DNA of 64,000 nt from Candidatus Thalassarchaeum betae (GTDB taxonomy: Archaea; Thermoplasmatota; Poseidoniia; Poseidoniales; Thalassarchaeaceae), in contig PSPG01000003.1 in assembly GCA_003193925.1 (NCBI GenBank), forward strand, positions 32,001 to 96,000. The letters are read 5' to 3'. The notes below the pieces were generated by a model. That model was not told where the DNA came from. It was given only the letters and a program-made list of their open reading frames with translations, and did not search any database. A program made the translations under genes and the position numbers. Shown piece after piece: positions 1-64,000 of the stretch. Positions within the stretch are counted from its first letter, which is position 1. Each line of letters begins with the position of its first letter.

Positions 1-1315
1 TCAGGACCTCGGAATGGTCGGCTATTCCGAGGTACTCCCAGCCTAGGTTCATCGCGGCGGCTGCCATCTCCTCCAGTGTCGCCGTGCCGTCTGATGCCAC
101 TGTGTGATTGTGGAGTGCGCCCCTGATGTCGTCTGGCTCGATTAGCCCCGGCAGGCCAGCGCCTCCAGTGCTGGCTGCCTCTATCTCGCCCATGTCCTCA
201 CGCATCTCGGGCGGGACCCAAGCCATTCCGAGATGGCGGTAGATATCCGACTCGTCGGCACACTCGAGAGTGTGCTTGGCAGCCTCCATACCGGTGCTGT
301 CGCCAGCGGCCTCCTCGGGGAAGAGACCGAACTCATTGAGACGCAGTCCGCGGTCGATGGCAATCTGCCTCATCCGAATGTTGTGCTCCTTCGAGCCGGT
401 GAAGTACGCGAGGGTGAACGGGAAGGTGGCGGGGGCGACGATCCTCACCTGGGCGTCGATTGTCGCATCACTACTGCGCTCCTTCAAAGTCTCAGCCAGT
501 TGGACATCGACGCTGCCGCCTCCAACAGCTCCCCCCAGCATGTCGGCCTCTAGGATGAGGCTGATTTTCGACTCGCCGTGGCCCTTGACCTCGGCTATGC
601 CTGGGAAGGCCAGAATCGCCTCGATGACCGAGTCATGGTCATCCGTCTCGGCCCCGACGACGATGTCGAGGTCGCCGATGGTCTCCCTGCGTCTGCGGGT
701 GCTGCCGGCCAACTCGGCCCTGATTACACCGGGTATGGCAGAGATGCGCTCCTCGAACGCTTGGCCGTAGAGCAGTCCCACATCCATCCTGCTGCGCCCC
801 TGATAGCGGCGTAGTAACTCGATTCCCTCGAGATACTTCTGCTGGCTCTTCTCGCCGAACCCGGACAGCGGGGCGATGTGGCCCATCTCACAGGCCGCCT
901 TCAGCGACTCGACTGAGTCGACACCCAGCTCCTCGTGCAGGATGCGGGCTCGCTTAGGGCCGAGCCCGGGGATTCCTATTATCTCCATGAGGCCAGGTGG
1001 GATGCGCTCGTACAGACTCGTCAAATCTCCCCATGTTCCCTCGAGCACGGCTCTCGTAATCAGTCCACCCAGGCCCTTGCCGATTCCTTTGACGTCGGTG
1101 ATCCTCTCCTCCTGAACCACGGTGAGCAGGTCCTCCTCGAGCGAGGCAAGGGCGCGGCTGGCGTTCTGGTAGGCGATGACGCGGAAGCGGTTGGCCCCGT
1201 CGAGCTCCAGCAGGACGCCGACCTGCTCGAGAACGGCCACTATCTGCGACTTGGTGATGAACGGTGGGCCCTCTGACCTCGCCTTAGGCAGACTCCAGCC
1301 GGATACCTTGACCAC
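1..1315 (-). CDS. polX: DNA polymerase X family / PHP-domain protein (3' end runs off the window start)
   Basis: Not in the ORF track because it has no stop in the window. Manual translation gives ELDGANRFRVIAY, HhH motifs VKGIGK and IPGLGPKRA, palm AGSTRRRRETIGDLD, YFTGSKEHN, LNEFGLF, WVPPEMRE, and PHP motifs LHNHTVASDG and IADHS. The GTG start at 1315 is tentative. Confidence 0.92.
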   Translation of the reverse strand, partial: MVKVSGWSLPKARSEGPPFITKSQIVAVLEQVGVLLELDGANRFRVIAYQNASRALASLEEDLLTVVQEERITDVKGIGKGLGGLITRAVLEGTWGDLTSLYERIPPGLMEIIGIPGLGPKRARILHEELGVDSVESLKAACEMGHIAPLSGFGEKSQQKYLEGIELLRRYQGRSRMDVGLLYGQAFEERISAIPGVIRAELAGSTRRRRETIGDLDIVVGAETDDHDSVIEAILAFPGIAEVKGHGESKISLILEADMLGGAVGGGSVDVQLAETLKERSSDATIDAQVRIVAPATFPFTLAYFTGSKEHNIRMRQIAIDRGLRLNEFGLFPEEAAGDSTGMEAAKHTLECADESDIYRHLGMAWVPPEMREDMGEIEAASTGGAGLPGLIEPDDIRGALHNHTVASDGTATLEEMAAAAMNLGWEYLGIADHSEVL

Positions 1316-1408
1316 GGCTCCAACCAGTGGTCACCCGCCTTGATTCTGTCCCTCGGGGGCCGAGGCCTCCTCCCCAACTTACTCAAGCGGGTTCGCTTAC
1401 GAAGGGGC

Positions 1409-1750
1409 ATGGACCCAGTCGGCTTAGCGGAGACGGTCTCGGTGAGTCTTTGCAGTCTGGCAGTGCTGCTCTGGATGTCGATAGGGACCTTCTCCCGGAC
1501 CGAGGCTGCAGAGCTGCTTGCACAGCGGGTCATAGCCGCGCTCTGCATAATCTCCGCAATCCTACTGTTCGCCCTCCACCATATGGGAGGCGAGCTCTGG
1601 GGCTCGAGGAACGTGGCACGTCCCCTAGCGGTCGTAGCCGTCATCGTGGCCTTGGCAGGGATGCTGAACATCAAGGGAAAGGACATCCGGGGAGAGACCA
1701 ATCCGCACAATATCGCGAAGATTCGCCAAGAGAAGAAGCCTAAGGACTAG
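1409..1750 (+). CDS. Small hypothetical membrane protein (3 predicted TM helices)
   Basis: ATG at 1409 inside ORF 1340..1750. Three hydrophobic stretches and a basic tail; it fills the gap between genes. Confidence 0.65.
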   Translation: MDPVGLAETVSVSLCSLAVLLWMSIGTFSRTEAAELLAQRVIAALCIISAILLFALHHMGGELWGSRNVARPLAVVAVIVALAGMLNIKGKDIRGETNPHNIAKIRQEKKPKD

Positions 1751-2022
1751 TCGTTCGCGATCTTGTCATCGATGAAGGCGCGCATGTACGCGGGCAACTC
1801 GCCATTGACGAAGACGACGTCGTTGACATCGTGGAGTTTCATCAGAGAGTAGTAGATCTGCATCGCGGTCATCGGGGTGGCGCTGCACCCGGTGCAACCT
1901 CCCTCTAGAGAGATCATGATCACCCCATCAGTGGTATCCATCACGTTGACGACGCCGTCATGGGCGTCGAGGACCGCCTGAACGGGGCCCACAGAGTCGA
2001 GAATCGTCTGCTTGTCGACCAT
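1747..2022 (-). CDS. NifU-like (Nfu) Fe-S scaffold domain protein
   Basis: C-terminal part of ORF 1747..2388 from ATG 2022: VLDAHDGVV...ISLEGGCTGCSAT, matching the Nfu CxxC motif. Confidence 0.8.
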   Translation of the reverse strand: MVDKQTILDSVGPVQAVLDAHDGVVNVMDTTDGVIMISLEGGCTGCSATPMTAMQIYYSLMKLHDVNDVVFVNGELPAYMRAFIDDKIAND

Positions 2023-2088
2023 CCGGTACCCTCCTCCGGCGGTCCAGTCCATGCGGGGGGCTTTCAACCAATTGCCGCTACGGAGGCC

Positions 2089-2988
2089 ATGGGCGCGCAC
2101 ACGCGGGTGGTGCTGCTTGACCTGCTGGTCGAGCTCTCCGAGTTCGGACACGGCGGCAATCAGGAGATGGTACGGCCACTCGCGGACAGCGGGAGCGTCG
2201 AGGTTCTGCTCCTCACTCCGCAGATGCAATCGCACGAAGCGGGGGAGCGGGCTCAGTCCGAAGGGGAGACGCTTCTGACCGAGGACGACGTTCCGCACTG
2301 GGACGACGATTTCGGCTTCTGGCAGGAGTGCGAGCTGCAGATGGGGGGCAATCCGGTGACGTTCCGCCGCATCGCGATGCCACTGCACGGTGACGATGAG
2401 TTGACTGCACAGTGGTTCAACGGGCTAGGCGTCGATGCGCTCTACTGCGGCGGCTCTCGCCGCAACGTCTCGATATGGGAGGACTGGATGGAGGGCTGCG
2501 CCGCCCTCATGCGAGCCTCGGTGAGCTCTGGCACGCCCACGCTAGGGATCTGCTTCGGCCACCAACTGCTGTGCAAGGCGCTCGGTGCGACCATCACCCG
2601 AGCCGACTCCCTGTCGAACGGGGTCTGGGACCTCGATTTGACAGCCGAGGGCAGAAGCGACCGTCTCTTCCAAGCCAGGCGCACTGGCGCTGACGACTCG
2701 CCCGTAGTCCTGTTCACCCACAAGGACCACGTGGTCACAGTTCCCGACTGCTGCACCCTGCTCGGTAGCACCGAGCACAATCCAGTCACCGCCGTGCGCG
2801 TTTACGACGGGGGGGGCAACGCCCTGCCGTCGTGGGGAGTGCAATTCCACCCAGAGGCTGCGAAGACTCGCGTCGAGCGCGCCTTCGAGTGGGGGCACAT
2901 CACCGAAGAGGAGATGGACTCGTTCCAGCGCGAGCACGACGGAGCCGGCATCCTCGCTTCATTCGCCTCGGTCGTGCTCGAAAACTGA
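2089..2988 (+). CDS. Type 1 glutamine amidotransferase (GMP synthase GATase-like)
   Basis: Triad motifs GICFGHQL and VQFHPE. ATG 2089 is preceded by GGAGG. Confidence 0.85.
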   Translation: MGAHTRVVLLDLLVELSEFGHGGNQEMVRPLADSGSVEVLLLTPQMQSHEAGERAQSEGETLLTEDDVPHWDDDFGFWQECELQMGGNPVTFRRIAMPLHGDDELTAQWFNGLGVDALYCGGSRRNVSIWEDWMEGCAALMRASVSSGTPTLGICFGHQLLCKALGATITRADSLSNGVWDLDLTAEGRSDRLFQARRTGADDSPVVLFTHKDHVVTVPDCCTLLGSTEHNPVTAVRVYDGGGNALPSWGVQFHPEAAKTRVERAFEWGHITEEEMDSFQREHDGAGILASFASVVLEN

Positions 2989-2995
2989 AAGCGGT

Positions 2996-3012
2996 CCGCC
3001 CCGTAGGGGCGG
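2996..3012. other. Intergenic perfect hairpin CCGCCCC-GTA-GGGGCGG (possible terminator or processing site)
   Basis: 7-bp inverted repeat with a 3-nt loop just after the GATase stop. No U-tract follows. Confidence 0.45.
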
Positions 3013-3028
3013 GGCCATTGGATTTGGA

Positions 3029-3039
3029 TTATAAGCGGG
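3029..3039 (+). promoter_or_regulatory. TATA-box-like element of hppA (likely leaderless transcript)
   Basis: TTATAAGCGGG about 31 nt upstream of GTG 3062, the spacing expected for an archaeal promoter starting near the start codon. Confidence 0.55.
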
Positions 3040-3061
3040 CCTTTGGTCGACGGGGCGACAG

Positions 3062-5125
3062 GTGAGTAGTGTGATTGAGAACATCCAGGAGATTGGAGTG
3101 GGCACAGCATTAGTCGGACTGCTGATTGCATTCGTGCTGTACAAGAAAATCAACAAGACCGAAATCAGCAATCCGATCGTCGCAGACATCACTCAGCAGA
3201 TTCAGGACGGAGCTATGACCTTCCTGAGGGCCGAATACAGGTACCTAGCCATCTTCATCGCAATTGTGGCTGCGGCGCTTTACGCCAACCCGAGCACCGA
3301 GCCGGAGACCGCTGTCGCGTTCCTCGCTGGCGCCGCGGCCAGCGTTGCCGCTGGATTCAGCGGTATGCGCGCGGCTACCAGCGCCAATGGGCGCACCGCG
3401 ATGGCCGCAGCCGAAGGCGGGCAGCCTGCCGCGCTGGCCGTGGCCTACAACGGTGGGGCTGTGATGGGCCTGTCCGTCGGTGGCCTCGGACTGCTAGGAA
3501 TCTCCGTGATGGCGATGTGGCTGGGCACCGGAGACGCCATCCAGAACGTCGCTGGCTTCGGGATGGGGGCTTCGTCCATCGCGCTGTTCGCGCGCGTGGG
3601 CGGGGGTATCTTCACCAAGGCGGCCGACGTCGGTGCCGACCTAGTTGGCAAGGTCGAGGTTGGAATCCCTGAGGATGATCCCCGCAACCCCGGTGTCATC
3701 GCCGACAACGTCGGTGACAACGTCGGTGACGTCGCAGGAATGGGCGCTGACATCTTCGAGTCCTTCGTCGGCTCGATCATCGCCGCTATGATCATCGCGC
3801 AGGCCTCGGGCATGCACGAGCACTACGTCCTCCTGCCGATCTTCCTCGGCTTCGTCGGGTACGCTGCGAGCATCATCGGCATCTTCAGCATGGAGCTGAT
3901 GAAGGGCGGCGATGCCGCTGCGGCCCTACGAAACACCACCTTCATCGGCGCTGGACTGTTCTGGGTCGCTGGCTGGTTCGGAATCGGTGAAATCGGGCTA
4001 GAGACCGGCACTGACCCGATGATTGCCGTGATTATCGGCAGCATAGTCGGTATCCTGATTGGACTCGTGACCGAGTACTACACGGGAATCGAGGACGTCC
4101 TCGGTGTCTCGACCAGGGCAATCCCGCACATCGCCGAGATGTCCAAGACCGGTCCTGCTACCAACGCCATAGCCGGCCTCTCGGTCGGGATGCAGTCGAC
4201 CTTCATCCCCATCCTCCTCATCTCCCTCGGCATCTTCGGCGCCAACCACTACATGGGTGGCGGCGATCCCGGCCTCTATGGAATCGCAATGGCCGCCATG
4301 GGCATGCTCGCGACCGTCGGCGTCACGATGACTGTAGACGCCTACGGGCCCGTGGCAGACAACGCCGGAGGGATCTCGGAGATGAGCAAGCTCGGCTCGG
4401 ACGTCCGCGAAATCACCGACGGACTCGACAGCATCGGCAACACCACTGCCGCCATCGGCAAGGGATTCGCAATCGGCTCGGCCGCTCTGACCGCTCTGGC
4501 CCTGTTCGCCGCCTTCAAGACCTCGAGCGGCCTCACGGCCGCTGACCTCAGCCTGACCGAGCCGATAGTTGTAATCGGGCTACTGATCGGTGGCTCGCTG
4601 CCGTTCGTCATCGCAGCGATGACGATGACCAGCGTCGGAAAGGCAGCCGGTGAGATGGTCAACGAGATTCGTCGCCAGTTCCGCGAGATCGACGGCCTGC
4701 TGGAGGGCAGAGAGGGCGTCAAACCGGACAGCGCCCGGTGCGTCGAGATCTCGACCCAGGCCGCGCTCCGCGAGATGGTGGCCCCGGGACTGACAGCGAT
4801 TGCTGCTCCTGTAATCGTCGGAACAGTACTAGGCGCAGCAGCCCTAGGCGGGCTTCTGGCTGGGGCCCTCGTGACCGGTGTACTGATGGCGCTCTTCATG
4901 GCCAACGCCGGCGGCGCTTGGGACAACGCGAAGAAGGCCATCGAACAGGGTCGCATCGAGGGTGCCGCGAAGGGCGATGCTTCTCACGATGCGGCGATCA
5001 TCGGCGACACTATCGGCGACCCGTTCAAGGACACCAGCGGGCCTTCGCTGAACATCCTGATCAAGCTGATGTCGATCGTCGCGGTCGTGATAGCCCCAGG
5101 GCTGACCCTCACAGGAATGCTCTGA
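3062..5125 (+). CDS. hppA: Membrane-bound K+-dependent, probably Na+-translocating pyrophosphatase
   Basis: [72 protein letters not shown], and many TM helices. Confidence 0.97.
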
Positions 5126-5153
5126 GAGCGCCATACCTGTCTGCGTCAGTCTC

Positions 5154-6134
5154 ATGACTGACGGCAGGGACGGCTTACTCATGCGCGCGGCGCTGAGTAT
5201 GGCCCTGTCGGTCCTGCTGATGGCCACCGCGCTATCCGGCTGCACGAGCATCAGCGGTATCGTCGGGGGCTCTGATTCCGTCGAAGTCCCAGTTTGGGAG
5301 GTCGGCGATTGGTGGCTGTACACCTTCTCGACTCCAGACTACACCGACGACACGGCCCGACTGGTCGTCGCCTCCGTCAGCGAGGAGGACAACTCCTCCT
5401 ACATGCTTGCCATCTCGAGTCTGAGCGAGGCTCGCAGGCACGCGGTGCTGAATCACAACCCGTTCCTCGGCAGGATGACCCATGAGGACCTGAGCGCGTA
5501 CGAGAACGGCGTTGCCCGGACTGTGATGGACTTCCCATTGGATGAGGACAAGACATGGGAATTCACGCTGTTCTCCACCGAATGGAGCTCCAGTGTCAGG
5601 GGCGTCTCCGGGAACTCGGTGACCATCGGCGCTTTCGCGGATGACGGCTCCCAACTCGAATACGTCTACGACGGGGACGTCGGCTTCTTCTCGGCCTTCT
5701 TCTGGACCGACGCCTCCGGTGTCGAGCAGATGCGGATGATGCTCGCCGACAGCGGCGAAGGGCATACTGGCGACGTCTACTTCGTCCGCGGCGGCGACCT
5801 GTACTCTGACGAGTGGGAGGACACCGGGCCGGATATCGAGATCCGTGACACCTTCTTCGTCGGTGACCATCCCTCAGACGGCGAGTGGGACGAGATGATC
5901 TACTTCCTCGACGCCGAGTGCGGCGGGGGCTCCTCCAGCATCACCCTGACACTGCGGGACCATGCCTCGCTCTCCGCCCTCGAGAGGATCTGGGGACCGG
6001 GCGCCAGCGAGAGCGGCACTCTCGGCACCATCCCCTACCCCAGTGAGGAGTACACGCTGACTCTGACTTTCACCGGAAACACGTACCTGCGGCTCATGAT
6101 AGCAGGCGGGATAACCAGTTCTTGGAGCCTCTAG
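5154..6134 (+). CDS. Hypothetical acidic exported lipoprotein
   Basis: Signal peptide ending in lipobox LSGC, followed by PVWEVGDWWLY. The start could be 5154 or 5181. Confidence 0.75.
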   Translation: MTDGRDGLLMRAALSMALSVLLMATALSGCTSISGIVGGSDSVEVPVWEVGDWWLYTFSTPDYTDDTARLVVASVSEEDNSSYMLAISSLSEARRHAVLNHNPFLGRMTHEDLSAYENGVARTVMDFPLDEDKTWEFTLFSTEWSSSVRGVSGNSVTIGAFADDGSQLEYVYDGDVGFFSAFFWTDASGVEQMRMMLADSGEGHTGDVYFVRGGDLYSDEWEDTGPDIEIRDTFFVGDHPSDGEWDEMIYFLDAECGGGSSSITLTLRDHASLSALERIWGPGASESGTLGTIPYPSEEYTLTLTFTGNTYLRLMIAGGITSSWSL

Positions 6135-6397
6135 AGGTAATCGAGCAGGTGGTCCGAGCCACCGACGAACACGGGCTCCTCGCCCCTGAGGTCGAACAAG
6201 ATCGGAACCGTGCGGTGCTTGGTCTCAGCGACTACGGCCTCCCTCAGACCCTCGTGACGATCGAGGTTGACCTCCGTGTAACTGAGGCCGTGCGCCTCCA
6301 GCGTCCTCGTAGCGAGAGTGCAGTACGGGCAGACAGTCTGACTGAAGAACAGGAAGTCCGTATCTGCGGACTCAAGGTACTCACGTACTCGTGACAA
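6131..6397 (-). CDS. Glutaredoxin
   Basis: CPYC active site, RTVPILF cis-Pro motif, FVGGSD. Probable TTG start at 6397 behind GAGGAGG, overlapping the upstream stop. Confidence 0.88.
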   Translation of the reverse strand: MSRVREYLESADTDFLFFSQTVCPYCTLATRTLEAHGLSYTEVNLDRHEGLREAVVAETKHRTVPILFDLRGEEPVFVGGSDHLLDYL

Positions 6398-9300
6398 CGG
6401 CCTCGTCCTCCTCGTACCATGCCTCCGGCCGCTCTCCGAAGTCGCCATCGAACTCGTCCTCGCCATCACCGAAGCGGCCCTCGAGGACCCTGTCGACCTC
6501 ATCGGGATCGATGAACCATAGCAGTATCACCGTGAACAGGGTTAGCGCTGCTCCTATGTACAGCGAGGTGGTGTAGTCGAACCTCTGTATCATCTCGCCT
6601 GCGAACAGGTAGGCGAACACCGCCGAGAGGTTGAACATCGACATGTAGGCGGTGAACTGGGTCCCGCCGGCCTTGCTGAAGGTCAGCCTCATCGCGACAG
6701 CTATGATGCAGATCCAAGCGATGCCGTTGACGATGGAGCGGGCGCAAAGGTACGTGGTCATCACCGCAGTATTCGTCCAGTAGTCCGAGAGAAGCGCCAT
6801 TCCGGCGTTTGCCAAGGCTAGGAATGTGAAGCCGACCATAGCGACCTCCCTGACGCCAAACTTGTCCCCGATTATGCCTCCGATGATCTGTCCGAGCATC
6901 ATGAAGGCGATGACGATGCCACCCATGGTGACGTTGTACTTCGTCTGCGACCAGCTGGCCTCGTTGATGAAGATGTCAACCACTATCGGGTCGGTGAAGA
7001 GGTATAGTTCGGCCAGCAGGCACAGGAAGATGAGCAGGAAGGAAGAGCGGGTGGAGAAACCCTGGACGATGTAGTAGGCGGTACTGGAGACGTTCCTCTT
7101 CGACGATCTCGACATGAAGAAGAACGGATTGGGGACATCCGGTAGGGATACACCGAGCCACTCTGCGATGAGGAGTAGGGCGGTCAGGGCGAAACTGACC
7201 TTAGTGAACAGGAGGAACGGGCCTCCGATTGCGCCGTACGTCGCGTTGGTCGAAACTAGGTGGAGGATAGCGAACGCACCGCCGATGAGCAGGGCCACTA
7301 TGCTCACCCAAAGCAGTGCCGCGGGGAGGCTGACATTGTCCCGATACAGGTTGGTGGCTACCCATCTCGCCCTGTTGAAACGGGGGTCCTCGTCCCCATC
7401 CCAAGGCAGTGCGATCTCGGCCTCTGGATCTTCCTCCGACTCCTCCTCCTGGGTCCACCAGAGGTCCTCCTGGCCTTCCTCTGGCTTGCTCCAAGGGAAC
7501 AGCCTGTCCCCGGGCCTCTCGCGCAGGAACAGCGGCATCAACATGATGAGAAGCAGCACAGGCAGTTGGACCATGATCGCTGACTTGATGCCGAAGGGGA
7601 CGACCAGCATCCCGAGGACCGCCCCTCCGAATATGATGCCGCCGCGCTTGGCGGCGAACATGAAGCCGTTCGCCTTGGCGACCTCGTGGGGCTCTAGCAC
7701 ATCGACGGCGAGAGCGTCTACGCTGACGTCCTGCAAGGACGAGAACAGGTTGTGGACGAACAGCAGTATGGTAACGAGTCCGATTGAGGCGTTGAGGTCG
7801 GGCACGAAGAGCAGGGTGGATAGGGAGACCACCATCCCGGTCTGGGCGAATAGGATCCACGGGCGCCTGATTCCGTATGCTGGGAATCGAATTAGGTCAA
7901 TCATGGGGCCCCAGATGAACTTGAACGTCCAAGGCAGGGCGATAGTCGCGAACAGTATGGCGATCTGCTCGGGCGAGGCCCCGTTGTCGACGAGGTAGGC
8001 GACGAAGGCCACGTAGGTGAACCCGGACGGCAGTCCCTGGGCGACGTACAGCACGCACAGAGAGACGAAGCGCCTCATCGTGCTCTCTGTGAGCGAATTG
8101 CCTTCTTTCCATGATCGCCGGCCTGCTCTGAGAACTTCCGGGATGCGTGCCGGGCTGTAGGCCCTGATGTCGAACTCTCCGTCTTCGCCGTCTGAGGATG
8201 AGAGGGCGGAGAGGAACTTCCGGTCCCAGCGCTCATTGATCATGATGTAACCAAGCAAGGCCAAGATCATCACGAATGGAATGAAGAAGACGTAGGAGCC
8301 AATAGAAACCAAGCCGACTGCGGCGCCAACGGCCGACATCTCATCGATGAGGATGACCCTGCGGGCATCTACCGGGGAGATGCTGTCATCGGACATGACC
8401 AGCCTGGCGTAGATGGTGGTGTTGCCCGACTGCTCGTGCGGGTCGAGCTTGATGCGCCAACTTGCCCAGTCCCCGTTCTTGGACAGGTCGGCAGCCCCCT
8501 GCCACTCCCCCCCTCCAACCTTTACCTCAACGAGGCCGGTTCCGGGTGCGGCACCTGATGCAGTCCCGGCGATGTAGCTCTCGTTGCCGATCTCCTGCAG
8601 CGTGACGACGTCCATCGAGACGTTTAGCGAGCGGTCTATGCTGCCAGCCGCCTCGACGAAGGCCACCGGGTCGGCCTGACCGTAACCGAACTCGTTGTCA
8701 GGTCGAGATTCGAGCAGGCTGCAGTCGTTGAATCCGGGGTCGTCCAGCAATGCGATCTCCCGCTCTATCGAGTGGGCCCCGATGATGTCCTTGAACTCGG
8801 TCGGGGTCATGTCCGGATTGGCCTGCATCATCAGCGCGGCTATTCCTGCCATCAGCGGTGTGGCCATGCTGGTGCCGGACTTGCTGGTGTAGCCGTCCTT
8901 AGTGGCTGCATCGGGGGCCATGATGTTCGAGCCTATCGTGGCGACATCTGGCTTCACTCGCAAATCGGAGGTGTAGCCCCTGCTGCTGTAAATGGCGAGG
9001 CTGAGGTCCTTGTCCAGGCTAGCCACCGTAACGGGCAGTCGGGCGTCGCCCGGGCTGTCGATGGTGTTGCAGCCTGCGAGGGTGGCACCGCCGAACTCGT
9101 TGCCCGCGGACAGCGTGGTGATGATGCCGGCCTCGACCACCATGTCCATCTGGCGGCTCCAGGCAGAGTTGCCGTCGTTGTCGACGTGGATCTCGAACTG
9201 CTGCTCGCCGAGCGAGGAGGTGAGGATGTCGATGCCATGACCACCATCCCACTGACGATCCTTGTTGTCGATAGCCCACTGGGCACCCTGCATGATGTCC

Positions 9301-10205
9301 TCGATGTCGCCGTCGCAGCACGACAGGATGTTGATCAGGAATGCTCCCGGTGCTGCTCCGATGTAGCGTAGCCCGGTGCTGGGGTCGGTCTGACCTCCTC
9401 CCGTTCCAGCAGCGATGCCGGCAACATGGCTGCCATGGTCACTGGAGTCGTAGGACTCAGCCGGATCTTGCTCCGCGTCGGTTATCACGGCGTCGAAGAA
9501 GGCGATGATCTTCGGGTCACAGTCGGCTGGTATTGGGTCGGGGTTGGGGTCTAGTGGATCAGGTGGGTCATCGAGGCAGGTGAACGGGTCGTCGTCCATG
9601 TCGTTGAGGCCCTCATGGTCACCGCGAATCCCGGTGTCTAGGATCGCGATCACCGAGCCGGTGCCATCGAGGCCGAGTTCGGTCCAGACCTGGTCGACCC
9701 CTAGGGTCGGGACGGCTTCGTGCATGTTCGGCTCGGCCAGGCCGAGGTCCTCGACCATCACGACCCCGGGAAGGGCGCGGACGCCTTTGGGGTCGAGGAG
9801 CGCTGCGAAGGGGACCGTGGCAGCGAACAGGTCGAGGTACTTGGCCCGGAACGTGACCTCGGCGCCAAGCCGCTCGAGGACCCTGACGTCGGCGTCGGTA
9901 GGATGGTGGTCGTAGTCGACGAACACCCTGGCGCTCCCGGCCGGTGCTCGGCGCCACCAGTCCTGCTGGACGTCAGCCGGCTGCTCGAGCAGCCACTCGA
10001 GCCTGTCATCCAGTTGGTTGGCGTCCTTGTCGCGGCTCCAGTAGAGCCACCAGTAGGCATGGATGTCGGATTCCACCGAGGCACTCCAGTTGCCGTCTGC
10101 GTCGAATCCGCCGCGCCCGTCCTCGGCCATTATGGTCGATGAGGCGAGTGGCAGCAGGAACAGCAGGACGACTGCTGAGGCCAACGCTGCACGCCGTCCT
10201 GCCAT
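6381..10205 (-). CDS. Fusion protein: secreted S8 subtilase plus AmpG-like MFS transporter
   Basis: Signal peptide, then S8 triad motifs AILDTG, DHGSHVAG and SGTSMATP, then a TM anchor. MFS motifs follow: LYVAQGLPSG, PWTFKFIWGPMID, RRPWIL, QDVSVDALAVD, GTQFTAYMSMFN. One uninterrupted frame; ATG 10205 chosen. Confidence 0.9.
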   Translation of the reverse strand: MAGRRAALASAVVLLFLLPLASSTIMAEDGRGGFDADGNWSASVESDIHAYWWLYWSRDKDANQLDDRLEWLLEQPADVQQDWWRRAPAGSARVFVDYDHHPTDADVRVLERLGAEVTFRAKYLDLFAATVPFAALLDPKGVRALPGVVMVEDLGLAEPNMHEAVPTLGVDQVWTELGLDGTGSVIAILDTGIRGDHEGLNDMDDDPFTCLDDPPDPLDPNPDPIPADCDPKIIAFFDAVITDAEQDPAESYDSSDHGSHVAGIAAGTGGGQTDPSTGLRYIGAAPGAFLINILSCCDGDIEDIMQGAQWAIDNKDRQWDGGHGIDILTSSLGEQQFEIHVDNDGNSAWSRQMDMVVEAGIITTLSAGNEFGGATLAGCNTIDSPGDARLPVTVASLDKDLSLAIYSSRGYTSDLRVKPDVATIGSNIMAPDAATKDGYTSKSGTSMATPLMAGIAALMMQANPDMTPTEFKDIIGAHSIEREIALLDDPGFNDCSLLESRPDNEFGYGQADPVAFVEAAGSIDRSLNVSMDVVTLQEIGNESYIAGTASGAAPGTGLVEVKVGGGEWQGAADLSKNGDWASWRIKLDPHEQSGNTTIYARLVMSDDSISPVDARRVILIDEMSAVGAAVGLVSIGSYVFFIPFVMILALLGYIMINERWDRKFLSALSSSDGEDGEFDIRAYSPARIPEVLRAGRRSWKEGNSLTESTMRRFVSLCVLYVAQGLPSGFTYVAFVAYLVDNGASPEQIAILFATIALPWTFKFIWGPMIDLIRFPAYGIRRPWILFAQTGMVVSLSTLLFVPDLNASIGLVTILLFVHNLFSSLQDVSVDALAVDVLEPHEVAKANGFMFAAKRGGIIFGGAVLGMLVVPFGIKSAIMVQLPVLLLIMLMPLFLRERPGDRLFPWSKPEEGQEDLWWTQEEESEEDPEAEIALPWDGDEDPRFNRARWVATNLYRDNVSLPAALLWVSIVALLIGGAFAILHLVSTNATYGAIGGPFLLFTKVSFALTALLLIAEWLGVSLPDVPNPFFFMSRSSKRNVSSTAYYIVQGFSTRSSFLLIFLCLLAELYLFTDPIVVDIFINEASWSQTKYNVTMGGIVIAFMMLGQIIGGIIGDKFGVREVAMVGFTFLALANAGMALLSDYWTNTAVMTTYLCARSIVNGIAWICIIAVAMRLTFSKAGGTQFTAYMSMFNLSAVFAYLFAGEMIQRFDYTTSLYIGAALTLFTVILLWFIDPDEVDRVLEGRFGDGEDEFDGDFGERPEAWYEEDEAVVTST

Positions 10206-10255
10206 GGGCAGGACGAAAGTGGGGTGGTGTTTGAGACTTAGGTCGTCATCAGTCG

Positions 10256-11125
10256 TCAACTGACCTTCATTCCCTGATTGTCGTAGTCCCACTCGATGAC
10301 TTCCCAGCCGGCCTCCTCGACCGCGGAAACCGCTGTACTGACGCCCGTCGGGGAGCATAGCAGGCCCACTGAGCCACCGCCGCCTGCGCCCAAAGCCTTC
10401 CAAGCCACCGCCGAGCCCGCCTCCAGAAGGGGGTCAATCACGCCTCGAAACGGGTCGTGGATCGCCGGATCCAGCATGTCGACTCCCTTGCAGACCTCAT
10501 TGAGGGCATGGACCACGAGTTCGCGCCGATCGCGTTGAAGCCCCTCGGCCATGGTTCGTGCGGCCCCTCTGATGAGATGCAGGCCGCCGATCACCGACTC
10601 GTCGCCCTGATCGTAGCGCTCCCAGACCCCGGAGTGCATGTCTCCTGAGGTGTGCTCGATTCCCGTATAGGCGATGACGAAGTGCTTGCGCAGCCAGTTC
10701 CTCGCCGAGCGCATCGGCTCGAACGGCATCTCCTCGACCTCGTCGCCGAGGAAGAGCAGGTGGTTGAATCCACCATGTGCGGCGGCCCACTGGTCCTGCC
10801 TGCCGCCGCGGTTCTCGAGCAGGGCCTCGAACTGGAAGGCGAGCTCGGCGATGTCCTCAGGGCTCTTGTCGCCACCGGCGATGGTCGCAATCAGTCCGAC
10901 GTTCATCGCCCCGCTCGTCCCGAGGCCCGATCCCGTCGGCATGTCGCTGCTGTACTCGACCCGTATCCGCCCGTCCGCGTCCTTCTCCATGATGCTCCGG
11001 ATGTATCGATTGATGGCGAAGTTGACGACCTCGCCCCCGAAATCGCCGCTGTACGGCTGGACGTCGGTCCAGCCTCCTGCGAGGTCGACGCGTACGGGAA
11101 CCACCACTTCCACGCGTTCCGCCAT
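10256..11125 (-). CDS. GHMP-family sugar kinase (HddA/fucokinase-like)
   Basis: PVRVDLAGGWTD, PTGSGLGTSG, GGRQDQ, KALGAGGGG. Confidence 0.85.
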   Translation of the reverse strand: MAERVEVVVPVRVDLAGGWTDVQPYSGDFGGEVVNFAINRYIRSIMEKDADGRIRVEYSSDMPTGSGLGTSGAMNVGLIATIAGGDKSPEDIAELAFQFEALLENRGGRQDQWAAAHGGFNHLLFLGDEVEEMPFEPMRSARNWLRKHFVIAYTGIEHTSGDMHSGVWERYDQGDESVIGGLHLIRGAARTMAEGLQRDRRELVVHALNEVCKGVDMLDPAIHDPFRGVIDPLLEAGSAVAWKALGAGGGGSVGLLCSPTGVSTAVSAVEEAGWEVIEWDYDNQGMKVS

Positions 11126-11176
11126 CGAACACAGCAAATCTCCGACCCATGAGAAGGATTCGGTCTGCGACCGAAA

Positions 11177-11196
11177 ATAACGGGTAGGTAAGGCCC
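11177..11196 (+). promoter_or_regulatory. Putative promoter element of the rib operon
   Basis: ATAACGGGTAGGTAAGGCCC, 31 nt upstream of the ribB ATG. It is 17/20 identical to the element upstream of gpsA. Confidence 0.45.
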
Positions 11197-11207
11197 CTCC
11201 GCCCTAC

Positions 11208-11921
11208 ATGGCCTCCGGTGTGGATCGAGCCATCGCCGCATTCGTCGCCGGTGAGCCAGTCATGGTGTTCGACTCAGCCTTCAGGGAGCGGGAGACCGAC
11301 CTGCTGTGGCCCGCGGACGCCGCGACGCCGGAGGTCATGCGGACTCTGCGCAAAGACTGCGGCGGCCTGCTGTTCCTCGCTATCGGAAACGAGATCGGCG
11401 AGCTCTTCGGGCTGCCATGGCTGCAGGACATCCATTCGCACCCTGCGCTGGTCAAGGAGAACCCGGTGCTCGCCGATCTCGTGACCAACGACCTGCAGTA
11501 CGACACGCGCTCTGCATTCACAGTCTCACTGAACCACAGGGACACGTACACCGGAATCACCGACCGCGACCGCGCCCTGACCACCCGCAGATTCGGCGAA
11601 CTGACCGGTGAACTGCTCGCCAGTGGGGCGGACGGTGAGGCTGCGCGAGCCGCACTCGGCGCCGAGTTTCGCACCCCCGGGCACATCCCAGTGTGCCGAG
11701 AGTCCCGGCAGGGGCTCAGGACGCGACAGGGGCACACCGAGCTGGCCGTCTCGATAGCGCGGCTCTCCGGGCACTCGCCGTGCACCATCGGCGCCGAAAT
11801 GCTGCAGCCGGACGGCGACGGCGCTCTGGCTGTCGAGGATGCCCGCGAATACGCCCGCAAGCGTGGCATACCGATGATCACCGGGGCAGACATACTCGAG
11901 GCGCTTGGGATAGACGAATGA
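11208..11921 (+). CDS. ribB: 3,4-dihydroxy-2-butanone-4-phosphate synthase (archaeal type)
   Basis: VMVFDSAFRERETDL, YDTRSAFTVSLNH, TYTGITDRDRALT, FRTPGH, RQGHTE. Confidence 0.95.
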   Translation: MASGVDRAIAAFVAGEPVMVFDSAFRERETDLLWPADAATPEVMRTLRKDCGGLLFLAIGNEIGELFGLPWLQDIHSHPALVKENPVLADLVTNDLQYDTRSAFTVSLNHRDTYTGITDRDRALTTRRFGELTGELLASGADGEAARAALGAEFRTPGHIPVCRESRQGLRTRQGHTELAVSIARLSGHSPCTIGAEMLQPDGDGALAVEDAREYARKRGIPMITGADILEALGIDE

Positions 11922-11964
11922 GGCGAAGGATTGAGGCAGGTCTGCGTTTCGGGGGTGTGAGAGC

Positions 11965-12423
11965 ATGGTGCGCGTGATGGCCGTCGGCATTTTCGATCTC
12001 CTTCACGCCGGGCACCTGCACTACCTCGAGCAGGCCAAGTCGCTGGGCGACGAACTGGTCGTCGTGGTTGCTCACGATGACACGGTCCGCAATCAGAAGC
12101 ACGAGCCCATAACGGGCCAGGAGTTGCGACGCAGGATGGTTGCCGGGCTGAAGCCGGTGGACGAGGCCATCGTGGGTAACCCCCCTTCAGTCCCGATCTT
12201 CGACATCCTCGATGTCGTCAAGCCCGACAAAATCGCTCTGGGCTACGACCAGAAGCACTCGATCGAAGCCGTCCGGGCAGGTCTGGAGAGACAGGGCCAT
12301 GGCCACATCGAGGTCGTAAGGGTAGAAGGGCTCTCGGACGACTTGGACGGGACTCGCAAGATCATCTCAAAGATCCTTGACCTCTGGACCGGGACCGAAG
12401 ACGGCCCCTACGAGGAGGATTGA
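11965..12423 (+). CDS. ribL: Archaeal FAD synthase (cytidylyltransferase family)
   Basis: GIFDLLHAGHLHYL (HxGH), VVVAHD, KPDKIALGYDQ, and its position in the rib operon. Confidence 0.88.
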   Translation: MVRVMAVGIFDLLHAGHLHYLEQAKSLGDELVVVVAHDDTVRNQKHEPITGQELRRRMVAGLKPVDEAIVGNPPSVPIFDILDVVKPDKIALGYDQKHSIEAVRAGLERQGHGHIEVVRVEGLSDDLDGTRKIISKILDLWTGTEDGPYEED

Positions 12424-12424
12424 G

Positions 12425-13030
12425 ATGTTCACCGGTATCGTACAGGGCACCGGAGAGGTGACTTCGATCTCGGATGGCGGCACAGTGCGTCGGTTCTCCA
12501 TTGAGATGAGTGGTCTGAGCGATGAGCTCGGGATGGGTGCGAGCGTATCCGTCGATGGCGTCTGCCTGACTGTATCCGGAATGGAAGGGAGCGTCGTCGA
12601 CTTCGATGCGATTCCCGAGACGCTGGAGCGCTCGACTCTCGGGGGCCTGTGTGTCGGTGATGCGGTGAACCTCGAGCGCGCCCTGCGCATGGGCGATGAG
12701 CTGGGAGGGCACGTCCTGTCCGGGCATGTAATGGCCACAGCGGAGGTGCTCGGCCGTAGCGAGGTCGGCGAGGGCGTCGACATGGAGATCTCCGTCTCGT
12801 CGGACATCAGGCCGTTTGTCATGGAGAAGGGCTACATCGCCGTCGACGGTATCAGCCTCACCGTCGGCCGGGTCAGGGCCGAGTCGTTCGACGTCCACCT
12901 GATTCCCGAGACCCTCGAGAGGACGACCATCGGCAGCAAGTCTGAGAGCAGCCTTGTAAACATCGAGGTCGACCCAATGACCCAAGCTGTGGTCGAGACC
13001 ATCTCACGGATGATGGAGGCACGCCAGTGA
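12425..13030 (+). CDS. ribE: Riboflavin synthase, bacterial/eukaryotic trimeric type
   Basis: N-terminus MFTGIV, SVSVDGVCLTV, VNLERAL, GGHVLSGHV, KGYIAVDGISLT. Confidence 0.95.
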   Translation: MFTGIVQGTGEVTSISDGGTVRRFSIEMSGLSDELGMGASVSVDGVCLTVSGMEGSVVDFDAIPETLERSTLGGLCVGDAVNLERALRMGDELGGHVLSGHVMATAEVLGRSEVGEGVDMEISVSSDIRPFVMEKGYIAVDGISLTVGRVRAESFDVHLIPETLERTTIGSKSESSLVNIEVDPMTQAVVETISRMMEARQ

Positions 13031-13422
13031 ACCTCGGCATCGTCTGCGGAGCCTTCCACCGCGAGCACGTCGAGAGTATGCTGGAGTACGCCCGCGACGA
13101 GGCCGCATCGAAGAACTGGGAGGTCGCTGATGTGGTCTGGGTTCCCGGCTCGATGGAGGCTCCTCTAGCACTGGAGAGGATGCTCCAGCGAGAGGACATC
13201 GATGGCGCTGTCGCGCTCGGCATCATCGAGCGGGGCCAGACCGATCACGGTCTGGTCATGGGACAGTCCGTGACGAGGGCGATCATCGAGTTGCAGATTG
13301 CACACAATAAGCCCATCGGGCTCGGGATAATCGGTCCTGGCGCCGAGCCAGAGCACATCGTGGCGCGGTTGGAACCGCATGCCCGCGCTGCTGTCGGCGC
13401 GGTCGCGGCCATGGTAGAGTGA
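13027..13422 (+). CDS. ribH: 6,7-dimethyl-8-ribityllumazine synthase
   Basis: VWVPGSMEAP, DGAVALGIIERGQTDH, KPIGLGI. Overlaps the ribE stop via GTGA. Confidence 0.92.
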   Translation: MNLGIVCGAFHREHVESMLEYARDEAASKNWEVADVVWVPGSMEAPLALERMLQREDIDGAVALGIIERGQTDHGLVMGQSVTRAIIELQIAHNKPIGLGIIGPGAEPEHIVARLEPHARAAVGAVAAMVE

Positions 13423-14283
13423 TCACAGGCGCGTCGCCTTGAGGGTGAATGACAGAGGAATCGGCACGTGCCCTTCCTTGAGTCGCCAGTGGTTCGGGCG
13501 CGTCGGCTCGAACAGGTCAGGCCAAGGTGCGAAGAAGTGCTCGTCGCGCTCGTTGAGGAAATCTATGCGGAAGCCGTTCTCGAGAAGCGCGTTGATGATC
13601 GTATCGTACCTGTACTCCCAGCAGTGCGTGGTGCGCTCTATGTCAGCCTCCGCGGTAGCGTAGCTGCCCTCGCCGACCTCTGAAATCGGACCCTCGTTGA
13701 AGAGATCGTACTTCGGAACCAGCCGAGGGCCGTCAGGCCCCTCCTCCACATCGAGGATGTTGACCATCGGGGTGCTCTCCTCCAGATACAGAACACCACC
13801 CTGCTTGAGCAGAGCGGAGCACACTCGGGCCCACTCGCCTAGGTCCGGCAACCAGCACAAGGCTCCTCGGCCCGTGTAGAGGATGTCGAACTGCTCGCCG
13901 TTCAGCGCCTCGACAGCATCCCTGACCCTGCTGACGACGAACCTCGCGTCGTCGATTCTGAGGATCCTGGCGAACCTCTCGGCCTCGGCGATTGCGTTCG
14001 GCGAGAAGTCGAGGCCGGTCACCCTCGCGCCCTCGCGCGCCCAGGAGAGCGTGTCAGTGCCGATGTGGCACTGCATGTGGAGCAGCGACTTTCCCCCGAC
14101 TCGGCCGATCTCCTCGATCTCCCAGGGCGATAGCTTGGACTCGCCGGCGAGCCACTGCTCGATGCGGTAGAACTCGGCACCGCTGCCCTGCGCGTGGAGG
14201 TGAGCCATCGCGTCCCACGACTCTAGGTTCTCCCGGATCGCCTCTTCGTCGTCGGCTGGAGGCGGTGCTGGTCTCCAGGCCAT
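13423..14283 (-). CDS. Class I SAM-dependent methyltransferase
   Basis: LLHMQCHIGTDTLSWAREGARVTGLDFS, FDILYT, LKQGGVLYL. Confidence 0.88.
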   Translation of the reverse strand: MAWRPAPPPADDEEAIRENLESWDAMAHLHAQGSGAEFYRIEQWLAGESKLSPWEIEEIGRVGGKSLLHMQCHIGTDTLSWAREGARVTGLDFSPNAIAEAERFARILRIDDARFVVSRVRDAVEALNGEQFDILYTGRGALCWLPDLGEWARVCSALLKQGGVLYLEESTPMVNILDVEEGPDGPRLVPKYDLFNEGPISEVGEGSYATAEADIERTTHCWEYRYDTIINALLENGFRIDFLNERDEHFFAPWPDLFEPTRPNHWRLKEGHVPIPLSFTLKATRL

Positions 14284-14438
14284 GCGAGTTCGTCGGGCGA
14301 CTCCGATGAAACCCTATCGGCAACAAGGAGTGCCGTCATTCCTCGATTTCGATGCCTTGCGCCATCATCATCTCGGCCCCAGATTCGTACCATAACCACG
14401 GAGCAGGGTTGAAGGACGTCCCACCGTTGCCGATGCCC

Positions 14439-15368
14439 ATGGGCGGTGAAGTCCGCAATGTGATAATCATCGGCTCCGGGCCTGCGGGCTACACTGCCGG
14501 CCTATACGCCGCCCGCGCTCTGCTCGAGCCTCTGATGTTCGCTGGCTACATGTCCGGCGGCCAGCTCATGCTGACCACGGACGTCGAGAACTTCCCCGGC
14601 TACCCGATGGGGGTCGGCGGCCCGGAGATGATGGTACACATGCGGGAGCAGGCCGAACACTTCGGCCTCGAGGTCCACGACAAGAACGTCGAGAGGGTAG
14701 ATTTCTCCGAGCGCCCGTTCAGGGTCTGGGTCGAGGGCGAGGAGTTCCGCGCCGAGGCTGTGATCATCTGCACCGGCGCGGAGGCCATCTGGCTCGGCGT
14801 CGAGGGCGAGGAAGAGCACAGGGGACGAGGGATCTCATCATGCGCGACCTGCGATGGCGCTTTCTTCCGCGACGAGGAGGTCATCGTGGTCGGCGGCGGC
14901 GACTCGGCGATGGAGGAGGCGACTTTTCTCACCAGATTCGCGAGCAAGGTCACCATAATCCACCGACGCGAGGGTTTCCGGGCATCGAAGATCATGTACG
15001 AACGCGCTGCCATTCACCCCAAGATCGACATCAAGACGCACAGAAGGGTCAAGAGCTGGCTCTCCGATGACAACGGCCTGACCGGAGCCGTGCTGGAGGA
15101 CCCCAGAGACGGCTCCGAGGAGGAGATCTCGTGCACTGGTGCCTTCGTCGCCATCGGGCACAAGCCGATGACGGGCTTCCTCGAAGGAGAGGTGGAGATG
15201 GATGGCTCCGGATACGTCCTGCATACCGAGCACACCATGACGAGCGTGCCTGGTGTGTTCGCCGCGGGCGACGTAGTCGACAAACGGTACAGACAGGCGG
15301 TCACCGCTGCTGGCATGGGCTGTCGAGCGGCCATGGATGCCGAGAAGTGGTTGGAAGGCCAGCATTAG
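14439..15368 (+). CDS. trxB: Thioredoxin reductase
   Basis: IIGSGPAGYTAG, GGQLMLTTDVENFPG, CATCDG, GGGDSAMEEA, VFAAGD. Confidence 0.97.
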   Translation: MGGEVRNVIIIGSGPAGYTAGLYAARALLEPLMFAGYMSGGQLMLTTDVENFPGYPMGVGGPEMMVHMREQAEHFGLEVHDKNVERVDFSERPFRVWVEGEEFRAEAVIICTGAEAIWLGVEGEEEHRGRGISSCATCDGAFFRDEEVIVVGGGDSAMEEATFLTRFASKVTIIHRREGFRASKIMYERAAIHPKIDIKTHRRVKSWLSDDNGLTGAVLEDPRDGSEEEISCTGAFVAIGHKPMTGFLEGEVEMDGSGYVLHTEHTMTSVPGVFAAGDVVDKRYRQAVTAAGMGCRAAMDAEKWLEGQH

Positions 15369-15379
15369 GGGGTCTCGGA

Positions 15380-15766
15380 TTGGAGCCCGAAGTTGACAAG
15401 GGTTGGCTCAGCAACCGGTTTGCCGACTTCTTCTATCTCCTGCACGTCTCAGTCACATTCTTCTGCGCTTTTGCGTGGCTGGGCCCCTACGAGTGGATGT
15501 GGTGGGGTGTCTTCATCCTCTACGGGGCCACCGAGGTCCTGTGGCTGTTCAGAGACGAGTATTGCATCCTCACTGACGCCGAACAGTGGTTCAGAGGCAT
15601 TCCTAAAGCGGACTCCCATCTCGATCAGAGTTTCATCCGACGACTGTTCAACCTCATACTCAGACGGGATATACAGCCTGAGAACGCGAGTACGCTCACG
15701 CGCGTGTGGGGTCGTATAGGTTGGCTGGTGGCGACGGCTCGCCTGTTCGTGCCGGGTGTGCCCTGA
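15380..15766 (+). CDS. DUF2784-like membrane protein
   Basis: 3' part of ORF 15131..15766 from TTG 15380: ADFFYLLH...hydrophobic...CILTDAEQWFR, resembling the CPLTxxE motif. Confidence 0.6.
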   Translation: MEPEVDKGWLSNRFADFFYLLHVSVTFFCAFAWLGPYEWMWWGVFILYGATEVLWLFRDEYCILTDAEQWFRGIPKADSHLDQSFIRRLFNLILRRDIQPENASTLTRVWGRIGWLVATARLFVPGVP

Positions 15767-15789
15767 CGAGGCTTGCGACCGAAGCGCAC

Positions 15790-16962
15790 ATGTTGGATTG
15801 CCCCCCTCGGCGGAGCGTGTCCGACGAGCAGAGTGCTGGCGAGAGCGCGCGGTACGCGCGTCATCTGACGCTACCAGAGGTAGGTCCCGAGGGGCAGAAG
15901 CTGCTCAGCGAGGCCTCGGTCCTCGTGGTGGGAGCAGGCGGCCTCGGCTCGCCAGCCCTGCTGTACCTCGCAGCGGCGGGAGTTGGCAGGATAGGCGTCA
16001 TAGACGACGATTCGGTCGACATCACTAACTTGCAGAGGCAGGTGATTCACGGAACTGCGGAGCTGGGAGAGCCGAAGGTGGCGTCCGCTGAGCGCAGGCT
16101 CGCCGACCTCAATCCGGAGGTCGAAGTAGAGTCGTTGGAGTTCAGGCTGGAGGTGGACAACGCCCTGGACGTCATAGGCAGCTACGACTTGGTGATAGAC
16201 GGCTCTGACAACTTCTCCACCAGGTACCTCATTGGCGATGCGTGCGAAATCCTCGGCAAACCGTGGGTATTCGGCAGCATACACAGGTTCGAGGGGCAGG
16301 TGTCCACATTCAACCTCGACGGAGGGCCCAACTACCGCGACCTGTTTCCAGAAGCCCCTCCGGCCGAACTCGCTCCCAACTGCGCTGAGGCGGGAGTCCT
16401 CGGAGTCCTGCCCGGGATAGTCGGGTCAATCCAAGCCACCGAGGCAATCAAGGTGATCCTCGGAGTCGGCGAACCACTCAGCGGCAGGCTGCTGGTAATC
16501 GACGCGCTCAGCATGGGCATGCGCTCCCTCTCATTCTCCCACGACCCCAGCCGCCAGACAGTGACCGAGATTTCCAAGGAGGCCATAGAATGCTCAGCCA
16601 GACCGGGTTCGATGGAGGAGATGCAGGGGGGCATGCGGGAGATCAGCCCCTCCGAGTACGTCACCCGCGTAGACGGCGGATGGTCCCCGTTCCTACTCGA
16701 CGTCAGGAGGAGGGACGAGGAGATGATCGTCTCCCTCAACGGGACGGCCCTGCGAATCCAACACCTGTCGATCCCCTCGCGTACGGACGAGGTCCCCAAG
16801 GACCGAGACGTGGTCGTCTACTGCAGGACGGGGGGCAGGTCCGCTACCGTTGCGCGCTTCCTAGTAGCCATGGCAGGCTGGTCTGAGGAGCGCGTCTACA
16901 ACCTCTCCGGAGGGATTCACGAGTGGTCGGATACTGTTGACTCTTCCGTCCCAAAATACTAA
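15790..16962 (+). CDS. moeB: Molybdopterin-synthase adenylyltransferase with rhodanese domain (MoeB/MoeZ type)
   Basis: RYARHL, VVGAGGLGSP, TNLQRQ, DGSDNF, PNCAEAGVLG, and rhodanese VYCRTGGRS. The start may be GTG 15817. Confidence 0.93.
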   Translation: MLDCPPRRSVSDEQSAGESARYARHLTLPEVGPEGQKLLSEASVLVVGAGGLGSPALLYLAAAGVGRIGVIDDDSVDITNLQRQVIHGTAELGEPKVASAERRLADLNPEVEVESLEFRLEVDNALDVIGSYDLVIDGSDNFSTRYLIGDACEILGKPWVFGSIHRFEGQVSTFNLDGGPNYRDLFPEAPPAELAPNCAEAGVLGVLPGIVGSIQATEAIKVILGVGEPLSGRLLVIDALSMGMRSLSFSHDPSRQTVTEISKEAIECSARPGSMEEMQGGMREISPSEYVTRVDGGWSPFLLDVRRRDEEMIVSLNGTALRIQHLSIPSRTDEVPKDRDVVVYCRTGGRSATVARFLVAMAGWSEERVYNLSGGIHEWSDTVDSSVPKY

Positions 16963-17117
16963 TTGTGGTGACTATTAGTTAAGACTAACTATTATTTGCG
17001 GTATTTTCTATCTTTTTCGATTTGAGAATACCTAGAGTATACGTATTTTCACTATTTGTGGGGATAACTGGTGCAGTGAGTCGAAGAATTGTTGTATAAG
17101 CAGACCTTCGGGATACC
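16963..17117. promoter_or_regulatory. AT-rich intergenic region (probable U-rich terminator plus promoter)
   Basis: Sharp GC drop, T-tracts (GTATTTTC twice, TCTTTTTC) and GTATAAG near 17094. Confidence 0.45.
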
Positions 17118-19994
17118 ATGGCGATTACCCGGCAGGGAGTCTGGAGATGCCCCTCCTGTGAGCATCATCAGACATGGAGGACGAAAGAATCGATCGAGAG
17201 AATTGACAGGAGGTGCAAGCACTGCGGCAAGCGGGTCCGGGCGATCCTCGACCGTTCTTCGAGCGGACAGGGTAGGCAGCGGGCGGTGCAGATCTGGGAG
17301 CGTGATACCACCTTGGACCTGGATGAGCTCAAGGATGAGGCCCTTCGCAGAGACCAGGAGTCAGAGCGAAGGGTCGAGCGGGCGGACTCGATCCGCTCTT
17401 ATGCTTCCGGGACTGCTTCCCAGAGCGACCTGCCTACGATATGGGGGGCGGGCTGGGAGCCTAGCTCCGCCCTCGACTTCCCGACCCCGCTGAGCTCCTC
17501 GTCAGCCCGGGCCGAACTGCTCAGATTCGTCGTCGAGAGACATGACGGTCACCTCGGCGCTGCAGCCTCAAGTTGGGACGAGCTAGGGGCTCCGGAGTCA
17601 TTCGGAGGAGAGGCTTTCCACGAGTTCTCGAAGCGTTATGTGAGTGCCCTTGAAGAGTCCCTGCACGAGCGTCTACTGACTCCTGCGCTATCCTCGTTGG
17701 GAGATGCCGAGGTCATACCCAGAAGGTCGGGTGAACTGCATCTGGAACGGCGTGCTGCGAGGCTATTGCTCGACATCGTACTATGCTTGAGGCGAATCGC
17801 CCACTACGCTTCAATCACCCTCGAGCAACGCATGGAGTGGCAGAGGATGATGACTAGGACGAGAGCAGTAGACGAGCACCTCAAGGACCTCTTCGCGAAC
17901 GGCCTGCCCACGCCCGATGGCGGAACCTTCGGAGGAAAGGGATTCCGTTCGACCTGGCAGGAGGGAGTGGTCGCGTGCGCGGGCGCGATGCGAAGGGGCA
18001 TCGATATCCCAGAGGAGGAACGCGCTCGAGCCGACATCGTAGCCCCGATGATCCGGGACGTCGGACTCGCACTGGCCATGGGACAGACTGCGACCGAGGT
18101 CTTCGCCGCCCAGATAGGCAAGTCCGGCTCGTACATGGACGGCGGGCAGGAGGGCTCGGGCGGAAGGGACCTGCACATCGGCAACTGGGAGAAGGGGATC
18201 CTGCCCCCGACCGCTCCCCTGCCGATAGCGAGCGCCACCACCACCGGAGTTGCTCTCGCGGCGTCTAGGCTCGGAGTGGACCGTTTTCACCTCGCGCCAG
18301 TCGGTGAGGGCTGCAGCAGCAGCGGCGAGTTCTGGGAGGCGATGAACCTCGCAGGAGCCCGCGGACTACCGATATCTTTCATGATCCAGAACAACCAGAT
18401 CGCCCTAGACACCTTCGTGACCGGCCAGTCCGGAGTCGAGACCTTCGGCGACAAGGGGCATGCCATGGGGATGCCGGCCTGGACGATGGACGGCTCGGAC
18501 CCGGGGCTGTTCTACGCCTCCACCGCCGTCGCGAGGGAGTTCGCGACCGGTGGAGGGGGGCCGACCCTGATACACGTCGAGACGATGCGGGGCTGCGGGC
18601 ACGCGCACCACCATGACGACCTGTACCTCGGTGCAGCCTCGGGGAACCCGCCCGGCTACGTCGACCGAGAGCTGCTCACCTACTGGGCGGAGAAGGACCC
18701 AGTCCCGAACCACCGGGAACTGATGATCCAGCTCGGTGCGGACGAGAGGGAGATCGAGTCGATGGAGGCTCTAGAGCAGGCGTTGGTGGATGCCTCCCGG
18801 GAGGAGATGGAGGAGATGCCGTGGCCCGAGGGCCACACCGTGACAAAGGGCGTGACGAGCCTACATGACGCTACCGGACACGCCGAGCAGTACGAGAGGT
18901 TCGGGCGCGAGGTGGCTGTGGTCGATTCGCCTCTGGCTCCGGGTGAGAGCTCTCTAGAGTTCTCTGACGCCTCCAACTCCTGGACCTTCAGTCGAGCCAT
19001 CCAAAGAGGGATGGTCTCGATCGCCGAGAAGCACGGCGACAAGGTCGTGTTCATGGGGCAGGACATGGAAGTCGCCGGTGCCTTCGGCATGACTATTCCA
19101 CTGATTGCCAAGGGGCATTCGGACAAACTCCTCGACATGCCACTGTCCGAGTCCGTCATCGTCCACTCCGCTATTGGCGCGGCCTTAGGCGGGATGCGCC
19201 CGGTAGCAGAGATCCAATTCGGCGGCTTCGCTGCTCTGGCGATGAACGCACTCGTCAACAACGCGGCCCAACTGCGCTGGCGCTGGGGTGCGAATGTTCC
19301 GGTCACCGTCCGGATACCCCTCGGTGGGAAGACGCGTAGTGGGCCGTTCCATGCAAACATGATCGAGTCTTGGTTCCTCAACGACCCGGGCTTGGTGATA
19401 GTCTTCCCGAGCACTCCGCAAGACGCCTACGACCTGCTCATCGAGTCTCACGAACTCGCTGACCCGGTCGTCTTCCTCGAGCACCTCGGGCTGTATGGAT
19501 TGAAGGGGGGCTTGACCGGCTGGGGGGAGTTGATCAACCAGCTCGTGGACACCGAGTCAGTCCACCAGCGACTTGCCGCTGGAGAGAACTCATTGGGAGA
19601 GGCCCGCGTCGTCCGGGGTGGCAAGGACCTGACCATCGTCACCTGGGGTGCGATGGTCCATGTCGCGATGAAAGCGGCCTCCGAGGCGGCCAAGAAGGGG
19701 ATCGAAGTCGAAGTGGTCGACCTTCGGACCATACTGCCCTTCGACGCCCGGACCTGCATCGAATCGGTGCGACGGACCGGACGCCTCGTAGTCCTGCAGG
19801 AAGCGCAGTGGACTGGGGGCTTGGGCAACACCGTGAGCAGTCGCATCCTCGAGGAGGCGTTCTGGTGCCTCGAGTCCCCTCCCGTGGTCATAGGCGCGCT
19901 CGACACCCCTGTCCCCTTCGCCCCCACTCTGGAGGACTACACCATACCCACAGCCGAACTGGTGTCCCGTCACATCGAGAGGATGTGCGCCTGA
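17118..19994 (+). CDS. 2-oxoacid dehydrogenase E1 alpha+beta fusion with N-terminal Zn-ribbon extension
   Basis: ThDP motif VGEGCSSSGEFWEAMN...QNNQ. Beta-subunit motifs LDMPLSES, RPVAEIQF, SGPFH, EVVDLRTILPFD. N-terminal CPSC...CKHC. Confidence 0.9.
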   Translation: MAITRQGVWRCPSCEHHQTWRTKESIERIDRRCKHCGKRVRAILDRSSSGQGRQRAVQIWERDTTLDLDELKDEALRRDQESERRVERADSIRSYASGTASQSDLPTIWGAGWEPSSALDFPTPLSSSSARAELLRFVVERHDGHLGAAASSWDELGAPESFGGEAFHEFSKRYVSALEESLHERLLTPALSSLGDAEVIPRRSGELHLERRAARLLLDIVLCLRRIAHYASITLEQRMEWQRMMTRTRAVDEHLKDLFANGLPTPDGGTFGGKGFRSTWQEGVVACAGAMRRGIDIPEEERARADIVAPMIRDVGLALAMGQTATEVFAAQIGKSGSYMDGGQEGSGGRDLHIGNWEKGILPPTAPLPIASATTTGVALAASRLGVDRFHLAPVGEGCSSSGEFWEAMNLAGARGLPISFMIQNNQIALDTFVTGQSGVETFGDKGHAMGMPAWTMDGSDPGLFYASTAVAREFATGGGGPTLIHVETMRGCGHAHHHDDLYLGAASGNPPGYVDRELLTYWAEKDPVPNHRELMIQLGADEREIESMEALEQALVDASREEMEEMPWPEGHTVTKGVTSLHDATGHAEQYERFGREVAVVDSPLAPGESSLEFSDASNSWTFSRAIQRGMVSIAEKHGDKVVFMGQDMEVAGAFGMTIPLIAKGHSDKLLDMPLSESVIVHSAIGAALGGMRPVAEIQFGGFAALAMNALVNNAAQLRWRWGANVPVTVRIPLGGKTRSGPFHANMIESWFLNDPGLVIVFPSTPQDAYDLLIESHELADPVVFLEHLGLYGLKGGLTGWGELINQLVDTESVHQRLAAGENSLGEARVVRGGKDLTIVTWGAMVHVAMKAASEAAKKGIEVEVVDLRTILPFDARTCIESVRRTGRLVVLQEAQWTGGLGNTVSSRILEEAFWCLESPPVVIGALDTPVPFAPTLEDYTIPTAELVSRHIERMCA

Positions 19995-20055
19995 GTACCC
20001 CGGTCGCCCAACCAAATGGTCATGAGCGTAGTGCCGTCTCCCGAGAGCGAGTCGC

Positions 20056-21000
20056 ATGGCCTTGGCAGAGACTGACGGGATGCTTGTCATTGCCGGGTTC
20101 GTCCTCCTGATGCTGGGGGGCGAGTTCGTCGTCCAAGGAGCCATCACCATAGCCAACAGGCTGAAGGTCCCGCCGCTCCTGATCGGATTCACCGTCGTCG
20201 CCATCGGGACATCGCTGCCGGAGTTGGCAGTTGTCTTGGAGGCAGTCAGCGAAGGCACCCACGAGATCGCCGTCGGAGCTGTTCTCGGCTCCAACGTGGC
20301 CAATGTGATGCTGGTTCTGGGAACCGCGGCCCTGCTTGGCGCGGCATCGGACCCCGGGCCCGGCATCCGTCGCGACGCGATAGCCGTCGCCGTCGCCACC
20401 GTGATCCTGCTGGCTGCCGTGCTGATCGGGGAGATCGCGTCGCAGTTCGGCGTCCTCATGCTGCTGGGCCTCGCCGCCTACTACACCTACTCCTACCGTG
20501 CCTCCAAGGCAGATGGGAACGATGTCGAGGACAGCAAGTCCTGGTTGCCTGACAACGTGAAACTGGCAATCCCGACCACCGTCGCGGGTGGCTACATGAT
20601 CTGGACTGGCGCTCAGATGCTGGTCGAGGGGGCCACTGGACTAGCGACCGACTACGGCATCTCCGAGTCCGTCATAGGCCTCTCGATAGTGGCGCTGGGA
20701 ACCTCCCTCCCCGAGTTAGCGGTGACTCTGGTCGCTGGGCTCAGGGGGCAGGGGGGCGTTGCCCTGGGCAACGTGCTTGGCTCCAACGTCATCAACATCC
20801 TCGGCATCCTGGGTGTGGCCTCTACATACGCGGGAGGGCTAATCGTAGCTCCGGAATTCGCTGTGCGGGACATCTGGGTCGTCGTCCTCACATCGGGCTT
20901 CATCGTAGCCATGCTGCTGGACGAGCGTCACATCGGCAGGCGGGTGGGAGCGACGATGGTCGCCGGTTACCTGGCGTACATGGTGTTCCTGTACCTCTAG
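20056..21000 (+). CDS. Calcium/sodium (CaCA, YrbG-like) antiporter
   Basis: Two alpha-repeats: GTSLPEL...GSNVAN and GTSLPEL...GSNVIN. Confidence 0.95.
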   Translation: MALAETDGMLVIAGFVLLMLGGEFVVQGAITIANRLKVPPLLIGFTVVAIGTSLPELAVVLEAVSEGTHEIAVGAVLGSNVANVMLVLGTAALLGAASDPGPGIRRDAIAVAVATVILLAAVLIGEIASQFGVLMLLGLAAYYTYSYRASKADGNDVEDSKSWLPDNVKLAIPTTVAGGYMIWTGAQMLVEGATGLATDYGISESVIGLSIVALGTSLPELAVTLVAGLRGQGGVALGNVLGSNVINILGILGVASTYAGGLIVAPEFAVRDIWVVVLTSGFIVAMLLDERHIGRRVGATMVAGYLAYMVFLYL

Positions 21001-21059
21001 GTCCGGTTAGCGCTATCCGGGGTGCGAACCGCTAAGACCGAGGCCTCGCCCCTAGGGCC

Positions 21060-22205
21060 ATGGTCGACTTCAGCCTGTCAGAGGAGCAGCGTATGCTCCA
21101 GGAGGCGGCGCGCGAGTTTGCTGCTGCGGAAGTCCAGCCGCACGCTGAGAAGTGGGACCGTGAGAGCACCTTCCCGCGAGAGGCGATACGCAAGGCCAAC
21201 GAACTCGGTCTGCTCACCGTCAAGATTCCCGAGGAGTACGGCGGCTACGGCATGGGCTCCTTCGAGGAGGTTCTGATATGCGAGGAAATCGGATGGGGCG
21301 ACCCTGGGTTCGCCACCGCATCTGGCAGCACGATGCTGGCTTCCTACCCACTCATCACAGGCGGCACTGAGGACCAGAAGCAGCGCTACCTGTCCAAGGT
21401 CGCCGATGGCTGCATCGCAGCCTACTGTGTGACGGAACCCGGTGCCGGTAGCGATGTGCAGTCGATTCGGACGCAAGCCGTCAGGGACGGTGACGACTAT
21501 GTCGTCACCGGCAGCAAGATGTGGATCACCGGAGCCGGTCACGCTGACTGGTTCTTCGTTCTGGCATACACCGACAGGGAAGCTGGGTACAGGGGAATGA
21601 GCGGTTTCATCGTCGACGCCGACAGCGCCGGCGTCGTGCTCGGCAAGAAGGAGGAGAACATGGGCCAGCGCTGCTCCGACACGCGCGCGGTCGACTTCAA
21701 CGACGTTCGCGTGCCGGCGGAGAACCTCATCGGCGGCGAGGAGAACGGCGGCTGGATGAATGCGATGAGGGCGTTCGACCTCTCGAGGCCCACGATATCC
21801 GCGCACGCCGTCGGCAATGCCAGGGGCGCCATGGAAGAGGCCCTGAGGTACGCCAATGAGCGCAGCACCTTCGGAAAGCCGATCTACAGGCACCAAGCGA
21901 TCTCGTTCATGATCGCTGACATGGCGACCAAGATCGAAGCTGCCAGGCTTCTGACGTGGTGCGCGGCGAAGAAGGCCGACGCCGGCGAGCGCAACACACT
22001 CGAAGCCGCCCACGCCAAGCGCTTCTCCGCCGACATGGCGATGGAGGTGACCACCGACGCGGTGCAGGTGTTCGGCGGATACGGCTACTCCGAGGAGTAT
22101 CCCGTGGCCCGCCGCATGCGAGGTGCCAAGGTGGTTCAGATCTTCGAGGGTTCGAGCCAGATTCAGAGGATGATCATCGGGCGAGAGCTGCTCCGGGGCA
22201 TGTGA
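21060..22205 (+). CDS. Acyl-CoA dehydrogenase
   Basis: YCVTEPGAGSD, GSKMWIT, RSTFGKPI, QVFGGYGY, QIFEGSSQIQR. Confidence 0.96.
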   Translation: MVDFSLSEEQRMLQEAAREFAAAEVQPHAEKWDRESTFPREAIRKANELGLLTVKIPEEYGGYGMGSFEEVLICEEIGWGDPGFATASGSTMLASYPLITGGTEDQKQRYLSKVADGCIAAYCVTEPGAGSDVQSIRTQAVRDGDDYVVTGSKMWITGAGHADWFFVLAYTDREAGYRGMSGFIVDADSAGVVLGKKEENMGQRCSDTRAVDFNDVRVPAENLIGGEENGGWMNAMRAFDLSRPTISAHAVGNARGAMEEALRYANERSTFGKPIYRHQAISFMIADMATKIEAARLLTWCAAKKADAGERNTLEAAHAKRFSADMAMEVTTDAVQVFGGYGYSEEYPVARRMRGAKVVQIFEGSSQIQRMIIGRELLRGM

Positions 22206-22215
22206 TGGTGGTGAG

Positions 22216-22797
22216 ATGGCCGAAGACGCCGTTGCTATCGGCTGCGTCGTCCTAGCGGCGGGTGGCAGCGGGCGCCTCGGGCAGCCCAAGGCGCTGATCG
22301 AGGTGGGTCAAGGCACCCTGATCCAATGGCTGGTCGGAAGGCTCGAGAGCCACGGCCTAGCGCCAGTGGTCGTGACGCGGGGGGAGTTGCTGGAGGATGT
22401 GGCGGCATCCGTCGCTTGCCGGGTAATCGTCAACCCTCGTCCGGAGGATGGGCGGACCGGGACCCTCCAAGTGGGCATCGCCCACCTCGATAGAGAGATC
22501 GGTCCCGGGTACGGCCTGCTGGTGGTGCCCGTAGACCGCCCGGGCTTCTCGGACTCGACTCTCCGGAGTCTCATCTCCTCGGAGCGCACCGCCTGCCCGA
22601 CGAAGGACGGGAGGGGAGCGCATCCGATCGTCATTTTAGCCGCCGAAGTCGGGAGGATTCGAAGCGCTGCGCCCGACGCTCCGCTACGCGAACTGATAGA
22701 ACCTTTCCGACTAGAGGTCGAGGACCCCCACCTGCACCTCAACGTAGATCTGCCAGGAGATTTGATCGGTCTGGATGATTCGTTGGTGAATCTGTGA
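22216..22797 (+). CDS. MocA/MobA-like NTP transferase (molybdenum cofactor nucleotidyltransferase)
   Basis: VVLAAGGSGRLGQPKAL, VPVDRP, GAHP, NVD, plus proximity to xdhC and the molybdoenzyme. Confidence 0.85.
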   Translation: MAEDAVAIGCVVLAAGGSGRLGQPKALIEVGQGTLIQWLVGRLESHGLAPVVVTRGELLEDVAASVACRVIVNPRPEDGRTGTLQVGIAHLDREIGPGYGLLVVPVDRPGFSDSTLRSLISSERTACPTKDGRGAHPIVILAAEVGRIRSAAPDAPLRELIEPFRLEVEDPHLHLNVDLPGDLIGLDDSLVNL

Positions 22798-22861
22798 TAC
22801 AGAGTGCTTTGGAATAGGAAGCATATTCTTTTCAGTCAATCCACTTTCGGGAGTCCGTAAC

Positions 22862-23680
22862 ATGGGCATCGTAGCATTCATGGAAGGTTTCGACCCCATT
22901 CAACAGGCCTTGATCGCGGGCCTCTTCACATGGTTCTTGACAGCGGCGGGAGCCGCTATTGTGATATTCTTCAAGGAAATAGATAGGAAGGTACTGGATG
23001 GTATGCTGGGATTCGCAGCTGGTGTCATGATAGCAGCCAGTTTCTGGTCACTTCTCTCTCCGGCTCTAGAATTATCGGAAGGCAAGGATCTGCCAGTCTG
23101 GTTCCCTGCGCTCGTGGGATTCCTACTTGGAGGATTCTGCATGAGACTAATCGACATGTTCCTTCCGCATCTTCACCCAGGAGCGCCTCCCGAAGAGGTA
23201 GAGGGAGTCGATAGCTCCTGGCACAGAAGCATGTTGCTCGTCTCGGCGATCACCCTCCACAATATCCCAGAGGGGCTCGCAATCGGAGTGGCATTCGGGG
23301 CCGCAGCCTCAGGATTCGAGGGTGCGACCACGGGCGGAGCGATAGCACTGGCAATAGGAATCGGTATCCAGAACTTCCCCGAGGGGGCGGCGGTCTCGCT
23401 GCCCCTCAGACGTGAGGGGCTCTCGAGGAGGGGCAGCTTCCTGTGGGGGCAATTATCCGCTAGCGTCGAGCCTGTGGCAGCCGTGTTGGGGGCTGCACTG
23501 GTGATCGTTGCGACACCCATTCTTCCCTATGCCTTGGCTTTCGCGGCGGGTGCGATGATCTTCGTAGTGGTCGAGGAACTGATACCAGAGGCCCACAGGG
23601 GCGGGAACGGCGATATCGCCACCATGGGCGCGATGTTAGGATTCGCCGTCATGATGGTTCTCGACGTCGCCTTCGCATGA
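22862..23680 (+). CDS. ZIP (GufA-like) divalent metal transporter
   Basis: GFAAGVMIAASFWSLL, LHNIPEG, IQNFPEG, VVEELIPE. Confidence 0.95.
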   Translation: MGIVAFMEGFDPIQQALIAGLFTWFLTAAGAAIVIFFKEIDRKVLDGMLGFAAGVMIAASFWSLLSPALELSEGKDLPVWFPALVGFLLGGFCMRLIDMFLPHLHPGAPPEEVEGVDSSWHRSMLLVSAITLHNIPEGLAIGVAFGAAASGFEGATTGGAIALAIGIGIQNFPEGAAVSLPLRREGLSRRGSFLWGQLSASVEPVAAVLGAALVIVATPILPYALAFAAGAMIFVVVEELIPEAHRGGNGDIATMGAMLGFAVMMVLDVAFA

Positions 23681-23725
23681 TTCCGGTTGCGCAACCACAA
23701 AGGCACACTACCTGCTCTCAGGGAC

Positions 23726-24556
23726 GTGACTCGCGCTGTCCTGACATGGGTGCTAGAGAGGCTCGAGGGCGGCGAGCGCGTCGCCATGGCCTCGGTAATC
23801 GAGGCCAGCGGCAGTGTGCCGGGCAAGCCTGGAGCGAGGCTCGCGATGACATCAGGGGGGGCAAAGTTCGGCACCGTCGGTGGAGCCGGGCTCGAGTTGA
23901 AGGTCGAGAACGCTCTGAAAGAGTTGCTCAACGGGAGCCGGGAGCCTGCCCGCAGCAAGGGGGGGAAGGTGGAGACCTTCCTGCTCTACAAGGATGCGAA
24001 GGGAGAAGAAGTGACGTCCCTTGACAGCCTATGCGGCGGCCGCGTTACCGTCGCCATGGAGGTCATCGAGCCCATGCCGCACATACTCATCGCAGGTGGC
24101 GGGCACGTCGGCCGCTCGGTCGCTATCGTATGCGACACGCTCGGCTGGTCGCACAGCGTTTTCGACGTTCGCCCCGAGTACGCCGACTCTGAGCGCTACC
24201 CCTTCGCAACCGAGTTGCACGCCAAGGCGGTCTCGGAGTTCCTGGACTCTGAGGACGCCGTCTCCCTGAGCAGATTCTCCGACGTTCTGCTGCTGGGCCA
24301 CGACTGGGTCGTAGACCAGCAGATGCTGCTGGGGATGCTGAGCGAGTTCGACGGGGGCTCGCGGCCGAGGATTGGCGTCATCGGCTCGACCGTGAAGTGG
24401 AACGCTTTCCGTGAGGCCGCCGTCGAAGAGGGCATCTCACAGGCCGCAGTCGACTCGGTGAGATGCCCCATCGGACTCGACATCGGCGCGGACTCGCCGG
24501 AGGAGATCGCCGTAGCGGTCTGCGCCGAGATCATGGCTCTGGAGAAGCGGGATTAG
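23726..24556 (+). CDS. xdhC: XdhC/CoxI-family molybdoenzyme maturation factor
   Basis: GSVPGKPGA, GTVGGAGLE, CGG, GGGHVG, IGVIGS, CPIGLDIGADSPEEIAVAVCAEI. GTG 23726 chosen as start. Confidence 0.92.
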   Translation: MTRAVLTWVLERLEGGERVAMASVIEASGSVPGKPGARLAMTSGGAKFGTVGGAGLELKVENALKELLNGSREPARSKGGKVETFLLYKDAKGEEVTSLDSLCGGRVTVAMEVIEPMPHILIAGGGHVGRSVAIVCDTLGWSHSVFDVRPEYADSERYPFATELHAKAVSEFLDSEDAVSLSRFSDVLLLGHDWVVDQQMLLGMLSEFDGGSRPRIGVIGSTVKWNAFREAAVEEGISQAAVDSVRCPIGLDIGADSPEEIAVAVCAEIMALEKRD

Positions 24557-24559
24557 AAA

Positions 24560-24958
24560 TCACTCGACGAGTTCCGTCTCGTCCTCATCCGCTGCTCCCC
24601 TAGGTTCTATTTCGACGATATGGACATCCTGGCTCTCGGTGACATGAACTATTTCGGGTTGCCTTTCCAGACTTGGGATGAAAGTGGCTATTGACACCCA
24701 TATCAACACTATAATCAGAATAACAGTTAACGAATTCTGAACAGCATTTGTCAAGTCTTCCTGTTCAAAGGATGCTATCCATGCCCATACGAAACCAGTT
24801 GCGAATGCTATTGTTAGCAATATTGAGCCTACAATCGCTAGGCCCACTCTGACAGGCATCTTCCCGAAAGCGCCGAAAACAAGATTGATGATTTTTGAAA
24901 TGTTACTAGTAGTGAACCTGAAAACGCTTGAGAATAGTTTCCTGCCTATGAATCCCAC
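24560..24958 (-). CDS. AT-rich hypothetical membrane protein
   Basis: GTG start preceded by GAGGGTGA, two TM segments, acidic tail. Confidence 0.65.
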   Translation of the reverse strand: MGFIGRKLFSSVFRFTTSNISKIINLVFGAFGKMPVRVGLAIVGSILLTIAFATGFVWAWIASFEQEDLTNAVQNSLTVILIIVLIWVSIATFIPSLERQPEIVHVTESQDVHIVEIEPRGAADEDETELVE

Positions 24959-25062
24959 TGTATCACCCTCGGATATGTTACGGTGAGTTCCTACATGAAT
25001 ATGCCTGCAATTGCACTACAAATCCGACGAAGGCTGAAATCTCCCCAACGCCGCGGGAGAGC

Positions 25063-26283
25063 GTGCGCAACCTTGCCCTGATGCTCGCGCTTCTGGTTAT
25101 CACGGCTCCGCTCAGCGGCTGCCTGTTCTGGGGGGACGACGAGGAACCCGAGGTACAGCCCGAGGAGGAGGTCGGTTTCGGTGCCTTCAGCGTGGTCGCC
25201 CCCATCGACACCGGAATCAACGTCTACCATAACCACTTCCGGATGAACGAGTCCTACCCGCAGTGGCTCCTCGACGGCTTCGGTGTGACCAAGGTCTGCG
25301 ATGTGACGTTGAATGGGACCTGGCAGGAGAGGTACGAGGCCGACAAGACCACCTGCTGGGACAACATAACCTCACAGGACGTCGTCTGGTTCCGCGGCAC
25401 CCGCATCATCGGCACCACTCCCGACGACAACACTGACATTCCGATCCTCGACGATCCGCAGGACGGGCACGGCACCGCCGTCACCGGAGCCGTACTCAAC
25501 GCCAATCCGGATGCTGTCATTTTCTTCGTCGAGGGTTTCAGTGACGCTGCCGTGCTCGCAGCGGCCAACCAGCCCCTAGTGGATCTTATCACCACGAGTT
25601 TCGGCCCAATCCTCTCTGTTCCAGTGCCTGGCATCGAGGACGCCACAAAGTTCGCTGTGGTGCAGAAGAAAAAGCTCCACACGGGGGCGGCCGACAACTC
25701 GCCCTCGCCGGCAGTCCAGGACTCGACGGCTGGCCCACCGTGGAGCATCGGCGTCTCGGGTTACGCCGAGGAGGGCGATGACCAGAAGGAGACGATGAGC
25801 GGCTCCTACCCCGACGTCGCCGCGGACTGGACGCAGGTTCTGCCCAACCATGACGACATCGACGGCTACCACGAGACCTCGGGCACCTCTTTCGCCACCC
25901 CTAGGACAGCAGGCCTGCTGTCGAAGGTCCTGATGCGGCTCCGAGCGGAGTTCGGGGACGCGTCTTCGGGAGCCGATCCTGACACACGCGACGGGCTGAT
26001 GGTGAACGGGACGAACTTCACCCTGACCAACGACGACCTGCGCGACACCCTGAACCTCTCGGGATGGTATCCCTCGTTCAACACCTGGGACCCGCTCTCT
26101 GGCACCACTCCGATCTCGCCCATAGCGCCTTGCACGCAAGTAGGCTGGGGTGTGGTGAACGAGAGCAACGTCCTGCCCATAATCGGGCACTTGAACGGCA
26201 CTTCGACGATGGCTAACAGGCCCAGTGACGTGGTCATGTGCATGGAGGCCAATCAGGCTATTCGTGAGGCCTACTGGGAATAA
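25063..26283 (+). CDS. S8-family serine peptidase lipoprotein
   Basis: Lipobox LSGC. Triad motifs PIDTG, GHGTAV and SGTSFATP. Confidence 0.85.
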   Translation: MRNLALMLALLVITAPLSGCLFWGDDEEPEVQPEEEVGFGAFSVVAPIDTGINVYHNHFRMNESYPQWLLDGFGVTKVCDVTLNGTWQERYEADKTTCWDNITSQDVVWFRGTRIIGTTPDDNTDIPILDDPQDGHGTAVTGAVLNANPDAVIFFVEGFSDAAVLAAANQPLVDLITTSFGPILSVPVPGIEDATKFAVVQKKKLHTGAADNSPSPAVQDSTAGPPWSIGVSGYAEEGDDQKETMSGSYPDVAADWTQVLPNHDDIDGYHETSGTSFATPRTAGLLSKVLMRLRAEFGDASSGADPDTRDGLMVNGTNFTLTNDDLRDTLNLSGWYPSFNTWDPLSGTTPISPIAPCTQVGWGVVNESNVLPIIGHLNGTSTMANRPSDVVMCMEANQAIREAYWE

Positions 26284-26315
26284 CAGCGACCGCTGAATAC
26301 AATATCCGACTTGGA

Positions 26316-26334
26316 TTGACCCCACAGGGGTCAA
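26316..26334. other. Intergenic perfect hairpin TTGACCCC-ACA-GGGGTCAA
   Basis: 8-bp inverted repeat with a 3-nt loop between the peptidase stop and the molybdoenzyme operon. Confidence 0.45.
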
Positions 26335-26375
26335 ACCGAATGCTCAAAGGATGACACTGCTGGTGTGGCCACTGC

Positions 26376-26948
26376 ATGGTTCAGTTCCGACTCCCAATGC
26401 TCCCGGCACCGGACGAGGTTTCGTGGTCCCCCAGCGTGAACGGAGTCAAGCTCGCGCTGCACATCGAGAGCAATGCGATTCTGCTCGACGTCCTGCGTGA
26501 CCAGGCAGGCAGCCTGGGTACCAAGCGGGGCTGTGACATGGGAACCTGCGGGTGCTGCAGCGTACTCGTCGACGGGACTCCCAAACTGTCTTGCCTGATG
26601 CTGGCCCAGGAAGCCGACGGCTGTGAGATCACCACCATCGAAGGGCTCGCAGACGGACATCACCTACACCCCATCCAGCAAACCTTCACTGAGTACGGCG
26701 GAAGCCAGTGTGGCTTCTGCACACCCGGTTTCCTAGTGGTCATCTCAGCTCTGCTGGACGAGAACCCAATCCCGTCAGACGACGAGATCAAGACGGCTAT
26801 CGAGGGCAATCTGTGCAGATGCACCGGCTACCAGCAGATCGTCGACTCAGTGCGCGCTGCCTCTGACATCCTGGTCTCCGGCAGCGGCACGCCGAATGCG
26901 ACCGATGCGAAGAGCGATCCGGATCCGAGCTACGGCGGAGAGGCGTAG
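26376..26948 (+). CDS. Xanthine dehydrogenase family 2x[2Fe-2S] subunit (HcrC-like)
   Basis: GCDMGTCGCCSVLVDG...SC, QCGFCTPG, NLCRCTGY. Confidence 0.95.
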   Translation: MVQFRLPMLPAPDEVSWSPSVNGVKLALHIESNAILLDVLRDQAGSLGTKRGCDMGTCGCCSVLVDGTPKLSCLMLAQEADGCEITTIEGLADGHHLHPIQQTFTEYGGSQCGFCTPGFLVVISALLDENPIPSDDEIKTAIEGNLCRCTGYQQIVDSVRAASDILVSGSGTPNATDAKSDPDPSYGGEA

Positions 26949-26958
26949 GTGATTCAAG

Positions 26959-29718
26959 ATGGTCGATGAAAAGGACAGAGTGGTCGGATACCGGCAGCAG
27001 GGTGGCAAGCTACTGTTCCCCAAGCCCGGTTCCGGAGGCAGTCGCGAGTACAGCGAACCGCGTGATGAGGACAGCATCGCCAAGAGCAGGGGAGCAGGGG
27101 GCCACAAGCACGATGAGTTGCTGACCGGTTCTGCAATCGGCAAGGCCACACCGCTGATCGACGGACGCTGGAAGGTCACAGGGCAGGCCCAGTACGGGGA
27201 CGACGTTCGCCTGCCAGGCGAGCTCGTCGGCAGGATAGTCCGCTCCAAGCATCACTACGCCAGAGTCCTGTCCATCGACGCGACAGCAGCGCTGGAGCTG
27301 CCTGGCGTTCTCGCAATCGCAACAGGAGCGGATGCCAGCGGCTCCTTCGGCGTACTGCCCGTCACCAAGGACGAGCACGCCATGGCGCGGGACAAGGTAC
27401 GCCACATCGGTGACCTGGTTGCCTGTGTAGCTGCTGTCGACGAGGCGACCGCGAGGGAGGCGGTCCGTCTGATTGAGGTCGAGTACGAGGAGTTGGACGC
27501 GGTCCACGACATGCGAAAGGGGCTGGACGACGCAGACGAGCCTATTCATGACAGAGGCAAGTACCACATCGGTTCGTCGAACATCCAGAAGAGGGTGTTT
27601 CAGGAGTTCGGCGACATCGCCGGTATGACGGAGAACGCCGTCGCCAGCCACAAGTCGGACTGGCTGTTCGCCGGCGCCAACCATGGATTCACCGAGCCGC
27701 ACGCGGTCGTCGCCCACTGGGAGCCGTCGGGCCGACTGACCATGTACACCCCCCAGCAGGTCCCGCACTACGTCCACCGGGCGCTGGCCGAGGTGCTTGA
27801 GATTCCCATGCACCAGATTAACGTCTACCGCACCTTCGTCGGCGGAGGGTTCGGCGGCAAGTCCGACCCGTTCCCGCACGAGATGTGCGCCGCAATCCTG
27901 GCGCGCAAGACCGGGCGGCCGGTGCGAATAAACTTCGACCGCGAGGAGGTCTTCTTGGTCAATCGCGGTCGGCACCCCTCTAGGATAGAGATGAACCTGC
28001 ACGCCGACTCCGAGGGCAGGCTGTGCGGCATCGAGACTGACGCCCTGATCGACGGTGGCGCCTTCGCATCGTTCGGCCACGTCACCACTTACTACAACGG
28101 CGTCCTGCACACCGCCCCCTACGAAATCGGCGCCTTCCACTACACCGGCGCGAGGGTATGGACGAACAAGCCAGCGAGCGGGGCCATGCGTGGCCACGGG
28201 GCGGTAAACTCGCGCTGCGCCGTGGAGGTGGGCCTGGACGATCTGGCCGGGCAGCTCGGAGTCGACCCGATCACATTCAGGCTCGCTAACCTACTGCCTC
28301 CGCACTCGGCCACGATCACCGGATTCAGGGTCACCAGCATCGGCATGCGAGAGTGCCTCGAGAGGGTCAGGGAGGCTTCGGGCTGGGACGAGAAGTTCCG
28401 CAAGTTGCCGGATGGCCACGGAATAGGCGTCGGCTGCGGCTTCTTCATCTCCGGTAGCGGTCTTCCGATCCACTGGGATCCCAACAAATTCCCCCACGCC
28501 ACCGTCCACCTCAAGGTCGACATGGACGGTGGCGTGACCGTCCACACCGGCGCGGCCGAGATAGGGCAGGGCTCCGACACCGTCATCGCCCAGTCGGTCG
28601 CAGAGGTCCTCGGCCTGCCGTTGGAGATGATCAGGATCAGGAGCATCGAGACTGACACCGCTCCGGTGGACCTAGGCTCTTACTCGTCGCGTGTCACTTT
28701 CATGAACGCGAACGCCGCCATCACTGCAGCAATGGACATTCGGCAGAAACTGCTGGACGCGGCTGCCGAGGTCACCGGCGCGCCGGTCGAGAAACTGGTC
28801 ATCGGTGACCGGCGCATATTCCGCAAGGACAACCCCGCTGTCGGGGTCTCCTACCTCGAGGCGCTGCACAAGGCGCTGGAGGACACCGGGGCTCTGGTTT
28901 CATCCGGGGCATACCGCACCCCGCCGATGGGGCGCGTTCACAAGGGGGCGGGTGCGGGAATCGCCCCGGCCTACTCATTCTCGGCCTACATCGCCGAGGT
29001 CAAGGTCGACATCGAGACCGGACAGACCGAGGTGCTCAAGGTATGGGCTGCCCATGACTGCGGCAAAGCCCTCAATCCACTGGCGGTGAAAGGGCAGATG
29101 ATCGGTTCGTGCCACATGGGGCTGGGGCAGGTGCTCAGCGAGGAGATGCGCTACAGCAGGAACGGGCATCTGCTGAACCCGGACCTGCTCGATTACAAGA
29201 TCCCAACAGTCCACGAGATGCCGGAGATCGTGCCCATCATCGTCGAGTCGAACGACTCTGAAGGCCCCTTTGGGGCCAAGGAGGCTGGAGAGGGGCCGTT
29301 GCTGCCAATCCTCCCTGCGGTCTGCAACGCGGTCTACGACGCAGTCGGCATCCGCACAAGTGAGTTGCCGATAACCCCCGACCGGATGCACAGGATGATC
29401 GAGGCGAGATGCAAAGACGAGGGTGCCTCCAGCCCCCTAGATCTGGCTTCACCCAGGCTGCAGCACTCGGACCTCGAAGGCGTGCTGGAGGCTCGTGCTG
29501 CCGAGCACGCCGAGCGAGACCGCTCCCGTAACACCGACCCCGACCCACCCGATTACAACAACGGGGCCCTGTTCGGGTTCGACCCGGAAATCCCACCCGA
29601 CGAGCAGGACGAGCGCTGGGTCGTCAGCGTGACGCCTGGCGACGAGTACGTCGACAGCCCACGTCTGGCCGGCAGCGCGTGGAAGCACACCGAGCGACGA
29701 CACGGGGGTGGTGCCTGA
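26959..29718 (+). CDS. Xanthine dehydrogenase family molybdopterin-binding subunit (4-hydroxybenzoyl-CoA reductase alpha-like)
   Basis: KVTGQAQY, QVPHYVH, GGGFGGK, GAMRGHG, EIGQGS, GSYSSRVTFM, GPFGAKEAGEG. Confidence 0.93.
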   Translation: MVDEKDRVVGYRQQGGKLLFPKPGSGGSREYSEPRDEDSIAKSRGAGGHKHDELLTGSAIGKATPLIDGRWKVTGQAQYGDDVRLPGELVGRIVRSKHHYARVLSIDATAALELPGVLAIATGADASGSFGVLPVTKDEHAMARDKVRHIGDLVACVAAVDEATAREAVRLIEVEYEELDAVHDMRKGLDDADEPIHDRGKYHIGSSNIQKRVFQEFGDIAGMTENAVASHKSDWLFAGANHGFTEPHAVVAHWEPSGRLTMYTPQQVPHYVHRALAEVLEIPMHQINVYRTFVGGGFGGKSDPFPHEMCAAILARKTGRPVRINFDREEVFLVNRGRHPSRIEMNLHADSEGRLCGIETDALIDGGAFASFGHVTTYYNGVLHTAPYEIGAFHYTGARVWTNKPASGAMRGHGAVNSRCAVEVGLDDLAGQLGVDPITFRLANLLPPHSATITGFRVTSIGMRECLERVREASGWDEKFRKLPDGHGIGVGCGFFISGSGLPIHWDPNKFPHATVHLKVDMDGGVTVHTGAAEIGQGSDTVIAQSVAEVLGLPLEMIRIRSIETDTAPVDLGSYSSRVTFMNANAAITAAMDIRQKLLDAAAEVTGAPVEKLVIGDRRIFRKDNPAVGVSYLEALHKALEDTGALVSSGAYRTPPMGRVHKGAGAGIAPAYSFSAYIAEVKVDIETGQTEVLKVWAAHDCGKALNPLAVKGQMIGSCHMGLGQVLSEEMRYSRNGHLLNPDLLDYKIPTVHEMPEIVPIIVESNDSEGPFGAKEAGEGPLLPILPAVCNAVYDAVGIRTSELPITPDRMHRMIEARCKDEGASSPLDLASPRLQHSDLEGVLEARAAEHAERDRSRNTDPDPPDYNNGALFGFDPEIPPDEQDERWVVSVTPGDEYVDSPRLAGSAWKHTERRHGGGA

Positions 29719-30701
29719 TGCGCATGCCGCCGTTCACGCTGCACACTCCCGACTCTCTCGACGAGGCGCTGTCCATCGCAGGCGGGCTCGCCGACTCCGC
29801 CGAGGAGTTCGACTGGGTCGCAGGCGGCACCGACCTGCTGCCCAACTACAAGTGGCACCTGAACGTCAAGCCGCACGTCATCTCCCTAGCCAGAGTCTCG
29901 GAGCTCTCGGAACTCTCGTACACTCACATCGGAGCCATGGTCCGACTGCAGGACCTCGCCGAGTCCGACGCCGTCCACCCGCTGATCGCCAGGGTGTCGA
30001 GCATGATTGCGAGCGTGATGATACGGCGCTCCGGAACCGTCGGAGGCAACATCTGCCTGGATACGCGGTGCTTCTGGTTCAACCAGTCGGAGGAATGGCG
30101 CGAGTCCATCGAGTGGTGCTACAAGTGCGACTGCGGGAGCGGTGCCGACTGCAGGGTCATACCGAACCAGAACACGCTCTGCGTCGCCACCTACCAAGCA
30201 GACCTCGCACCGGTGCTGATGTGCCTGGGCGCGACCATCCACCTAGCCACCCCCTCGGGCAAGCGGTCGGTGCCGCTGACCGAGTTCTTTGAACTCGACG
30301 GGATCACGCGCAACGTCCTAGAGCCCGGCGAGCTGGTGACCCACCTCACCCTGCCCGAGGACATCTCGGAATGGCAGGGGGACTACCAGAGACTTCGACA
30401 GAGGCAGTCGTGGGACTTCCCGGAGGCTGGCGTCGCGGTGCTTTGGAAATCTGGCTCCAACGGAGCCCCCTCTGACCTCCGGGTCGCTACCACCGGCCTC
30501 GAGGCGATTCCGGGTTACCACTCGGAGGAGGCCGCCGCCGCCCTCGAGGGCTGGAGCGGCGTGGACAGCATCGACGAGCTGGCCGAGGCGGTCAGGAAAG
30601 CGGTCAGGCCGGTGCTAAACACCTGGTACCCTCCGTCGTACAGACGCAAGATGGTCAGAATTTTAACGAAGCGAGCGAGCAGCGGTCTCTTGGAAGTCTA
30701 G
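29718..30701 (+). CDS. Xanthine dehydrogenase family FAD subunit with [4Fe-4S] insert (HcrB-like)
   Basis: AGGTDLL, GTVGGNICLDTRCFWFNQSEEWR...C...C. Coupled to the upstream gene by TGATG. Confidence 0.92.
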   Translation: MRMPPFTLHTPDSLDEALSIAGGLADSAEEFDWVAGGTDLLPNYKWHLNVKPHVISLARVSELSELSYTHIGAMVRLQDLAESDAVHPLIARVSSMIASVMIRRSGTVGGNICLDTRCFWFNQSEEWRESIEWCYKCDCGSGADCRVIPNQNTLCVATYQADLAPVLMCLGATIHLATPSGKRSVPLTEFFELDGITRNVLEPGELVTHLTLPEDISEWQGDYQRLRQRQSWDFPEAGVAVLWKSGSNGAPSDLRVATTGLEAIPGYHSEEAAAALEGWSGVDSIDELAEAVRKAVRPVLNTWYPPSYRRKMVRILTKRASSGLLEV

Positions 30702-30702
30702 C

Positions 30703-31632
30703 ATGAAATCGAGACTGTGCATCGGCCTCGCCCTCCTGCTCCTGGCCTCCGCGACGCCAGTGCAGGGCCAGTTGGGAGCCTGGGACCTCGGGATCGAGTA
30801 CCCCGGCGACAACGAGGACATGCCCTTCAACGTCGACAAGGACGGAAGGTCCACGATCCAGTTCTTCGTGAACAACGATGAGTTTCAGGACATCGAGGTC
30901 GAGTTCGAATACGACATTCCGTTCGCCGGCGAGGCGGATGGCCCCGAGTCAGAGACCATCAGCGGTGGCTCGAACGAGACCTTCACCCTCTCGGTCTCGG
31001 GAATAGACGTCTGGAACTACGCGGCAGACTCCAAGGGGGAGTTCACGATCACCGCTAACCTGGTCTCCAGAGCCGGTCTGCCCATCGGCCTGCCTGGAGA
31101 GAGCGAGGAAGCCAGCGGTTGGCTGAAGATCCCGAGAATCTACTCGATGGAGCTCGATGTCGCCGACCCTGTCGGCCCTATGAACGCGGGCTCGGACGTC
31201 ATCCTCCGAGTTACTGTGACCAACACGGGCAACGTGCAGGACAAGGTCGGTGAGGTGGAGGTCGCAGACAACTGTCCCCTGCTGACCACCGACAACGGGC
31301 TCGACGTCCTGATGACCAGGGACATCAACGCGGGTCAGACGACCGAGGCTGATCTCAGAGCCACCGCATCAGAGAGCCATCCCCGGAGGAACTGCAAGAT
31401 CGAGGTCACCGTCTCATCCAACGGAGCGATGAACTCGGGCGGCTCGGTGCTCGCCGGCGCGGAGACCACGGTCACCGTCGAGCCACCTCTCGAAGAACCC
31501 GATGATAGCGGAGATTCCGATGATCCGGACGACCCTGTCGAGGTGATCAGCTCGAGTCTTCCGGCACCGGGTGTAGCATCGGTATTCTGTGCTCTGGCAA
31601 TGGCATTAATCGCAAGCAATCGGAGGCGTTGA
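30703..31632 (+). CDS. Exported Ig-like surface protein with C-terminal sorting signal (possibly choice-of-anchor T family)
   Basis: Signal peptide, VTVTNTGNVQD, acidic linker, then LPAPG + TM + NRRR. The family name is from memory and unverified. Confidence 0.7.
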   Translation: MKSRLCIGLALLLLASATPVQGQLGAWDLGIEYPGDNEDMPFNVDKDGRSTIQFFVNNDEFQDIEVEFEYDIPFAGEADGPESETISGGSNETFTLSVSGIDVWNYAADSKGEFTITANLVSRAGLPIGLPGESEEASGWLKIPRIYSMELDVADPVGPMNAGSDVILRVTVTNTGNVQDKVGEVEVADNCPLLTTDNGLDVLMTRDINAGQTTEADLRATASESHPRRNCKIEVTVSSNGAMNSGGSVLAGAETTVTVEPPLEEPDDSGDSDDPDDPVEVISSSLPAPGVASVFCALAMALIASNRRR

Positions 31633-31812
31633 AAATCAACGTCTGCGACGCTGATAAGGCGGTGCTGAGAAGGTGCATAAAGAACACCGAACATGCTGAA
31701 ATCGGCTCGTGCGCGCGAACTACGCTCAGCAACATATAACTGTCAAATGACGGTCGCGCGAGCACCGTAGGTGCTACCATGGTATTCAATTAGGTAAAAG
31801 GTAGGAATTATA

Positions 31813-33417
31813 ATGGCTGACGAGGGTAAGGAAGAAGTCCAGTTCACCACCTACGTGGTGGGCTCCATCGCAATTACAATCGTACTCCTCCTGCTGCTCC
31901 CGATGCTGTTCGTGATGGGCAAGTCCACCGCCTATTCGGCATACGAGGACCAAGAACTCTTCCAGCTCTCTGATATGCGCGACTCGCTCGCAGATCCTGA
32001 AGGCGATGGGGACGACTCTGACGACGGTTACTTCATTGCCAACACGATGTCGACCCCCATGTTGGTCAACGACTGGAAGGACCCTCATCGCACCATGCTC
32101 CTGATCATCGCTCCGGAGAAGCCGATCGACGAAACCGAGGCAAATGCAATCTACGACTTCGTCACCGAGAAGGGCGGCAAGGTGATAGTCGCAGCCGACG
32201 GGACAAACGCGAACCGGCTGGCCACCAAGTTCGGGGTCACATACTTCGGATACCCATTGAACGACGAGAACCAGCACTGGCTGGAATACGATGACGATGG
32301 CCCGCTCTACCCCTCGTGGCTGAATGTCTGGAGCGTCGCCGCAGTGCATGAAGACGTCAATGAGATGGGAGCCGGGGCTGCTAGGAAGGGCTGCTCCGAG
32401 TTCCAGATCGTGAACCAGAATCCTAGCTCGTGCAGAATCCCAGTCATGTTCCGCTCGCCCACGGGCATGAAGTTCGAGCCCTCATTGAGGGACACCACCC
32501 ATCCCGATGAAAGGGATGTCAAGATACTCGCCAGGGCTTCGTCGTCCGCGTTCATCGACCTCATGGGGGACGGTGACGCCAGCAACCCGCTGAACCCCGC
32601 CCCGGGCGACCTGTCCCTGATGATCCGCTTCGACTACCCCCACATCAGCGCTTACGACCGGGTTCGCTCCGGACAGGGCGGCTTGGTCGGAGGCGACATC
32701 GGTGAGATGAGCGTAACCGGCAGCATCGTCTTCGTCTCCGACGAGGAGGCCTTCTCCAACCGATTGTGGACCCTGCCCCAAGCAGTCGCAACCGGCTTGA
32801 GCTCCTCCTGCGAGGGCGTGGTGGGAAGCTGCTGGATGCAGGAGATAAGCGACAACAACGAGTGGCAGGGCAACGAGGTCTACTACAAGCTTCTGATCCA
32901 CTCGATGATGGAGTTCGACAATCTCGAACTGTCCGGCGAGATCAGGAACGATGTGTCGCAGTTCCAAGTCGTCTTCGACGAGAGCCGCCACATCACCGGA
33001 GTGATCTCCGCGCCGTTCGTCGAGACCATGGGCACCGTAGTCCTGCTGACTTCGAACACGTTCCTCAAGTGGCTGGTCGTGCTGAACGTCGGCCTCCTCC
33101 TCCTGGTAGCCATGATGGTGGTTCCCGAGAAGGAGAACTGGCGTCACGTGTTCGATTTGACCAGATTCAACCAGCGTCCGAACAAGCTCGACCCGAGTAC
33201 CTACCGCCTGCGCGTCCAGCAGTCCCTGTTCACCAAGATCAGGGTGTACCATGAACTGACCCGTGACCAGATGGCGGCGATGCCGCCAGCAGAAATCCAA
33301 TCGATGATTGGTGACCCCCGGCTCGTAGAGCTGGCATACAGCCAGAGCCGATCCTACTCCCCCAAAGAGCTGCGCCAACTAATGCAGGCAATCAGGCGAT
33401 GGGGGAGAAGTAGTTGA
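31813..33417 (+). CDS. DUF4350-like membrane-anchored protein
   Basis: N-terminal TM, LLIIAPEKP...FVTEKGGKVIVAAD, GSIVFVSDEEAFSN, VVFDESRH, a second TM. It sits upstream of moxR. Confidence 0.7.
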   Translation: MADEGKEEVQFTTYVVGSIAITIVLLLLLPMLFVMGKSTAYSAYEDQELFQLSDMRDSLADPEGDGDDSDDGYFIANTMSTPMLVNDWKDPHRTMLLIIAPEKPIDETEANAIYDFVTEKGGKVIVAADGTNANRLATKFGVTYFGYPLNDENQHWLEYDDDGPLYPSWLNVWSVAAVHEDVNEMGAGAARKGCSEFQIVNQNPSSCRIPVMFRSPTGMKFEPSLRDTTHPDERDVKILARASSSAFIDLMGDGDASNPLNPAPGDLSLMIRFDYPHISAYDRVRSGQGGLVGGDIGEMSVTGSIVFVSDEEAFSNRLWTLPQAVATGLSSSCEGVVGSCWMQEISDNNEWQGNEVYYKLLIHSMMEFDNLELSGEIRNDVSQFQVVFDESRHITGVISAPFVETMGTVVLLTSNTFLKWLVVLNVGLLLLVAMMVVPEKENWRHVFDLTRFNQRPNKLDPSTYRLRVQQSLFTKIRVYHELTRDQMAAMPPAEIQSMIGDPRLVELAYSQSRSYSPKELRQLMQAIRRWGRSS

Positions 33418-33437
33418 AAAACAATGGAGAGATGTAA

Positions 33438-34493
33438 ATGAATGCAACACCACCAGCAAAGAAAACGGAAAAACGCCCGCCAGATGATGTCGAGAAGGGT
33501 TACGCGAAGAAGGCCGAGGCCGCGCGTGGAAAGAAGAAGATGAGCGAGAGGCTGACCGCTGTCGGCGCAATCTCTGGTGCCATCGCCACCGAAGTGCAGA
33601 AGGTCATCATCGGAAAGGCACACGTGATCGACAACGTCCTAGTGGACATCCTAGCGAACGGGAACCTGCTGTTCGAGGACTACCCCGGACTGGCCAAGAC
33701 CCTGATGACGAACACGTTCGCCGATGCGCTCGGTTGCGACTTCAAGCGTGTATCATTCACGCCTGACCTGCTGCCAGCAGACATCACCGGCACGAACATC
33801 TACGACGCCAAGAAGGGAGAGTTCACCTTCAAGCCGGGGCCTATCTTCTGCAACCTGCTGCTATCTGACGAGATCAACAGAGCGCCACCGAAGACCCAAG
33901 CAGCTCTGCTTGAGGCGATGCAGGAGCATCAAGTAACCATCGGTATCGTGACTCACAAGCTACCGGCGCCCTTCCTGACGATGGCAACGCAGAACCCGGT
34001 CGAGCAGGAGGGCACCTACCCGCTGCCTGAGGCTCAGCTCGACCGATTCATGTTCAAGATGAGCGTCGGATACCCCGACCGCGCTGACGAGGTCGAGATT
34101 CTCAACCGGCGCATCGCCCGAAAGAAGGACGCGGTCGATGTCGAGGTAATCACCGACCCGGCCCGAGTCGTCGCTATGCAGCAGGCTATCGAGGACGTCT
34201 ACGTCGACCCCGCTGTCAGACTGTACATGGTCGAGATAGTCTCCAGGACCCGTGAGGACCCACGAGTGCTCGTCGGTTCCTCGCCGAGAGGTTCGCAGGC
34301 TCTCCTCAAGACCGGTCGTGCCGCTGCAGCGATGCGCGGTCGCGACTTCGTGACACCTGACGATGTCAAGTCGATTGCAGAGCTAGCATTGGCACACCGC
34401 CTGATCCTGAAGCCAGAGCACCAGATTAAGGGACTCGAGCCCGGGGAAGTCATCCAAGACGTCCTCCGCCAAGTCCCCGTGCCGACCGTCTGA
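33438..34493 (+). CDS. moxR: MoxR-family AAA+ ATPase
   Basis: EDYPGLAKT, FTPDLLPADITG, DEINRAPPKTQAALLEAM, ATQNPVEQEGTYPLPEAQLDRF. Confidence 0.96.
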   Translation: MNATPPAKKTEKRPPDDVEKGYAKKAEAARGKKKMSERLTAVGAISGAIATEVQKVIIGKAHVIDNVLVDILANGNLLFEDYPGLAKTLMTNTFADALGCDFKRVSFTPDLLPADITGTNIYDAKKGEFTFKPGPIFCNLLLSDEINRAPPKTQAALLEAMQEHQVTIGIVTHKLPAPFLTMATQNPVEQEGTYPLPEAQLDRFMFKMSVGYPDRADEVEILNRRIARKKDAVDVEVITDPARVVAMQQAIEDVYVDPAVRLYMVEIVSRTREDPRVLVGSSPRGSQALLKTGRAAAAMRGRDFVTPDDVKSIAELALAHRLILKPEHQIKGLEPGEVIQDVLRQVPVPTV

Positions 34494-34532
34494 GGGCGAT
34501 GCATAGGGGTTCGAGCCAGGAGGTGAAGGGGC

Positions 34533-35852
34533 GTGGCATGGAGTCGGAAGTCGGCGATGTTCGCAGCGCTGGCTGTCGCTCTCTACCTGCTCGGCCTCGT
34601 CCTGCGCAACCCCCAGTTGGTGACAGTAGCCGTGGTGCTGCTGTCCTTCCTCACCTGGGCGGCGTTCCGAACCTCGCACGCGGATGTCGCGGCATCCGGA
34701 AGGAGGATGGAGGACGGCGAATCGGACGAGGGAGTCCAATTGCACTCGGTTTCGGCCCTTCGTCGGATCTCCTCTGCCAGGATATTCGAGGATGGCGAGA
34801 TTGACATCACGCTGCGAATCCAGAACCGCTCAAATCTCTCCAAGGTTCTGGAGGTTCGTGATAGAGTACCGGAGGTAATGCGCATCAAGAAGGGTGCGAA
34901 CTACGTACTGATGGAACTCGGCCCCCAGCGAGAGACGGAAATCTCGTACACCATCGAGACACCCCTGAGGGGTTTCTACACCATCGGCCCGGTGTGCATT
35001 AGAATCCAGGACGCCTTCGGGCTGTTCCACAACGAACGTGAGATACACCTCTACGACGACTTCCTCGTCTTCCCCAAGATGGAGGACATCAAGGACGCCA
35101 TGATCAAGAGCAGGGTGCCGAAGATCTTCACCGGAGCCGTAAACATCCGGAATCCCGGAGAGGGCTCTAACTTCTACAATCTGCGAGACTACATCCCGGG
35201 TGACCCGATGAAGAAGGTCAACTGGCACGCCACCGCCCGCAGCGGTGGCAAGATGATGGTGAACGAGTACGAGCGCGACGCCGTCAGCGACATCATCCTG
35301 ATAGTCGACAGCAGGTCGGTCGCCGAGACCGGCCCTGTGAGCCGGAACTCCCTGGTGTTCAGCACCAGAGCCGCAGCGAGCCTGTCGCAGTACTTCCTGG
35401 CTCGCCGGGACTCTGTCGGCCTGGTCACTTACGGTGACGAGATTGTCTCCGTTGATCGCGACACCGGGAAAAAGCAGCTTTACGTCCTCCTGACCAAGCT
35501 TGCCGGTGCGATGGCCAAGGGTAACACGCCGCTGAGGGTGGTGACCAACCGGATCATGCCTCACATCAACCGAGGCAGCCCGATCATCATCATGAGTCCG
35601 CTGGAGGACGACCCCACGGTGATAGACGCCGTGCGCGACCTGAGGGCGAGGAACTTCGACGTGACCATCCTCTCATCGAGCAGCCTCGAGTTCGAATTCG
35701 ACGCGAGGCGCCTTGACCGAACCGGTTACGAGGTCCTCAAGACCGAGCGGGACATTCTGCTCAGTGAGTTGCGTGGCCTAGGTGCGAACGTGATGGACTG
35801 GGAGCCTGACATGCTGCTCAACACCGCCTTGGCAGGGGCGAGGGGATTCTAG
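34533..35852 (+). CDS. DUF58 domain protein (vWA-like MoxR partner)
   Basis: LRDYIPGDPMKKVNWHATAR, IVDSRS, DSVGLV, and two N-terminal TMs. Confidence 0.93.
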   Translation: MAWSRKSAMFAALAVALYLLGLVLRNPQLVTVAVVLLSFLTWAAFRTSHADVAASGRRMEDGESDEGVQLHSVSALRRISSARIFEDGEIDITLRIQNRSNLSKVLEVRDRVPEVMRIKKGANYVLMELGPQRETEISYTIETPLRGFYTIGPVCIRIQDAFGLFHNEREIHLYDDFLVFPKMEDIKDAMIKSRVPKIFTGAVNIRNPGEGSNFYNLRDYIPGDPMKKVNWHATARSGGKMMVNEYERDAVSDIILIVDSRSVAETGPVSRNSLVFSTRAAASLSQYFLARRDSVGLVTYGDEIVSVDRDTGKKQLYVLLTKLAGAMAKGNTPLRVVTNRIMPHINRGSPIIIMSPLEDDPTVIDAVRDLRARNFDVTILSSSSLEFEFDARRLDRTGYEVLKTERDILLSELRGLGANVMDWEPDMLLNTALAGARGF

Positions 35853-35862
35853 AGGTGACAGG

Positions 35863-36819
35863 ATGGCAGATGACGATGTGCCTGATGAGGGAGACTATGT
35901 CACCGTTGAGGGGGCTAGCGACACCGCGCACCTATACGAGGGCAAGAGGGTCAGTTCGGCCCCCCCGAGCCGCAGGAAGGCAGCAGGGCGCCTGAGGGGG
36001 AGCACTGAGATCCCGAAGGACGCGATTCCGGAGGTGCACGTCCCGACCATCATCGAGTCGTTCTTCGGAGGGCCCATTGTCAGCTCGATGAAGTTCCTGC
36101 CGCCGGACCGGATGGTGTCCTCGCTGCAGATTGGTTCAGCCGGGGTGCTGTTTTTGCTCTGCTTCCTGACCTTCACGGTGACTCCCGTATCAGGGACCGT
36201 CTGGTTCACACTCACCAACATGCTGGGCTACCCGGCTTTCGGCGGCATTCTCCATATGGTAATCATACTGGCAGGCCTAATCGGCGGCGTCTACGGTATC
36301 TTCCAGAGGGACCAGAGGGCATTGCTGGCCTCCTACGTCCTGCTCATAGTGGTGACTCTGCGATTCGCCGGCAGCAAAGTCGAGTTCGGACTCAATCTCC
36401 TCCCCGAAGAGGAGTTCTGGCAGAAAATCCTGCTGATCTTCTACGCGGTATTCCTCGTGATGTACATAGAACTGACGAGCGGCATCATCCGATTCTCGAT
36501 GCTGGACACTTCAATCCGAACCGGTGAGGTGTATGTGATGCAGATCACCAAGATCACGTCGCGCTACCACAAGGCGCTGGTCATCACACCCCTCGTCGCT
36601 GGCACGGTGGCTCTCCTGACGCTGATGATCAACCTGATCATTCCTGCATTCGTCGGACTCTTCGATGAGGTGGCCGCGCATCGCCTCCGAGAGAGCGTTG
36701 AACTGACCAGCGTCTACGGAGTCGCTCTCGGTACCATCATGGTGTTCACGGTGATAGCGGCGATGTTCGCGGTCAACCTGCCTCTGCGCATCGAGCAGAT
36801 GCGCGAGAGGCGCAGCTAA
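35863..36819 (+). CDS. Hypothetical polytopic membrane protein
   Basis: About 6 TM segments, RBS GAGGTGA, last gene of the moxR operon. Confidence 0.8.
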   Translation: MADDDVPDEGDYVTVEGASDTAHLYEGKRVSSAPPSRRKAAGRLRGSTEIPKDAIPEVHVPTIIESFFGGPIVSSMKFLPPDRMVSSLQIGSAGVLFLLCFLTFTVTPVSGTVWFTLTNMLGYPAFGGILHMVIILAGLIGGVYGIFQRDQRALLASYVLLIVVTLRFAGSKVEFGLNLLPEEEFWQKILLIFYAVFLVMYIELTSGIIRFSMLDTSIRTGEVYVMQITKITSRYHKALVITPLVAGTVALLTLMINLIIPAFVGLFDEVAAHRLRESVELTSVYGVALGTIMVFTVIAAMFAVNLPLRIEQMRERRS

Positions 36820-37926
36820 TCACTCGGCCTCACCGATGAAGCCGCCGAGCATCCCGAGGTCTGCGATGACCAGCATCGCGACTGCCTCTACGATGGGAGC
36901 AGCTCTCGGTCCGATGACCGGGTCATGCCTGCCTCCGACCTTGAGTGGGCGCACCTCGTCGCTGGGCAGATGCAAGGTGAACTGCTCACGCGGCAGGCTG
37001 CTGGGTGGCTTGAAGTGGACCTTAACCCTGAGGGGGGCGCTTGTGGAGCGTCCTCCCAACGCACCGTCGGCCTGACCGGTGTGGGCGCCTTCGGGAGTCG
37101 GTTCGAAGTCGCCTGACAGCCAAGCGTCGTTGTGCTGTGAGCCGCGCATCGATGACGAGTCGACACCGTGGGCGAACTCGACGGCGCGGGCTCCGGGTAT
37201 CGCCATCAGCCCGCGCGCGAGGGCGGGCTCGATACCGTCGAACCACGGTTCGCCCACGCCAATGGGAAGGCCTTCAATGAGGAGCTCGACGGTCGAACCG
37301 ACGGTGTCGAGGTCCTTCCTGACTGACTCGAGGTGCTCCGACATCCTAGCCGCCGCTTCCGGGTCCCTGCAGTTCAGACGGCCCATGTCGCTGGCTGGGT
37401 CCAGAGCCGCGGCCCTCTCCAACTCGAAAAGCGGTCTGGCACTGACTTCACCTATGCTGTGGAGATGAGCGGTGCAGGACCAGCCGACGTCATCAAGCAG
37501 GGCTCTGACCTGACTGCCGGCTGAGACCAGTCCGAAAGTCAGGCGAGCGGACTGCGAGCCTCCGCCGCGAGGGTCGTTGGCGCCATCCAAGCGAATGCCC
37601 TCGACCATGTCTGCGTGACCTGGACGGGGATGATCGGGGAGGAAGGAGTAGTCGGATGAACGCACATCTGAGTTGCGGGTGAGCAAGAGTATCGGCCAAC
37701 CGGTGGCCCTGCCCTCGTAAACACCGGAGAGGATCTCACACTCGTCGCGCTCAGAGCGAGAGGAGAGCCCCTTGCGCCCGGGACGCCGCCTAGCGATGTC
37801 CTCGGCCAGGGCGGCTGGGTCAATCGGGGTGCCGGCTGGCATCCCCTCGATGAGAGCGCCGACGCAAGAGCCGTGACTCTCGCCGAAGAGGGTGACTCGG
37901 AGTCTGTCGCCGAACCTCATTCCCAT
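36820..37926 (-). CDS. aroC: Chorismate synthase
   Basis: FGESHG, PRPGHAD, RGGGSQSAR, FKPPSS, GRHDP. Start at 37926 or 37920. Confidence 0.93.
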   Translation of the reverse strand: MGMRFGDRLRVTLFGESHGSCVGALIEGMPAGTPIDPAALAEDIARRRPGRKGLSSRSERDECEILSGVYEGRATGWPILLLTRNSDVRSSDYSFLPDHPRPGHADMVEGIRLDGANDPRGGGSQSARLTFGLVSAGSQVRALLDDVGWSCTAHLHSIGEVSARPLFELERAAALDPASDMGRLNCRDPEAAARMSEHLESVRKDLDTVGSTVELLIEGLPIGVGEPWFDGIEPALARGLMAIPGARAVEFAHGVDSSSMRGSQHNDAWLSGDFEPTPEGAHTGQADGALGGRSTSAPLRVKVHFKPPSSLPREQFTLHLPSDEVRPLKVGGRHDPVIGPRAAPIVEAVAMLVIADLGMLGGFIGEAE

Positions 37927-38783
37927 CGGGACGCCTCCTCTCTCTGCATCTGGGATTGGGTGAATGCCGCCTCTAGGACTTCCATTCTGGATTCGCGCGC
38001 GAACTCGGCGAGCAAATCCGCGTGCTGCTCGTAGCAGATGATTGCGATAGCTGGCCCAGAGCCGGTAACCCCAGCAGAAATCGCGCCTCTGGCAATAGCC
38101 GAGTTGCAAATGCGAAGGGCCTCGTCATCCCCGATCGCCGCGGCCACCGCCATCCCGTTAGCGGACATTGCTGCGAAGAGAGAGCCGCTGGAAAGCGAAG
38201 CTAGGGCCCTCTCGAACAATTTCGACTGTTTTTCGAAGGCTTCAGGCTCGACGCGAGAGTTTCTAGCGCCTCTGAGCGCTACGAGCACAGACAGGCCGGT
38301 CTCGATGTCGCCCTCAAGCAGAACTGAGTCATGCGATGTCTGCTCAGGGTCTACGAGCTTCCATCCGGGCGAGATAGCAGCCCATGCATCGTCCATGCTG
38401 CCCGTGAGCGTGCAGCCTGATCTTCTCTGTGCAGCGACTGCGATGTCGACTATCTGGGGGTCGGAAAGCCCCGTCCACGATGCCTCATCGAGCGCGCGAG
38501 CGGCCGCGCAAGCCAGAGCGGCGCTCGATTTCAGACCCTGTCCCACAGGAACCTCGCTCTCGACCCTCCAGCCGGTATCGTCAGGCGTCGGGTAGCCGGA
38601 CTCGCCCCATACGGCGAGCACTGAGTCGAGCACCCCGTGCTCGTCCTGCGGTACGAAAGCCGGCCCTTCGACCAGACTGACCTCGGTTTCCAGTTGGAGA
38701 CCGACGGAGCAGCCCTTGCCTAGTCCTGCGGCGTGGAGGATCGATATCCCGCCGTTGGCTCGACCAGTTCCGAGGACCGTCAT
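37917..38783 (-). CDS. aroK: Archaeal (GHMP-type) shikimate kinase
   Basis: SEVPVGQGLKSSAA, TLTGSMDDA, GVTGSGPA. Confidence 0.92.
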   Translation of the reverse strand: MTVLGTGRANGGISILHAAGLGKGCSVGLQLETEVSLVEGPAFVPQDEHGVLDSVLAVWGESGYPTPDDTGWRVESEVPVGQGLKSSAALACAAARALDEASWTGLSDPQIVDIAVAAQRRSGCTLTGSMDDAWAAISPGWKLVDPEQTSHDSVLLEGDIETGLSVLVALRGARNSRVEPEAFEKQSKLFERALASLSSGSLFAAMSANGMAVAAAIGDDEALRICNSAIARGAISAGVTGSGPAIAIICYEQHADLLAEFARESRMEVLEAAFTQSQMQREEASRWE

Positions 38784-39730
38784 CTCTCACTCATCTCCCC
38801 AGGCAGAGCCTGCCCGATGTGCCTCATGCTGCTGTCGAGGCGGACCAGCATCTCGTCGCCGGACTCCAGCTCGGTCACTGACACCGCCTCGCCAGCAGGA
38901 GAGACCAGGCGGACGGTCTCCGCCTGCTGGGCCATGAGTTGGCCCTCGGCGGAGCCGCACTCGAATCGTACTAGGAGGAAGGGGCGGCGCTCGATCTTGA
39001 GGCGTCCGATGCTAGCCGAGCGCCGAGCGCCGTCCGCAGCTAGCACGGCCACCATGTCACCGGCACGAAGTTCGCTGAGGTACTTGGTCGAGCCATCTGC
39101 CATGAGGGCGTATGCATGCACCGCCCCGGCATTGATGCGGAAGGGTCGCGACGGCACATACTCTGAGGGCAGGGTCTCGCCGTGGACTAGGCAGAGGGCC
39201 CCTGAGACGGAGCCGATTGCCATTCCCTCCCCCGGAGCCAGCCTCTCGATCAGGTCGACGCAGAGTCTCTCACCGACGCCACCGGACTCTACTGAGAGCA
39301 CGGTGGCCGTCGATAGCTCGCTGGAGAGCGGCTCGCCCTCGTCGTCCCCGGTACCCGCCGAGGCCCACTCCCTAGCTGCCGACCAGAGGGCCTCCGAATC
39401 GACCTCGGGCGGTAGCAGGACGGCGTCAACGCCGTGCTCGAGGGCGAAGGCCGCGCCCGGTAGGTCAACCTCGTTCGAGATGGCCGCGGCCACACGCGTC
39501 CCGCTGCCAACGGCAGCGGCGACGATGTTCTCCAGCGGTATCATCGTCCAGTCGGAGCATCGGACGAGAATCCAAGGCACCATCCCGACGAGGGAGCGGG
39601 CCTCGTCCTGTCCGCGGTAGTCGTCCAGTGCGACCTCAGCGACGTCGGGCGCGCTGCCGTCCCACACGCGACTAGCGCCCTCTGGGAGAGAGTTTGGGCC
39701 GGAGCCGGAAGCATCGAGCCAGAGTTCCAT
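38780..39730 (-). CDS. 3-dehydroquinate synthase II
   Basis: DWTMIPLENIVA, GERLCVD, RPFRINAGAVHAY, GRLKIERRP, QQAETVRL. Confidence 0.93.
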   Translation of the reverse strand: MELWLDASGSGPNSLPEGASRVWDGSAPDVAEVALDDYRGQDEARSLVGMVPWILVRCSDWTMIPLENIVAAAVGSGTRVAAAISNEVDLPGAAFALEHGVDAVLLPPEVDSEALWSAAREWASAGTGDDEGEPLSSELSTATVLSVESGGVGERLCVDLIERLAPGEGMAIGSVSGALCLVHGETLPSEYVPSRPFRINAGAVHAYALMADGSTKYLSELRAGDMVAVLAADGARRSASIGRLKIERRPFLLVRFECGSAEGQLMAQQAETVRLVSPAGEAVSVTELESGDEMLVRLDSSMRHIGQALPGEMSER

Positions 39731-39734
39731 GAAA

Positions 39735-40532
39735 TCACTCCCCGAGGAGCTCGGTGGCCTCAGCGGCGCTCGCCCCGTCGTGGACTATCGCTCGCAGAGC
39801 CCTGACGTGCGCGGTGGGATCTTCGGCGCCGAAAACCTGCCTGCCCATGCAGACGCCCCCGCCGCCCGCACCCATGGCCGCCTCTACGATGTCGAGGAGT
39901 TCGCGAAACGAGGTGTCTCGTGGACCCCCCGCGATGAGCACTGGAATCGGAACCGCGTCAGTGACTCGGTGGAATGAATCGGCGGAGCCGTTCCAGGGCA
40001 CCTTGACGACGTTGCAACCGAGTTCCCAGGCAATCCTGGCTGCGTGGGCCACTCCACCTGTGTCATCGTCATCTGCGACTTTGAGATTTGGTCCGCGGGG
40101 GTAGACCATGCCCAGCACGGGCACGCCGAGTGGGAATGCCTCTGAGGTCAGGTTGCCTAGTTGTGAAATCATCTCCGGCTCGGCTTCGTCGCCGAGGTTG
40201 ACTTGCCCGGAGACGCCCACGGCGCCACGCTGCCAGCACTCCTCGGCGCTTGCGACGCTGACCTTGTACTTCGAGCGAGGGCCCCCATGCACGGTCGAGG
40301 CGGAAACGTGGCAGACGAAACTGCCCCAGCCGGTCCTACCGAGCTGGTGGCTAAGGGCCCCCTTGTGCAAAACGATAGCGTCGGCCCCTCCCTCAATGGC
40401 CGAATCGACCACCGAATCCATTCTCTCGAGACCAGACTCGGGATACCCCGAGACCCCGTGGTCCATCGGAATCCACACACCCCTTCCCCCGGGGAGGATA
40501 CGCTCCAGTCGGTCGCCGAGGGTATCTGCCAT
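39735..40532 (-). CDS. 2-amino-3,7-dideoxy-D-threo-hept-6-ulosonate synthase (class I aldolase)
   Basis: IPMDHG, HKG, MVYPRG, AHAARIAWELG..VVKV, PVLIAGG, GRQVF. Adjacent to DHQ synthase II. Confidence 0.88.
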   Translation of the reverse strand: MADTLGDRLERILPGGRGVWIPMDHGVSGYPESGLERMDSVVDSAIEGGADAIVLHKGALSHQLGRTGWGSFVCHVSASTVHGGPRSKYKVSVASAEECWQRGAVGVSGQVNLGDEAEPEMISQLGNLTSEAFPLGVPVLGMVYPRGPNLKVADDDDTGGVAHAARIAWELGCNVVKVPWNGSADSFHRVTDAVPIPVLIAGGPRDTSFRELLDIVEAAMGAGGGGVCMGRQVFGAEDPTAHVRALRAIVHDGASAAEATELLGE

Positions 40533-40592
40533 GCATCCTCGCCAGTGCCTCATCACTTGAAAGGTGGCCCATCCCCCCATTTGCAGGGAAAC

Positions 40593-40611
40593 CCGCTCCC
40601 GCAGGGAGCGG
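40593..40611. other. Intergenic perfect hairpin CCGCTCCC-GCA-GGGAGCGG
   Basis: 8-bp inverted repeat with a 3-nt loop immediately after the xth stop. Confidence 0.45.
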
Positions 40612-40612
40612 A

Positions 40613-41401
40613 TCACATGTCTAGGTCGACTATCAGAGGCGCGTGGTCAGAGACGGTCAGACCCCCCTCACGAAGCACCTCGCCCGATCTGAACAGGGGT
40701 CTTGCTGCAGCATTTGCGAGCACGTAGTCAATCCTCCAGCCGCGGTCCAACTCCCTGGCACGACCGCGGTTCGACCACCATGTGTACGGCCCCTTGCCCG
40801 GACCGATGTAGATGCGCAGGAGGTCGTGCCAGCCACTGTCGAGCAGGCGGGCGAACCACTCACGCTCGTGGTCGAGGAAGCCGGAGGTCCGGCGGTTGCC
40901 TGAGGGATTCCAGATGTCGTCCTCGGTGTGGGCGATGTTGAGGTCGCCGCATAGGAGCACGGGCTCGTCCGAGTCAACGAATGCCTTTCCCCACGCCAGC
41001 ATGTCCTCAATCCACCGGTCTTTGTACAGCTGGCGTTCGAGGCTTGACGAACCGTTCGGCAGGTACATGTTGACGCAGTGGAGTCTGCCGTGCTTGGTGT
41101 GCAGGACGCGGCCATCAGGGTCGCGAACCTCATCCAACTCCGTGTCGATTCCGCGACCAACCTCGACAAGGCCCACTCTAGAGCAGGTCATCACGCCCGA
41201 ATAGCCCTTCTTCTGAGCCGGGTGCCAAATCACTTCGTGCCCAGCGGGTGCCGCCCAGTCGTCCGGCATCTGCTCGGGCAGCGCTCGCGTCTCCTGGAAC
41301 AGCCAGATATCCGCGTCGATGCGTCTGACGAAGTCATCCAGCCCCTTGCGGTGGGCCGCACGGATGCCATTGAGGTTCCAAGTCGCTACGCGCACGACCA
41401 C
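40613..41401 (-). CDS. xth: Exodeoxyribonuclease III (AP endonuclease)
   Basis: ATWNLNGIRA, QET, KGYSGV, YLPNG, CGDLNIAH, GWRIDY, SDHAP. Confidence 0.96.
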   Translation of the reverse strand: MVVRVATWNLNGIRAAHRKGLDDFVRRIDADIWLFQETRALPEQMPDDWAAPAGHEVIWHPAQKKGYSGVMTCSRVGLVEVGRGIDTELDEVRDPDGRVLHTKHGRLHCVNMYLPNGSSSLERQLYKDRWIEDMLAWGKAFVDSDEPVLLCGDLNIAHTEDDIWNPSGNRRTSGFLDHEREWFARLLDSGWHDLLRIYIGPGKGPYTWWSNRGRARELDRGWRIDYVLANAAARPLFRSGEVLREGGLTVSDHAPLIVDLDM

Positions 41402-41404
41402 GCC

Positions 41405-43867
41405 TCACTGCGAGAGGTCCTTGACCCTCTCGACGAGGTCCATCCTGCTGACGCGCCACATCCCGAACGGTGTTAGCGCCACTGAGATGAACACTATGAC
41501 GCCGATAAGGGTGACAGCAGCTGCTGGGTCCGCCTGCACAGAGAAGTAGAACGACCACTGAACCATGGCTGAGATTAGGTGTCGTGTCGCTACTATGGTG
41601 AAGATGCAGGCCAGAATGCCGCCAATCAGCCCGATGGCGAAGTGCTCGCCGAGCATCATCGTCCCGATCCGACGTATAGGCGCCCCCAGGACCCGCAGGG
41701 TCGCAAGCTCGGAGTCGCGCTCTGCGAGGTTCATCAGCAGGGTGTTGAACAGCACGGCGATGGCTATGATGACGCCGAGTCCGAGGATGGCGCCGAAGAT
41801 CTGCTCCTGCTGATCCATCAGCGTGTTGTATGACTCCACCATGTCCTGCTTCTGGGTGATTCCGATGGACAGTTCGCCTATCTCATCGTCCAGCTCGACT
41901 CCTTCTGGAAGTTGTATCAGCACTGTGGTGACCTCGAGTCCCACTGCCGCGGAAAGGTCAGCGCGGTGGAAGTACAGCGTGCGAGCGATTTCGCCCTGGG
42001 TAACGCCGGTAATCTCGACATCGAGGGAGTTCGACAGCCCGAACATGACCGTCTGGATCTGCCCGACCTCCCAATCCAGGAACAGCATGGTGCCCTCGTC
42101 GACCAGTACTTGAGTCGTCTCGGCTCCGGCGGCTGGGAGGGAGCCTTCTTTCAAGTCTAACACTAACATCGAATCGCTCTCGGTGGAGATGCGATCCAGC
42201 CCGTATGCGAGGAACTGCCTCGAGTCGCCCTCGGCTTTGCCGGGGAACACCAGCATGGACTCGTGGGCGGCCTCCCTATCCTCGGCCCATCCTATGATGG
42301 CGTCCTCGCCGCCGAACGGGACATTGACCATCGCGTCCCAGTTCTGGTCCTTGATGCCCCCCGTGAAGAGTTCCTCCATCGAGCCCATCATCAGCACCAT
42401 GGAGCCGAACAACAGCATCGAGAGGCCCACGGCCACGAAAGTGAGGATGAGGCGAATCGGCTTGCGGATGCTCGAGCGAATGGTCAGTCCGACTGTTGCA
42501 GGCAGGCGAGAAGTGAGCCTCTGAATACCTCGAGATGACAGTCTGACCTCGTGTTGGCCGCTCAGTACCTCGAGAGGCTGCATCTTGGATGCCTGCCATG
42601 CCGGGCGGATACCGGAGAGCAGTGCTATGGCCATAGCGATGGCGCAGGTCTGGATGACCAAGGAGGCCTCAACATGGTAGCCTATGGCAGGAATGCCGAT
42701 GATTGCCTCGTACATACCCACCATAGCAGGTGCGCCCAAAGTGATTCCCAGCACGGTGCCAATCACGCAACCGACCAGTCCGATCGCAATCGGGGCGATG
42801 ATGTAGCCGGGCATTATGGAGGAACTGGGAATGCCCAGTGTTCGCAGGACGGCAATCTCCCTCGCCTGCGACTGGATGAGCCTCTGCAGGCTCAGGAAGA
42901 TGGTGATGCCTGCCACTATCGCGATCATCCCTGTGATGAGCGGGAACGATAGTTGCGCGCCCTCGGCGTCGGCGCGCAGGAACTCGACGGACTGTACACC
43001 TGAGCGGTCGTACACCAGCGAAGATTCGTGTTTGCCGACAAGGGAAAACCAGTCATCCACGATGCCGGAGATATCCCCTATCAACACACCGAGCTGTTCG
43101 CCCTCGACCTCGTCGGTCGACTGCAGGTCGTAATCCGGGGTGTCCTCGATGTCGAGCAGCAGCAGGTTGGCGGAGCCAGCGGTCAGATTGGCAAGTCGCT
43201 CTAGGCCGGCGTCCGACAAGTATCCTGTGGCGAAGGTCCCTGCCTCAGCGGGTAGCAGGACGCCTTCCTGCGCGAAGTATAGGTGATTGGAGTGGTAGCC
43301 GATGCCGACCACGGTGTAGTCCGTGATACCGTGTCCCGCGCCGAGCGAGATGCTGTCTCCCAGTTCGATTCCCATTCCCGAGGCGGCGTGCTCGTCGAGC
43401 ACTATCTCATCGTCCGCAACTGCCATGGTGCCTGAGCAGCAGTCGTGGTCGGGGAACCAGACCCGATCGACCTCCCCCTCGTCGATGCCGTGCCACACTG
43501 CGACGACGAGCCTCTCCTCGCCTGCATCGTCTGTATGGAACATGAGGCCGTCCATGACCAATCTGGGCTCGCAGACATCGAGCGCGAGCGATGGCTCGGG
43601 CCATTGGTCCAAAATGGCCTGACAGAGCGAATCAGCGGTAGCCCCGTCCCACGTGCCGCTAGGGTTCTCGATCCACACATCCGGGAGGTTGACGCCTTCG
43701 TCATCATCGGCGTAGATGTCGTCGTACAGTCCTGCCGCGGAGTCGGCGTAGGAACCGAATGAGATGCCGGAGAAGACGCCGATGGCGATCATCAGGACGA
43801 CCGCTACCAGCCTGAGCTTGGTGCGCCACAGGCTCCGGGCGAGCCGCTTGGTGAGCAGCATGGACAC
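41405..43867 (-). CDS. ABC transporter permease, FtsX/MacB-like (two permease domains)
   Basis: QAREIAVLRTLG and ERDSELATLRVLG motifs, large extracellular loops. Confidence 0.92.
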   Translation of the reverse strand: MSMLLTKRLARSLWRTKLRLVAVVLMIAIGVFSGISFGSYADSAAGLYDDIYADDDEGVNLPDVWIENPSGTWDGATADSLCQAILDQWPEPSLALDVCEPRLVMDGLMFHTDDAGEERLVVAVWHGIDEGEVDRVWFPDHDCCSGTMAVADDEIVLDEHAASGMGIELGDSISLGAGHGITDYTVVGIGYHSNHLYFAQEGVLLPAEAGTFATGYLSDAGLERLANLTAGSANLLLLDIEDTPDYDLQSTDEVEGEQLGVLIGDISGIVDDWFSLVGKHESSLVYDRSGVQSVEFLRADAEGAQLSFPLITGMIAIVAGITIFLSLQRLIQSQAREIAVLRTLGIPSSSIMPGYIIAPIAIGLVGCVIGTVLGITLGAPAMVGMYEAIIGIPAIGYHVEASLVIQTCAIAMAIALLSGIRPAWQASKMQPLEVLSGQHEVRLSSRGIQRLTSRLPATVGLTIRSSIRKPIRLILTFVAVGLSMLLFGSMVLMMGSMEELFTGGIKDQNWDAMVNVPFGGEDAIIGWAEDREAAHESMLVFPGKAEGDSRQFLAYGLDRISTESDSMLVLDLKEGSLPAAGAETTQVLVDEGTMLFLDWEVGQIQTVMFGLSNSLDVEITGVTQGEIARTLYFHRADLSAAVGLEVTTVLIQLPEGVELDDEIGELSIGITQKQDMVESYNTLMDQQEQIFGAILGLGVIIAIAVLFNTLLMNLAERDSELATLRVLGAPIRRIGTMMLGEHFAIGLIGGILACIFTIVATRHLISAMVQWSFYFSVQADPAAAVTLIGVIVFISVALTPFGMWRVSRMDLVERVKDLSQ

Positions 43868-43876
43868 CTGACCACC

Positions 43877-44560
43877 TCACTCGACCGGAACATCGGACAT
43901 TATCTGGCCGCTGTCCAACCTGACGACTCTGGTCGCGTATTGCATCAGAGACTCGTCGTGGGTAACGAAGACGCAGGTGATTCCCTCGGCCTCGCAAGCC
44001 CTCACGAGCACCTCCATCACCATCGCCGAAGTCTTGGAATCTAGGTTGCCGGTCAACTCGTCGCCCAGCAGCAGCCTCGGGCTCTTGGCGAGGCTGCGCG
44101 CGATTGCGACCCGCTGCTGCTGGCCGCCGCTGATCTCCGCGGGGAAGCGGTCGATCTCGACCTCTAGTTCAACGAGTTCGAGCAGCTGACGGGCGCGAGC
44201 CTCGTCACGCCTGCCTGCCAGTTCCTGTATCAGCAGGATGTTCTCGAACACGGTGAGGTCCTGCAGGAGGTTGAAGAACTGGAAGACATAGCCGATGTTG
44301 TCCCTGCGGAAGGTGGTCATATCCTCCGAGTTGTGTCGTGGGACTGGAATGCCTTCGAAGGCGTAGGAACCCGCAGTGGGGCTGTCCAGCGCCGAGATGC
44401 AGTTCAGCAGAGTCGTCTTGCCCGAGCCGGACGGGCCGAGCAGGATGATGCGTTCCCCTTGGTAGATGTCGAGATCTATCCCGTCGAGCGCCCTGACGGT
44501 CTCCGAGGACATCACGTAGTGCCTCTCCATCCCCCTGATTCTCACCATAGGCTCCGCCAT
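43877..44560 (-). CDS. ABC transporter ATP-binding protein (LolD/MacB-like)
   Basis: GPSGSGKT, IGYVFQFFNL, ISGGQQQRVAIAR, DELTGNLDS, VTHD. Confidence 0.96.
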   Translation of the reverse strand: MAEPMVRIRGMERHYVMSSETVRALDGIDLDIYQGERIILLGPSGSGKTTLLNCISALDSPTAGSYAFEGIPVPRHNSEDMTTFRRDNIGYVFQFFNLLQDLTVFENILLIQELAGRRDEARARQLLELVELEVEIDRFPAEISGGQQQRVAIARSLAKSPRLLLGDELTGNLDSKTSAMVMEVLVRACEAEGITCVFVTHDESLMQYATRVVRLDSGQIMSDVPVE

Positions 44561-44619
44561 CTGAACTACTCCGTAGTTCACCGAGAGTCGCGGACTAATC
44601 AACTTCACCGCGAGCAAGG

Positions 44620-46695
44620 TCAGGACTTCGAGGCCCCGGCGAAGAAGGCCATCGAGTCGCGGAACAGCTCTTCTCTGCGACGAATCTTGTTGTCCCTTAC
44701 CTTGAGCCAGGTCAATGCGACTGCGATGGCCAGCAAGATCGGGACGAAGACCTCAGCCTGGTACCTCTCCATGAATTCGATTATCCCCCTAGCGGTGTAG
44801 GCCCAAGTCAGCGAAGCCGCAGTCCCCCCTATCATGCAGGCTGCGAGAACGCGCTCGAAGGGCATCCTAGCCACCAGTCCGAGCATCGCTCCGACGAGCA
44901 CCCCGCTGGCCATGAAGGGGATCCAGACGAAGACGATGAGCCCCCAGTAACCGTAGCGGTCAATCCTACCCTGGTTCTTGTGGGCCACGTACTCCACCGA
45001 CGACAGGATATCCCCCATGAACGGGTTCTGCAGGAGGGCGCCTGCGATTCCGCCCATCTTGGCCACCATCGCCTCGCCGGTGTACTCTTTCACACCCTGC
45101 TCGACCCTGCCTGCGATGGCTCGGTCGGCCAAAGTCGATTTCTCGTTGCGGGCGCTGACCACCAATGACCGCCCGCGCAAGTGCGGCGCTAGGTCGGAGG
45201 AGAGCTGCTTCTCGAGGTCGTCTTGCAGGTCCTTGTAGGACGGTTTGAACAGGAAGTAGGCGAAGCGCTGCACGGGTCGGTAGATCACCCGTACGAAGAC
45301 CGCTTCCTCATCGGCCATGATGGCGGTCCCGAAGCCGACGAGGTCGTGCTTCCTGAACCAGCGCGCCAGGCTCTCCTGACCCGCCACTTCGAGTTTGCCG
45401 AAGGCGCTCATCTCCGAGAAAAAGCCGCTGTAGTCCTCTGCGAGAGGTATTCTGCTGCTTCCCCAAGCCATGAAGTTCGAGTCCAAGGAGGTGAGGTCGT
45501 CGCCTGAGGTCACCGAATCGGTGCACACCACCTTCAACTGGAGTGGTCGCATCTCACCGAAGACCGCGTACTCCTCGAGCAGGTACTTGGTTATCTCAGT
45601 GCGAACGTCGATCGGGGTGGCAATGGTCTTGCCAGTGGTGCTGTAAGGCAGGTAGACATCGATGGATATCGGTCTGTCCTGCAGTTTCATCTCGTCGAAG
45701 TCGACATCGAAGCGGAGGTCCTTGGAGACCCTCCTGATGGTCCTCTCGATGAGTCTCCTCATCTGGGGAGTGGTCAGAAGGTCGGCGTCGTCCCTGTGGT
45801 AGAGTCTGTGCATCAGCGGGTACTGCACGCAAAGGAAGAAAATCGACATGCCCAGAGAGACGAATGCTAGCCACCAAGCAGGTATGCCCGCGCTGCCCCC
45901 CCAGAGCATGGCGGTCTCCCTGCCGCCACCCCACTCGGCGCCCATCAGCCTCCATCCCCACTTTCCCAATCCCTCGGTGGTCCAGCACGAGCGTGACTCG
46001 GTGTCGATGATCTCGGCCTCCTTCTCCTTCACCTGACTGAAGGGTCCGCCAGTCGTTTCGGTATGCACTTCGACTGAGACCACCTTGACCTTGACTGGGA
46101 ACAGCGAGGCTTCCTCTTCGTCGAAATCTTCCTGACTGGCTACGGGTGACAGGTCGACAGCGGAGTCCGAGGCGAACAGTGTGACGTTGACTGTGTAGGT
46201 GCCATCGGCCAGTTCGTCATCCAACAGCAGCTGCGACCTGATATCACCCAAGCCTCCCTTGAATATGGAGGTCATTGGGTTCTCACCGCTGACGACCAGT
46301 GAGATGACGAGAACGGTGCCCCTCTCTGGTGCATTGTGGGTCTGGACGAAGATCTCGTCGTTAGAAGCCCAGATGTTGAACCAGAACTCCTCAGTGCGGT
46401 CGACGCACTGCTCGCCCGTGTCGAGGGGGGTCTTGGAGAGGGCCCCATCCACCACGACCGAATCGGCGGCGATGTAGCCGGATGACATCAGCATGACGCC
46501 GCCGAAGAACACCACCCCGGCGATGAGGCCGAAGAGCAGGGTCCAGTCGTCGAAAGTCCCTCTGAAGAACTGCCTGCGACCCTCTCTGCGCTGCCGTATC
46601 CGATCCAGCTCCCTGTCGATGGGGGAGGGGGCCGTTGGGTCCTGCGGAACTTCTTGCGCTGCCGTCACGGTGGCGGCAGGAGAGGAGGGTCTCAT
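44620..46695 (-). CDS. Large membrane protein with C-terminal COG2426-like (small multidrug export) region
   Basis: GGGRETAML TM region and C-terminal RYGYWGLIVFVWIPFMASGVLVGAMLG, resembling the family's G.WGL..FV.IP...TG motif. Confidence 0.65.
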   Translation of the reverse strand: MRPSSPAATVTAAQEVPQDPTAPSPIDRELDRIRQRREGRRQFFRGTFDDWTLLFGLIAGVVFFGGVMLMSSGYIAADSVVVDGALSKTPLDTGEQCVDRTEEFWFNIWASNDEIFVQTHNAPERGTVLVISLVVSGENPMTSIFKGGLGDIRSQLLLDDELADGTYTVNVTLFASDSAVDLSPVASQEDFDEEEASLFPVKVKVVSVEVHTETTGGPFSQVKEKEAEIIDTESRSCWTTEGLGKWGWRLMGAEWGGGRETAMLWGGSAGIPAWWLAFVSLGMSIFFLCVQYPLMHRLYHRDDADLLTTPQMRRLIERTIRRVSKDLRFDVDFDEMKLQDRPISIDVYLPYSTTGKTIATPIDVRTEITKYLLEEYAVFGEMRPLQLKVVCTDSVTSGDDLTSLDSNFMAWGSSRIPLAEDYSGFFSEMSAFGKLEVAGQESLARWFRKHDLVGFGTAIMADEEAVFVRVIYRPVQRFAYFLFKPSYKDLQDDLEKQLSSDLAPHLRGRSLVVSARNEKSTLADRAIAGRVEQGVKEYTGEAMVAKMGGIAGALLQNPFMGDILSSVEYVAHKNQGRIDRYGYWGLIVFVWIPFMASGVLVGAMLGLVARMPFERVLAACMIGGTAASLTWAYTARGIIEFMERYQAEVFVPILLAIAVALTWLKVRDNKIRRREELFRDSMAFFAGASKS

Positions 46696-46697
46696 AG

Positions 46698-46721
46698 CCC
46701 TGTCCCCAGGGGGGGACAGGG
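46698..46721. terminator. 10-bp GC-rich hairpin downstream of the EF-hand protein gene
   Basis: CCCTGTCCCC-AGGG-GGGGACAGGG, ending 2 nt before the next ATG on the minus strand. Confidence 0.4.
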
Positions 46722-46743
46722 ACTACCTAGTTCGCAAGCAGAT

Positions 46744-49461
46744 TCAGTCGCGACGGGTCGCGAAAGCTGCTCCCAGAAGCACAACCACTGCCATCAGCGC
46801 GCCGAAGCCCGGTAGCATCTCAGCAGTGGCGAACGAATCGGATGTGTACTGGTCTGCCCAGGTGTCGTACAGCTCGACCTGGACGCCCGGCATGAGATTG
46901 TCAATGACCAAAGTGTCCATGTCTGAAATCAATCCATCACCGTCGTAGTCTAGGTACTCGTAGGTGAATTCGTACTCGGCGATCGCGGGATCGACCGTAG
47001 CTGAGCCCTCGGTAAGTCCGTTCGAAGCGGCGATTGTGCAGTTCGAGATAGGGGGCTCGTTGCCCTCCTCGTCGGGCTCACCGCAATCGACAAGGAACCT
47101 GACCTCGAAGTCCGAGATAGGAGCGTTCAGGGTCTGGCCCATGACCATCATGGTGACTCGGGAGGGCTCGTCGTCGCCTCCTTCACCATCGTCATCGTCA
47201 CCATCGTCATCATCGGCACAGCAGAAGGCCCAGAAAATCTCGAACTCGTACAAATCCAGTCCGCCGCTGTCATCGTCGTCGAACATGTCAATGATGTCAG
47301 AGAGGCCATCAAAGTCTTCTTCTGACATCTCCTCGCCGTCCGTCTGATTATCGAAGTCAGCCCACTCCGAGGCAGTGAGTTGTCCGTCATCGTCAGCGTC
47401 CATCCAGTCGAAAATCTGCTCTGGATTCGCCTCCCCGGGATCGAACATGACTCCTATGCCATCGATGACGCACTGTACCTCGTTGATGTCGATCATGTCG
47501 TTGCCATCATAGTCGCAATCATCCCACAGAGCTGCAATCGAGTCCGAGTCGAGTTCGGGGTTCGATGGGTCGGACTCCCAGAAATCCTCGAACTCCTGGA
47601 AGGACACGTAGCCGTCTTCATTCGCATCTGCCGCCTCCATGGCCTCCTCGGGAGTCGGTGCGCCATCATCGTCATCGTCTGATCCCGGCCACTCATCTCC
47701 TCCAGAGGTCCACTCGTAGTCCTCGCTCTGTCCGAAGTCGTCAGTGCAGTGCCAGCCGTCATCCTCGTGGTCCTCGCAGTAATACCACCAAGTGTTCCAT
47801 TCTGTTTCTTCAGAATACTTGCAATACCAAGCGTTCTCTTCTCCATCTGCGTCTCCTTCCCACTCGCAGTGGCCGCCCTCGTAAGATTGCCAGTAGACGT
47901 CGTTTCCATCGTCGCCGCCATCGTCATCGCCAGAGGATTCCAACAATTGCGTAAATTCGTCGAGGTTCAGCAGGTCGTCCCCATCGATATCACCGCTGTA
48001 GAACCAGTTAGCCGTTCCCTCCTCGTCCTCGCTGGACATAGGAGGTTCCCCGTCCTGCTCGTTTTCGTTGTTGATGTAATCGATGAGTTCCTGCAGGCTC
48101 AGATAGCCGTCGTCGTCCGTGTCCATGTAGTCCATCATCTGCTCTGGATCCTCATCGCCACCATCGTCACCAAAGCCGCCCAACATGGCCCCGATGCCGT
48201 CGATGAAGCACTGCATCTCGTCGATGTCAATCAGGTCGTTGCCGTCATAGTCGCAATCATCGAACAGAGTTGCAACCTCTTCCGAATCGAGTTCGGGGTT
48301 TTCTGGATCGGATTCCCAGGCGTCCTGGAACTCCTGGTGGCTCATGTAGCCGTCACCGTCGGTGTCTACGTCCTCCATAGCCTCCTCGGGAGTCGGGATG
48401 TCGCCGCCTTCGCCGTCATCGTCAGACTCGTCGGAGCCGTCGCCACAGTCGTCCCAGCCGTCGTCGACCCAGTCCATCGGAATCTCGTTTCCGTTATCGC
48501 AGTAGAACGTGTCATCGCCGCCATCGTCCTCAGGCATTCCCTCAATGTGGAAATTAATCGGTATCGAGGTCCTCGGCAGGGTGTCGTCGACCTCGATGAC
48601 CACGGCGTCTCCCCACATCACTGTGTAACTGATTGAAGAGCTGGCAGACCCAGGCGCGTTCCTCGACCCGTAGTCGGTTGATATCTCGTAGGACATGAGG
48701 TCCTCGTTCTCATCGATCAGGATGACGATGGAGATGTCGTGCCCGGTGTCGTTGGTGTACTCGAGGGTCATGGTGTGGACCCCGGTCTCATCCTCGAAGG
48801 TGATTACGGGCTCCGTATCGGCAGGCATCTCGCTGGACAGGTCGCTAAGATCTCCCGTAGGCAGATCGAGGCCTATCTCTTCTCCGGTGTCGCCTGCATC
48901 AGACACACTCACCAGCGAGGATATGACATCCATGACGTCGGGGTCCGCATCCCTGGTCTGGTACGAGCCCATTCCGGCATTCTCAGCGGCCAACATCCCA
49001 CCCATGGTGTAGTGGATGTTGACGAGTTCGCCGACCTGGACCTGGATGTACTCGTAGGTCATGAAAGGCACCATCGACATGCCCATCTTCACGTAGACCG
49101 AATCGGTATCTAAATCGGCCATCACCATCTCTTCGATGACTGTGTCCGTCTGCATGTTCATGTCGGTATTCCACTCACTCATCGTGATTGACATTGAATA
49201 TCCCGCGCGCGGAATAATTTCGAGCATCTCGTCTATTTCCATCTGCTCGGTAGCGGCGGTCATGAACGCCTCCATCGAGGCTAGGTAGAAGCAGTCTCCC
49301 AACAGCTCCGCGGTGGCGTTATCGTCGTAGTTCTCGGCGTTCTCGTCCATGCAACCTAGGATATCGTCGACGATTTCCTCGATTTCAGGGCTGGAGGTGC
49401 ATCCGGCCAAGGGGGTAGCGATCAACAACAGGCTAGCAAGTAGAGCATACGCTCGGGTCAT
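46744..49461 (-). CDS. Acidic surface lipoprotein with 8-9 EF-hand loops, LDLa-like motif and PGF-CTERM signal
   Basis: Lipobox LAGC, GCMDENAENYDDNAT, repeated DxDxDG..S..E loops, FYCDNG...DCGDGSDE, and C-terminal LPGF + TM + RR. Confidence 0.85.
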   Translation of the reverse strand: MTRAYALLASLLLIATPLAGCTSSPEIEEIVDDILGCMDENAENYDDNATAELLGDCFYLASMEAFMTAATEQMEIDEMLEIIPRAGYSMSITMSEWNTDMNMQTDTVIEEMVMADLDTDSVYVKMGMSMVPFMTYEYIQVQVGELVNIHYTMGGMLAAENAGMGSYQTRDADPDVMDVISSLVSVSDAGDTGEEIGLDLPTGDLSDLSSEMPADTEPVITFEDETGVHTMTLEYTNDTGHDISIVILIDENEDLMSYEISTDYGSRNAPGSASSSISYTVMWGDAVVIEVDDTLPRTSIPINFHIEGMPEDDGGDDTFYCDNGNEIPMDWVDDGWDDCGDGSDESDDDGEGGDIPTPEEAMEDVDTDGDGYMSHQEFQDAWESDPENPELDSEEVATLFDDCDYDGNDLIDIDEMQCFIDGIGAMLGGFGDDGGDEDPEQMMDYMDTDDDGYLSLQELIDYINNENEQDGEPPMSSEDEEGTANWFYSGDIDGDDLLNLDEFTQLLESSGDDDGGDDGNDVYWQSYEGGHCEWEGDADGEENAWYCKYSEETEWNTWWYYCEDHEDDGWHCTDDFGQSEDYEWTSGGDEWPGSDDDDDGAPTPEEAMEAADANEDGYVSFQEFEDFWESDPSNPELDSDSIAALWDDCDYDGNDMIDINEVQCVIDGIGVMFDPGEANPEQIFDWMDADDDGQLTASEWADFDNQTDGEEMSEEDFDGLSDIIDMFDDDDSGGLDLYEFEIFWAFCCADDDDGDDDDGEGGDDEPSRVTMMVMGQTLNAPISDFEVRFLVDCGEPDEEGNEPPISNCTIAASNGLTEGSATVDPAIAEYEFTYEYLDYDGDGLISDMDTLVIDNLMPGVQVELYDTWADQYTSDSFATAEMLPGFGALMAVVVLLGAAFATRRD
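47240..48396 (-). repeat. Internal duplication of a four-EF-hand block (copies start 738 nt apart, at 48396 and 47658)
   Basis: PTPEEAME...WESDP.NPELDS...DDCDYDGND.IDI.E.QC.IDGIG occurs twice. The right-hand boundaries are approximate. Confidence 0.85.
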
Positions 49462-49481
49462 TGTTCGTGGGCCGCTCTGAA

Positions 49482-49490
49482 CCGCTTATG
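49482..49490 (-). promoter_or_regulatory. TATA-like element CATAAGCGG upstream of the EF-hand protein gene
   Basis: About 28 nt upstream of ATG 49461, with the same ATAAGCGG core as upstream of hppA. Confidence 0.45.
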
Positions 49491-49509
49491 AAGAATGGGG
49501 CGGCGTAGG

Positions 49510-50745
49510 TCACTCCCAATTTCCGGTGATGTCGCTCCACATCAACAGTGCTAGGGCATCGAGCCCGGTTTGCATTCCTGCCTCAAGGCCTCCGCGCCCG
49601 CCCGCTAGGGTGTACAGGACATCGACCCTGTCGGTGGGAGCGTGCTTGGGAGACTGCTCACAGGTGTCGTCCTCCTCCTGCAGGAACTCGTGCATGCCGC
49701 GGAACCAGGTCGCCGGCCAGCCTCGCGAGATGAAGTTGTAGTGATCCGAGTTGCCTTTGGTGTCGTCTAGGACGACTACCCATTCGGTCGGGTACTCGAG
49801 ATGCTCGTACAGCACGACCCCCAGCCTGTCCTGCAGCGCTACTGCCTGCTCCCTCATCTCATCGGTCACGTTCACCCCTCGGTCCTCGTAGTACGACCAG
49901 TCCTCGACCGGCGAGGTGAACAGGTAGAGGTGGAAGTAGTCCTCGTCGCAGCCGCTGAGCTGGCTGACCAACTGGGTCTCGACAGGCCAGTTCAGGCCGT
50001 ACATGTCGAGATTGATGTATGTCGCTATCTCGACGCCTTCGGGTAGTGTGGTGACAAAGGTCTCGCTGCCATAGCCCGCACCCTCGGGGGAGCCGCTGCC
50101 CTGCCATTCCTCGTAGTCCCAAACTGCGAACTTCCAGGTGTGCTTCGGCTTGATATCCATTCCCGGTAGGGCCTCGGAGAGGTTCGACTGCCATTCCATC
50201 ATCAGGCGTGCGAGCTCTAGCACAGAGGCAGTTCCAGTGGCATCGTCGTAGGCGCCTTGGGAGGTGCACCCGGGGTACTCTATCCCTATGACGATCTGCT
50301 GGCTGTAGCAGATGGCGTCGTAGTGGCCTCCGACGACGATCCACGAGTCCGGGTCCTCGCCCTCCATCGTGGCGACGTAGTTGCGGCAGTCTTCGCATAT
50401 CTGGGTGGTGAAGTTCTGGACCTCGACCTCGTAGCCCAGATCCTCGAACCTCAGTTGTACGAAGTCGCCCGCATTGGCGTGGGCGACGGTGTCGATCTTG
50501 CGGTAGCCGAAGTCTGCTAGCGCCTCGATGTCGTCGGCTACGGCCGAAGCAGAGGGTAGTGAAGGCGGAGGGCTGTTCTCGAACTCCTCCTGCAATTCGT
50601 CCTCGAGGTCCTCGACGAACCCCTTGAGGCCGAAGTAGATTAGCGCTCCGGCGAGCCCGGCTAGGATGATGCATGCACCGACGATTATCGACGTGATCTT
50701 GAGCGCTGGCATGCCGTCAACTGGCTGGGTGTCCTGCTCCTCCAC
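49510..50745 (-). CDS. Membrane-anchored M28-family metallopeptidase
   Basis: N-terminal TM, VVGGHYD, GAYDDATG, WDYEE, YINLDM, NSDH, KHAPTD. Confidence 0.9.
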   Translation of the reverse strand: MEEQDTQPVDGMPALKITSIIVGACIILAGLAGALIYFGLKGFVEDLEDELQEEFENSPPPSLPSASAVADDIEALADFGYRKIDTVAHANAGDFVQLRFEDLGYEVEVQNFTTQICEDCRNYVATMEGEDPDSWIVVGGHYDAICYSQQIVIGIEYPGCTSQGAYDDATGTASVLELARLMMEWQSNLSEALPGMDIKPKHTWKFAVWDYEEWQGSGSPEGAGYGSETFVTTLPEGVEIATYINLDMYGLNWPVETQLVSQLSGCDEDYFHLYLFTSPVEDWSYYEDRGVNVTDEMREQAVALQDRLGVVLYEHLEYPTEWVVVLDDTKGNSDHYNFISRGWPATWFRGMHEFLQEEDDTCEQSPKHAPTDRVDVLYTLAGGRGGLEAGMQTGLDALALLMWSDITGNWE

Positions 50746-50798
50746 GGCCGACGGAAGGAGCGCCTTCGGGAAAGTGTTCTGCCACTGGCGGGAGAAGA

Positions 50799-50883
50799 TG
50801 GTGCAGGGGACAGGATTCGAACCTGCGAAGCACTACGCACAGCGACCTGAACGCTGCCCCTTTGACCACTCGGGAACCCCTGC
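50799..50883 (-). tRNA. tRNA-Leu(CAG)
   Basis: GCAGGGG acceptor stem, anticodon arm CAGCG-TT-CAG-GT-CGCTG, long variable arm, GGTTCGAATCC, encoded CCA. Confidence 0.96.
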
Positions 50884-50959
50884 TCCGCCTTCCGGCGGGC
50901 GCCGCTCGTCTTCAATGCAGCGTAATCGGATATTGGCTCAGCACAACTGCCTTCGATTG

Positions 50960-51044
50960 TGGTGCAGGGGACAGGATTTGAACCTGCGAAGCACTACGCA
51001 CTGGGACCTAAACCCAGCCCCTTTGACCACTCGGGAACCCCTGC
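50960..51044 (-). tRNA. tRNA-Leu(TAG)
   Basis: Anticodon arm CTGGG-TT-TAG-GT-CCCAG, GGTTCAAATCC, encoded CCA. Confidence 0.96.
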
Positions 51045-51111
51045 TCGTAACCGTGCGAGCGATTTTCCGTCAATAAGGCAACGCCCCCGTTATCCGCTCC
51101 CCCATAGGGTC

Positions 51112-51131
51112 ATAACGGGCAGGTTGGGCCC
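51112..51131 (+). promoter_or_regulatory. Putative promoter element of gpsA
   Basis: ATAACGGGCAGGTTGGGCCC, 34 nt upstream of the ATG. Its first 8 nt form an inverted repeat with CCCGTTAT at 51086-51093. Confidence 0.45.
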
Positions 51132-51145
51132 GAAGTCCGGTTAAT

Positions 51146-52156
51146 ATGGCACGGATAGGCGTACTCGGCTTGGGCAATTGGGGCACTGCTCTCGCACATG
51201 TCTGGTGCGAGGACGGGCACAACGTCCTCGGATGGACCATCGAGCACGAAGTCTACGAGTCGATGATGACCGAGAGTATCAACAAGAAGTACCTACCAGG
51301 CTACGAGATTCCTCGGCTTCAGGTGACGATGGAGATGTCAGACGTCACCGAGGAGTGCGAGATCCTAGTGCTCGCCCTGCCCAGCGGGGTCATACTCTCC
51401 GTGGTGGACGACCTGATTCCCCACCTGCGTCCCTCTCACGTCCTGCTCGATCTCGCTAAGGGGCTCGCACCCTCCGAAGAGGGCGGCTCGGGGATGATCT
51501 CCGATGCCATCGGGAGGCGCCTCGAGGCAGCAGGCAAGTCCAACCCGGTCATCGTGATGACTGGCCCCACCATCGCACCCGAGGTAGCTCGCGGCGTGAT
51601 GACTACCGCTTTGGTGGCCTGTCACGACCGCAGCGTGGCAGAGCGCATCGCAGAGCGCCTGTCGACCAGCAACCTGGTCCTCAAGGCCGCCGAGGACCCC
51701 ATGGGCGCGGAGCTCTGGGGCGCCTACAAGAACACGGTCGCGATCGCGTGCGGCCTCGTCGACGGGCTGCACGGCAGCATCGGCGGTGACAATCTCAAAG
51801 CCGCGCTGGTGCTAGCCGGATTCAGCGAGGGCATCAGACTGCTTGACGCCATGGGAGCAGAGCCCAGCACTGCCTTCGGGCCTGCGGGTATAGGCGACCT
51901 GTACGTGACGGCCACGAGCCCGCGCAGCAGGAACCGCACGCTAGGCGAGAAGTTGGGCTCGGGACTGTCGCTGGAGGACTCCCTCGAAGAGATGCACATG
52001 GTCGCTGAGGGTGTCCGAGCATCTCGGATGTTCATCGACCGGGCTCCCGGACTCGGGGTCGAGATCCCGTTCCTGACAGCTCTGGGTGGGCTGCTGGACG
52101 GTGAGTTGGAAGTCGAGGATGCCGTGCGTCGCATGGTAGACTCGTACGAAGGCTGA
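51146..52156 (+). CDS. gpsA: NAD(P)H-dependent glycerol-3-phosphate dehydrogenase (bacterial type)
   Basis: GLGNWGTALA, LAKGL, GPTIAPEV, GAYKN, GIGDLYVT..SPRSRNR, VAEGV. Confidence 0.94.
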   Translation: MARIGVLGLGNWGTALAHVWCEDGHNVLGWTIEHEVYESMMTESINKKYLPGYEIPRLQVTMEMSDVTEECEILVLALPSGVILSVVDDLIPHLRPSHVLLDLAKGLAPSEEGGSGMISDAIGRRLEAAGKSNPVIVMTGPTIAPEVARGVMTTALVACHDRSVAERIAERLSTSNLVLKAAEDPMGAELWGAYKNTVAIACGLVDGLHGSIGGDNLKAALVLAGFSEGIRLLDAMGAEPSTAFGPAGIGDLYVTATSPRSRNRTLGEKLGSGLSLEDSLEEMHMVAEGVRASRMFIDRAPGLGVEIPFLTALGGLLDGELEVEDAVRRMVDSYEG

Positions 52157-52204
52157 TTTCGGCAAGGTTTGATTGGGTCGTTGCATCCTCAGGGGTCGAA
52201 GCCG

Positions 52205-52432
52205 ATGTCGTTCGAGGACCTCACGGAGTTCGAGTTGCGACTGCTCAAGTGGATCTCGGCTTCGGACTTCGTCGAGGTGCCGTGGTCGACCAAGCGCGCC
52301 GCAGACGCGTTCAAGGTCACCGAGAAGGAGGTCTACGAGGCACTGGCGGCGCTGACCTCCAAGGTACGCGACAACATCCACATCTCGTACGATGAAGGTG
52401 CCATCAGAATAGTCGCTGACGACACAGCCTAG
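52205..52432 (+). CDS. Small hypothetical protein, possible winged helix-turn-helix
   Basis: LTEFELRLL...STKRAADAFKVTEKEVYEALAAL followed by a beta-hairpin-like end. Confidence 0.65.
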   Translation: MSFEDLTEFELRLLKWISASDFVEVPWSTKRAADAFKVTEKEVYEALAALTSKVRDNIHISYDEGAIRIVADDTA

Positions 52433-53190
52433 GCCGGAGAGGCGCTCCTCGGAGATCCCTCGGAGCCCTTCGTGGCCGCGTAGCCGATCAGAACCAGATA
52501 CGCGATGAACAGGACGGCTCTAGTGACCTCGGTCATCGCGGTCTCCTCTAGCCCGAGGAAACCAGACTCGACGAGCTCCCAGAAGCCGGTTGACATCAGA
52601 TAGGCCCCGAAGAGCAGGAGGTAGACATTGGTGATTCTGAACACCCATCGGATGTCGACCCTCATCATACCGGAGAAGAGGGCCCATCCGATGACGGCTG
52701 CAGCGGTTATTCCGACGAAGACGCCGATCGAGCCGGAAGCAACATCGCCGAGTGCTAGGGTGAAGAGCACCGTCTCAGCGCCCTCGCGCCAGACACACAG
52801 CGCTGTGATCGCGGCAATTCCCAGAGTGTCGTAGCGTCCGTAGCTGTCATGGGCCCAGGATTGCAGGTCTTCCTTGCCCTGATGCCTGATGAGGTGCATT
52901 AGTACCCCTGCCAGTATGACTGCGGCGAACACCATCGTGACTCCCTCGAAAAGGTCGAGATTGACGCTGAGGGCGTCAAAGACCGAGAAAATCACGGCGG
53001 CAGTGACGACGCTGAGCGAAATGCCTCCAGCCACCCCCCACCAAACCCACTTCACGCCCTCGCGGCGGTCGGTCTTGGACAGGTATGATATGAGTAGGCC
53101 GGTGACGATTACTGCCTCCATGCACTCCCTCAGTCCTATGGAGGCGCCGGCGAGAAAAGAGCCACTCATGAGTGTGTCCAAGACTGCCAT
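52429..53190 (-). CDS. FTR1-family iron permease
   Basis: Two RExxE motifs (RECME, REGAE), FEGVTM, about 7 TMs. Confidence 0.88.
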   Translation of the reverse strand: MAVLDTLMSGSFLAGASIGLRECMEAVIVTGLLISYLSKTDRREGVKWVWWGVAGGISLSVVTAAVIFSVFDALSVNLDLFEGVTMVFAAVILAGVLMHLIRHQGKEDLQSWAHDSYGRYDTLGIAAITALCVWREGAETVLFTLALGDVASGSIGVFVGITAAAVIGWALFSGMMRVDIRWVFRITNVYLLLFGAYLMSTGFWELVESGFLGLEETAMTEVTRAVLFIAYLVLIGYAATKGSEGSPRSASPA

Positions 53191-53290
53191 GGGACTGTGA
53201 AATAACTAGCACTTATGAGGTTTAGGGTTCCCTAAATTCAATATGCACGCTGGCGATAGAATCATGTTGCTCGCTTCTGGTAGATGCCCG

Positions 53291-55291
53291 ATGGCCCGGG
53301 ACACCAGTGCCTCTGCTCTCGCCCTTCTGCTGGTACTCTCGATGGTGGCATCGACGATGCCGCTCGGGTCCGGACCTGAGCATCTGGACGAGGGAGGCCT
53401 GCGTATGGAGCAAATCGGAGGAGGAGGTTCGCTCGAGGAGCAATGTGGCTCAATAACCTTCGAGGACATGTTCGCCTACACCAAAGCAGACTTCGTGATT
53501 CACATCAATGACGACTGGCAGAGCGCGGAGGTACAGGCGGTCGCCTGGGTGAACTGGACGCTCGCCGATGACCTCAGAGAGACGATGGACGAGTTCATGG
53601 CTGAACTCGACCCCAACAACGGCGGTGACGGCTGGCTCTCCACCGACGAGCGGGAGTTCTTTCGGGCGCTCGCGAGCGAGTGCATCGAGCACACGCTGAC
53701 CAGAATAGGGTTCAGGGATGGCTCGTACCACAGAGGTGGCGAGGGAGTCAGTTGGAAGAACACCAGCTGGGAGGAGGACGGAGTCGAGATTGAGGAGTTC
53801 AATCTGGTTCCCCTAAGGCACTCACAGATCCGCGACTGCACCTCCGCCTTTGGCAACGACTGCGAGGAGGTGCCTGTCGCACCCGATGAGAACCGCGACT
53901 GCGACACCGACATCCCGCCCTCGGATGGCGTCGACGAATGCAGGGCCATACTGTGGATGAACTCCACGTTGACTATCCCCGGAGTCTCTGACGGCAACCA
54001 GTTCACTCTTGCAATCAACGCTTCCAACATGAGCAACGCCGCTCTGGAGTTCACCTTCCCAATCACTCCAGACCTCCGCCTAGACATGTGGGAGGAGTGC
54101 GAGGGGCGCGACGTGAGTTACGAGGAGGAAGCGGTGATCCCAGCCCCCATCCGTGGGACCTGTCTGGGTGATGGTTCCTCCACGTACACGCTCGTGGAGA
54201 ACGACAACGGTGGTCTGACGATGACCATCCTGCCTGATGCAGATACTCTTGATTGGCCCTCGGGAGAGGACCTGTTCGCAGACTTCACCACCGCCCCCAT
54301 ACCCGTCGACAATCCGCCTGAGTGGACTGACGCTGCGCCTCCTGAGGGCGCCTGGTTCCCCTCTCCCAGCGGCGGGCAGCACGTCTGGGCGACCTGGCAT
54401 GATGTCTCCACGTGGTTCACCGATGAGGGCAGCGTCACCCAGTTGGACATTCAGTGCACCGGCGCGTCCTCGCTCCAACTCAGCGAGGGCGCGGACCGCT
54501 CATGGTGGGCAGAGATCCCGCGTGGAAGCACCGGAGAGGTGACCTGCCAAGCCGAGGACTCTGCCGGACAGAGCACTGGAAACAGAACCTGGAACCTCGG
54601 TGTCCCGTTCTCACTCTCGACATCCAGCCAGACGCTAGTCGACCCTCATCCGATTACCCTCAGCCCGACATCCGACTGGCCCGATCTAACCGTCGAGGTC
54701 GGACTGGTGCAGGATGGCCAGTCCTTGCCGACCTCCTCAGTCACTTTCACCGGGGAGGTCACATTGGACCTCGTGTCTTTTAACACGGTACCAGGGCCGG
54801 TGCAAGTCTGGGTCAGCGTCCAAGGTACCGACGTCTACTCGATGGAGCATGTGTATGAGCTCGGTCTGACTAAGGAGAGTTCTCCCCCGTTGCTCACGAT
54901 CACATCGACGGAATGGGACGGGTCAGAGTGGTCGATGCAGGGGCAGTATAGCGACCCTGACGGCGAAGCCGTCACCTTCACGATGGCAATAGACGGCTCC
55001 GCTACAGGCTCGGTTAGCTCGAGCGGCAACACTTGGTCGACCCCTAGAATAAACTTCGAGCTCTGGGATGAGGGAGAGCACGTGGTCACCATCGAGGGCT
55101 GTGATGCTTCGAGCAAATGCTCCAGTGTTTCGCAGACTGTGAACAACTCTCACCTCTTCGATGAGCCAGAACCAAACCCTCTCCCTACCACTGTTGATGA
55201 TGGAGGCAGTGGCTTGCTACCTGCTGCTGGCCTACCTGCACTCATCATTGCTGTAGTCGGTGCCCTCATGTATGGTAGGCGGCGCGGCTGA
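53291..55291 (+). CDS. Exported acidic surface protein with Ig-like domains and C-terminal sorting signal
   Basis: Signal peptide from ATG 53291, Cys-containing N-terminal domain, GQYSDPDGE and EGEHVVTIEGCD, then LPAAG + TM + RRRG. Confidence 0.8.
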   Translation: MARDTSASALALLLVLSMVASTMPLGSGPEHLDEGGLRMEQIGGGGSLEEQCGSITFEDMFAYTKADFVIHINDDWQSAEVQAVAWVNWTLADDLRETMDEFMAELDPNNGGDGWLSTDEREFFRALASECIEHTLTRIGFRDGSYHRGGEGVSWKNTSWEEDGVEIEEFNLVPLRHSQIRDCTSAFGNDCEEVPVAPDENRDCDTDIPPSDGVDECRAILWMNSTLTIPGVSDGNQFTLAINASNMSNAALEFTFPITPDLRLDMWEECEGRDVSYEEEAVIPAPIRGTCLGDGSSTYTLVENDNGGLTMTILPDADTLDWPSGEDLFADFTTAPIPVDNPPEWTDAAPPEGAWFPSPSGGQHVWATWHDVSTWFTDEGSVTQLDIQCTGASSLQLSEGADRSWWAEIPRGSTGEVTCQAEDSAGQSTGNRTWNLGVPFSLSTSSQTLVDPHPITLSPTSDWPDLTVEVGLVQDGQSLPTSSVTFTGEVTLDLVSFNTVPGPVQVWVSVQGTDVYSMEHVYELGLTKESSPPLLTITSTEWDGSEWSMQGQYSDPDGEAVTFTMAIDGSATGSVSSSGNTWSTPRINFELWDEGEHVVTIEGCDASSKCSSVSQTVNNSHLFDEPEPNPLPTTVDDGGSGLLPAAGLPALIIAVVGALMYGRRRG

Positions 55292-55294
55292 GCC

Positions 55295-56185
55295 ATGAGT
55301 TTCTCCGGGACCGTGTCAAAGGCTTCGCATGAAGGAGGTCTTCTCATTGCCTTCGAGGGACGAGCCCCCAGACTCGGCGCCGCCATTCGGGTGGTCGGCG
55401 GCAAGACGCTGGGGCAGGTCGAAACGGTGATTGGCTCCGCCGGCGACCCGCTGATTCACATTCACCCTCTGTCAGAGGACGTGGATGCAAGGAGCGCCAT
55501 CGGCTCGCCGGTCGAAATCGCCCCCCGTGGGAGAGCGAACCGAGGCCACCGGGACAAGCGACCCGGACCGGACCGCTTCAGGAGGGAGCGAGGGGGCAAG
55601 TCCGATGGCGACAGGGACTCGCACATGAGGCCGGGCGACTGGCGCTGCCCGAAATGCAAAAACCACAATTACGCAAACAAGAAGGTCTGCAATCGAACTG
55701 GTTGTGAAGAGCCGAAACCGAGAGGCGGTGGCGGAAGAGACAGGGATTCTCGTAGCTATCGATCTAGTAACTCGGGTGGTTTCAGAGACTCAAATATGAA
55801 GCCGGGCGACTGGCGCTGCCCGAAATGCAAAAACCGCAATTTCGCAAACAAGAAGGTCTGCAATCGAACTGGTTGTGAAGAGCCGAAACCGAGAGGCGGT
55901 GGCGGAAGAGGCGGGGATTCTCGTGGCCATCGATCTAGTAACTCGAGTGGTTTCAGAGACTCAAATATGAAGCCAGGGGACTGGAATTGCCCGAAGTGCA
56001 ACAACCACAATTACGCGAGACGGGACGTTTGCAACCGCTGCGACACGAGAAAACCTGTGCCTGGGAGAGGATCCAAGACGACACCTCGGAGAGCGCGCAG
56101 ACCCCACACTCGTATGAATTGGAAAGGGAAGGGGCCTTCCAAAGGTAGGAGGAACACACCTGCCAGAGGCGGAAGAGGTCGCTGA
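55295..56185 (+). CDS. Gar1/Naf1-like domain fused to three RanBP2-type zinc fingers with RGG-rich linkers
   Basis: The N-terminus (G.V......G.LI......PRLG......K.LG.V..VIG....P...I.P) resembles archaeal Gar1. It is followed by three copies of PGDWxCPKCxNxN(Y/F)A...CNR. Confidence 0.8.
   Translation: MSFSGTVSKASHEGGLLIAFEGRAPRLGAAIRVVGGKTLGQVETVIGSAGDPLIHIHPLSEDVDARSAIGSPVEIAPRGRANRGHRDKRPGPDRFRRERGGKSDGDRDSHMRPGDWRCPKCKNHNYANKKVCNRTGCEEPKPRGGGGRDRDSRSYRSSNSGGFRDSNMKPGDWRCPKCKNRNFANKKVCNRTGCEEPKPRGGGGRGGDSRGHRSSNSSGFRDSNMKPGDWNCPKCNNHNYARRDVCNRCDTRKPVPGRGSKTTPRRARRPHTRMNWKGKGPSKGRRNTPARGGRGR
55625..56045 (+). repeat. 171-bp tandem repeat (57 aa), about 2.5 copies
   Basis: Units start at ATG 55625, 55796 and 55967. 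The first two are nearly identical in DNA; the third is partial and diverged. Confidence 0.92.
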
Positions 56186-56238
56186 TTCGGAATTTCAGGT
56201 ACCCCAGCCTTCATGCATTATCAGCGCCAGCGGGTGCT

Positions 56239-57309
56239 ATGGCCAAAAGCGCCGAGTTGACTTGGCTCGATGCGTTGGAGGCCGAGGAGTCGGGCGACAG
56301 GGAAGCCGCCCTCGAAGCCGCCAAGGAGACGGTGAGAATCGACCCGGGACACTCCGACGGGTGGATGGGGGTGGCCCGCTGGACCCTCCCTCTCGAGGTC
56401 AAGGGCCGGCAGGAGATGCCGAACCTGCAGCAGTCTGCCAAGGCCATGGCCGCCCTTCGTAAGGTCGTGGAGATCGACCCTGAGAATTCCGATGCTTGGA
56501 GGCTTGGAGGGGTGCTGTTGGTCGACCACCTTGGGATGCTTGAAGATGGCATCAGGTGGTGGGAGGCGCGGCGCGTGGTCGCGCCGTACGAGGTAGTACC
56601 CCTCATCGAGCAGATTGGGATACTCGTCAGGCTCGGTTACTACGAGGAGTGCGCCTTTCTCCTCGAGGAGCTGTTCAGCGAGGGTATGGATGCGACCGAC
56701 CGCAAGCAACTGGCCCAGATGGAGGCAGCCAGGCGCATGGTCTCCAGAGCTGCGAAGATGGAGAAGGACGAGATATTCAAGCCCCAGAACCCCAAGCACC
56801 CCCGTTGGGCCATTATCGGGAGGATGAAGAAAAAGAAGCCCATGTCTGACACCTTCTTCCTGTTCACCTTCATCGCTCCGTTGGTATTCATCCTCGGTAC
56901 TCTAGCCATGTACGCAATAGGCGACTCGACCTCGGGCAGCATACTCGTCTTCCTGTTCATACTGCTCTCGTTCATGGCGATCTCACGCCTCACATCGGGT
57001 TTTCTGCACAAGCTGAATCGGCATGCTCTCGACCTTGACCGGGCGATAGACGTTGAGACCAGCGCCGGCAAGGTCTGCATTCCCACCTCGATAAGGGCGA
57101 GCAAGCTGTACCTGGCGATGACGAAGAAGCGGATGCCAGGACTCAATGAGAGGCTCGAACTGATCGTCGAGTCGGGGGACAAGCTGTCAATCAGGTGGAA
57201 GCCAGAGATGCCGGACTTTGCCCCCGAGGAAGGCCACGAGAATCCCTGGTGGGCCGAAGGGGATGAGTCGGGGGCAGAGCAGGGGGACCTAGAGCCGCTC
57301 GAGGACTAG
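56239..57309 (+). CDS. TPR-repeat membrane protein
   Basis: ETVRIDPGHSDGW and KVVEIDPENSDAW TPR-like helices, plus two TM segments. Confidence 0.75.
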   Translation: MAKSAELTWLDALEAEESGDREAALEAAKETVRIDPGHSDGWMGVARWTLPLEVKGRQEMPNLQQSAKAMAALRKVVEIDPENSDAWRLGGVLLVDHLGMLEDGIRWWEARRVVAPYEVVPLIEQIGILVRLGYYEECAFLLEELFSEGMDATDRKQLAQMEAARRMVSRAAKMEKDEIFKPQNPKHPRWAIIGRMKKKKPMSDTFFLFTFIAPLVFILGTLAMYAIGDSTSGSILVFLFILLSFMAISRLTSGFLHKLNRHALDLDRAIDVETSAGKVCIPTSIRASKLYLAMTKKRMPGLNERLELIVESGDKLSIRWKPEMPDFAPEEGHENPWWAEGDESGAEQGDLEPLED

Positions 57310-58610
57310 GTCCCAAAACTGAAGTCACTGCCGTACGCTATCTGTTCGGGGGTGAGCTCATCGATGGTGACGCCTGTGGTCTCCAGCTTCAGAGCAGCCA
57401 GTTCACTGTCCTGCTCCACGCTGATGTCGTAGACCCTGTTCTCGTAGTTCCCGCCTTCCGAGGCGAGGCGGCAGAGAGCGAGGAACTGGTTCGCGAATGA
57501 CATGTCCATGACCTCGCTGGGGTGGCCCTCGGCTGCTGCGAGGTTCACCAGACGCCCGCGCGCGAGCAGGTAGATGGTGCGGCCGTCGGGCATCAGGAAG
57601 GCCTCGTTGTTCTCCCTCACAGCGTGGAACCCGTCGGCCTTCGACTCGATGTCGGGGATGTTTATCTCACAGTCGTAGTGGCCCGTGTTGCAGACGATGG
57701 CTCCGTCCTTCATCAAGTCGAAGTGGCGGCCCACGATGACATCCTTCATCCCAGTGGCGGTGCAGAAGATGTCGCCGATGACTGCCGCCTCGTCCATCCT
57801 CATGACCCTGAATCCATCCATCAGCGCCCGCAGTGCGGGCAGTGGGTCCACCTCGGTCACGATGACGTTCGCTCCCATTCCGCGGGCCCGAACTGCGAGA
57901 CCCATGCCGCAGTGGCCGTAGCCCGCGATGACGAAGTTCTTGCCCGCCAGCAGCACGCTGGTCGCCCTGATTATACCGTCGAGAGTGGACTGGCCAGTGC
58001 CGTGCACGTTGTCAAAGTCCCACTTGGTGGCCGCGTCGTTCACCGCTATGACCGGGTAGAGCAGCTCGCCTGCGACGGCCATAGCGCGCAGCCTGTGCAC
58101 CCCGGTCGTGGTCTCCTCGGTGCCGCCGATGATTCTCTCGGCGAGCTCGGGGAAGCGGCTGTGGACCCTGTAAATCAGATCCGCACCGTCATCCAGAGTG
58201 AGCGTGGGGCGGAGTTCGAGGGTTCGGTCGATGCACTGGTAGAACTCCTCTGTGTCCTGTCCGTGCCATGCGTGGACTCCATATCCCTCTCGCGCCAGCC
58301 ACGCCGCCACGTCGTCCTGCGTGGACAGGGGGTTGCACCCTGACCACGAAATCTCGGCACCGGCTGCAGCCAGTGTCTCGACGAGGACAGCCGTCTCCTT
58401 GGTCACGTGCAGGCAACCGGCCACGCGCTGGCCGGCTAGCGGCTTCTCAGCCTCCGCATTCGCGCGCAGTTCCGCCAGTGCAGGCATCCTGCTGCGCGCC
58501 CAAGCCACGCGCCTCCCACCGGACTCGGCCAAGGAGATATCGGCTACGGTGTGTGGTCCGGAGGTGTCCACAATCTGTGCTGACATCACCCGGTCTTCAA
58601 GGTGCGTCAT
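57306..58610 (-). CDS. ahcY: Adenosylhomocysteinase
   Basis: GCLHVTKET, CNPLSTQD, DDGADL, EETTTG, FDNVHGTGQS, GRLVNL, GHPSEVMDMSFANQ. The start may be 58586. Confidence 0.97.
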   Translation of the reverse strand: MTHLEDRVMSAQIVDTSGPHTVADISLAESGGRRVAWARSRMPALAELRANAEAEKPLAGQRVAGCLHVTKETAVLVETLAAAGAEISWSGCNPLSTQDDVAAWLAREGYGVHAWHGQDTEEFYQCIDRTLELRPTLTLDDGADLIYRVHSRFPELAERIIGGTEETTTGVHRLRAMAVAGELLYPVIAVNDAATKWDFDNVHGTGQSTLDGIIRATSVLLAGKNFVIAGYGHCGMGLAVRARGMGANVIVTEVDPLPALRALMDGFRVMRMDEAAVIGDIFCTATGMKDVIVGRHFDLMKDGAIVCNTGHYDCEINIPDIESKADGFHAVRENNEAFLMPDGRTIYLLARGRLVNLAAAEGHPSEVMDMSFANQFLALCRLASEGGNYENRVYDISVEQDSELAALKLETTGVTIDELTPEQIAYGSDFSFGT

Positions 58611-58634
58611 AGGGAAGCCGCCCGGCGGCCCGCG

Positions 58635-61600
58635 TCAACCGCCGTCTCTGCGTTGCTGTTCGTAGTACTGGGCGTAGTACTGCTGAGCGTACTGTCTGGC
58701 CGTCTGCTCGTCGTAACCGGAGGCGACCATCTGCTGGACGTAGGCCTCGACCGGGTCCATCTCTTCGACGCCACCGAACTGCTCGACTGTGTCCTCGCCC
58801 GAGTCCTCTTTGCCTCGGCCGCGCATTACCACGGTTACAACGACAACCAGCAGGAGGATGACCACACCTATTCCTCCTATCAAGAGCATGCTCATGCCCT
58901 CGCCCTGGTCCTTCGATAGCACAGGAAGGTCTGGCAGGAGGTTGATGGCCAGCGTGTCTGAGATGACGTACCGGCTGCCGTCACCCTCGGTGATGCGCAC
59001 GTAGATGGTGGCAGCGACGCCGGTTTCCTGGTACAGGTCGGAGATGTCCAGAGTCAGGGTGAACTGCTGCCCGTCAGCGAGGAGTCCTGTCTTGTTGTAC
59101 TTGCCAATCGACTTCTGGGTGATCTTCTGGGTCGTCGTGTAGTCGAGGACGGCCTCGGTGAGGGCGACTTCGATGACGACATCGCTGTTCTCAGCGCCCG
59201 AGACGAGGCTTCCCGTGATCGTCACGAGGTCCTCGCTCTGGGAGTCTTGGGGCCTTGGCTTGGTGAAGTCCACGACAGGCTCGTCGTCGCCGAAGTCCTC
59301 TCCGACGACAACGAAGTACATCCTGGCCTTCTGGCTCTGCTTGCCGGCCTTGTCGTAGACAATCAGCTCGACGCGGATCTGGTTCTCGAGATTGCCGTCA
59401 GGGCTGCTGGTCAGGTTCCTGAACACATACGTCCAGTCGTCGCCGGCTGCTGCGGGAATCTGGAACTCGTGACCCTGCAGAGTCGGGTTCTGGCTGTCCC
59501 AGGGGTAGTCGAAGAAGACCTTCCACTCGTATAGCACAACGCCCTTCTCACCCTCAGGGGCATCGGGGTCGTAGCTGTCCTGCGCAGTGAAAGAGATGCT
59601 CAGGTCGCCCGTGTCTGACAGTCTGGTCCTGTAGACTGGCCAATCGACTCCGGCTACGGTCTTGGTGCCGTCCAGAGTGACGTACTCGTCGGTGACCTCG
59701 TTCTCGATCATGGAGGCGCTGGCGATGGGCCTGAATTCGTCGGCGAGGGTGTCATCGGTCACTAGGCGGATGTAGGTGATCCTAGTGTGGCCCTCCCCAT
59801 CGTGCAGGTACAGGGTCAGCATCCACTCGGCGCCAATCCTGCAGCCTGTGTCCGAGGTGGTGTCTCCGACGCAGAACGAGCCCAGAGTCGGTATGGATGG
59901 GTTGAGCTGCTGGGTGTGGCTAAACTCCCCAGCGTCGATAATCGAGCCGTCCCAACCAGTGACCGAGTCGTTGTTACCGGACTCAAGGGTCCAGTCTGCG
60001 ACGACGCCCTCGGCGGTGGTGACATAGCTGAAGTCGAGGTCGGAATTGCTCTTGATGTACATCGTAGCGTAGGCCCCGGTCACCGTGTCAATCGAAGGCG
60101 CCTCACCGTTGATGGACAGATCGAAGCTCTCGCCCGCTATACCGAAGTCGAGCGGGTACGGAGTCAAGTGGTAGGCGAGCATGTTCGACAGCAGGGGCAT
60201 CGACGAGCCGCCGTACTCCTCCGAGACACTCGGGTTCTCCACGTCGATCGTGGTGACGATCAACCCGCCGGCACCGCGATTGCACACGGACAGCAGGGAC
60301 TGGGTCTCGTAGTTAGTGTCACGGATCAGCGTGTGGAATGTGCCAACGGGGTCGCTGATGCGACCGCCGCAAACCTGCGGTATCTGGGTCCCCTGGACCT
60401 GTGCAGTGTCGAGGCCAGCAAGAGCGACGTAGGAGCCGCCGTGGACCCCGCTGAAAGCCACCGGGTCGACGTTGCTCAGAATCGGGTGGAACTGGTCGAT
60501 GATGGTCAGGTTGCTGTAGTGGATCCTGTTGTCGACGGTGAAGTTAGCCTGGTTCCTCATGGCGATGTCCATGCCGAAGGGCAGCCTGTTGGGCTGGTAC
60601 TCGTTCCTGTACGGCCCGAGGTGAATCTGCACCGTGCCGCCGCCGGTCATGTAATCCTCTAGGGTCTCAGTGACGGTGAGGCCATCGCTCTCGCGAGTCT
60701 CGTCGAGCTTCTCGTAGTAGTCACCGTAGTAGACGTTGTAGTCGGTCTGCCATGGCAGCAGTACCTTGTCGTAGTGCTCGACCCAATCGGGCGTGGCGTA
60801 GGTGTCCCAGTTCTCCATTTGCAGCTGGGTGTAGGTCTTGCCCATCGCCTCGAGGTCCCTCTTCACACTCTGCAGGCGGTTCTGATCAGTCGGGTTGGAC
60901 AGGACAGCCACGTCGATCTGTTCGAAGAACTGGATCTCGAAGTAGCGGTCGTTGCCCGAGCGCTCGTTGTCCTCGGTCAGCGTCCCGTAGAAGCTGATGT
61001 TGTAGGTGTGGCCGTCGTACCACGAGTTGTATGGATTGGTCCAGTTGGCCTGGTCCCTCGCGTGAGGCTCGAGGTCGAACGGCCCGTTGTCGCAGTCCTC
61101 CTCGTAGACTGTCTGGCCTGTGTCAAGGTCGACTATCTTCATCGTGATCTGGTACTCGCCTGCGATGACGCCGTTAAGCAGTGGCACAGCGAAGCTGTGG
61201 GCCGAGGCGTCATCGATCGGGTAGACGCACTCGTAGGTGATGTCGGCGACGCACTCGAGCACGTCGGGCTGCATCAGGGTGATGTCCGCGCTCGCGATGC
61301 TGAAGATGATGGAGGAGTGGTTGTTCGCGATGTTGACCTCGGACTCGTTGTACCATGAGGTAAGCGGGTCCGTGTTGTCGAAGATGGTGGTCACGTCGAT
61401 CTTGTAGATGCCGCTCTGGAAGTCGTGCGTGGCGAGGTTGACCTGCTGGCGCTGTGCGGCGTCGAGGCCGGTGACGTCGACTGTGTAGGTGCCATCGTCC
61501 TCGAAGGTGAACTCCTCGACGCGGATGTTGTCGATGCCGAAACCGGCCAGGCCGGCGTTGCCGTTGACGCCGTCGTCGTTGGACTGGAATCTCCAAGTCA

Positions 61601-64000
61601 GAGACACCTCGGAGCCAGCGAGGGTCGTGCACTCGTCCCTCCACTCGGAGGTGTCCTCGTTAGTGCGGTTGAGTATGACGATGTGAGTCAGGTCGACGGT
61701 CACCGACTTGAGGATGTTCTCGGAGTCGAACCAGACCACTGAGTTGATTCTGTCAGAGTGGTCGCCGAAGTACTCGACCTCGTCGTACCCGTTCAGGTCG
61801 AAGTCCTCACAGCGATGGAAGTTCGGGTCGTCCGGGTTGGTGTTCTGAATGCCGTTCTCGTTGAGGTCGGTCCAAGTTCCGTACACCACGCCCTCGAACA
61901 CCTCACCCTGCTTGGTCCAGGTAATCTCGAGGTTTGCTGCGTCCCGGATGGCCAGTATGTTGCCGTTGCTGTCCTTGAGATAGTCCCCTTCAGCGTAGTA
62001 GTCGTAGGTCAGGTAGGTGAAGTCGGCTCCTGTCGATGCGACCGGGATTGGATCCAGTGTCAGCGTCTCGTTCCAATTGTCGCCGTAGCCGTCACTCGGG
62101 TGGCCCAGCCAGTAGGCGTGGCTGTTGAACACGCCGCGGTTCTGTGGCAGCATGTCGTTCGAGCCGGTGGAGTCGTCCAGCCTGCTGCCGTTCTCGTTGC
62201 CGTCGTCGGTCCACATCGGCTCGATGCCCGAGAAGTCCTCGATAGCGACGAGATCGGGTTCGGCGTTCTGGATGAAGGCCTCGACCTGGAAGTCTGTCAC
62301 CGTGTTGCCGCAGTTCTGCACGCGCACCTCCACGTCCCTCTCGCCCGAGGCGTACCTGACGCCGTTCTCGAGGTCAACCCAGTGCTCCTCTGCGAGGCAC
62401 GGGTCGAACAGGTTGTTCACTGTCAGCTGGAATCTGATATCGTCGTTGAGGCCGTCCATGTCGATGAATCCGGACGGGTTGGTCAGCTCGGTCTTGACGT
62501 AGTAGGTCCTGTTGTCTATGAAGTCCGCAGTCAGGCTTACCTCCTCGGAGGCGCCGGCCGCGAAGTCGTTGAAGATGAGTTGCTGCGAGACTGTCTCGGT
62601 CGACCCGAAGGTGACGTCCCTCTTCCTGATGGTTATGTTGTCGAAGGCGAAGCCGTCCAGACCGGTGTCCTGAGATGACCCAACGGGTCCAACGGAGCCC
62701 ATCAGGCCGCTGCGGAAGCGGAAGCGGATGTCGATGACCTGCCCTGCGTAGCGCGTGAGGTCGATTGACTCCAACTCATTGGGGTCTTCCGAAGTGCCTC
62801 CGCCCTCAGTGTAGTTGATCCATCCTGTAGCAGTGTTGGCGAAGTTGTTGCCATTGTAGGTGTTGTACTCCGGGTCGACACCCTGCCAGTAAATGCGGAA
62901 GAAGCGCTCGTTGTCCCAGCCGCCGTTGAAGAAGACGGACTCCCAACCGTTGCCCTCGGACCAGACCTCGATGCCGCAAGAGTCCTCGTACAGCCAGCGC
63001 TCCACCACCGAGTACTGCTCGGCGAGATAGAGTTCGAAGTAGGCGGTGGTGCACATGACCGAGAGGTCCATGTACGCCGCATCGGCCCCGGTCAGGTCGA
63101 CGTTTTCGAGAATCAGTGCCTCGTCCATATTGTTGTAGTATCCAGAATCGCTCTCGTTGTCTCCGTTGTAGTCGATGCCGGCCCAGTAGTAGTCGGTGGG
63201 GTTGCTGTCGGCCTCGTACCAAGAGACATTCTCGGTAGCCGCAGTCGAGTTGCTCTCGATGTGCCACGAGGATGCCCCGGTTTCGTACATTCCGGTGTAG
63301 GAGTTCTTGACGAAGGCGCAGTTGGCGCAGTTAGTCGTGTCCTCGTTGCCCTCGAAGTCGTTGGAGTAGACCACGGTGTCGGTTCCGCCGACGACCTCCT
63401 TGACCTCGAGATCGACGTTGATGGAGCCTGTCAGCGGGTTAAGTCCCGTGTTCTTCACGGTCACGTTGACCCATCTCGTTCCCTCGCCGATCTCGGCCTG
63501 TCCAGTGGCGGGATTGTAGGACGCAGGCGCGATGGTGACCTCGGTGATGCCGACATCCTCGTTGTCGAGCGTGAGTACTGAGAGGAAGTCTCCAGCGCCG
63601 GCCCACCCTTGGGTGTCCAGCCACATCGCGTTGTCGGCGAATCTGTAGCCGTAGTCGCGCTGTCCGATGACGATCTCGTAGGCGCTCTCGTCACCGCCTT
63701 GCAATTGGGCGGGGATTGCCATGGTAGGCCGGCGGCCTACGTTGAACGAGAGTGACGAGAGGTAACCGGGCCCGCTGGGGTCGGCGAGGATGATCTCTAC
63801 CGAGTTGATCTCGCGCAGGTTGTCGAGCAGCAGGTAGGTCTGGTTCTGTGCGGTCGAGTCCTGCAGACGGGTCAGGGTGACCTCGGTCGGCACGAAGAAG
63901 TCGACCTCGCCGTCTCGGTTGATGTCGACGATGGTAAGCGAGGCGCCGAGGTAGTCGCCGAGATAGACGTAGTTCTGGGTGCTCCAGCTGCTGCCGCTCT
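58635..64000 (-). CDS. Giant multidomain cell-surface protein (5' end outside the window, >1780 aa)
   Basis: The frame stays open to 64000, with the FG-GAP-like VDINRDGEVDF. It has CARDB-like segments, two jelly-roll-like units ending GFAFDNITI and GFGIDNIRV, a PKD-like DSYDPD...YEW, a C-terminal TM and a cytoplasmic tail. Confidence 0.88.
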   Translation of the reverse strand, partial: SGSSWSTQNYVYLGDYLGASLTIVDINRDGEVDFFVPTEVTLTRLQDSTAQNQTYLLLDNLREINSVEIILADPSGPGYLSSLSFNVGRRPTMAIPAQLQGGDESAYEIVIGQRDYGYRFADNAMWLDTQGWAGAGDFLSVLTLDNEDVGITEVTIAPASYNPATGQAEIGEGTRWVNVTVKNTGLNPLTGSINVDLEVKEVVGGTDTVVYSNDFEGNEDTTNCANCAFVKNSYTGMYETGASSWHIESNSTAATENVSWYEADSNPTDYYWAGIDYNGDNESDSGYYNNMDEALILENVDLTGADAAYMDLSVMCTTAYFELYLAEQYSVVERWLYEDSCGIEVWSEGNGWESVFFNGGWDNERFFRIYWQGVDPEYNTYNGNNFANTATGWINYTEGGGTSEDPNELESIDLTRYAGQVIDIRFRFRSGLMGSVGPVGSSQDTGLDGFAFDNITIRKRDVTFGSTETVSQQLIFNDFAAGASEEVSLTADFIDNRTYYVKTELTNPSGFIDMDGLNDDIRFQLTVNNLFDPCLAEEHWVDLENGVRYASGERDVEVRVQNCGNTVTDFQVEAFIQNAEPDLVAIEDFSGIEPMWTDDGNENGSRLDDSTGSNDMLPQNRGVFNSHAYWLGHPSDGYGDNWNETLTLDPIPVASTGADFTYLTYDYYAEGDYLKDSNGNILAIRDAANLEITWTKQGEVFEGVVYGTWTDLNENGIQNTNPDDPNFHRCEDFDLNGYDEVEYFGDHSDRINSVVWFDSENILKSVTVDLTHIVILNRTNEDTSEWRDECTTLAGSEVSLTWRFQSNDDGVNGNAGLAGFGIDNIRVEEFTFEDDGTYTVDVTGLDAAQRQQVNLATHDFQSGIYKIDVTTIFDNTDPLTSWYNESEVNIANNHSSIIFSIASADITLMQPDVLECVADITYECVYPIDDASAHSFAVPLLNGVIAGEYQITMKIVDLDTGQTVYEEDCDNGPFDLEPHARDQANWTNPYNSWYDGHTYNISFYGTLTEDNERSGNDRYFEIQFFEQIDVAVLSNPTDQNRLQSVKRDLEAMGKTYTQLQMENWDTYATPDWVEHYDKVLLPWQTDYNVYYGDYYEKLDETRESDGLTVTETLEDYMTGGGTVQIHLGPYRNEYQPNRLPFGMDIAMRNQANFTVDNRIHYSNLTIIDQFHPILSNVDPVAFSGVHGGSYVALAGLDTAQVQGTQIPQVCGGRISDPVGTFHTLIRDTNYETQSLLSVCNRGAGGLIVTTIDVENPSVSEEYGGSSMPLLSNMLAYHLTPYPLDFGIAGESFDLSINGEAPSIDTVTGAYATMYIKSNSDLDFSYVTTAEGVVADWTLESGNNDSVTGWDGSIIDAGEFSHTQQLNPSIPTLGSFCVGDTTSDTGCRIGAEWMLTLYLHDGEGHTRITYIRLVTDDTLADEFRPIASASMIENEVTDEYVTLDGTKTVAGVDWPVYRTRLSDTGDLSISFTAQDSYDPDAPEGEKGVVLYEWKVFFDYPWDSQNPTLQGHEFQIPAAAGDDWTYVFRNLTSSPDGNLENQIRVELIVYDKAGKQSQKARMYFVVVGEDFGDDEPVVDFTKPRPQDSQSEDLVTITGSLVSGAENSDVVIEVALTEAVLDYTTTQKITQKSIGKYNKTGLLADGQQFTLTLDISDLYQETGVAATIYVRITEGDGSRYVISDTLAINLLPDLPVLSKDQGEGMSMLLIGGIGVVILLLVVVVTVVMRGRGKEDSGEDTVEQFGGVEEMDPVEAYVQQMVASGYDEQTARQYAQQYYAQYYEQQRRDGG

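Follow-up and report, generated by a model that had tools for sequence, protein, structure and literature searches.

Structure of the S8-MFS fusion gene

The window analysed here, a 64,000-nucleotide stretch of the Candidatus Thalassarchaeum betae genome, contains a gene in which an S8 subtilase and an MFS transporter are encoded by one uninterrupted frame (Table 1), with genes for an H+-PPase, a glutaredoxin, a GHMP kinase and a DHBP synthase as neighbours. The longest open frame in the ORF listing (6381..10403, minus strand, 1340 aa) begins with a TTG; the ATG at 10205, which follows the GHMP-kinase gene (10256..11137) at a distance of 50 nt from its stop, gives an N-terminus that agrees with those of the homologues (1264-1317 aa). 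From N- to C-terminus, the protein consists of a signal peptide, the S8 subtilase, a beta domain, a lone membrane-crossing helix (TM0), a variable cytoplasmic linker and a 14-TM MFS module resembling AmpG and RhtX. The TM helices and the signal peptide were called by a Kyte-Doolittle hydropathy scan, which resolved the signal peptide, TM0, six TMs, an acidic loop, two extra TMs, six TMs and an acidic tail. Of the 12 core MFS helices, two fell below the hydropathy threshold and were placed by alignment to AmpG. The predicted topology is consistent with a protease outside the cell and MFS termini inside. A first-pass annotation of this DNA had described the same single frame of 1274 aa: every element that it listed is present (Pfam, NCBIfam, hydropathy and translation), and the catalytic Asp, His and Ser (D190, H257 and S446) fall where it had placed them.

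Table 1. Features of the S8-MFS fusion gene, with positions counted from the first letter of the window
Feature	Position	Strand	Evidence and remarks
Complete S8-MFS coding sequence	6381..10205	-	ORF list and translation; 1274 aa plus stop
Signal peptide, residues 1-26 (hydrophobic core 8-26)	10128..10205	-	Hydropathy peak 2.16; cleavage site inferred
Propeptide-like N-terminal region, residues 27-180	9666..10127	-	No Pfam match; dN/dS 0.05-0.23
S8 catalytic domain, residues 181-509	8679..9665	-	PF00082, E 4.9e-42; dN/dS 0.013-0.084
Catalytic residues D190; H257; N369 (oxyanion); S446	9636-9638; 9435-9437; 9099-9101; 8868-8870	-	
Extracellular beta-rich domain, residues 510-622	8340..8678	-	84% mean family identity; dN/dS 0.04-0.054
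TM0, lone membrane-crossing helix, residues ~636-658	8232..8300	-	Hydropathy 2.48
Variable cytoplasmic linker, residues 659-709	8079..8231	-	38% mean identity
MFS N-bundle, TM1-6, residues 710-895	7521..8078	-	Pfam, NCBIfam, alignment; dN/dS 0.025-0.08
Acidic central loop, residues 896-962, predicted cytoplasmic	7320..7520	-	52% mean identity
Two extra TM helices, residues 963-981 and 996-1014	7164..7319	-	Hydropathy peaks 2.55 and 1.98
MFS C-bundle, last six TMs, residues 1045-1234	6504..7073	-	Second MFS_1 stretch; dN/dS 0.009-0.146
Acidic cytoplasmic tail, residues 1235-1274, conserved	6384..6503	-	17 D/E vs 3 K/R; 70% mean identity

The ectodomain belongs to the S8 family by profile and by motif: the Peptidase_S8 profile (PF00082) scores 144.6 bits against a cut-off of 21.8 and is covered over all of its positions (1-288 of 288), the Asp-His-Ser triad occurs in order together with the oxyanion Asn, and all four residues (D190, H257, N369 and S446) are unchanged in 121 of 121 aligned family members. 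The domain is under purifying selection and is putatively proteolytic. Its nearest solved relative is PDB 3afg (E 4.9e-97), which we take to be pro-Tk-SP of Thermococcus kodakarensis and which, like the fusion protein, presumably carries a C-terminal beta domain. The alignment of the S8 profile starts at profile position 79 (residue 29 of the 3afg chain), upstream of the catalytic domain, and the likeness to this archaeal subtilisin-like protease takes in the propeptide region as well as the catalytic domain; unlike the fusion protein, 3afg is a soluble secreted enzyme with neither TM helix nor transporter. The beta-rich domain gives a weak match to CBM_6 (20.9 bits, under the cut-off of 28.9), and its end lies some 10-15 residues from TM0.

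The sequence class of TM0 is common to MFS relatives that bear other ectodomains (the ectoX-, M28-, cupredoxin- and NDDGEEV-MFS proteins), and a recombination breakpoint is found immediately N-terminal of this helix. Judged by these sequence features, TM0 is part of the MFS module. The linker, taken together with TM0, has a dN/dS of 0.13-0.51. Because the cytoplasmic linker is long and variable, TM0 need not pack against the MFS, and the protease is therefore not forced into the position 'above its own importer' that the first-pass annotation had given it.

The transporter module lies between two importer families

The Pfam profile MFS_1 (PF07690) matches in two stretches from residue 716 (E 8.2e-29, 101 bits against a cut-off of 33.4), and the BT1 and Acatn profiles also match the protein. 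Two six-helix bundles are recognisable (6+2+6 by hydropathy), with motif A between TM2 and TM3 and its columns G153, R155, R156 and W158 invariant in our alignment A1. Besides motif A, the N-bundle bears an AmpG-type Lys/Asp/Asp cluster (K762, D826 and D830), while the C-bundle aligns to AmpG TM7-12. The intervening loop is strongly acidic (19 D/E vs 8 K/R over residues 895-962), and an ectoX-MFS protein (G023) ends in an acidic tail similar to that of the fusion protein. Hydropathy gives the AmpG-type 14-TM layout with one extra helix pair, which is found in relatives of the window's family and missing from the 12-TM relatives in family f3. This pair had been noted in the first-pass annotation; it is indeed present but is a known AmpG-family variant: according to the accessible part of PMC11568325, the AmpG proteins of P. 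aeruginosa and A. baumannii also have their extra helices at an internal position.

Profile comparison with solved AmpG structures (9c3f, 8zgz, 9j9z and 8zbb) indicates homology over the whole 12-TM core (E 2.3e-48 to 1.9e-42), with 14 TMs, motif A and the equivalents of Lys62, Trp65, Asp125 and Asp129 in common. The fusion protein differs from AmpG by its N-terminal ectodomain and TM0. The best NCBIfam match is likewise the AmpG family (TIGR00901, PAT family, residues 710-1231, E 2.7e-38), at 131.7 bits against a curated cut-off of 350, and MFS relatives with other ectodomains score 93.7-127.8 bits. With the RhtX/FptX siderophore importers (TIGR02718), this MFS scores 96.8 bits, far under the cut-off of 356.15, and no siderophore context is seen near the gene. 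Since the TIGR02718 scores of this MFS and its relatives (96.8-118.3 bits) are nearly equal to their AmpG scores, the archaeal family falls between the two importer families. Seven titratable or substrate-cavity residues of AmpG, as listed in the accessible part of PMC11568325, were mapped by profile alignment to chain 9c3f with an inferred numbering offset of +3, leaving out Glu336: three are kept (Lys62, Asp125 and Asp129) and four replaced (Lys132 by Ala, Tyr152 by Lys, Lys235 by Glu and Asp238 by Leu). With both family cut-offs missed and four of the seven cavity residues replaced, homology does not reveal the substrate; peptide import, the role given to the MFS in the first-pass annotation, would be a conjecture for a module that is AmpG/RhtX-like and no more. 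A POT/PTR peptide transporter was considered and rejected: neither the protein nor the genome has a match to PF00854, and the profile matches the POT structures DtpB and DtpA (E 6.6e-9 to 7.6e-8) over one half only.

A genuine AmpG-like permease could take up sugar-peptide debris, for example bacterial cell-wall fragments, which the protease would trim. AmpG is the closest solved relative across the whole core, and the conserved N-bundle Lys/Asp/Asp cluster contacts a sugar mimic in AmpG, according to the portion of PMC11568325 available. However, Tyr152, Lys132, Lys235 and Asp238 are replaced, the score is far under the AmpG family cut-off, and AnmK, GH3/NagZ and Amidase_2/AmpD were not found in this archaeal genome, which is 91.8% complete (no match to PF03702, PF00933 or PF01510). 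We consider import of glycopeptides or muropeptides very improbable.

The fusion is genuine and widespread

Both domains are present in all 120 listed homologues, which are full length, 69-99% identical and derived from many assemblies (JGI, ENA, NCBI and Tara). The first-pass annotation had proposed looking for read support across the junction (8050-8350) and for conservation across MGII, and both its conservation and contigs across the junction favour the fusion. The junction is bridged by contigs of 2843 nt (X14) and 772 nt (X13) from two other studies. Within the window's family, a junction-spanning match occurs in at least 87 of 201 genomes (counted among the matches listed) and the fusion in at least 7 of the 13 genera sampled; it is also found in Marine Group III, full length in all five sampled genomes of one genus (g29), and spans many species and two orders. 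With values of 0.01-0.15 in the S8 domain, the beta domain and the two MFS bundles (linkers, 0.1-0.5), dN/dS demonstrates strong purifying selection on S8 and MFS alike. Nothing was found in favour of an artefact: a chimeric assembly or a stop codon lost in this genome alone, the possibilities that the first-pass annotation had named as refuting its idea, are ruled out for practical purposes by the listed homologues, by fused frames in many species-level genomes, by the bridging contigs and by the low dN/dS of both halves.

An exchangeable ectodomain slot

The MFS with its TM0 carries five types of ectodomain: S8, an M28 peptidase, a cupredoxin and two domains without a Pfam match. M28, an unrelated class of peptidase, takes the N-terminal slot of S8 in MFS proteins of the same family from genera g5, g12, g8, g9, g20 and g24, within single frames that are 877-976 aa long; the cupredoxin, which is halocyanin-like and has a complete set of type-1 copper ligands, is found in seven genomes of four genera. 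Sister genomes hold split forms, and the alternation of fused and split states within genera g4 and g11 implies that cells can do without the fusion. Unfused orthologues of the S8 part (667-671 aa) end in a TM anchor of their own, as do the free M28 proteins. Starred branches, in the S8 tree as well as in the MFS tree, require two or more transitions between fused and split states, and the fused proteins have two distinct TM0 classes; on the basis of these trees and classes, S8 and MFS have been joined more than once. The modules also have separate histories in individual pairs: L002 and L021 differ by a dS of 1.46 in S8 but only 0.22-0.34 in the MFS, and L019 and L020 have nearly identical S8 parts with MFS parts that are 73% and 56% identical to the query.

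These exchanges could mean that TM0 and the MFS are simply a handy, recombination-prone anchor and expression context, S8 and MFS working independently on unrelated substrates and their fusion being nearly neutral. The unrelated ectodomains in the slot, the interchange of fused and split states within genera, the recombination between modules and the long, poorly conserved cytoplasmic linker all fit such a history, which is possible but doubtful. Indeed, free S8 and free M28 are self-anchored and would gain no anchor, so that anchoring alone does not account for the fusion; peptidases account for two of the five ectodomain types, and the joining of S8 happened on at least two occasions. Moreover, fused forms far exceed split ones in the window's family (at least 87 vs about 20 of 201 genomes, which are not phylogenetically independent), and none of the 12 other ORFs that a crude scan of the genome for large multi-TM proteins picked out combines a hydrolase with a secondary transporter.

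A candidate cut-and-carry system

The uncultured archaea of Marine Groups II and III rank with the ocean's most abundant heterotrophs, and their food is believed to be proteins and peptides. One to four extracellular S8 genes occur in every MGII genome studied by Orellana et al. 2019 (PMC6864105, accessible part). How cells with one membrane and no periplasm retain the products of their exo-enzymes matters for the marine carbon and nitrogen cycles.

Our best reading, which we advance tentatively and from sequence comparison, is that the fusion joins a surface protease to its own peptide importer for cut-and-carry uptake. The protein would be exported by Sec and its signal peptide removed, leaving the subtilisin-type endopeptidase and the beta domain outside the cell, tethered to TM0 by about 10-15 residues; on the cytoplasmic side, a variable linker of about 50 residues would lead into the 14-TM MFS, which is probably proton-coupled. 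Dissolved or particulate proteins would be cut at the cell surface by S8, so that short products arise within nanometres of the outward-facing cavity of the transporter and could be imported before diffusing off. This reading presumes a protease that is active and still attached, an MFS that imports peptides or products containing amino acids, and better capture through proximity. The presence of two unrelated peptidases on the same transporter and the self-anchored state of free S8 argue for it, as may the fact that AmpG and RhtX/FptX, the nearest characterised relatives, are importers. On the other hand, peptide capture accounts for neither the cupredoxin nor the two Pfam-less domains in the same slot; the genome also encodes an Opp/Dpp-type binding protein and thus has a second route of peptide import. 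The first-pass annotation had put forward the same cut-and-carry idea: the fusion is real and conserved, both halves are under selection, the topology fits and M28 occupies the same slot, whereas the importing step and the retention of the protease are conjectural.

Alternatively, the MFS could send outward a small molecule (a modifying group, a metal chelate or a cofactor) that the tethered ectodomain requires or processes. The relatives that can be detected include Acatn/SLC33A1, and SLC33A1 moves acetyl-CoA out of the cytosol. M28 and cupredoxin are metalloproteins and the RhtX/FptX relatives carry metal chelates, so that more of the ectodomain types could be accounted for by supply than by peptide import. 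We nevertheless find this improbable: the full-length matches, AmpG and RhtX/FptX, are importers, whereas the likeness to SLC33A1 is confined to the N-terminal half; the adjoining H+-PPase, glutaredoxin, GHMP kinase and DHBP synthase genes suggest no cargo or biosynthetic neighbour; and S8 requires only calcium, which is plentiful in seawater.

A broader version of cut-and-carry uptake, possible though we hold it with reserve, is a cassette importer in Poseidoniia (Marine Groups II and III), in which an AmpG/RhtX-like MFS with TM0 would receive N-terminal modules swapped by recombination that tune the harvest: an S8 endopeptidase, an aminopeptidase-type M28, a blue-copper domain and two uncharacterised capture domains. 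If so, the S8 and M28 versions would be single-chain machines for uptake coupled to hydrolysis, and archaea with one membrane would have their counterpart of bacterial 'selfish' uptake. Should the cut-and-carry reading be right, product retention would have a simple physical solution in a covalent protease-importer that many species conserve. Having protease and importer in one gene makes the idea directly testable. The exchangeable slot provides a natural experiment, some species having the fused and their sisters the split form, and it also flags two uncharacterised transporter-associated ectodomains.

Relation to known systems

We found no description of an S8-MFS fusion in the literature searched, but non-covalent hydrolase-importer pairs have been published and lend the cut-and-carry reading some support by analogy. 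The accessible part of Kim et al. 2026 (PMC13507758) describes a periplasmic Ig-like domain of A. baumannii AmpG1 that binds the lytic transglycosylase Slt. As proposed here for S8-MFS, an AmpG-family importer with an extracytoplasmic domain holds the substrate-generating enzyme at the transporter and cleavage is coupled to import; in AmpG1-Slt, however, the enzyme is separate and non-covalently bound, the extra domain lies between TM11 and TM12, with peptidoglycan as the substrate, whereas in S8-MFS the enzyme is a protease, in-chain, N-terminal and behind an extra TM. Similarly, Beale et al. 2015 (PMC4597091, accessible part) describe trypsin binding by the extracellular domains of mammalian PepT1 and PepT2, also MFS importers, and these domains were proposed to gather proteolysis where peptides are taken up. 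Both transporters belong to the POT family and are not AmpG-like, the protease is soluble and its binding is transient, electrostatic and micromolar; deleting the extracellular domain left transport unchanged, according to the same part of that paper.

A protease and a transporter also share one polypeptide, with cleavage coupled to transport, in the peptidase-containing ABC transporters, where a C39 peptidase is fused to an ABC bacteriocin exporter. There, a cytoplasmic cysteine peptidase processes the cell's own precursor peptide for ATP-driven export, a direction and logic opposite to those proposed for S8-MFS.

A single-chain protease-transporter fusion

The S8-MFS protein is read from a long open frame on the minus strand (Table). 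Translation from the ATG at 10205, which comes 50 nt after the end of the GHMP-kinase gene upstream, gives 1274 aa, a form that agrees with the lengths of the homologues. Pfam assigns residues 181-509 to Peptidase_S8 (E 4.9e-42) and lets MFS_1 begin at residue 716 (E 8.2e-29), with weaker matches to BT1 and Acatn. By a Kyte-Doolittle scan, without a dedicated predictor, the hydrophobic segments and loops follow in the order signal peptide, a single helix here called TM0 (~636-658), six TM helices, an acidic loop (19 D/E), two extra TM helices, six further TM helices and an acidic tail. With the signal peptide cleaved and only TM0 ahead of the MFS, the protease would face the exterior and the two termini of the MFS the cytoplasm, the orientation demanded of an MFS. 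Open frame, Pfam matches and hydropathy thus recovered every element that the first-pass annotation had named, and in the same positions.

An artefact as the origin of the fusion is excluded. A word-indexed protein search with the fusion returned 548 matches among 7999 candidates scored; all 120 matches listed are 1189-1317 aa long and 69-99% identical, contain both PF00082 and PF07690 and stem from JGI, ENA, NCBI and Tara assemblies, with 'subtilisin family serine protease/MFS family permease' as the automatic JGI name. At the DNA level, the junction (7700-8700) is present in runs of seven studies at 92% or more of the sampled words, and two runs that were not flagged as a possible source yielded a 2843-nt contig over 6300-8739 and a 772-nt contig over 7648-8419, both spanning TM0. 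Independent contigs thus bridge the S8-MFS junction, for which the first-pass annotation had called for read support, and, together with the 120 of 120 listed homologues that are fused, they rule out the assembly chimera or one-genome lost stop that it had considered. RNA-labelled libraries contributed two contigs of ~245 nt each (8229-8470 and 8495-8738), a weak hint that the fusion gene is transcribed, full-length mRNA being beyond their reach.

Full-length fused matches are present in the window's own genus (41 relatives searched). The family was surveyed in 201 genomes with a junction-spanning query (residues 400-900), counting as fused either one contiguous match or two matches inside one long frame. 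Among the matches listed, at least 87 of the 201 genomes have a junction-spanning match, while 67, chiefly of genera g2, g3, g12 and g14, have none at E 1e-40. A second fused cluster, from another order, is ~41% identical over the full length and was full length in all five sampled genomes of genus g29; public names within it are 'Marine Group III euryarchaeote' and 'Candidatus Poseidoniia archaeon'. The architecture search and conservation check that had been proposed thus place the fusion in 7 of the 13 family genera (g1, g4, g11, g13, g15, g17 and g18) and in Marine Group III. At E 1e-120 the fusion was matched in none of 58 genomes of another family (f3) and in none of ~296 genomes from other families of the phylum, and among the best 150 of 26,352 matches in a 1.84-billion-protein representative library only the two representatives of these fused clusters contain both domains. 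Three genomes (G198, G099 and G135) have two fused copies each, on separate contigs. Genomes of fusion-bearing lineages measure ~0.8-1.7 Mb and those of the fusion-less g2, g3, g12 and g14 1.6-2.2 Mb, a difference confounded by phylogeny.

The catalytic residues D190, H257, N369 and S446 are invariant in 121 of 121 aligned sequences (the query and the 120 listed homologues). Mean identity to the query in this alignment is 87% for S8, 84% for the beta domain and 81% and 79% for the two MFS bundles; it is 38% for the cytoplasmic linker and 41% for the extra helix pair. Among genus-level relatives, dN/dS by Nei-Gojobori, rough values since dS is often near saturation, was 0.013-0.084 for S8, 0.04-0.054 for the beta domain, 0.025-0.08 and 0.009-0.146 for the MFS bundles and 0.13-0.51 for TM0 plus linker. 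The S8 and MFS modules thus both appear to be kept as working proteins.

The joining of protease and MFS in a single chain is real, widespread in abundant marine archaea and so far uncharacterised. Peptidase-containing ABC exporters also join a protease to a transporter, with a logic opposite to the one proposed here. The first-pass annotation named no characterised example, and we found no description in the full-text literature, MGII genomics papers included; supplementary tables, which were outside the scope of the search, may list the gene (e.g. the peptidases of PMC6864105). The passages searched in Orellana et al. 2019 mention only extracellular S8, M28 and M14 peptidases for MGII genomes (PMC6864105). 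Published non-covalent analogues are a periplasmic Ig-like domain of Acinetobacter baumannii AmpG1, which binds the lytic transglycosylase Slt (PMC13507758), and extracellular domains of PepT1 and PepT2, which bind trypsin (PMC4597091); the marine archaeal protein, in contrast, is covalent, in a single chain.

The transporter module

AmpG is the top NCBIfam match of the MFS part (residues 710-1231, 2.7e-38), at 131.7 bits against a curated cut-off of 350, and the RhtX/FptX siderophore transporters also match, at 96.8 bits far below their cut-off of 356. A profile built from 54 relatives covers the entire core of the solved AmpG structures (E 2.3e-48 to 1.9e-42). Its match to SLC33A1 (7.6e-22) is confined to the N-terminal half, and that to POT peptide transporters is marginal. 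In an alignment to chain 9c3f, with an inferred numbering offset of +3 and the unmappable Glu336 left out, four AmpG residues (Lys62, Trp65, Asp125 and Asp129) are conserved and four others (Lys132, Tyr152, Lys235 and Asp238) have been replaced. AmpG variants with an extra pair of helices in an internal position have been described (PMC11568325). The AmpG kinship might suggest that the MFS imports glycopeptides or muropeptides; however, the genome, 91.8% complete, yielded no gene for AnmK, GH3 or Amidase_2, which lends muropeptide recycling no support, and we regard such import as highly improbable. The genome gave no PTR2 match and encodes one Opp/Dpp-type binding protein. The MFS family therefore forms a separate branch between AmpG and RhtX/FptX.

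Distant metagenomic relatives of the MFS (P0151, P0237 and P0253; 31-38% identity) end in extra domains, namely a 3-keto-disaccharide hydrolase, FG-GAP repeats, or an MGH1-like GH with GH65C and F5/8C. By a crude hydropathy scan, P0151 and P0253, the latter representing a cluster of 117 members, seem to have a 13th helix ahead of the added domain. These glycoside-hydrolase-like C-terminal domains hint that enzyme fusions are recurrent in this MFS clade.

Split forms, exchangeable ectodomains and recombination

The S8-MFS protein belongs to a modular ectodomain-MFS system. In the sister genome G023, the syntenic order is H+-pyrophosphatase, a 320-aa secreted protein, an MFS gene and the GHMP kinase. 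This MFS gene encodes 887 aa, comprising a signal peptide, a Pfam-less ectodomain of ~210 aa (ectoX), TM0, a linker and a 14-TM MFS that is 49% identical to that of the fusion. The S8 orthologue of G023 (62% identical) is encoded separately, by a gene for 679 aa on a different contig, and terminates in its own TM anchor; compared with the two genes, the fusion tracks that of S8 as far as residue ~622 and that of the MFS from a point immediately ahead of TM0. The secreted or lipoprotein-like protein, which has no Pfam match, adjoins the MFS gene in the window and in G023 alike. The acidic cytoplasmic tail of the fusion is 70% conserved, has a counterpart in the ectoX-MFS protein and is missing from the 12-TM MFS relatives of f3; the tail may serve in binding or regulation.

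Other ectodomains occupy the same place. (i), the f3 orthologue of the MFS (716-717 aa, 12 TMs) has an N-terminal Pfam-less archaeal ectodomain of ~200 aa, marked by conserved pairs of Cys and by an NDDGEEV-like motif; this domain also stands at the C-terminus of a G023 sodium:solute symporter (42-44% identity) and looks like a transporter-associated capture domain. (ii), Peptidase_M28-TM0-MFS proteins of 877-976 aa are encoded in single frames in genera g5, g12, g8, g9, g20 and g24, from two families (P0130; L013-L018), and free M28 orthologues, 70-78% identical, occur elsewhere. (iii), a halocyanin-like cupredoxin with a complete set of type-1 copper ligands, followed by an acidic linker and TM0, is joined to the MFS (P0133; L041 and L042) at full length in seven genomes of four genera. 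Comparison of ectoX with the S8 ectodomain and with the NDDGEEV domain revealed no similarity (BLASTP E >0.6; hhalign probability 0.1%), and both Pfam-less domains retrieved only unnamed archaeal clusters from the protein Atlas. Nearly all ectodomain-MFS forms share one sequence class of TM0 (shuffle z 8-22), which makes this helix a part of the MFS module. Free M28 is also encoded in the window, as a 411-aa protein that begins with a signal-anchor helix and shares 54% identity with the M28 portion of M28-MFS.

Fused and split species occur side by side in genera g4 and g11; in four g11 genomes (G053, G093, G111 and G129) the S8 and MFS genes lie ~15 kb apart on one contig, on opposite strands in G093 and G053. 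A quick IQ-TREE analysis fully supported the split between a 14-TM clade (16 fused, 4 ectoX) and a 12-TM clade (6 M28, 2 NDDGEEV). The fused state requires three changes on the MFS tree and three on the S8 tree, starred branches forcing at least two on each; the trees are unrooted for direction, and fusions are therefore not distinguishable from fissions. The S8 and MFS modules recombine: two fused proteins (L019 and L020) differ hardly at all in S8 but have MFS parts 73% and 56% identical to the query, and between L002 and L021 dS is 1.46 in S8 and 0.22-0.34 in MFS. Two further fused proteins (L022 and L026) have a TM0 of a different class; its derivation from the anchor of free S8 was considered and dropped, with a shuffle z of only 2-4.5.

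Proposed hydrolysis-coupled uptake and its rivals

We tentatively favour, as plausible rather than demonstrated and with slightly less than even confidence, a mechanism in which the tethered S8 would hydrolyse protein outside the cell and the MFS of the same chain would take up the products. This hydrolysis-coupled uptake is favoured because (i), two unrelated peptidase classes occupy the same slot, S8 more than once, (ii), the free enzymes have anchors already, (iii), both modules are under strong constraint, (iv), the nearest characterised relatives of the MFS are importers and (v), a crude scan of the genome for large multi-TM proteins found no join of a hydrolase to a secondary transporter in the 12 other ORFs (FtsX, MMPL, P-type ATPase, STT3, PHO4-PhoU, ABC-permease and MFS-like proteins, and one without Pfam match). 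Against it, peptide uptake leaves the cupredoxin and the two Pfam-less ectodomains unexplained, fused and split forms coexist within genera and the linker is long and variable. The main rival is that TM0 and the MFS are a recombination-prone anchor, without hand-over of substrate; the module exchanges may be read in this way, while the anchors of the free enzymes argue for coupled uptake, and we consider the anchor a possible, somewhat less probable explanation. An MFS that supplies a small molecule outward would not be tied to peptides but departs from the importers nearest to it, and seems unlikely.

Other features of the window and genome

An extremely acidic secreted protein of 905 aa with repeated D-rich calcium-binding-like motifs is encoded in the window; its C-terminal end resembles what we take to be a PGF-CTERM sorting signal. 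Two tRNA genes (Rfam RF00005) lie nearby. G000:C13 was examined as a second long MFS fusion and rejected: it is an MFS gene of the ordinary kind that seems to be frameshifted, and a gene for a family-B DNA polymerase follows it directly; either a pseudogene or faulty assembly could account for this. A further transporter with a large loop domain is encoded at G000:C9, an MFS-like protein of 665 aa with a D-rich insert of ~170 aa between the halves.

Table. Positions of the genes and segments discussed
Feature	Sequence	Position	Strand	Remark
Open frame of S8-MFS	window	6381..10403	-	ORF listing
Acidic cytoplasmic tail of S8-MFS	window	6384-6503	-	
Pfam-less secreted/lipoprotein-like protein	window	5154-6134	+	320-326 aa
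Pfam-less secreted/lipoprotein-like protein	L007 (G023)	2196-3158	+	320-326 aa
NDDGEEV-domain locus	L010	4362-6512	+	
NDDGEEV-domain locus	L009	3865-6018	+	
NDDGEEV-domain locus	L008	1442-3529	-	
Free M28	window	49510-50745	-	
Acidic secreted protein	window	46744-49461	-	
tRNA gene	window	50802-50883	-	48.9 bits
tRNA gene	window	50963-51044	-	53.1 bits
G000:C13, apparently frameshifted MFS gene	L035	3531-4776		
G000:C9, MFS-like protein	L036	823-2820

What the first reader, a model, noticed from the sequence alone, without database searches (positions are those of the whole stretch)
55295..56185. Archaeal Gar1-like protein with eukaryote-style RanBP2 zinc fingers and RGG linkers
Seen: an ~80-aa Gar1-like beta domain, then Arg/Gly-rich linkers (PRGGGGRDRD, PRGGGGRGGD, RGGRGR) and three fingers. 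The third, PGDWNCPKCNNHNYARRDVCNRC, closely follows the ZRANB2/FUS/EWS/TAF15 RNA-binding pattern GDWxCxxCxNxN(F/W)ARRxxCNxC. The first two have a CNRTGC variant. Known: archaeal Gar1, the H/ACA pseudouridylation RNP subunit, is normally just the small core; GAR tails are eukaryotic, and these fingers bind GGU-containing ssRNA. Inference: an H/ACA subunit that has gained a FET-like RNA-recognition and low-complexity module, perhaps recruiting substrates or forming condensates.
Basis: partly seen in the sequence, partly recalled or inferred. Interest (0 to 1): 0.8.

Follow-up and report, generated by a model that had tools for sequence, protein, structure and literature searches.

The report
Archaeal Gar1 with RNA-type zinc fingers
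The only Gar1 gene (a subunit of the RNA pseudouridylation machine) of this marine Group II archaeon carries a long tail of three eukaryote-type RNA-binding zinc fingers and arginine/glycine-rich linkers, and similar tails occur across the whole archaeal order.

Summary
Window 55295-56185 (+) is a 296-aa ORF with four kinds of part:
- a Gar1 beta-barrel core (aa 1-79);
- three RanBP2-type zinc fingers (Pfam 69.8 bits, cut-off 27);
- low-confidence Arg/Gly-rich linkers;
- a basic C-terminal tail.

The core is Gar1 by four tests: profile search of PDB, fold search (TM 0.76/0.83 to P. furiosus Gar1), a supportive co-fold with the genome's own Cbf5, and being the only Gar1 candidate in a genome that also has Cbf5, Nop10 and L7Ae.

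The fusion is not a one-off. The core occurs, almost always once, in 281 of 301 sampled genomes of the order, always with a tail (0-4 fingers, up to 36 RGG). Non-order relatives have short or merely basic tails.

Of 81 distinct fingers, 64 keep the ssRNA-contact signature of ZRANB2/FUS. In this gene finger 3 keeps all of it. Fingers 1 and 2 are a recent 171-bp tandem duplication and lack the Arg-Arg pair.

Most likely this is a working H/ACA Gar1 with an added single-stranded-RNA-binding tail. RNA binding, substrate recruitment and condensation are untested. I found no paper describing it. It is a new variant of a known kind.

The parts
55295..56185 (+). gar1 ORF, 296 aa plus stop. The start lies 3 nt after the stop of the upstream ORF.
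   Evidence: The N-terminus MSFSG is conserved in homologues.
55295..55531 (+). Gar1 beta-barrel core, aa 1-79. It ends in the family-invariant EIAPR.
   Evidence: Profile against PDB; AF2 pLDDT 93.2; Foldseek ranks 1-14 all Gar1. The predicted Cbf5 interface uses aa 11-13, 17, 24-27, 44-53 and 55, which include the invariant columns H12, P25, L27, V45, G47.
55532..55615 (+). Linker 1, aa 80-107: basic, low-confidence.
   Evidence: pLDDT below 50 in the full-length model.
55616..55726 (+). Finger 1, aa 108-144: W116-x-C118-x2-C121 ... C132-x4-C137. It has Asn128-Lys129 where ZRANB2 has Arg-Arg.
   Evidence: Pfam stretch; pLDDT 86-90; residue mapping.
55727..55786 (+). Linker 2, aa 145-164: PRGGGGRDRDSRSYRSSNSG.
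   Evidence: pLDDT below 50.
55787..55897 (+). Finger 2, aa 165-201: a near copy of finger 1.
   Evidence: Units 1 and 2 share 160 of 171 nt and 48 of 57 aa; Pfam stretch.
55898..55960 (+). Linker 3, aa 202-222: RGGGGRGGDSRGHRSS...
   Evidence: pLDDT below 50.
55961..56065 (+). Finger 3, aa 223-257: the canonical C-x2-C ... C-x2-C form with D229, N237, N239, Y240, R242, R243, N247.
   Evidence: Best Pfam stretch, 226-254. Aligns to ZRANB2 and ZNF265 fingers at E 1e-4 to 4e-4. RNA-contact positions taken from PMC6384913.
56066..56182 (+). Basic C-terminal tail, aa 258-296, ending in RGGRGR.
   Evidence: pLDDT below 50 for 262-296.
55625..56016 (+). Tandem DNA repeat: period 171 bp, 2.3 copies, 92% matches. 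It is the finger-plus-linker unit.
   Evidence: Same-genus genomes carry 2, 3 or 4 fingers.

Best explanation
This is the organism's single, functional Gar1, the Cbf5-bound subunit of the archaeal box H/ACA pseudouridylation RNP. In the order Poseidoniales (Marine Group II) it has acquired a C-terminal 'beads on a string' tail.

Shown in silico: the beta-barrel core docks on the catalytic domain of Cbf5 as in solved complexes.

Inferred: the tail adds direct, multivalent binding of single-stranded RNA. It consists of folded RanBP2-type zinc fingers of the ZRANB2/FUS ssRNA-binding subclass, separated by disordered Arg/Gly-rich and basic linkers. Canonical archaeal Gar1 lacks such binding. Finger 3 probably reads GGN/GGU-like triplets. 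Fingers 1 and 2 probably bind with altered or weaker specificity. The RG linkers add non-specific affinity. Together they would raise the local concentration of substrate RNA (pre-rRNA, tRNA) at the RNP, or tether the RNP to it.

Finger number changes quickly by tandem duplication and loss of a 171-bp unit.
For: Identity of the core:
- The A2 profile's best six PDB matches are all Gar1.
- The model has pLDDT 93.2, and Foldseek ranks 1-14 are all Gar1.
- This ORF is the only hit of Gar1 model NF009631 in the genome and the only A2 hit.

Partners in the same genome:
- Cbf5, 307.9 bits against a cut-off of 238.
- Nop10, 43.2 bits against 27.2.
- The L7Ae family, 2 hits over the cut-off.
- Cbf5 was found in 41 of 41 genomes of the order that I searched.

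Co-fold of Cbf5 with the core:
- Score 0.84; best of 3 controls 0.00.
- The mark was reached by 58 of 80 solved complexes and 2 of 110 mismatched pairs.
- The runs agree in at least 98% of contacts, and the partner's pLDDT is at least 87.
- Like complexes are solved (2ey4, 2hvy), so the pass may come from memory and shows likeness only.
- The interface residues coincide with the family's invariant columns.

Conservation:
- The core is in 281 of 301 genomes of the order, in 64 of 66 high-quality ones and in 26 of 26 genera, nearly always as a single copy.
- All 72 loci in my census carry a tail.

Fingers:
- Pfam 69.8 bits.
- Of 81 distinct fingers from 53 proteins, 64 keep Asp, Asn14, an aromatic at 17, Arg20 and Asn24.
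- PMC6384913 (passages read) names N14, the position-17 aromatic, R19, R20 and N24 as the RNA contacts of ZRANB2-ZF2. It also reports that EWS and FUS fingers, which have Trp-Arg at 19-20, still select GGU. Here FR occurs 43 times, WR 9 and RR 10.

Architecture: in the full-length model the core and the three fingers have pLDDT 80-92 and the linkers are below 50.

Precedent: yeast Gar1 RGG domains affect RNP dynamics and substrate turnover (PMC8096250, passages read).
Against: - No experiment exists. RNA binding, zinc binding and Cbf5 binding are all predictions.
- The curated Gar1 HMM cut-offs are not reached.
- Fingers 1 and 2 carry Asn-Lys in place of the Arg-Arg pair. PMC6384913 reports a finger with Lys-Ser at these positions that did not bind RNA.
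- Several genera (g4, g8, g25) and family f2 do without any finger, so the fingers are dispensable for Gar1's core role.
- No H/ACA guide RNA was identified. Rfam on the window gave only two tRNAs, and the rest of the genome was not scanned.
- Transcription is not shown.
Confidence: 0.72

Rival explanations
1. The fingers mediate protein-protein contacts rather than RNA binding, as the Npl4/RanBP2-type fingers that bind ubiquitin or Ran do. They would recruit another factor to the H/ACA RNP.
For: RanBP2-type fingers are known to bind proteins as well as RNA (abstracts of PMC7154859 and PMC8034646, seen in the listing). Fingers 1 and 2 of this gene lack the Arg-Arg pair.
Against: 64 of 81 distinct fingers across the order keep the whole RNA-contact signature, and finger 3 keeps every position. 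The Thr-Phe ubiquitin-binding signature of NZF fingers is recalled from memory, not from a call; it is absent, since the equivalent positions read K-N or N-N. The fingers are embedded in RG-rich linkers, as in FUS.
Confidence: 0.1
2. The protein has left the H/ACA RNP. It would be a Gar1-fold RNA-binding protein with a new role, either a Naf1-like assembly chaperone or an independent RNA chaperone or ribosome-assembly factor.
For: The curated Gar1 HMMs do not reach their cut-offs. Naf1 domains also appear in the fold search, at ranks 25 and 40 with TMq 0.65-0.66.
Against: It is the only Gar1-like gene in a 91.8%-complete genome that keeps Cbf5, Nop10 and L7Ae. True Gar1 chains outrank Naf1. 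The residues predicted to touch Cbf5 are the invariant ones.
Confidence: 0.07
3. It is an artefact: a chimeric assembly, a collapsed or expanded repeat, or eukaryotic contamination in a metagenome bin.
For: The array is a 171-bp tandem repeat. Short-read contigs break inside it. Several relatives' genes run off contig ends or contain N-runs.
Against: The same architecture is found in 281 of 301 genomes, including single-contig genomes such as G027 and G003. Every junction of the array is reproduced without differences in two runs not flagged as possible sources. The exact copy number in this strain still rests on tiled, not spanning, pieces.
Confidence: 0.02

Closest known systems
Archaeal Gar1 (Pyrococcus furiosus; PDB 2ey4, 2hvy, 3hay)
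   Same: The six-stranded barrel fold (TMq 0.76, TMt 0.83), the sequence profile match, the predicted docking on Cbf5, and the same partner set in the genome.
   Different: About 20% identity. The known protein is 74-104 aa with at most a short basic tail. This one adds 217 aa holding three zinc fingers and RG linkers.
Eukaryotic Gar1/GAR1 with GAR (RGG) domains (yeast 3u28, human 7trc)
   Same: A Gar1 core plus disordered Arg/Gly-rich extensions. Cousins of this gene carry up to 36 RGG. PMC8096250 calls such domains eukaryote-specific.
   Different: Eukaryotes have GAR domains on both sides of the core and no zinc finger. Here the extension is C-terminal only. The core is closest to archaeal Gar1, so the tails most likely arose independently.
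RNA-binding RanBP2-type fingers of ZRANB2 (2k1p/3g9y, 1n0z) and FUS/EWS/TAF15 (6g99)
   Same: The W-x-C-x2-C-x3-N-x6-C-x2-C scaffold with Asp, Asn14, an aromatic at 17, Arg20 and Asn24. The fingers are flanked by RGG, as in FUS.
   Different: Pfam finds no RRM, so it is not a FET or SR-like protein. Tyr or Phe stands where ZRANB2 has Trp. Fingers 1 and 2 have a C-x4-C last knuckle and Asn-Lys in place of Arg-Arg.
Basic-tailed Gar1 of other Thermoplasmatota (family f19 of the sample)
   Same: A Gar1 core followed by a 43-86-aa Arg/Lys/Gly-rich tail. This resembles the finger-less forms in genera g4, g8, g25 and family f2 of the order.
   Different: No zinc finger. PF00641 passes its cut-off outside the order in 1 of the sampled genomes only, and there in an unrelated membrane protein.

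Membership tests
Gar1 (H/ACA RNP subunit) | Match to the curated family HMMs (Pfam PF04410; NCBIfam PRK13149 models) | tested here: inconclusive
   PF04410 gives no hit at E<=10. NF009631 gives 16.4-18.6 bits against a cut-off of 139, E 0.002-0.008, and NF009632 gives E 0.096. The same models pass their cut-offs in only 2 and 0 of 14 control genomes, so a miss says little. A profile of the family itself finds solved Gar1 chains first.
Gar1 (H/ACA RNP subunit) | Gar1 beta-barrel fold | tested here: met
   pLDDT 93.2, pTM 0.82. Foldseek PDB ranks 1-14 are all Gar1/GAR1, best 2ey4_D at TMq 0.76, TMt 0.83.
Gar1 (H/ACA RNP subunit) | Binds the catalytic domain of Cbf5 | tested here: met
   In silico only. 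Score 0.84, best of 3 controls 0.00. The mark was reached by 58 of 80 solved complexes and 2 of 110 mismatched pairs. At least 98% of contacts agree between runs, and the partner's pLDDT is at least 87. Like complexes are solved, so the pass may come from memory.
Gar1 (H/ACA RNP subunit) | Co-occurs with Cbf5, Nop10 and L7Ae, and is the sole copy | tested here: met
   The genome is 91.8% complete.
Gar1 (H/ACA RNP subunit) | Stimulates pseudouridylation and product release | not testable with these tools
   Needs biochemical reconstitution.
RanBP2-type zinc finger (PF00641) | HMM match over the cut-off and four Cys in the pattern W-x-C-x2-C ... C-x2-C | tested here: met
   69.8 bits against 27, in 3 stretches. 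Finger 3 is canonical. Fingers 1 and 2 have C-x4-C as the last knuckle.
ssRNA-binding subclass of RanBP2 fingers (ZRANB2, FUS, EWS, RBM5/10) | RNA-contact residues: Asp before Trp, Asn14, aromatic 17, Arg19/Arg20, Asn24 | tested here: met
   Finger 3 has D229, N237, Y240, R242, R243 and N247. Fingers 1 and 2 keep D, N, Y and N but have N128-K129 at positions 19-20, so they meet it only partly. Across the order 64 of 81 distinct fingers keep D, N14, the aromatic, R20 and N24. That the Asp is an RNA contact rests partly on recall, because the paper's numbering (D4) could not be mapped.
ssRNA-binding subclass of RanBP2 fingers | Binds GGU/GGN single-stranded RNA | not testable with these tools
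   Needs EMSA, SELEX or NMR.
FET family (FUS/EWS/TAF15) | RRM plus a low-complexity SYGQ domain next to the RGG-ZnF-RGG module | tested here: not met
   Pfam finds no RRM. The N-terminus is a Gar1 barrel. Only the finger-plus-RG module is alike.
Eukaryotic GAR-domain Gar1 | RGG-rich domains on both sides of the core | tested here: not met
   There is no N-terminal extension. The C-terminal tail has 5 RGG here and up to 36 in relatives.

The most novel reading that the evidence does not exclude
Marine Group II archaea independently built, or took from eukaryotic plankton, the module that eukaryotes use to organise nucleolar and splicing RNPs. That module is an Arg/Gly-rich disordered domain combined with FET/ZRANB2-type RNA fingers, placed here on Gar1.

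The multivalent tail would concentrate the H/ACA pseudouridylation machinery on nascent rRNA in a condensate-like, nucleolus-like assembly. Alternatively it would target Cbf5 to GGN-containing RNAs without a guide RNA.
Probability: 0.12. Interest if true: 0.85.

Novelty: new variant of a known kind. Interest (0 to 1): 0.64.

Why it matters
Gar1 is described as the one H/ACA protein that does not touch RNA, and RGG extensions of Gar1 are described as eukaryote-specific (PMC8096250, passages read). An entire, globally abundant archaeal order breaks both generalisations: its Gar1 carries RG-rich tails, and most lineages also carry fingers of the RNA-binding RanBP2 subclass.

In the phylum sample that finger type passed its cut-off outside this order only once, and in none of the 14 control prokaryotic genomes.

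This gives a natural, recombinantly tractable system in which to ask what RG tails and ssRNA fingers do for an H/ACA RNP. It is also a clear case of convergent, or transferred, 'eukaryote-like' RNP architecture outside the Asgard archaea.

No paper in the searched library mentions it. 'Gar1' with 'Marine Group II' gave 0 papers. Gar1 with RanBP2 and archaea gave 1 irrelevant paper. RanBP2 with zinc finger, archaea and RGG gave 3 irrelevant papers. JGI's automatic names already pair 'rRNA processing protein Gar1' with 'Zn-ribbon protein'.

Tried and rejected
- Pfam Gar1 (PF04410) on the whole genome gave nothing at E<=10. I do not read this as evidence against Gar1, because the model passes its cut-off in only 2 of the 14 control genomes.
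- Expression: of two RNA-library runs laid, X15 covers only the downstream gene. X18 gives short contigs at 90-99% likeness, for example 55963-56302 with 8 differences, from a relative. Contigs of an RNA library do not show transcription.
- Rfam at gathering thresholds on the window gave only two tRNAs and no H/ACA family. The rest of the genome was not scanned, and Rfam's archaeal H/ACA models are lineage-specific (recalled).
- Origin of the fingers: I did not attempt a phylogeny of a 30-residue domain, so whether they came from eukaryotes stays open. The one finger hit over the cut-off outside the order (G323) is a single C-terminal finger on a Pro-rich membrane protein, without the N-x-N-aromatic-x-R-R pattern. 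It is unrelated to this family.
- Lower GC3 of the tail (0.60, against 0.70 for the core and 0.72-0.81 for neighbouring genes) was considered as a sign of foreign origin. I left it unexplained. The fusion is order-wide and old, and units 1 and 2 are duplicates.
- Supplementary files of papers were closed. They could hold domain tables for MGII genomes that mention this gene.

Full report
**What is there**

Window 55295..56185 (+) is an ATG-started ORF of 296 aa. It begins 3 nt after the stop of the upstream ORF.

Pfam finds Zn_ribbon_RanBP (PF00641) at 69.8 bits against a cut-off of 27, in three stretches. Against PDB sequences the best matches are the RNA-binding fingers of ZNF265/ZRANB2 (1n0z E 1e-4; 2k1p/3g9y E 4e-4), RanBP2 itself and FUS (6g99 E 1e-3), chiefly through finger 3. 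In the whole 1.48-Mb, 91.8%-complete genome these are the only three places over the Pfam cut-off.

**Is the N-terminus Gar1?**

Curated HMMs are weak:
- NCBIfam NF009631: E 0.0079, 16.4 bits. NF009632: E 0.096.
- Pfam PF04410: nothing at E<=10.
- These models also miss most control archaea. PF04410 passes its cut-off in 2 of 14 control genomes and NF009631 in 0 of 14.

I therefore built a family profile of 30 N-domains from across the order (A2).
- Against PDB it gave 8 matches at E<=10. The best six are all Gar1: P. furiosus 2hvy_B E 7.9e-4, then 3mqk, 2rfk, 2ey4, yeast 3u28_C at E 0.041, and 9g25_C.
- AlphaFold2 on A2 gave pLDDT 93.2 and pTM 0.82.
- Foldseek against PDB put Gar1/GAR1 chains at ranks 1-14 (2ey4_D E 6.2e-4, TMq 0.76, TMt 0.83; also human telomerase GAR1 and yeast Gar1). 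Naf1 domains came only at ranks 25 and 40.

**Genomic context of function**

- Cbf5 is present: TIGR00425, 307.9 bits against a cut-off of 238, covering 10-321 of 322 profile positions. I read this coverage as including the PUA part, by inference.
- Nop10 is present at 43.2 bits.
- There are two L7Ae-family hits.
- The only Gar1-model hit and the only A2 hit in the genome is this ORF, so there is no second gar1.
- Fibrillarin is present but has no RG-rich extension.
- The flanking genes have no evident RNA-related function. They are an unannotated 682-aa ORF, a TPR membrane protein, AdoHcy hydrolase, an FTR1 permease and a G3P dehydrogenase.

**Co-fold**

I co-folded Cbf5 (alignment A3, 26 rows) with the core (A2).
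- Score 0.84; best of 3 controls 0.00.
- The mark was reached by 58 of 80 solved complexes and 2 of 110 mismatched pairs.
- The runs agree in at least 98% of contacts, and the partner's pLDDT is at least 87.
- Cbf5-Gar1 complexes are solved, so the pass may come from memory. It shows likeness, not binding.
- The Gar1 residues at the interface (11-13, 17, 24-27, 44-53, 55) include the columns invariant across the order: H12, P25, L27, V45, G47.

**Anatomy of the tail**

The full-length model (A1, 23 rows) shows:
- a confident core (blocks 81-92);
- three confident fingers (81-90);
- stretches below pLDDT 50 at aa 80-107, 145-164, 202-222 and 262-296.

This is a beads-on-a-string layout.

I mapped the alignment to ZRANB2-ZF2 onto the RNA-contact positions named in PMC6384913 (passages read): N14, the position-17 aromatic, R19, R20 and N24.
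- Finger 3 keeps all of them: N237, Y240, R242, R243, N247, plus D229.
- Fingers 1 and 2 keep N, Y and N. They have N128-K129 at positions 19-20 and a C-x4-C last knuckle.
- The same paper reports that a finger with Lys-Ser at 19-20 did not bind RNA, and that EWS and FUS (Trp-Arg) still select GGU.

At the DNA level, fingers 1 and 2 are a tandem duplication: period 171 bp, 2.3 copies, 92% matches. The two units share 160 of 171 nt.

**Distribution**

- A word-indexed search found 247 relatives of 162-518 aa, with 0-8 finger-pattern matches by my regex. The one with 8, P0115, does not start with the family's N-terminus. JGI names many of them 'rRNA processing protein Gar1 / predicted nucleic-acid-binding Zn-ribbon protein'.
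- In 301 genomes sampled from the order, the 80-aa core was found in 281, in 64 of 66 high-quality genomes and in 26 of 26 genera. It is nearly always single copy, in the listed matches in open frames of 101-502 aa.
- My census covers 72 loci. These are the top-scoring loci returned by the searches plus stretches I chose for diversity, not a random sample. Every one has a tail: 68-418 aa in complete ORFs, 0-4 fingers, 0-36 RGG, and R+G up to 0.59 of the tail in complete ORFs.
- Same-genus genomes have 2, 3 or 4 fingers.
- Complete finger-less forms with basic tails occur in g4 (2 of 2), g8 (10 of 10), g25 (1 of 1) and family f2 (2 of 2).
- Of 115 fingers in 53 proteins, 81 are distinct, and 64 of those keep D, N14, an aromatic at 17, R20 and N24. 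Positions 19-20 read FR 43 times, RR 10, WR 9 and NK 7.
- An exhaustive HMMER search of 1.84 billion cluster representatives found 141 hits at E<=1e-3. Of these, 113 at E<=1e-10 form the family. Among the 74 representatives of 140 aa or more, 44 have at least one finger. The weaker full-length hits are ordinary 74-101-aa Gar1 proteins.

**Outside the order**

In a 301-genome sample of the phylum, A2 hits outside the order lie mostly in frames of 76-110 aa. The sister family of the same class has 89 aa.

Inspection of 14 such loci showed two kinds of tail: 4-15 aa, or, in one family (f19) and a few others, 43-86-aa basic tails without fingers.

PF00641 passed its cut-off in 56 of 301 genomes. 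These were 14 in family f1 (including the window's genome), 41 in f3, and one outside the order. That one is an unrelated membrane protein with a single non-RNA-type finger. The 6 finger-found loci that I scanned all carry the Gar1 core in the same frame.

So a basic tail is older and wider in distribution, and the fingers are an innovation of the two large families of the order, with losses or repeated gains.

**Assembly and expression**

14 DNA runs hold at least half of the sampled words, and 8 of them are not flagged as possible sources.

Contigs of X7 and X13 tile the array with 0-1 differences. The pieces are 55045-55659, 55630-55739, 55710-55830, 55801-55910 and 55881-56700. They break inside the repeat, so copy number rests on tiling.

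RNA-library contigs are partial and come from a relative. That is not evidence of transcription.

**Interpretation**

The best-supported reading is a genuine Gar1 whose core works as in other archaea, bound to Cbf5 and gating the thumb loop (mechanism from PMC8096250, introduction). Its lineage-specific tail adds multivalent ssRNA binding.

The steps stand as follows:
- Shown in silico: the Gar1 fold, the partner set, the predicted interface, the finger family, and conservation of the RNA-contact signature.
- Inferred: zinc and RNA binding, GGN preference, and an effect on substrate recruitment or turnover.
- Speculative: condensates, or guide-independent targeting.

**Literature**

None of my searches found a description of this architecture. 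The library lacks most subscription journals, and supplements were closed.

Noticed in passing
window 53243-55291 (+): A 682-aa ORF with no Pfam match. By eye it has a hydrophobic N-terminal stretch and a hydrophobic C-terminal stretch followed by RRRG. It ends 3 nt before gar1. A relative's miscalled protein (P0147) reads from a similar C-terminus straight into Gar1, so this neighbourhood seems conserved in part of the family.
   Followed up: partly
window 55295-56182: GC3 of the tail is 0.60, and 0.53-0.56 in finger units 1 and 2. The Gar1 core has 0.70 and neighbouring genes 0.72-0.81. Unexplained.
   Followed up: no
L042, L046, L048, L050, L052, L053, L055, L057 (C-termini): Many tails in both large families end in a similar short motif, roughly K-G-x-x-x-H-x-[HF]-x-N-R-x-P-x-x-P-F-[KR]-R-R. 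It may be a conserved linear motif. The window's genus instead ends in RRP..R..W...GRGR.
   Followed up: no
L089-L093, L100-L102: Gar1 of another Thermoplasmatota family (f19) has 43-86-aa Arg/Lys/Gly-rich tails without fingers. Extended basic tails on archaeal Gar1 are therefore not confined to Marine Group II.
   Followed up: partly
L146 1492-2841 (-): This is the only PF00641 hit over the cut-off outside the order (32.5 bits). It is a 449-aa Pro-rich protein, by eye with hydrophobic N-terminal segments, carrying one C-terminal finger (W-x-C-x2-C ... C-x2-C) that lacks the RNA-type residues.
   Followed up: partly
L143 1405-2166 (+): The genome's fibrillarin (253 aa) has no RG-rich extension. 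It lies next to a 334-aa ORF that I did not identify.
   Followed up: no
window 50802-50883 and 50963-51044 (-): Two adjacent tRNA genes, each an 82-nt match.
   Followed up: no
window 58635-63998 (-): A very long ORF, at least 1752 aa, running off the window end. Not examined.
   Followed up: no
G080 (C37 and C38): One genome of the order has two Gar1-plus-finger genes on two contigs, in open frames of 284 and 461 aa. This could be a real duplication or a mix of strains in the bin.
   Followed up: no
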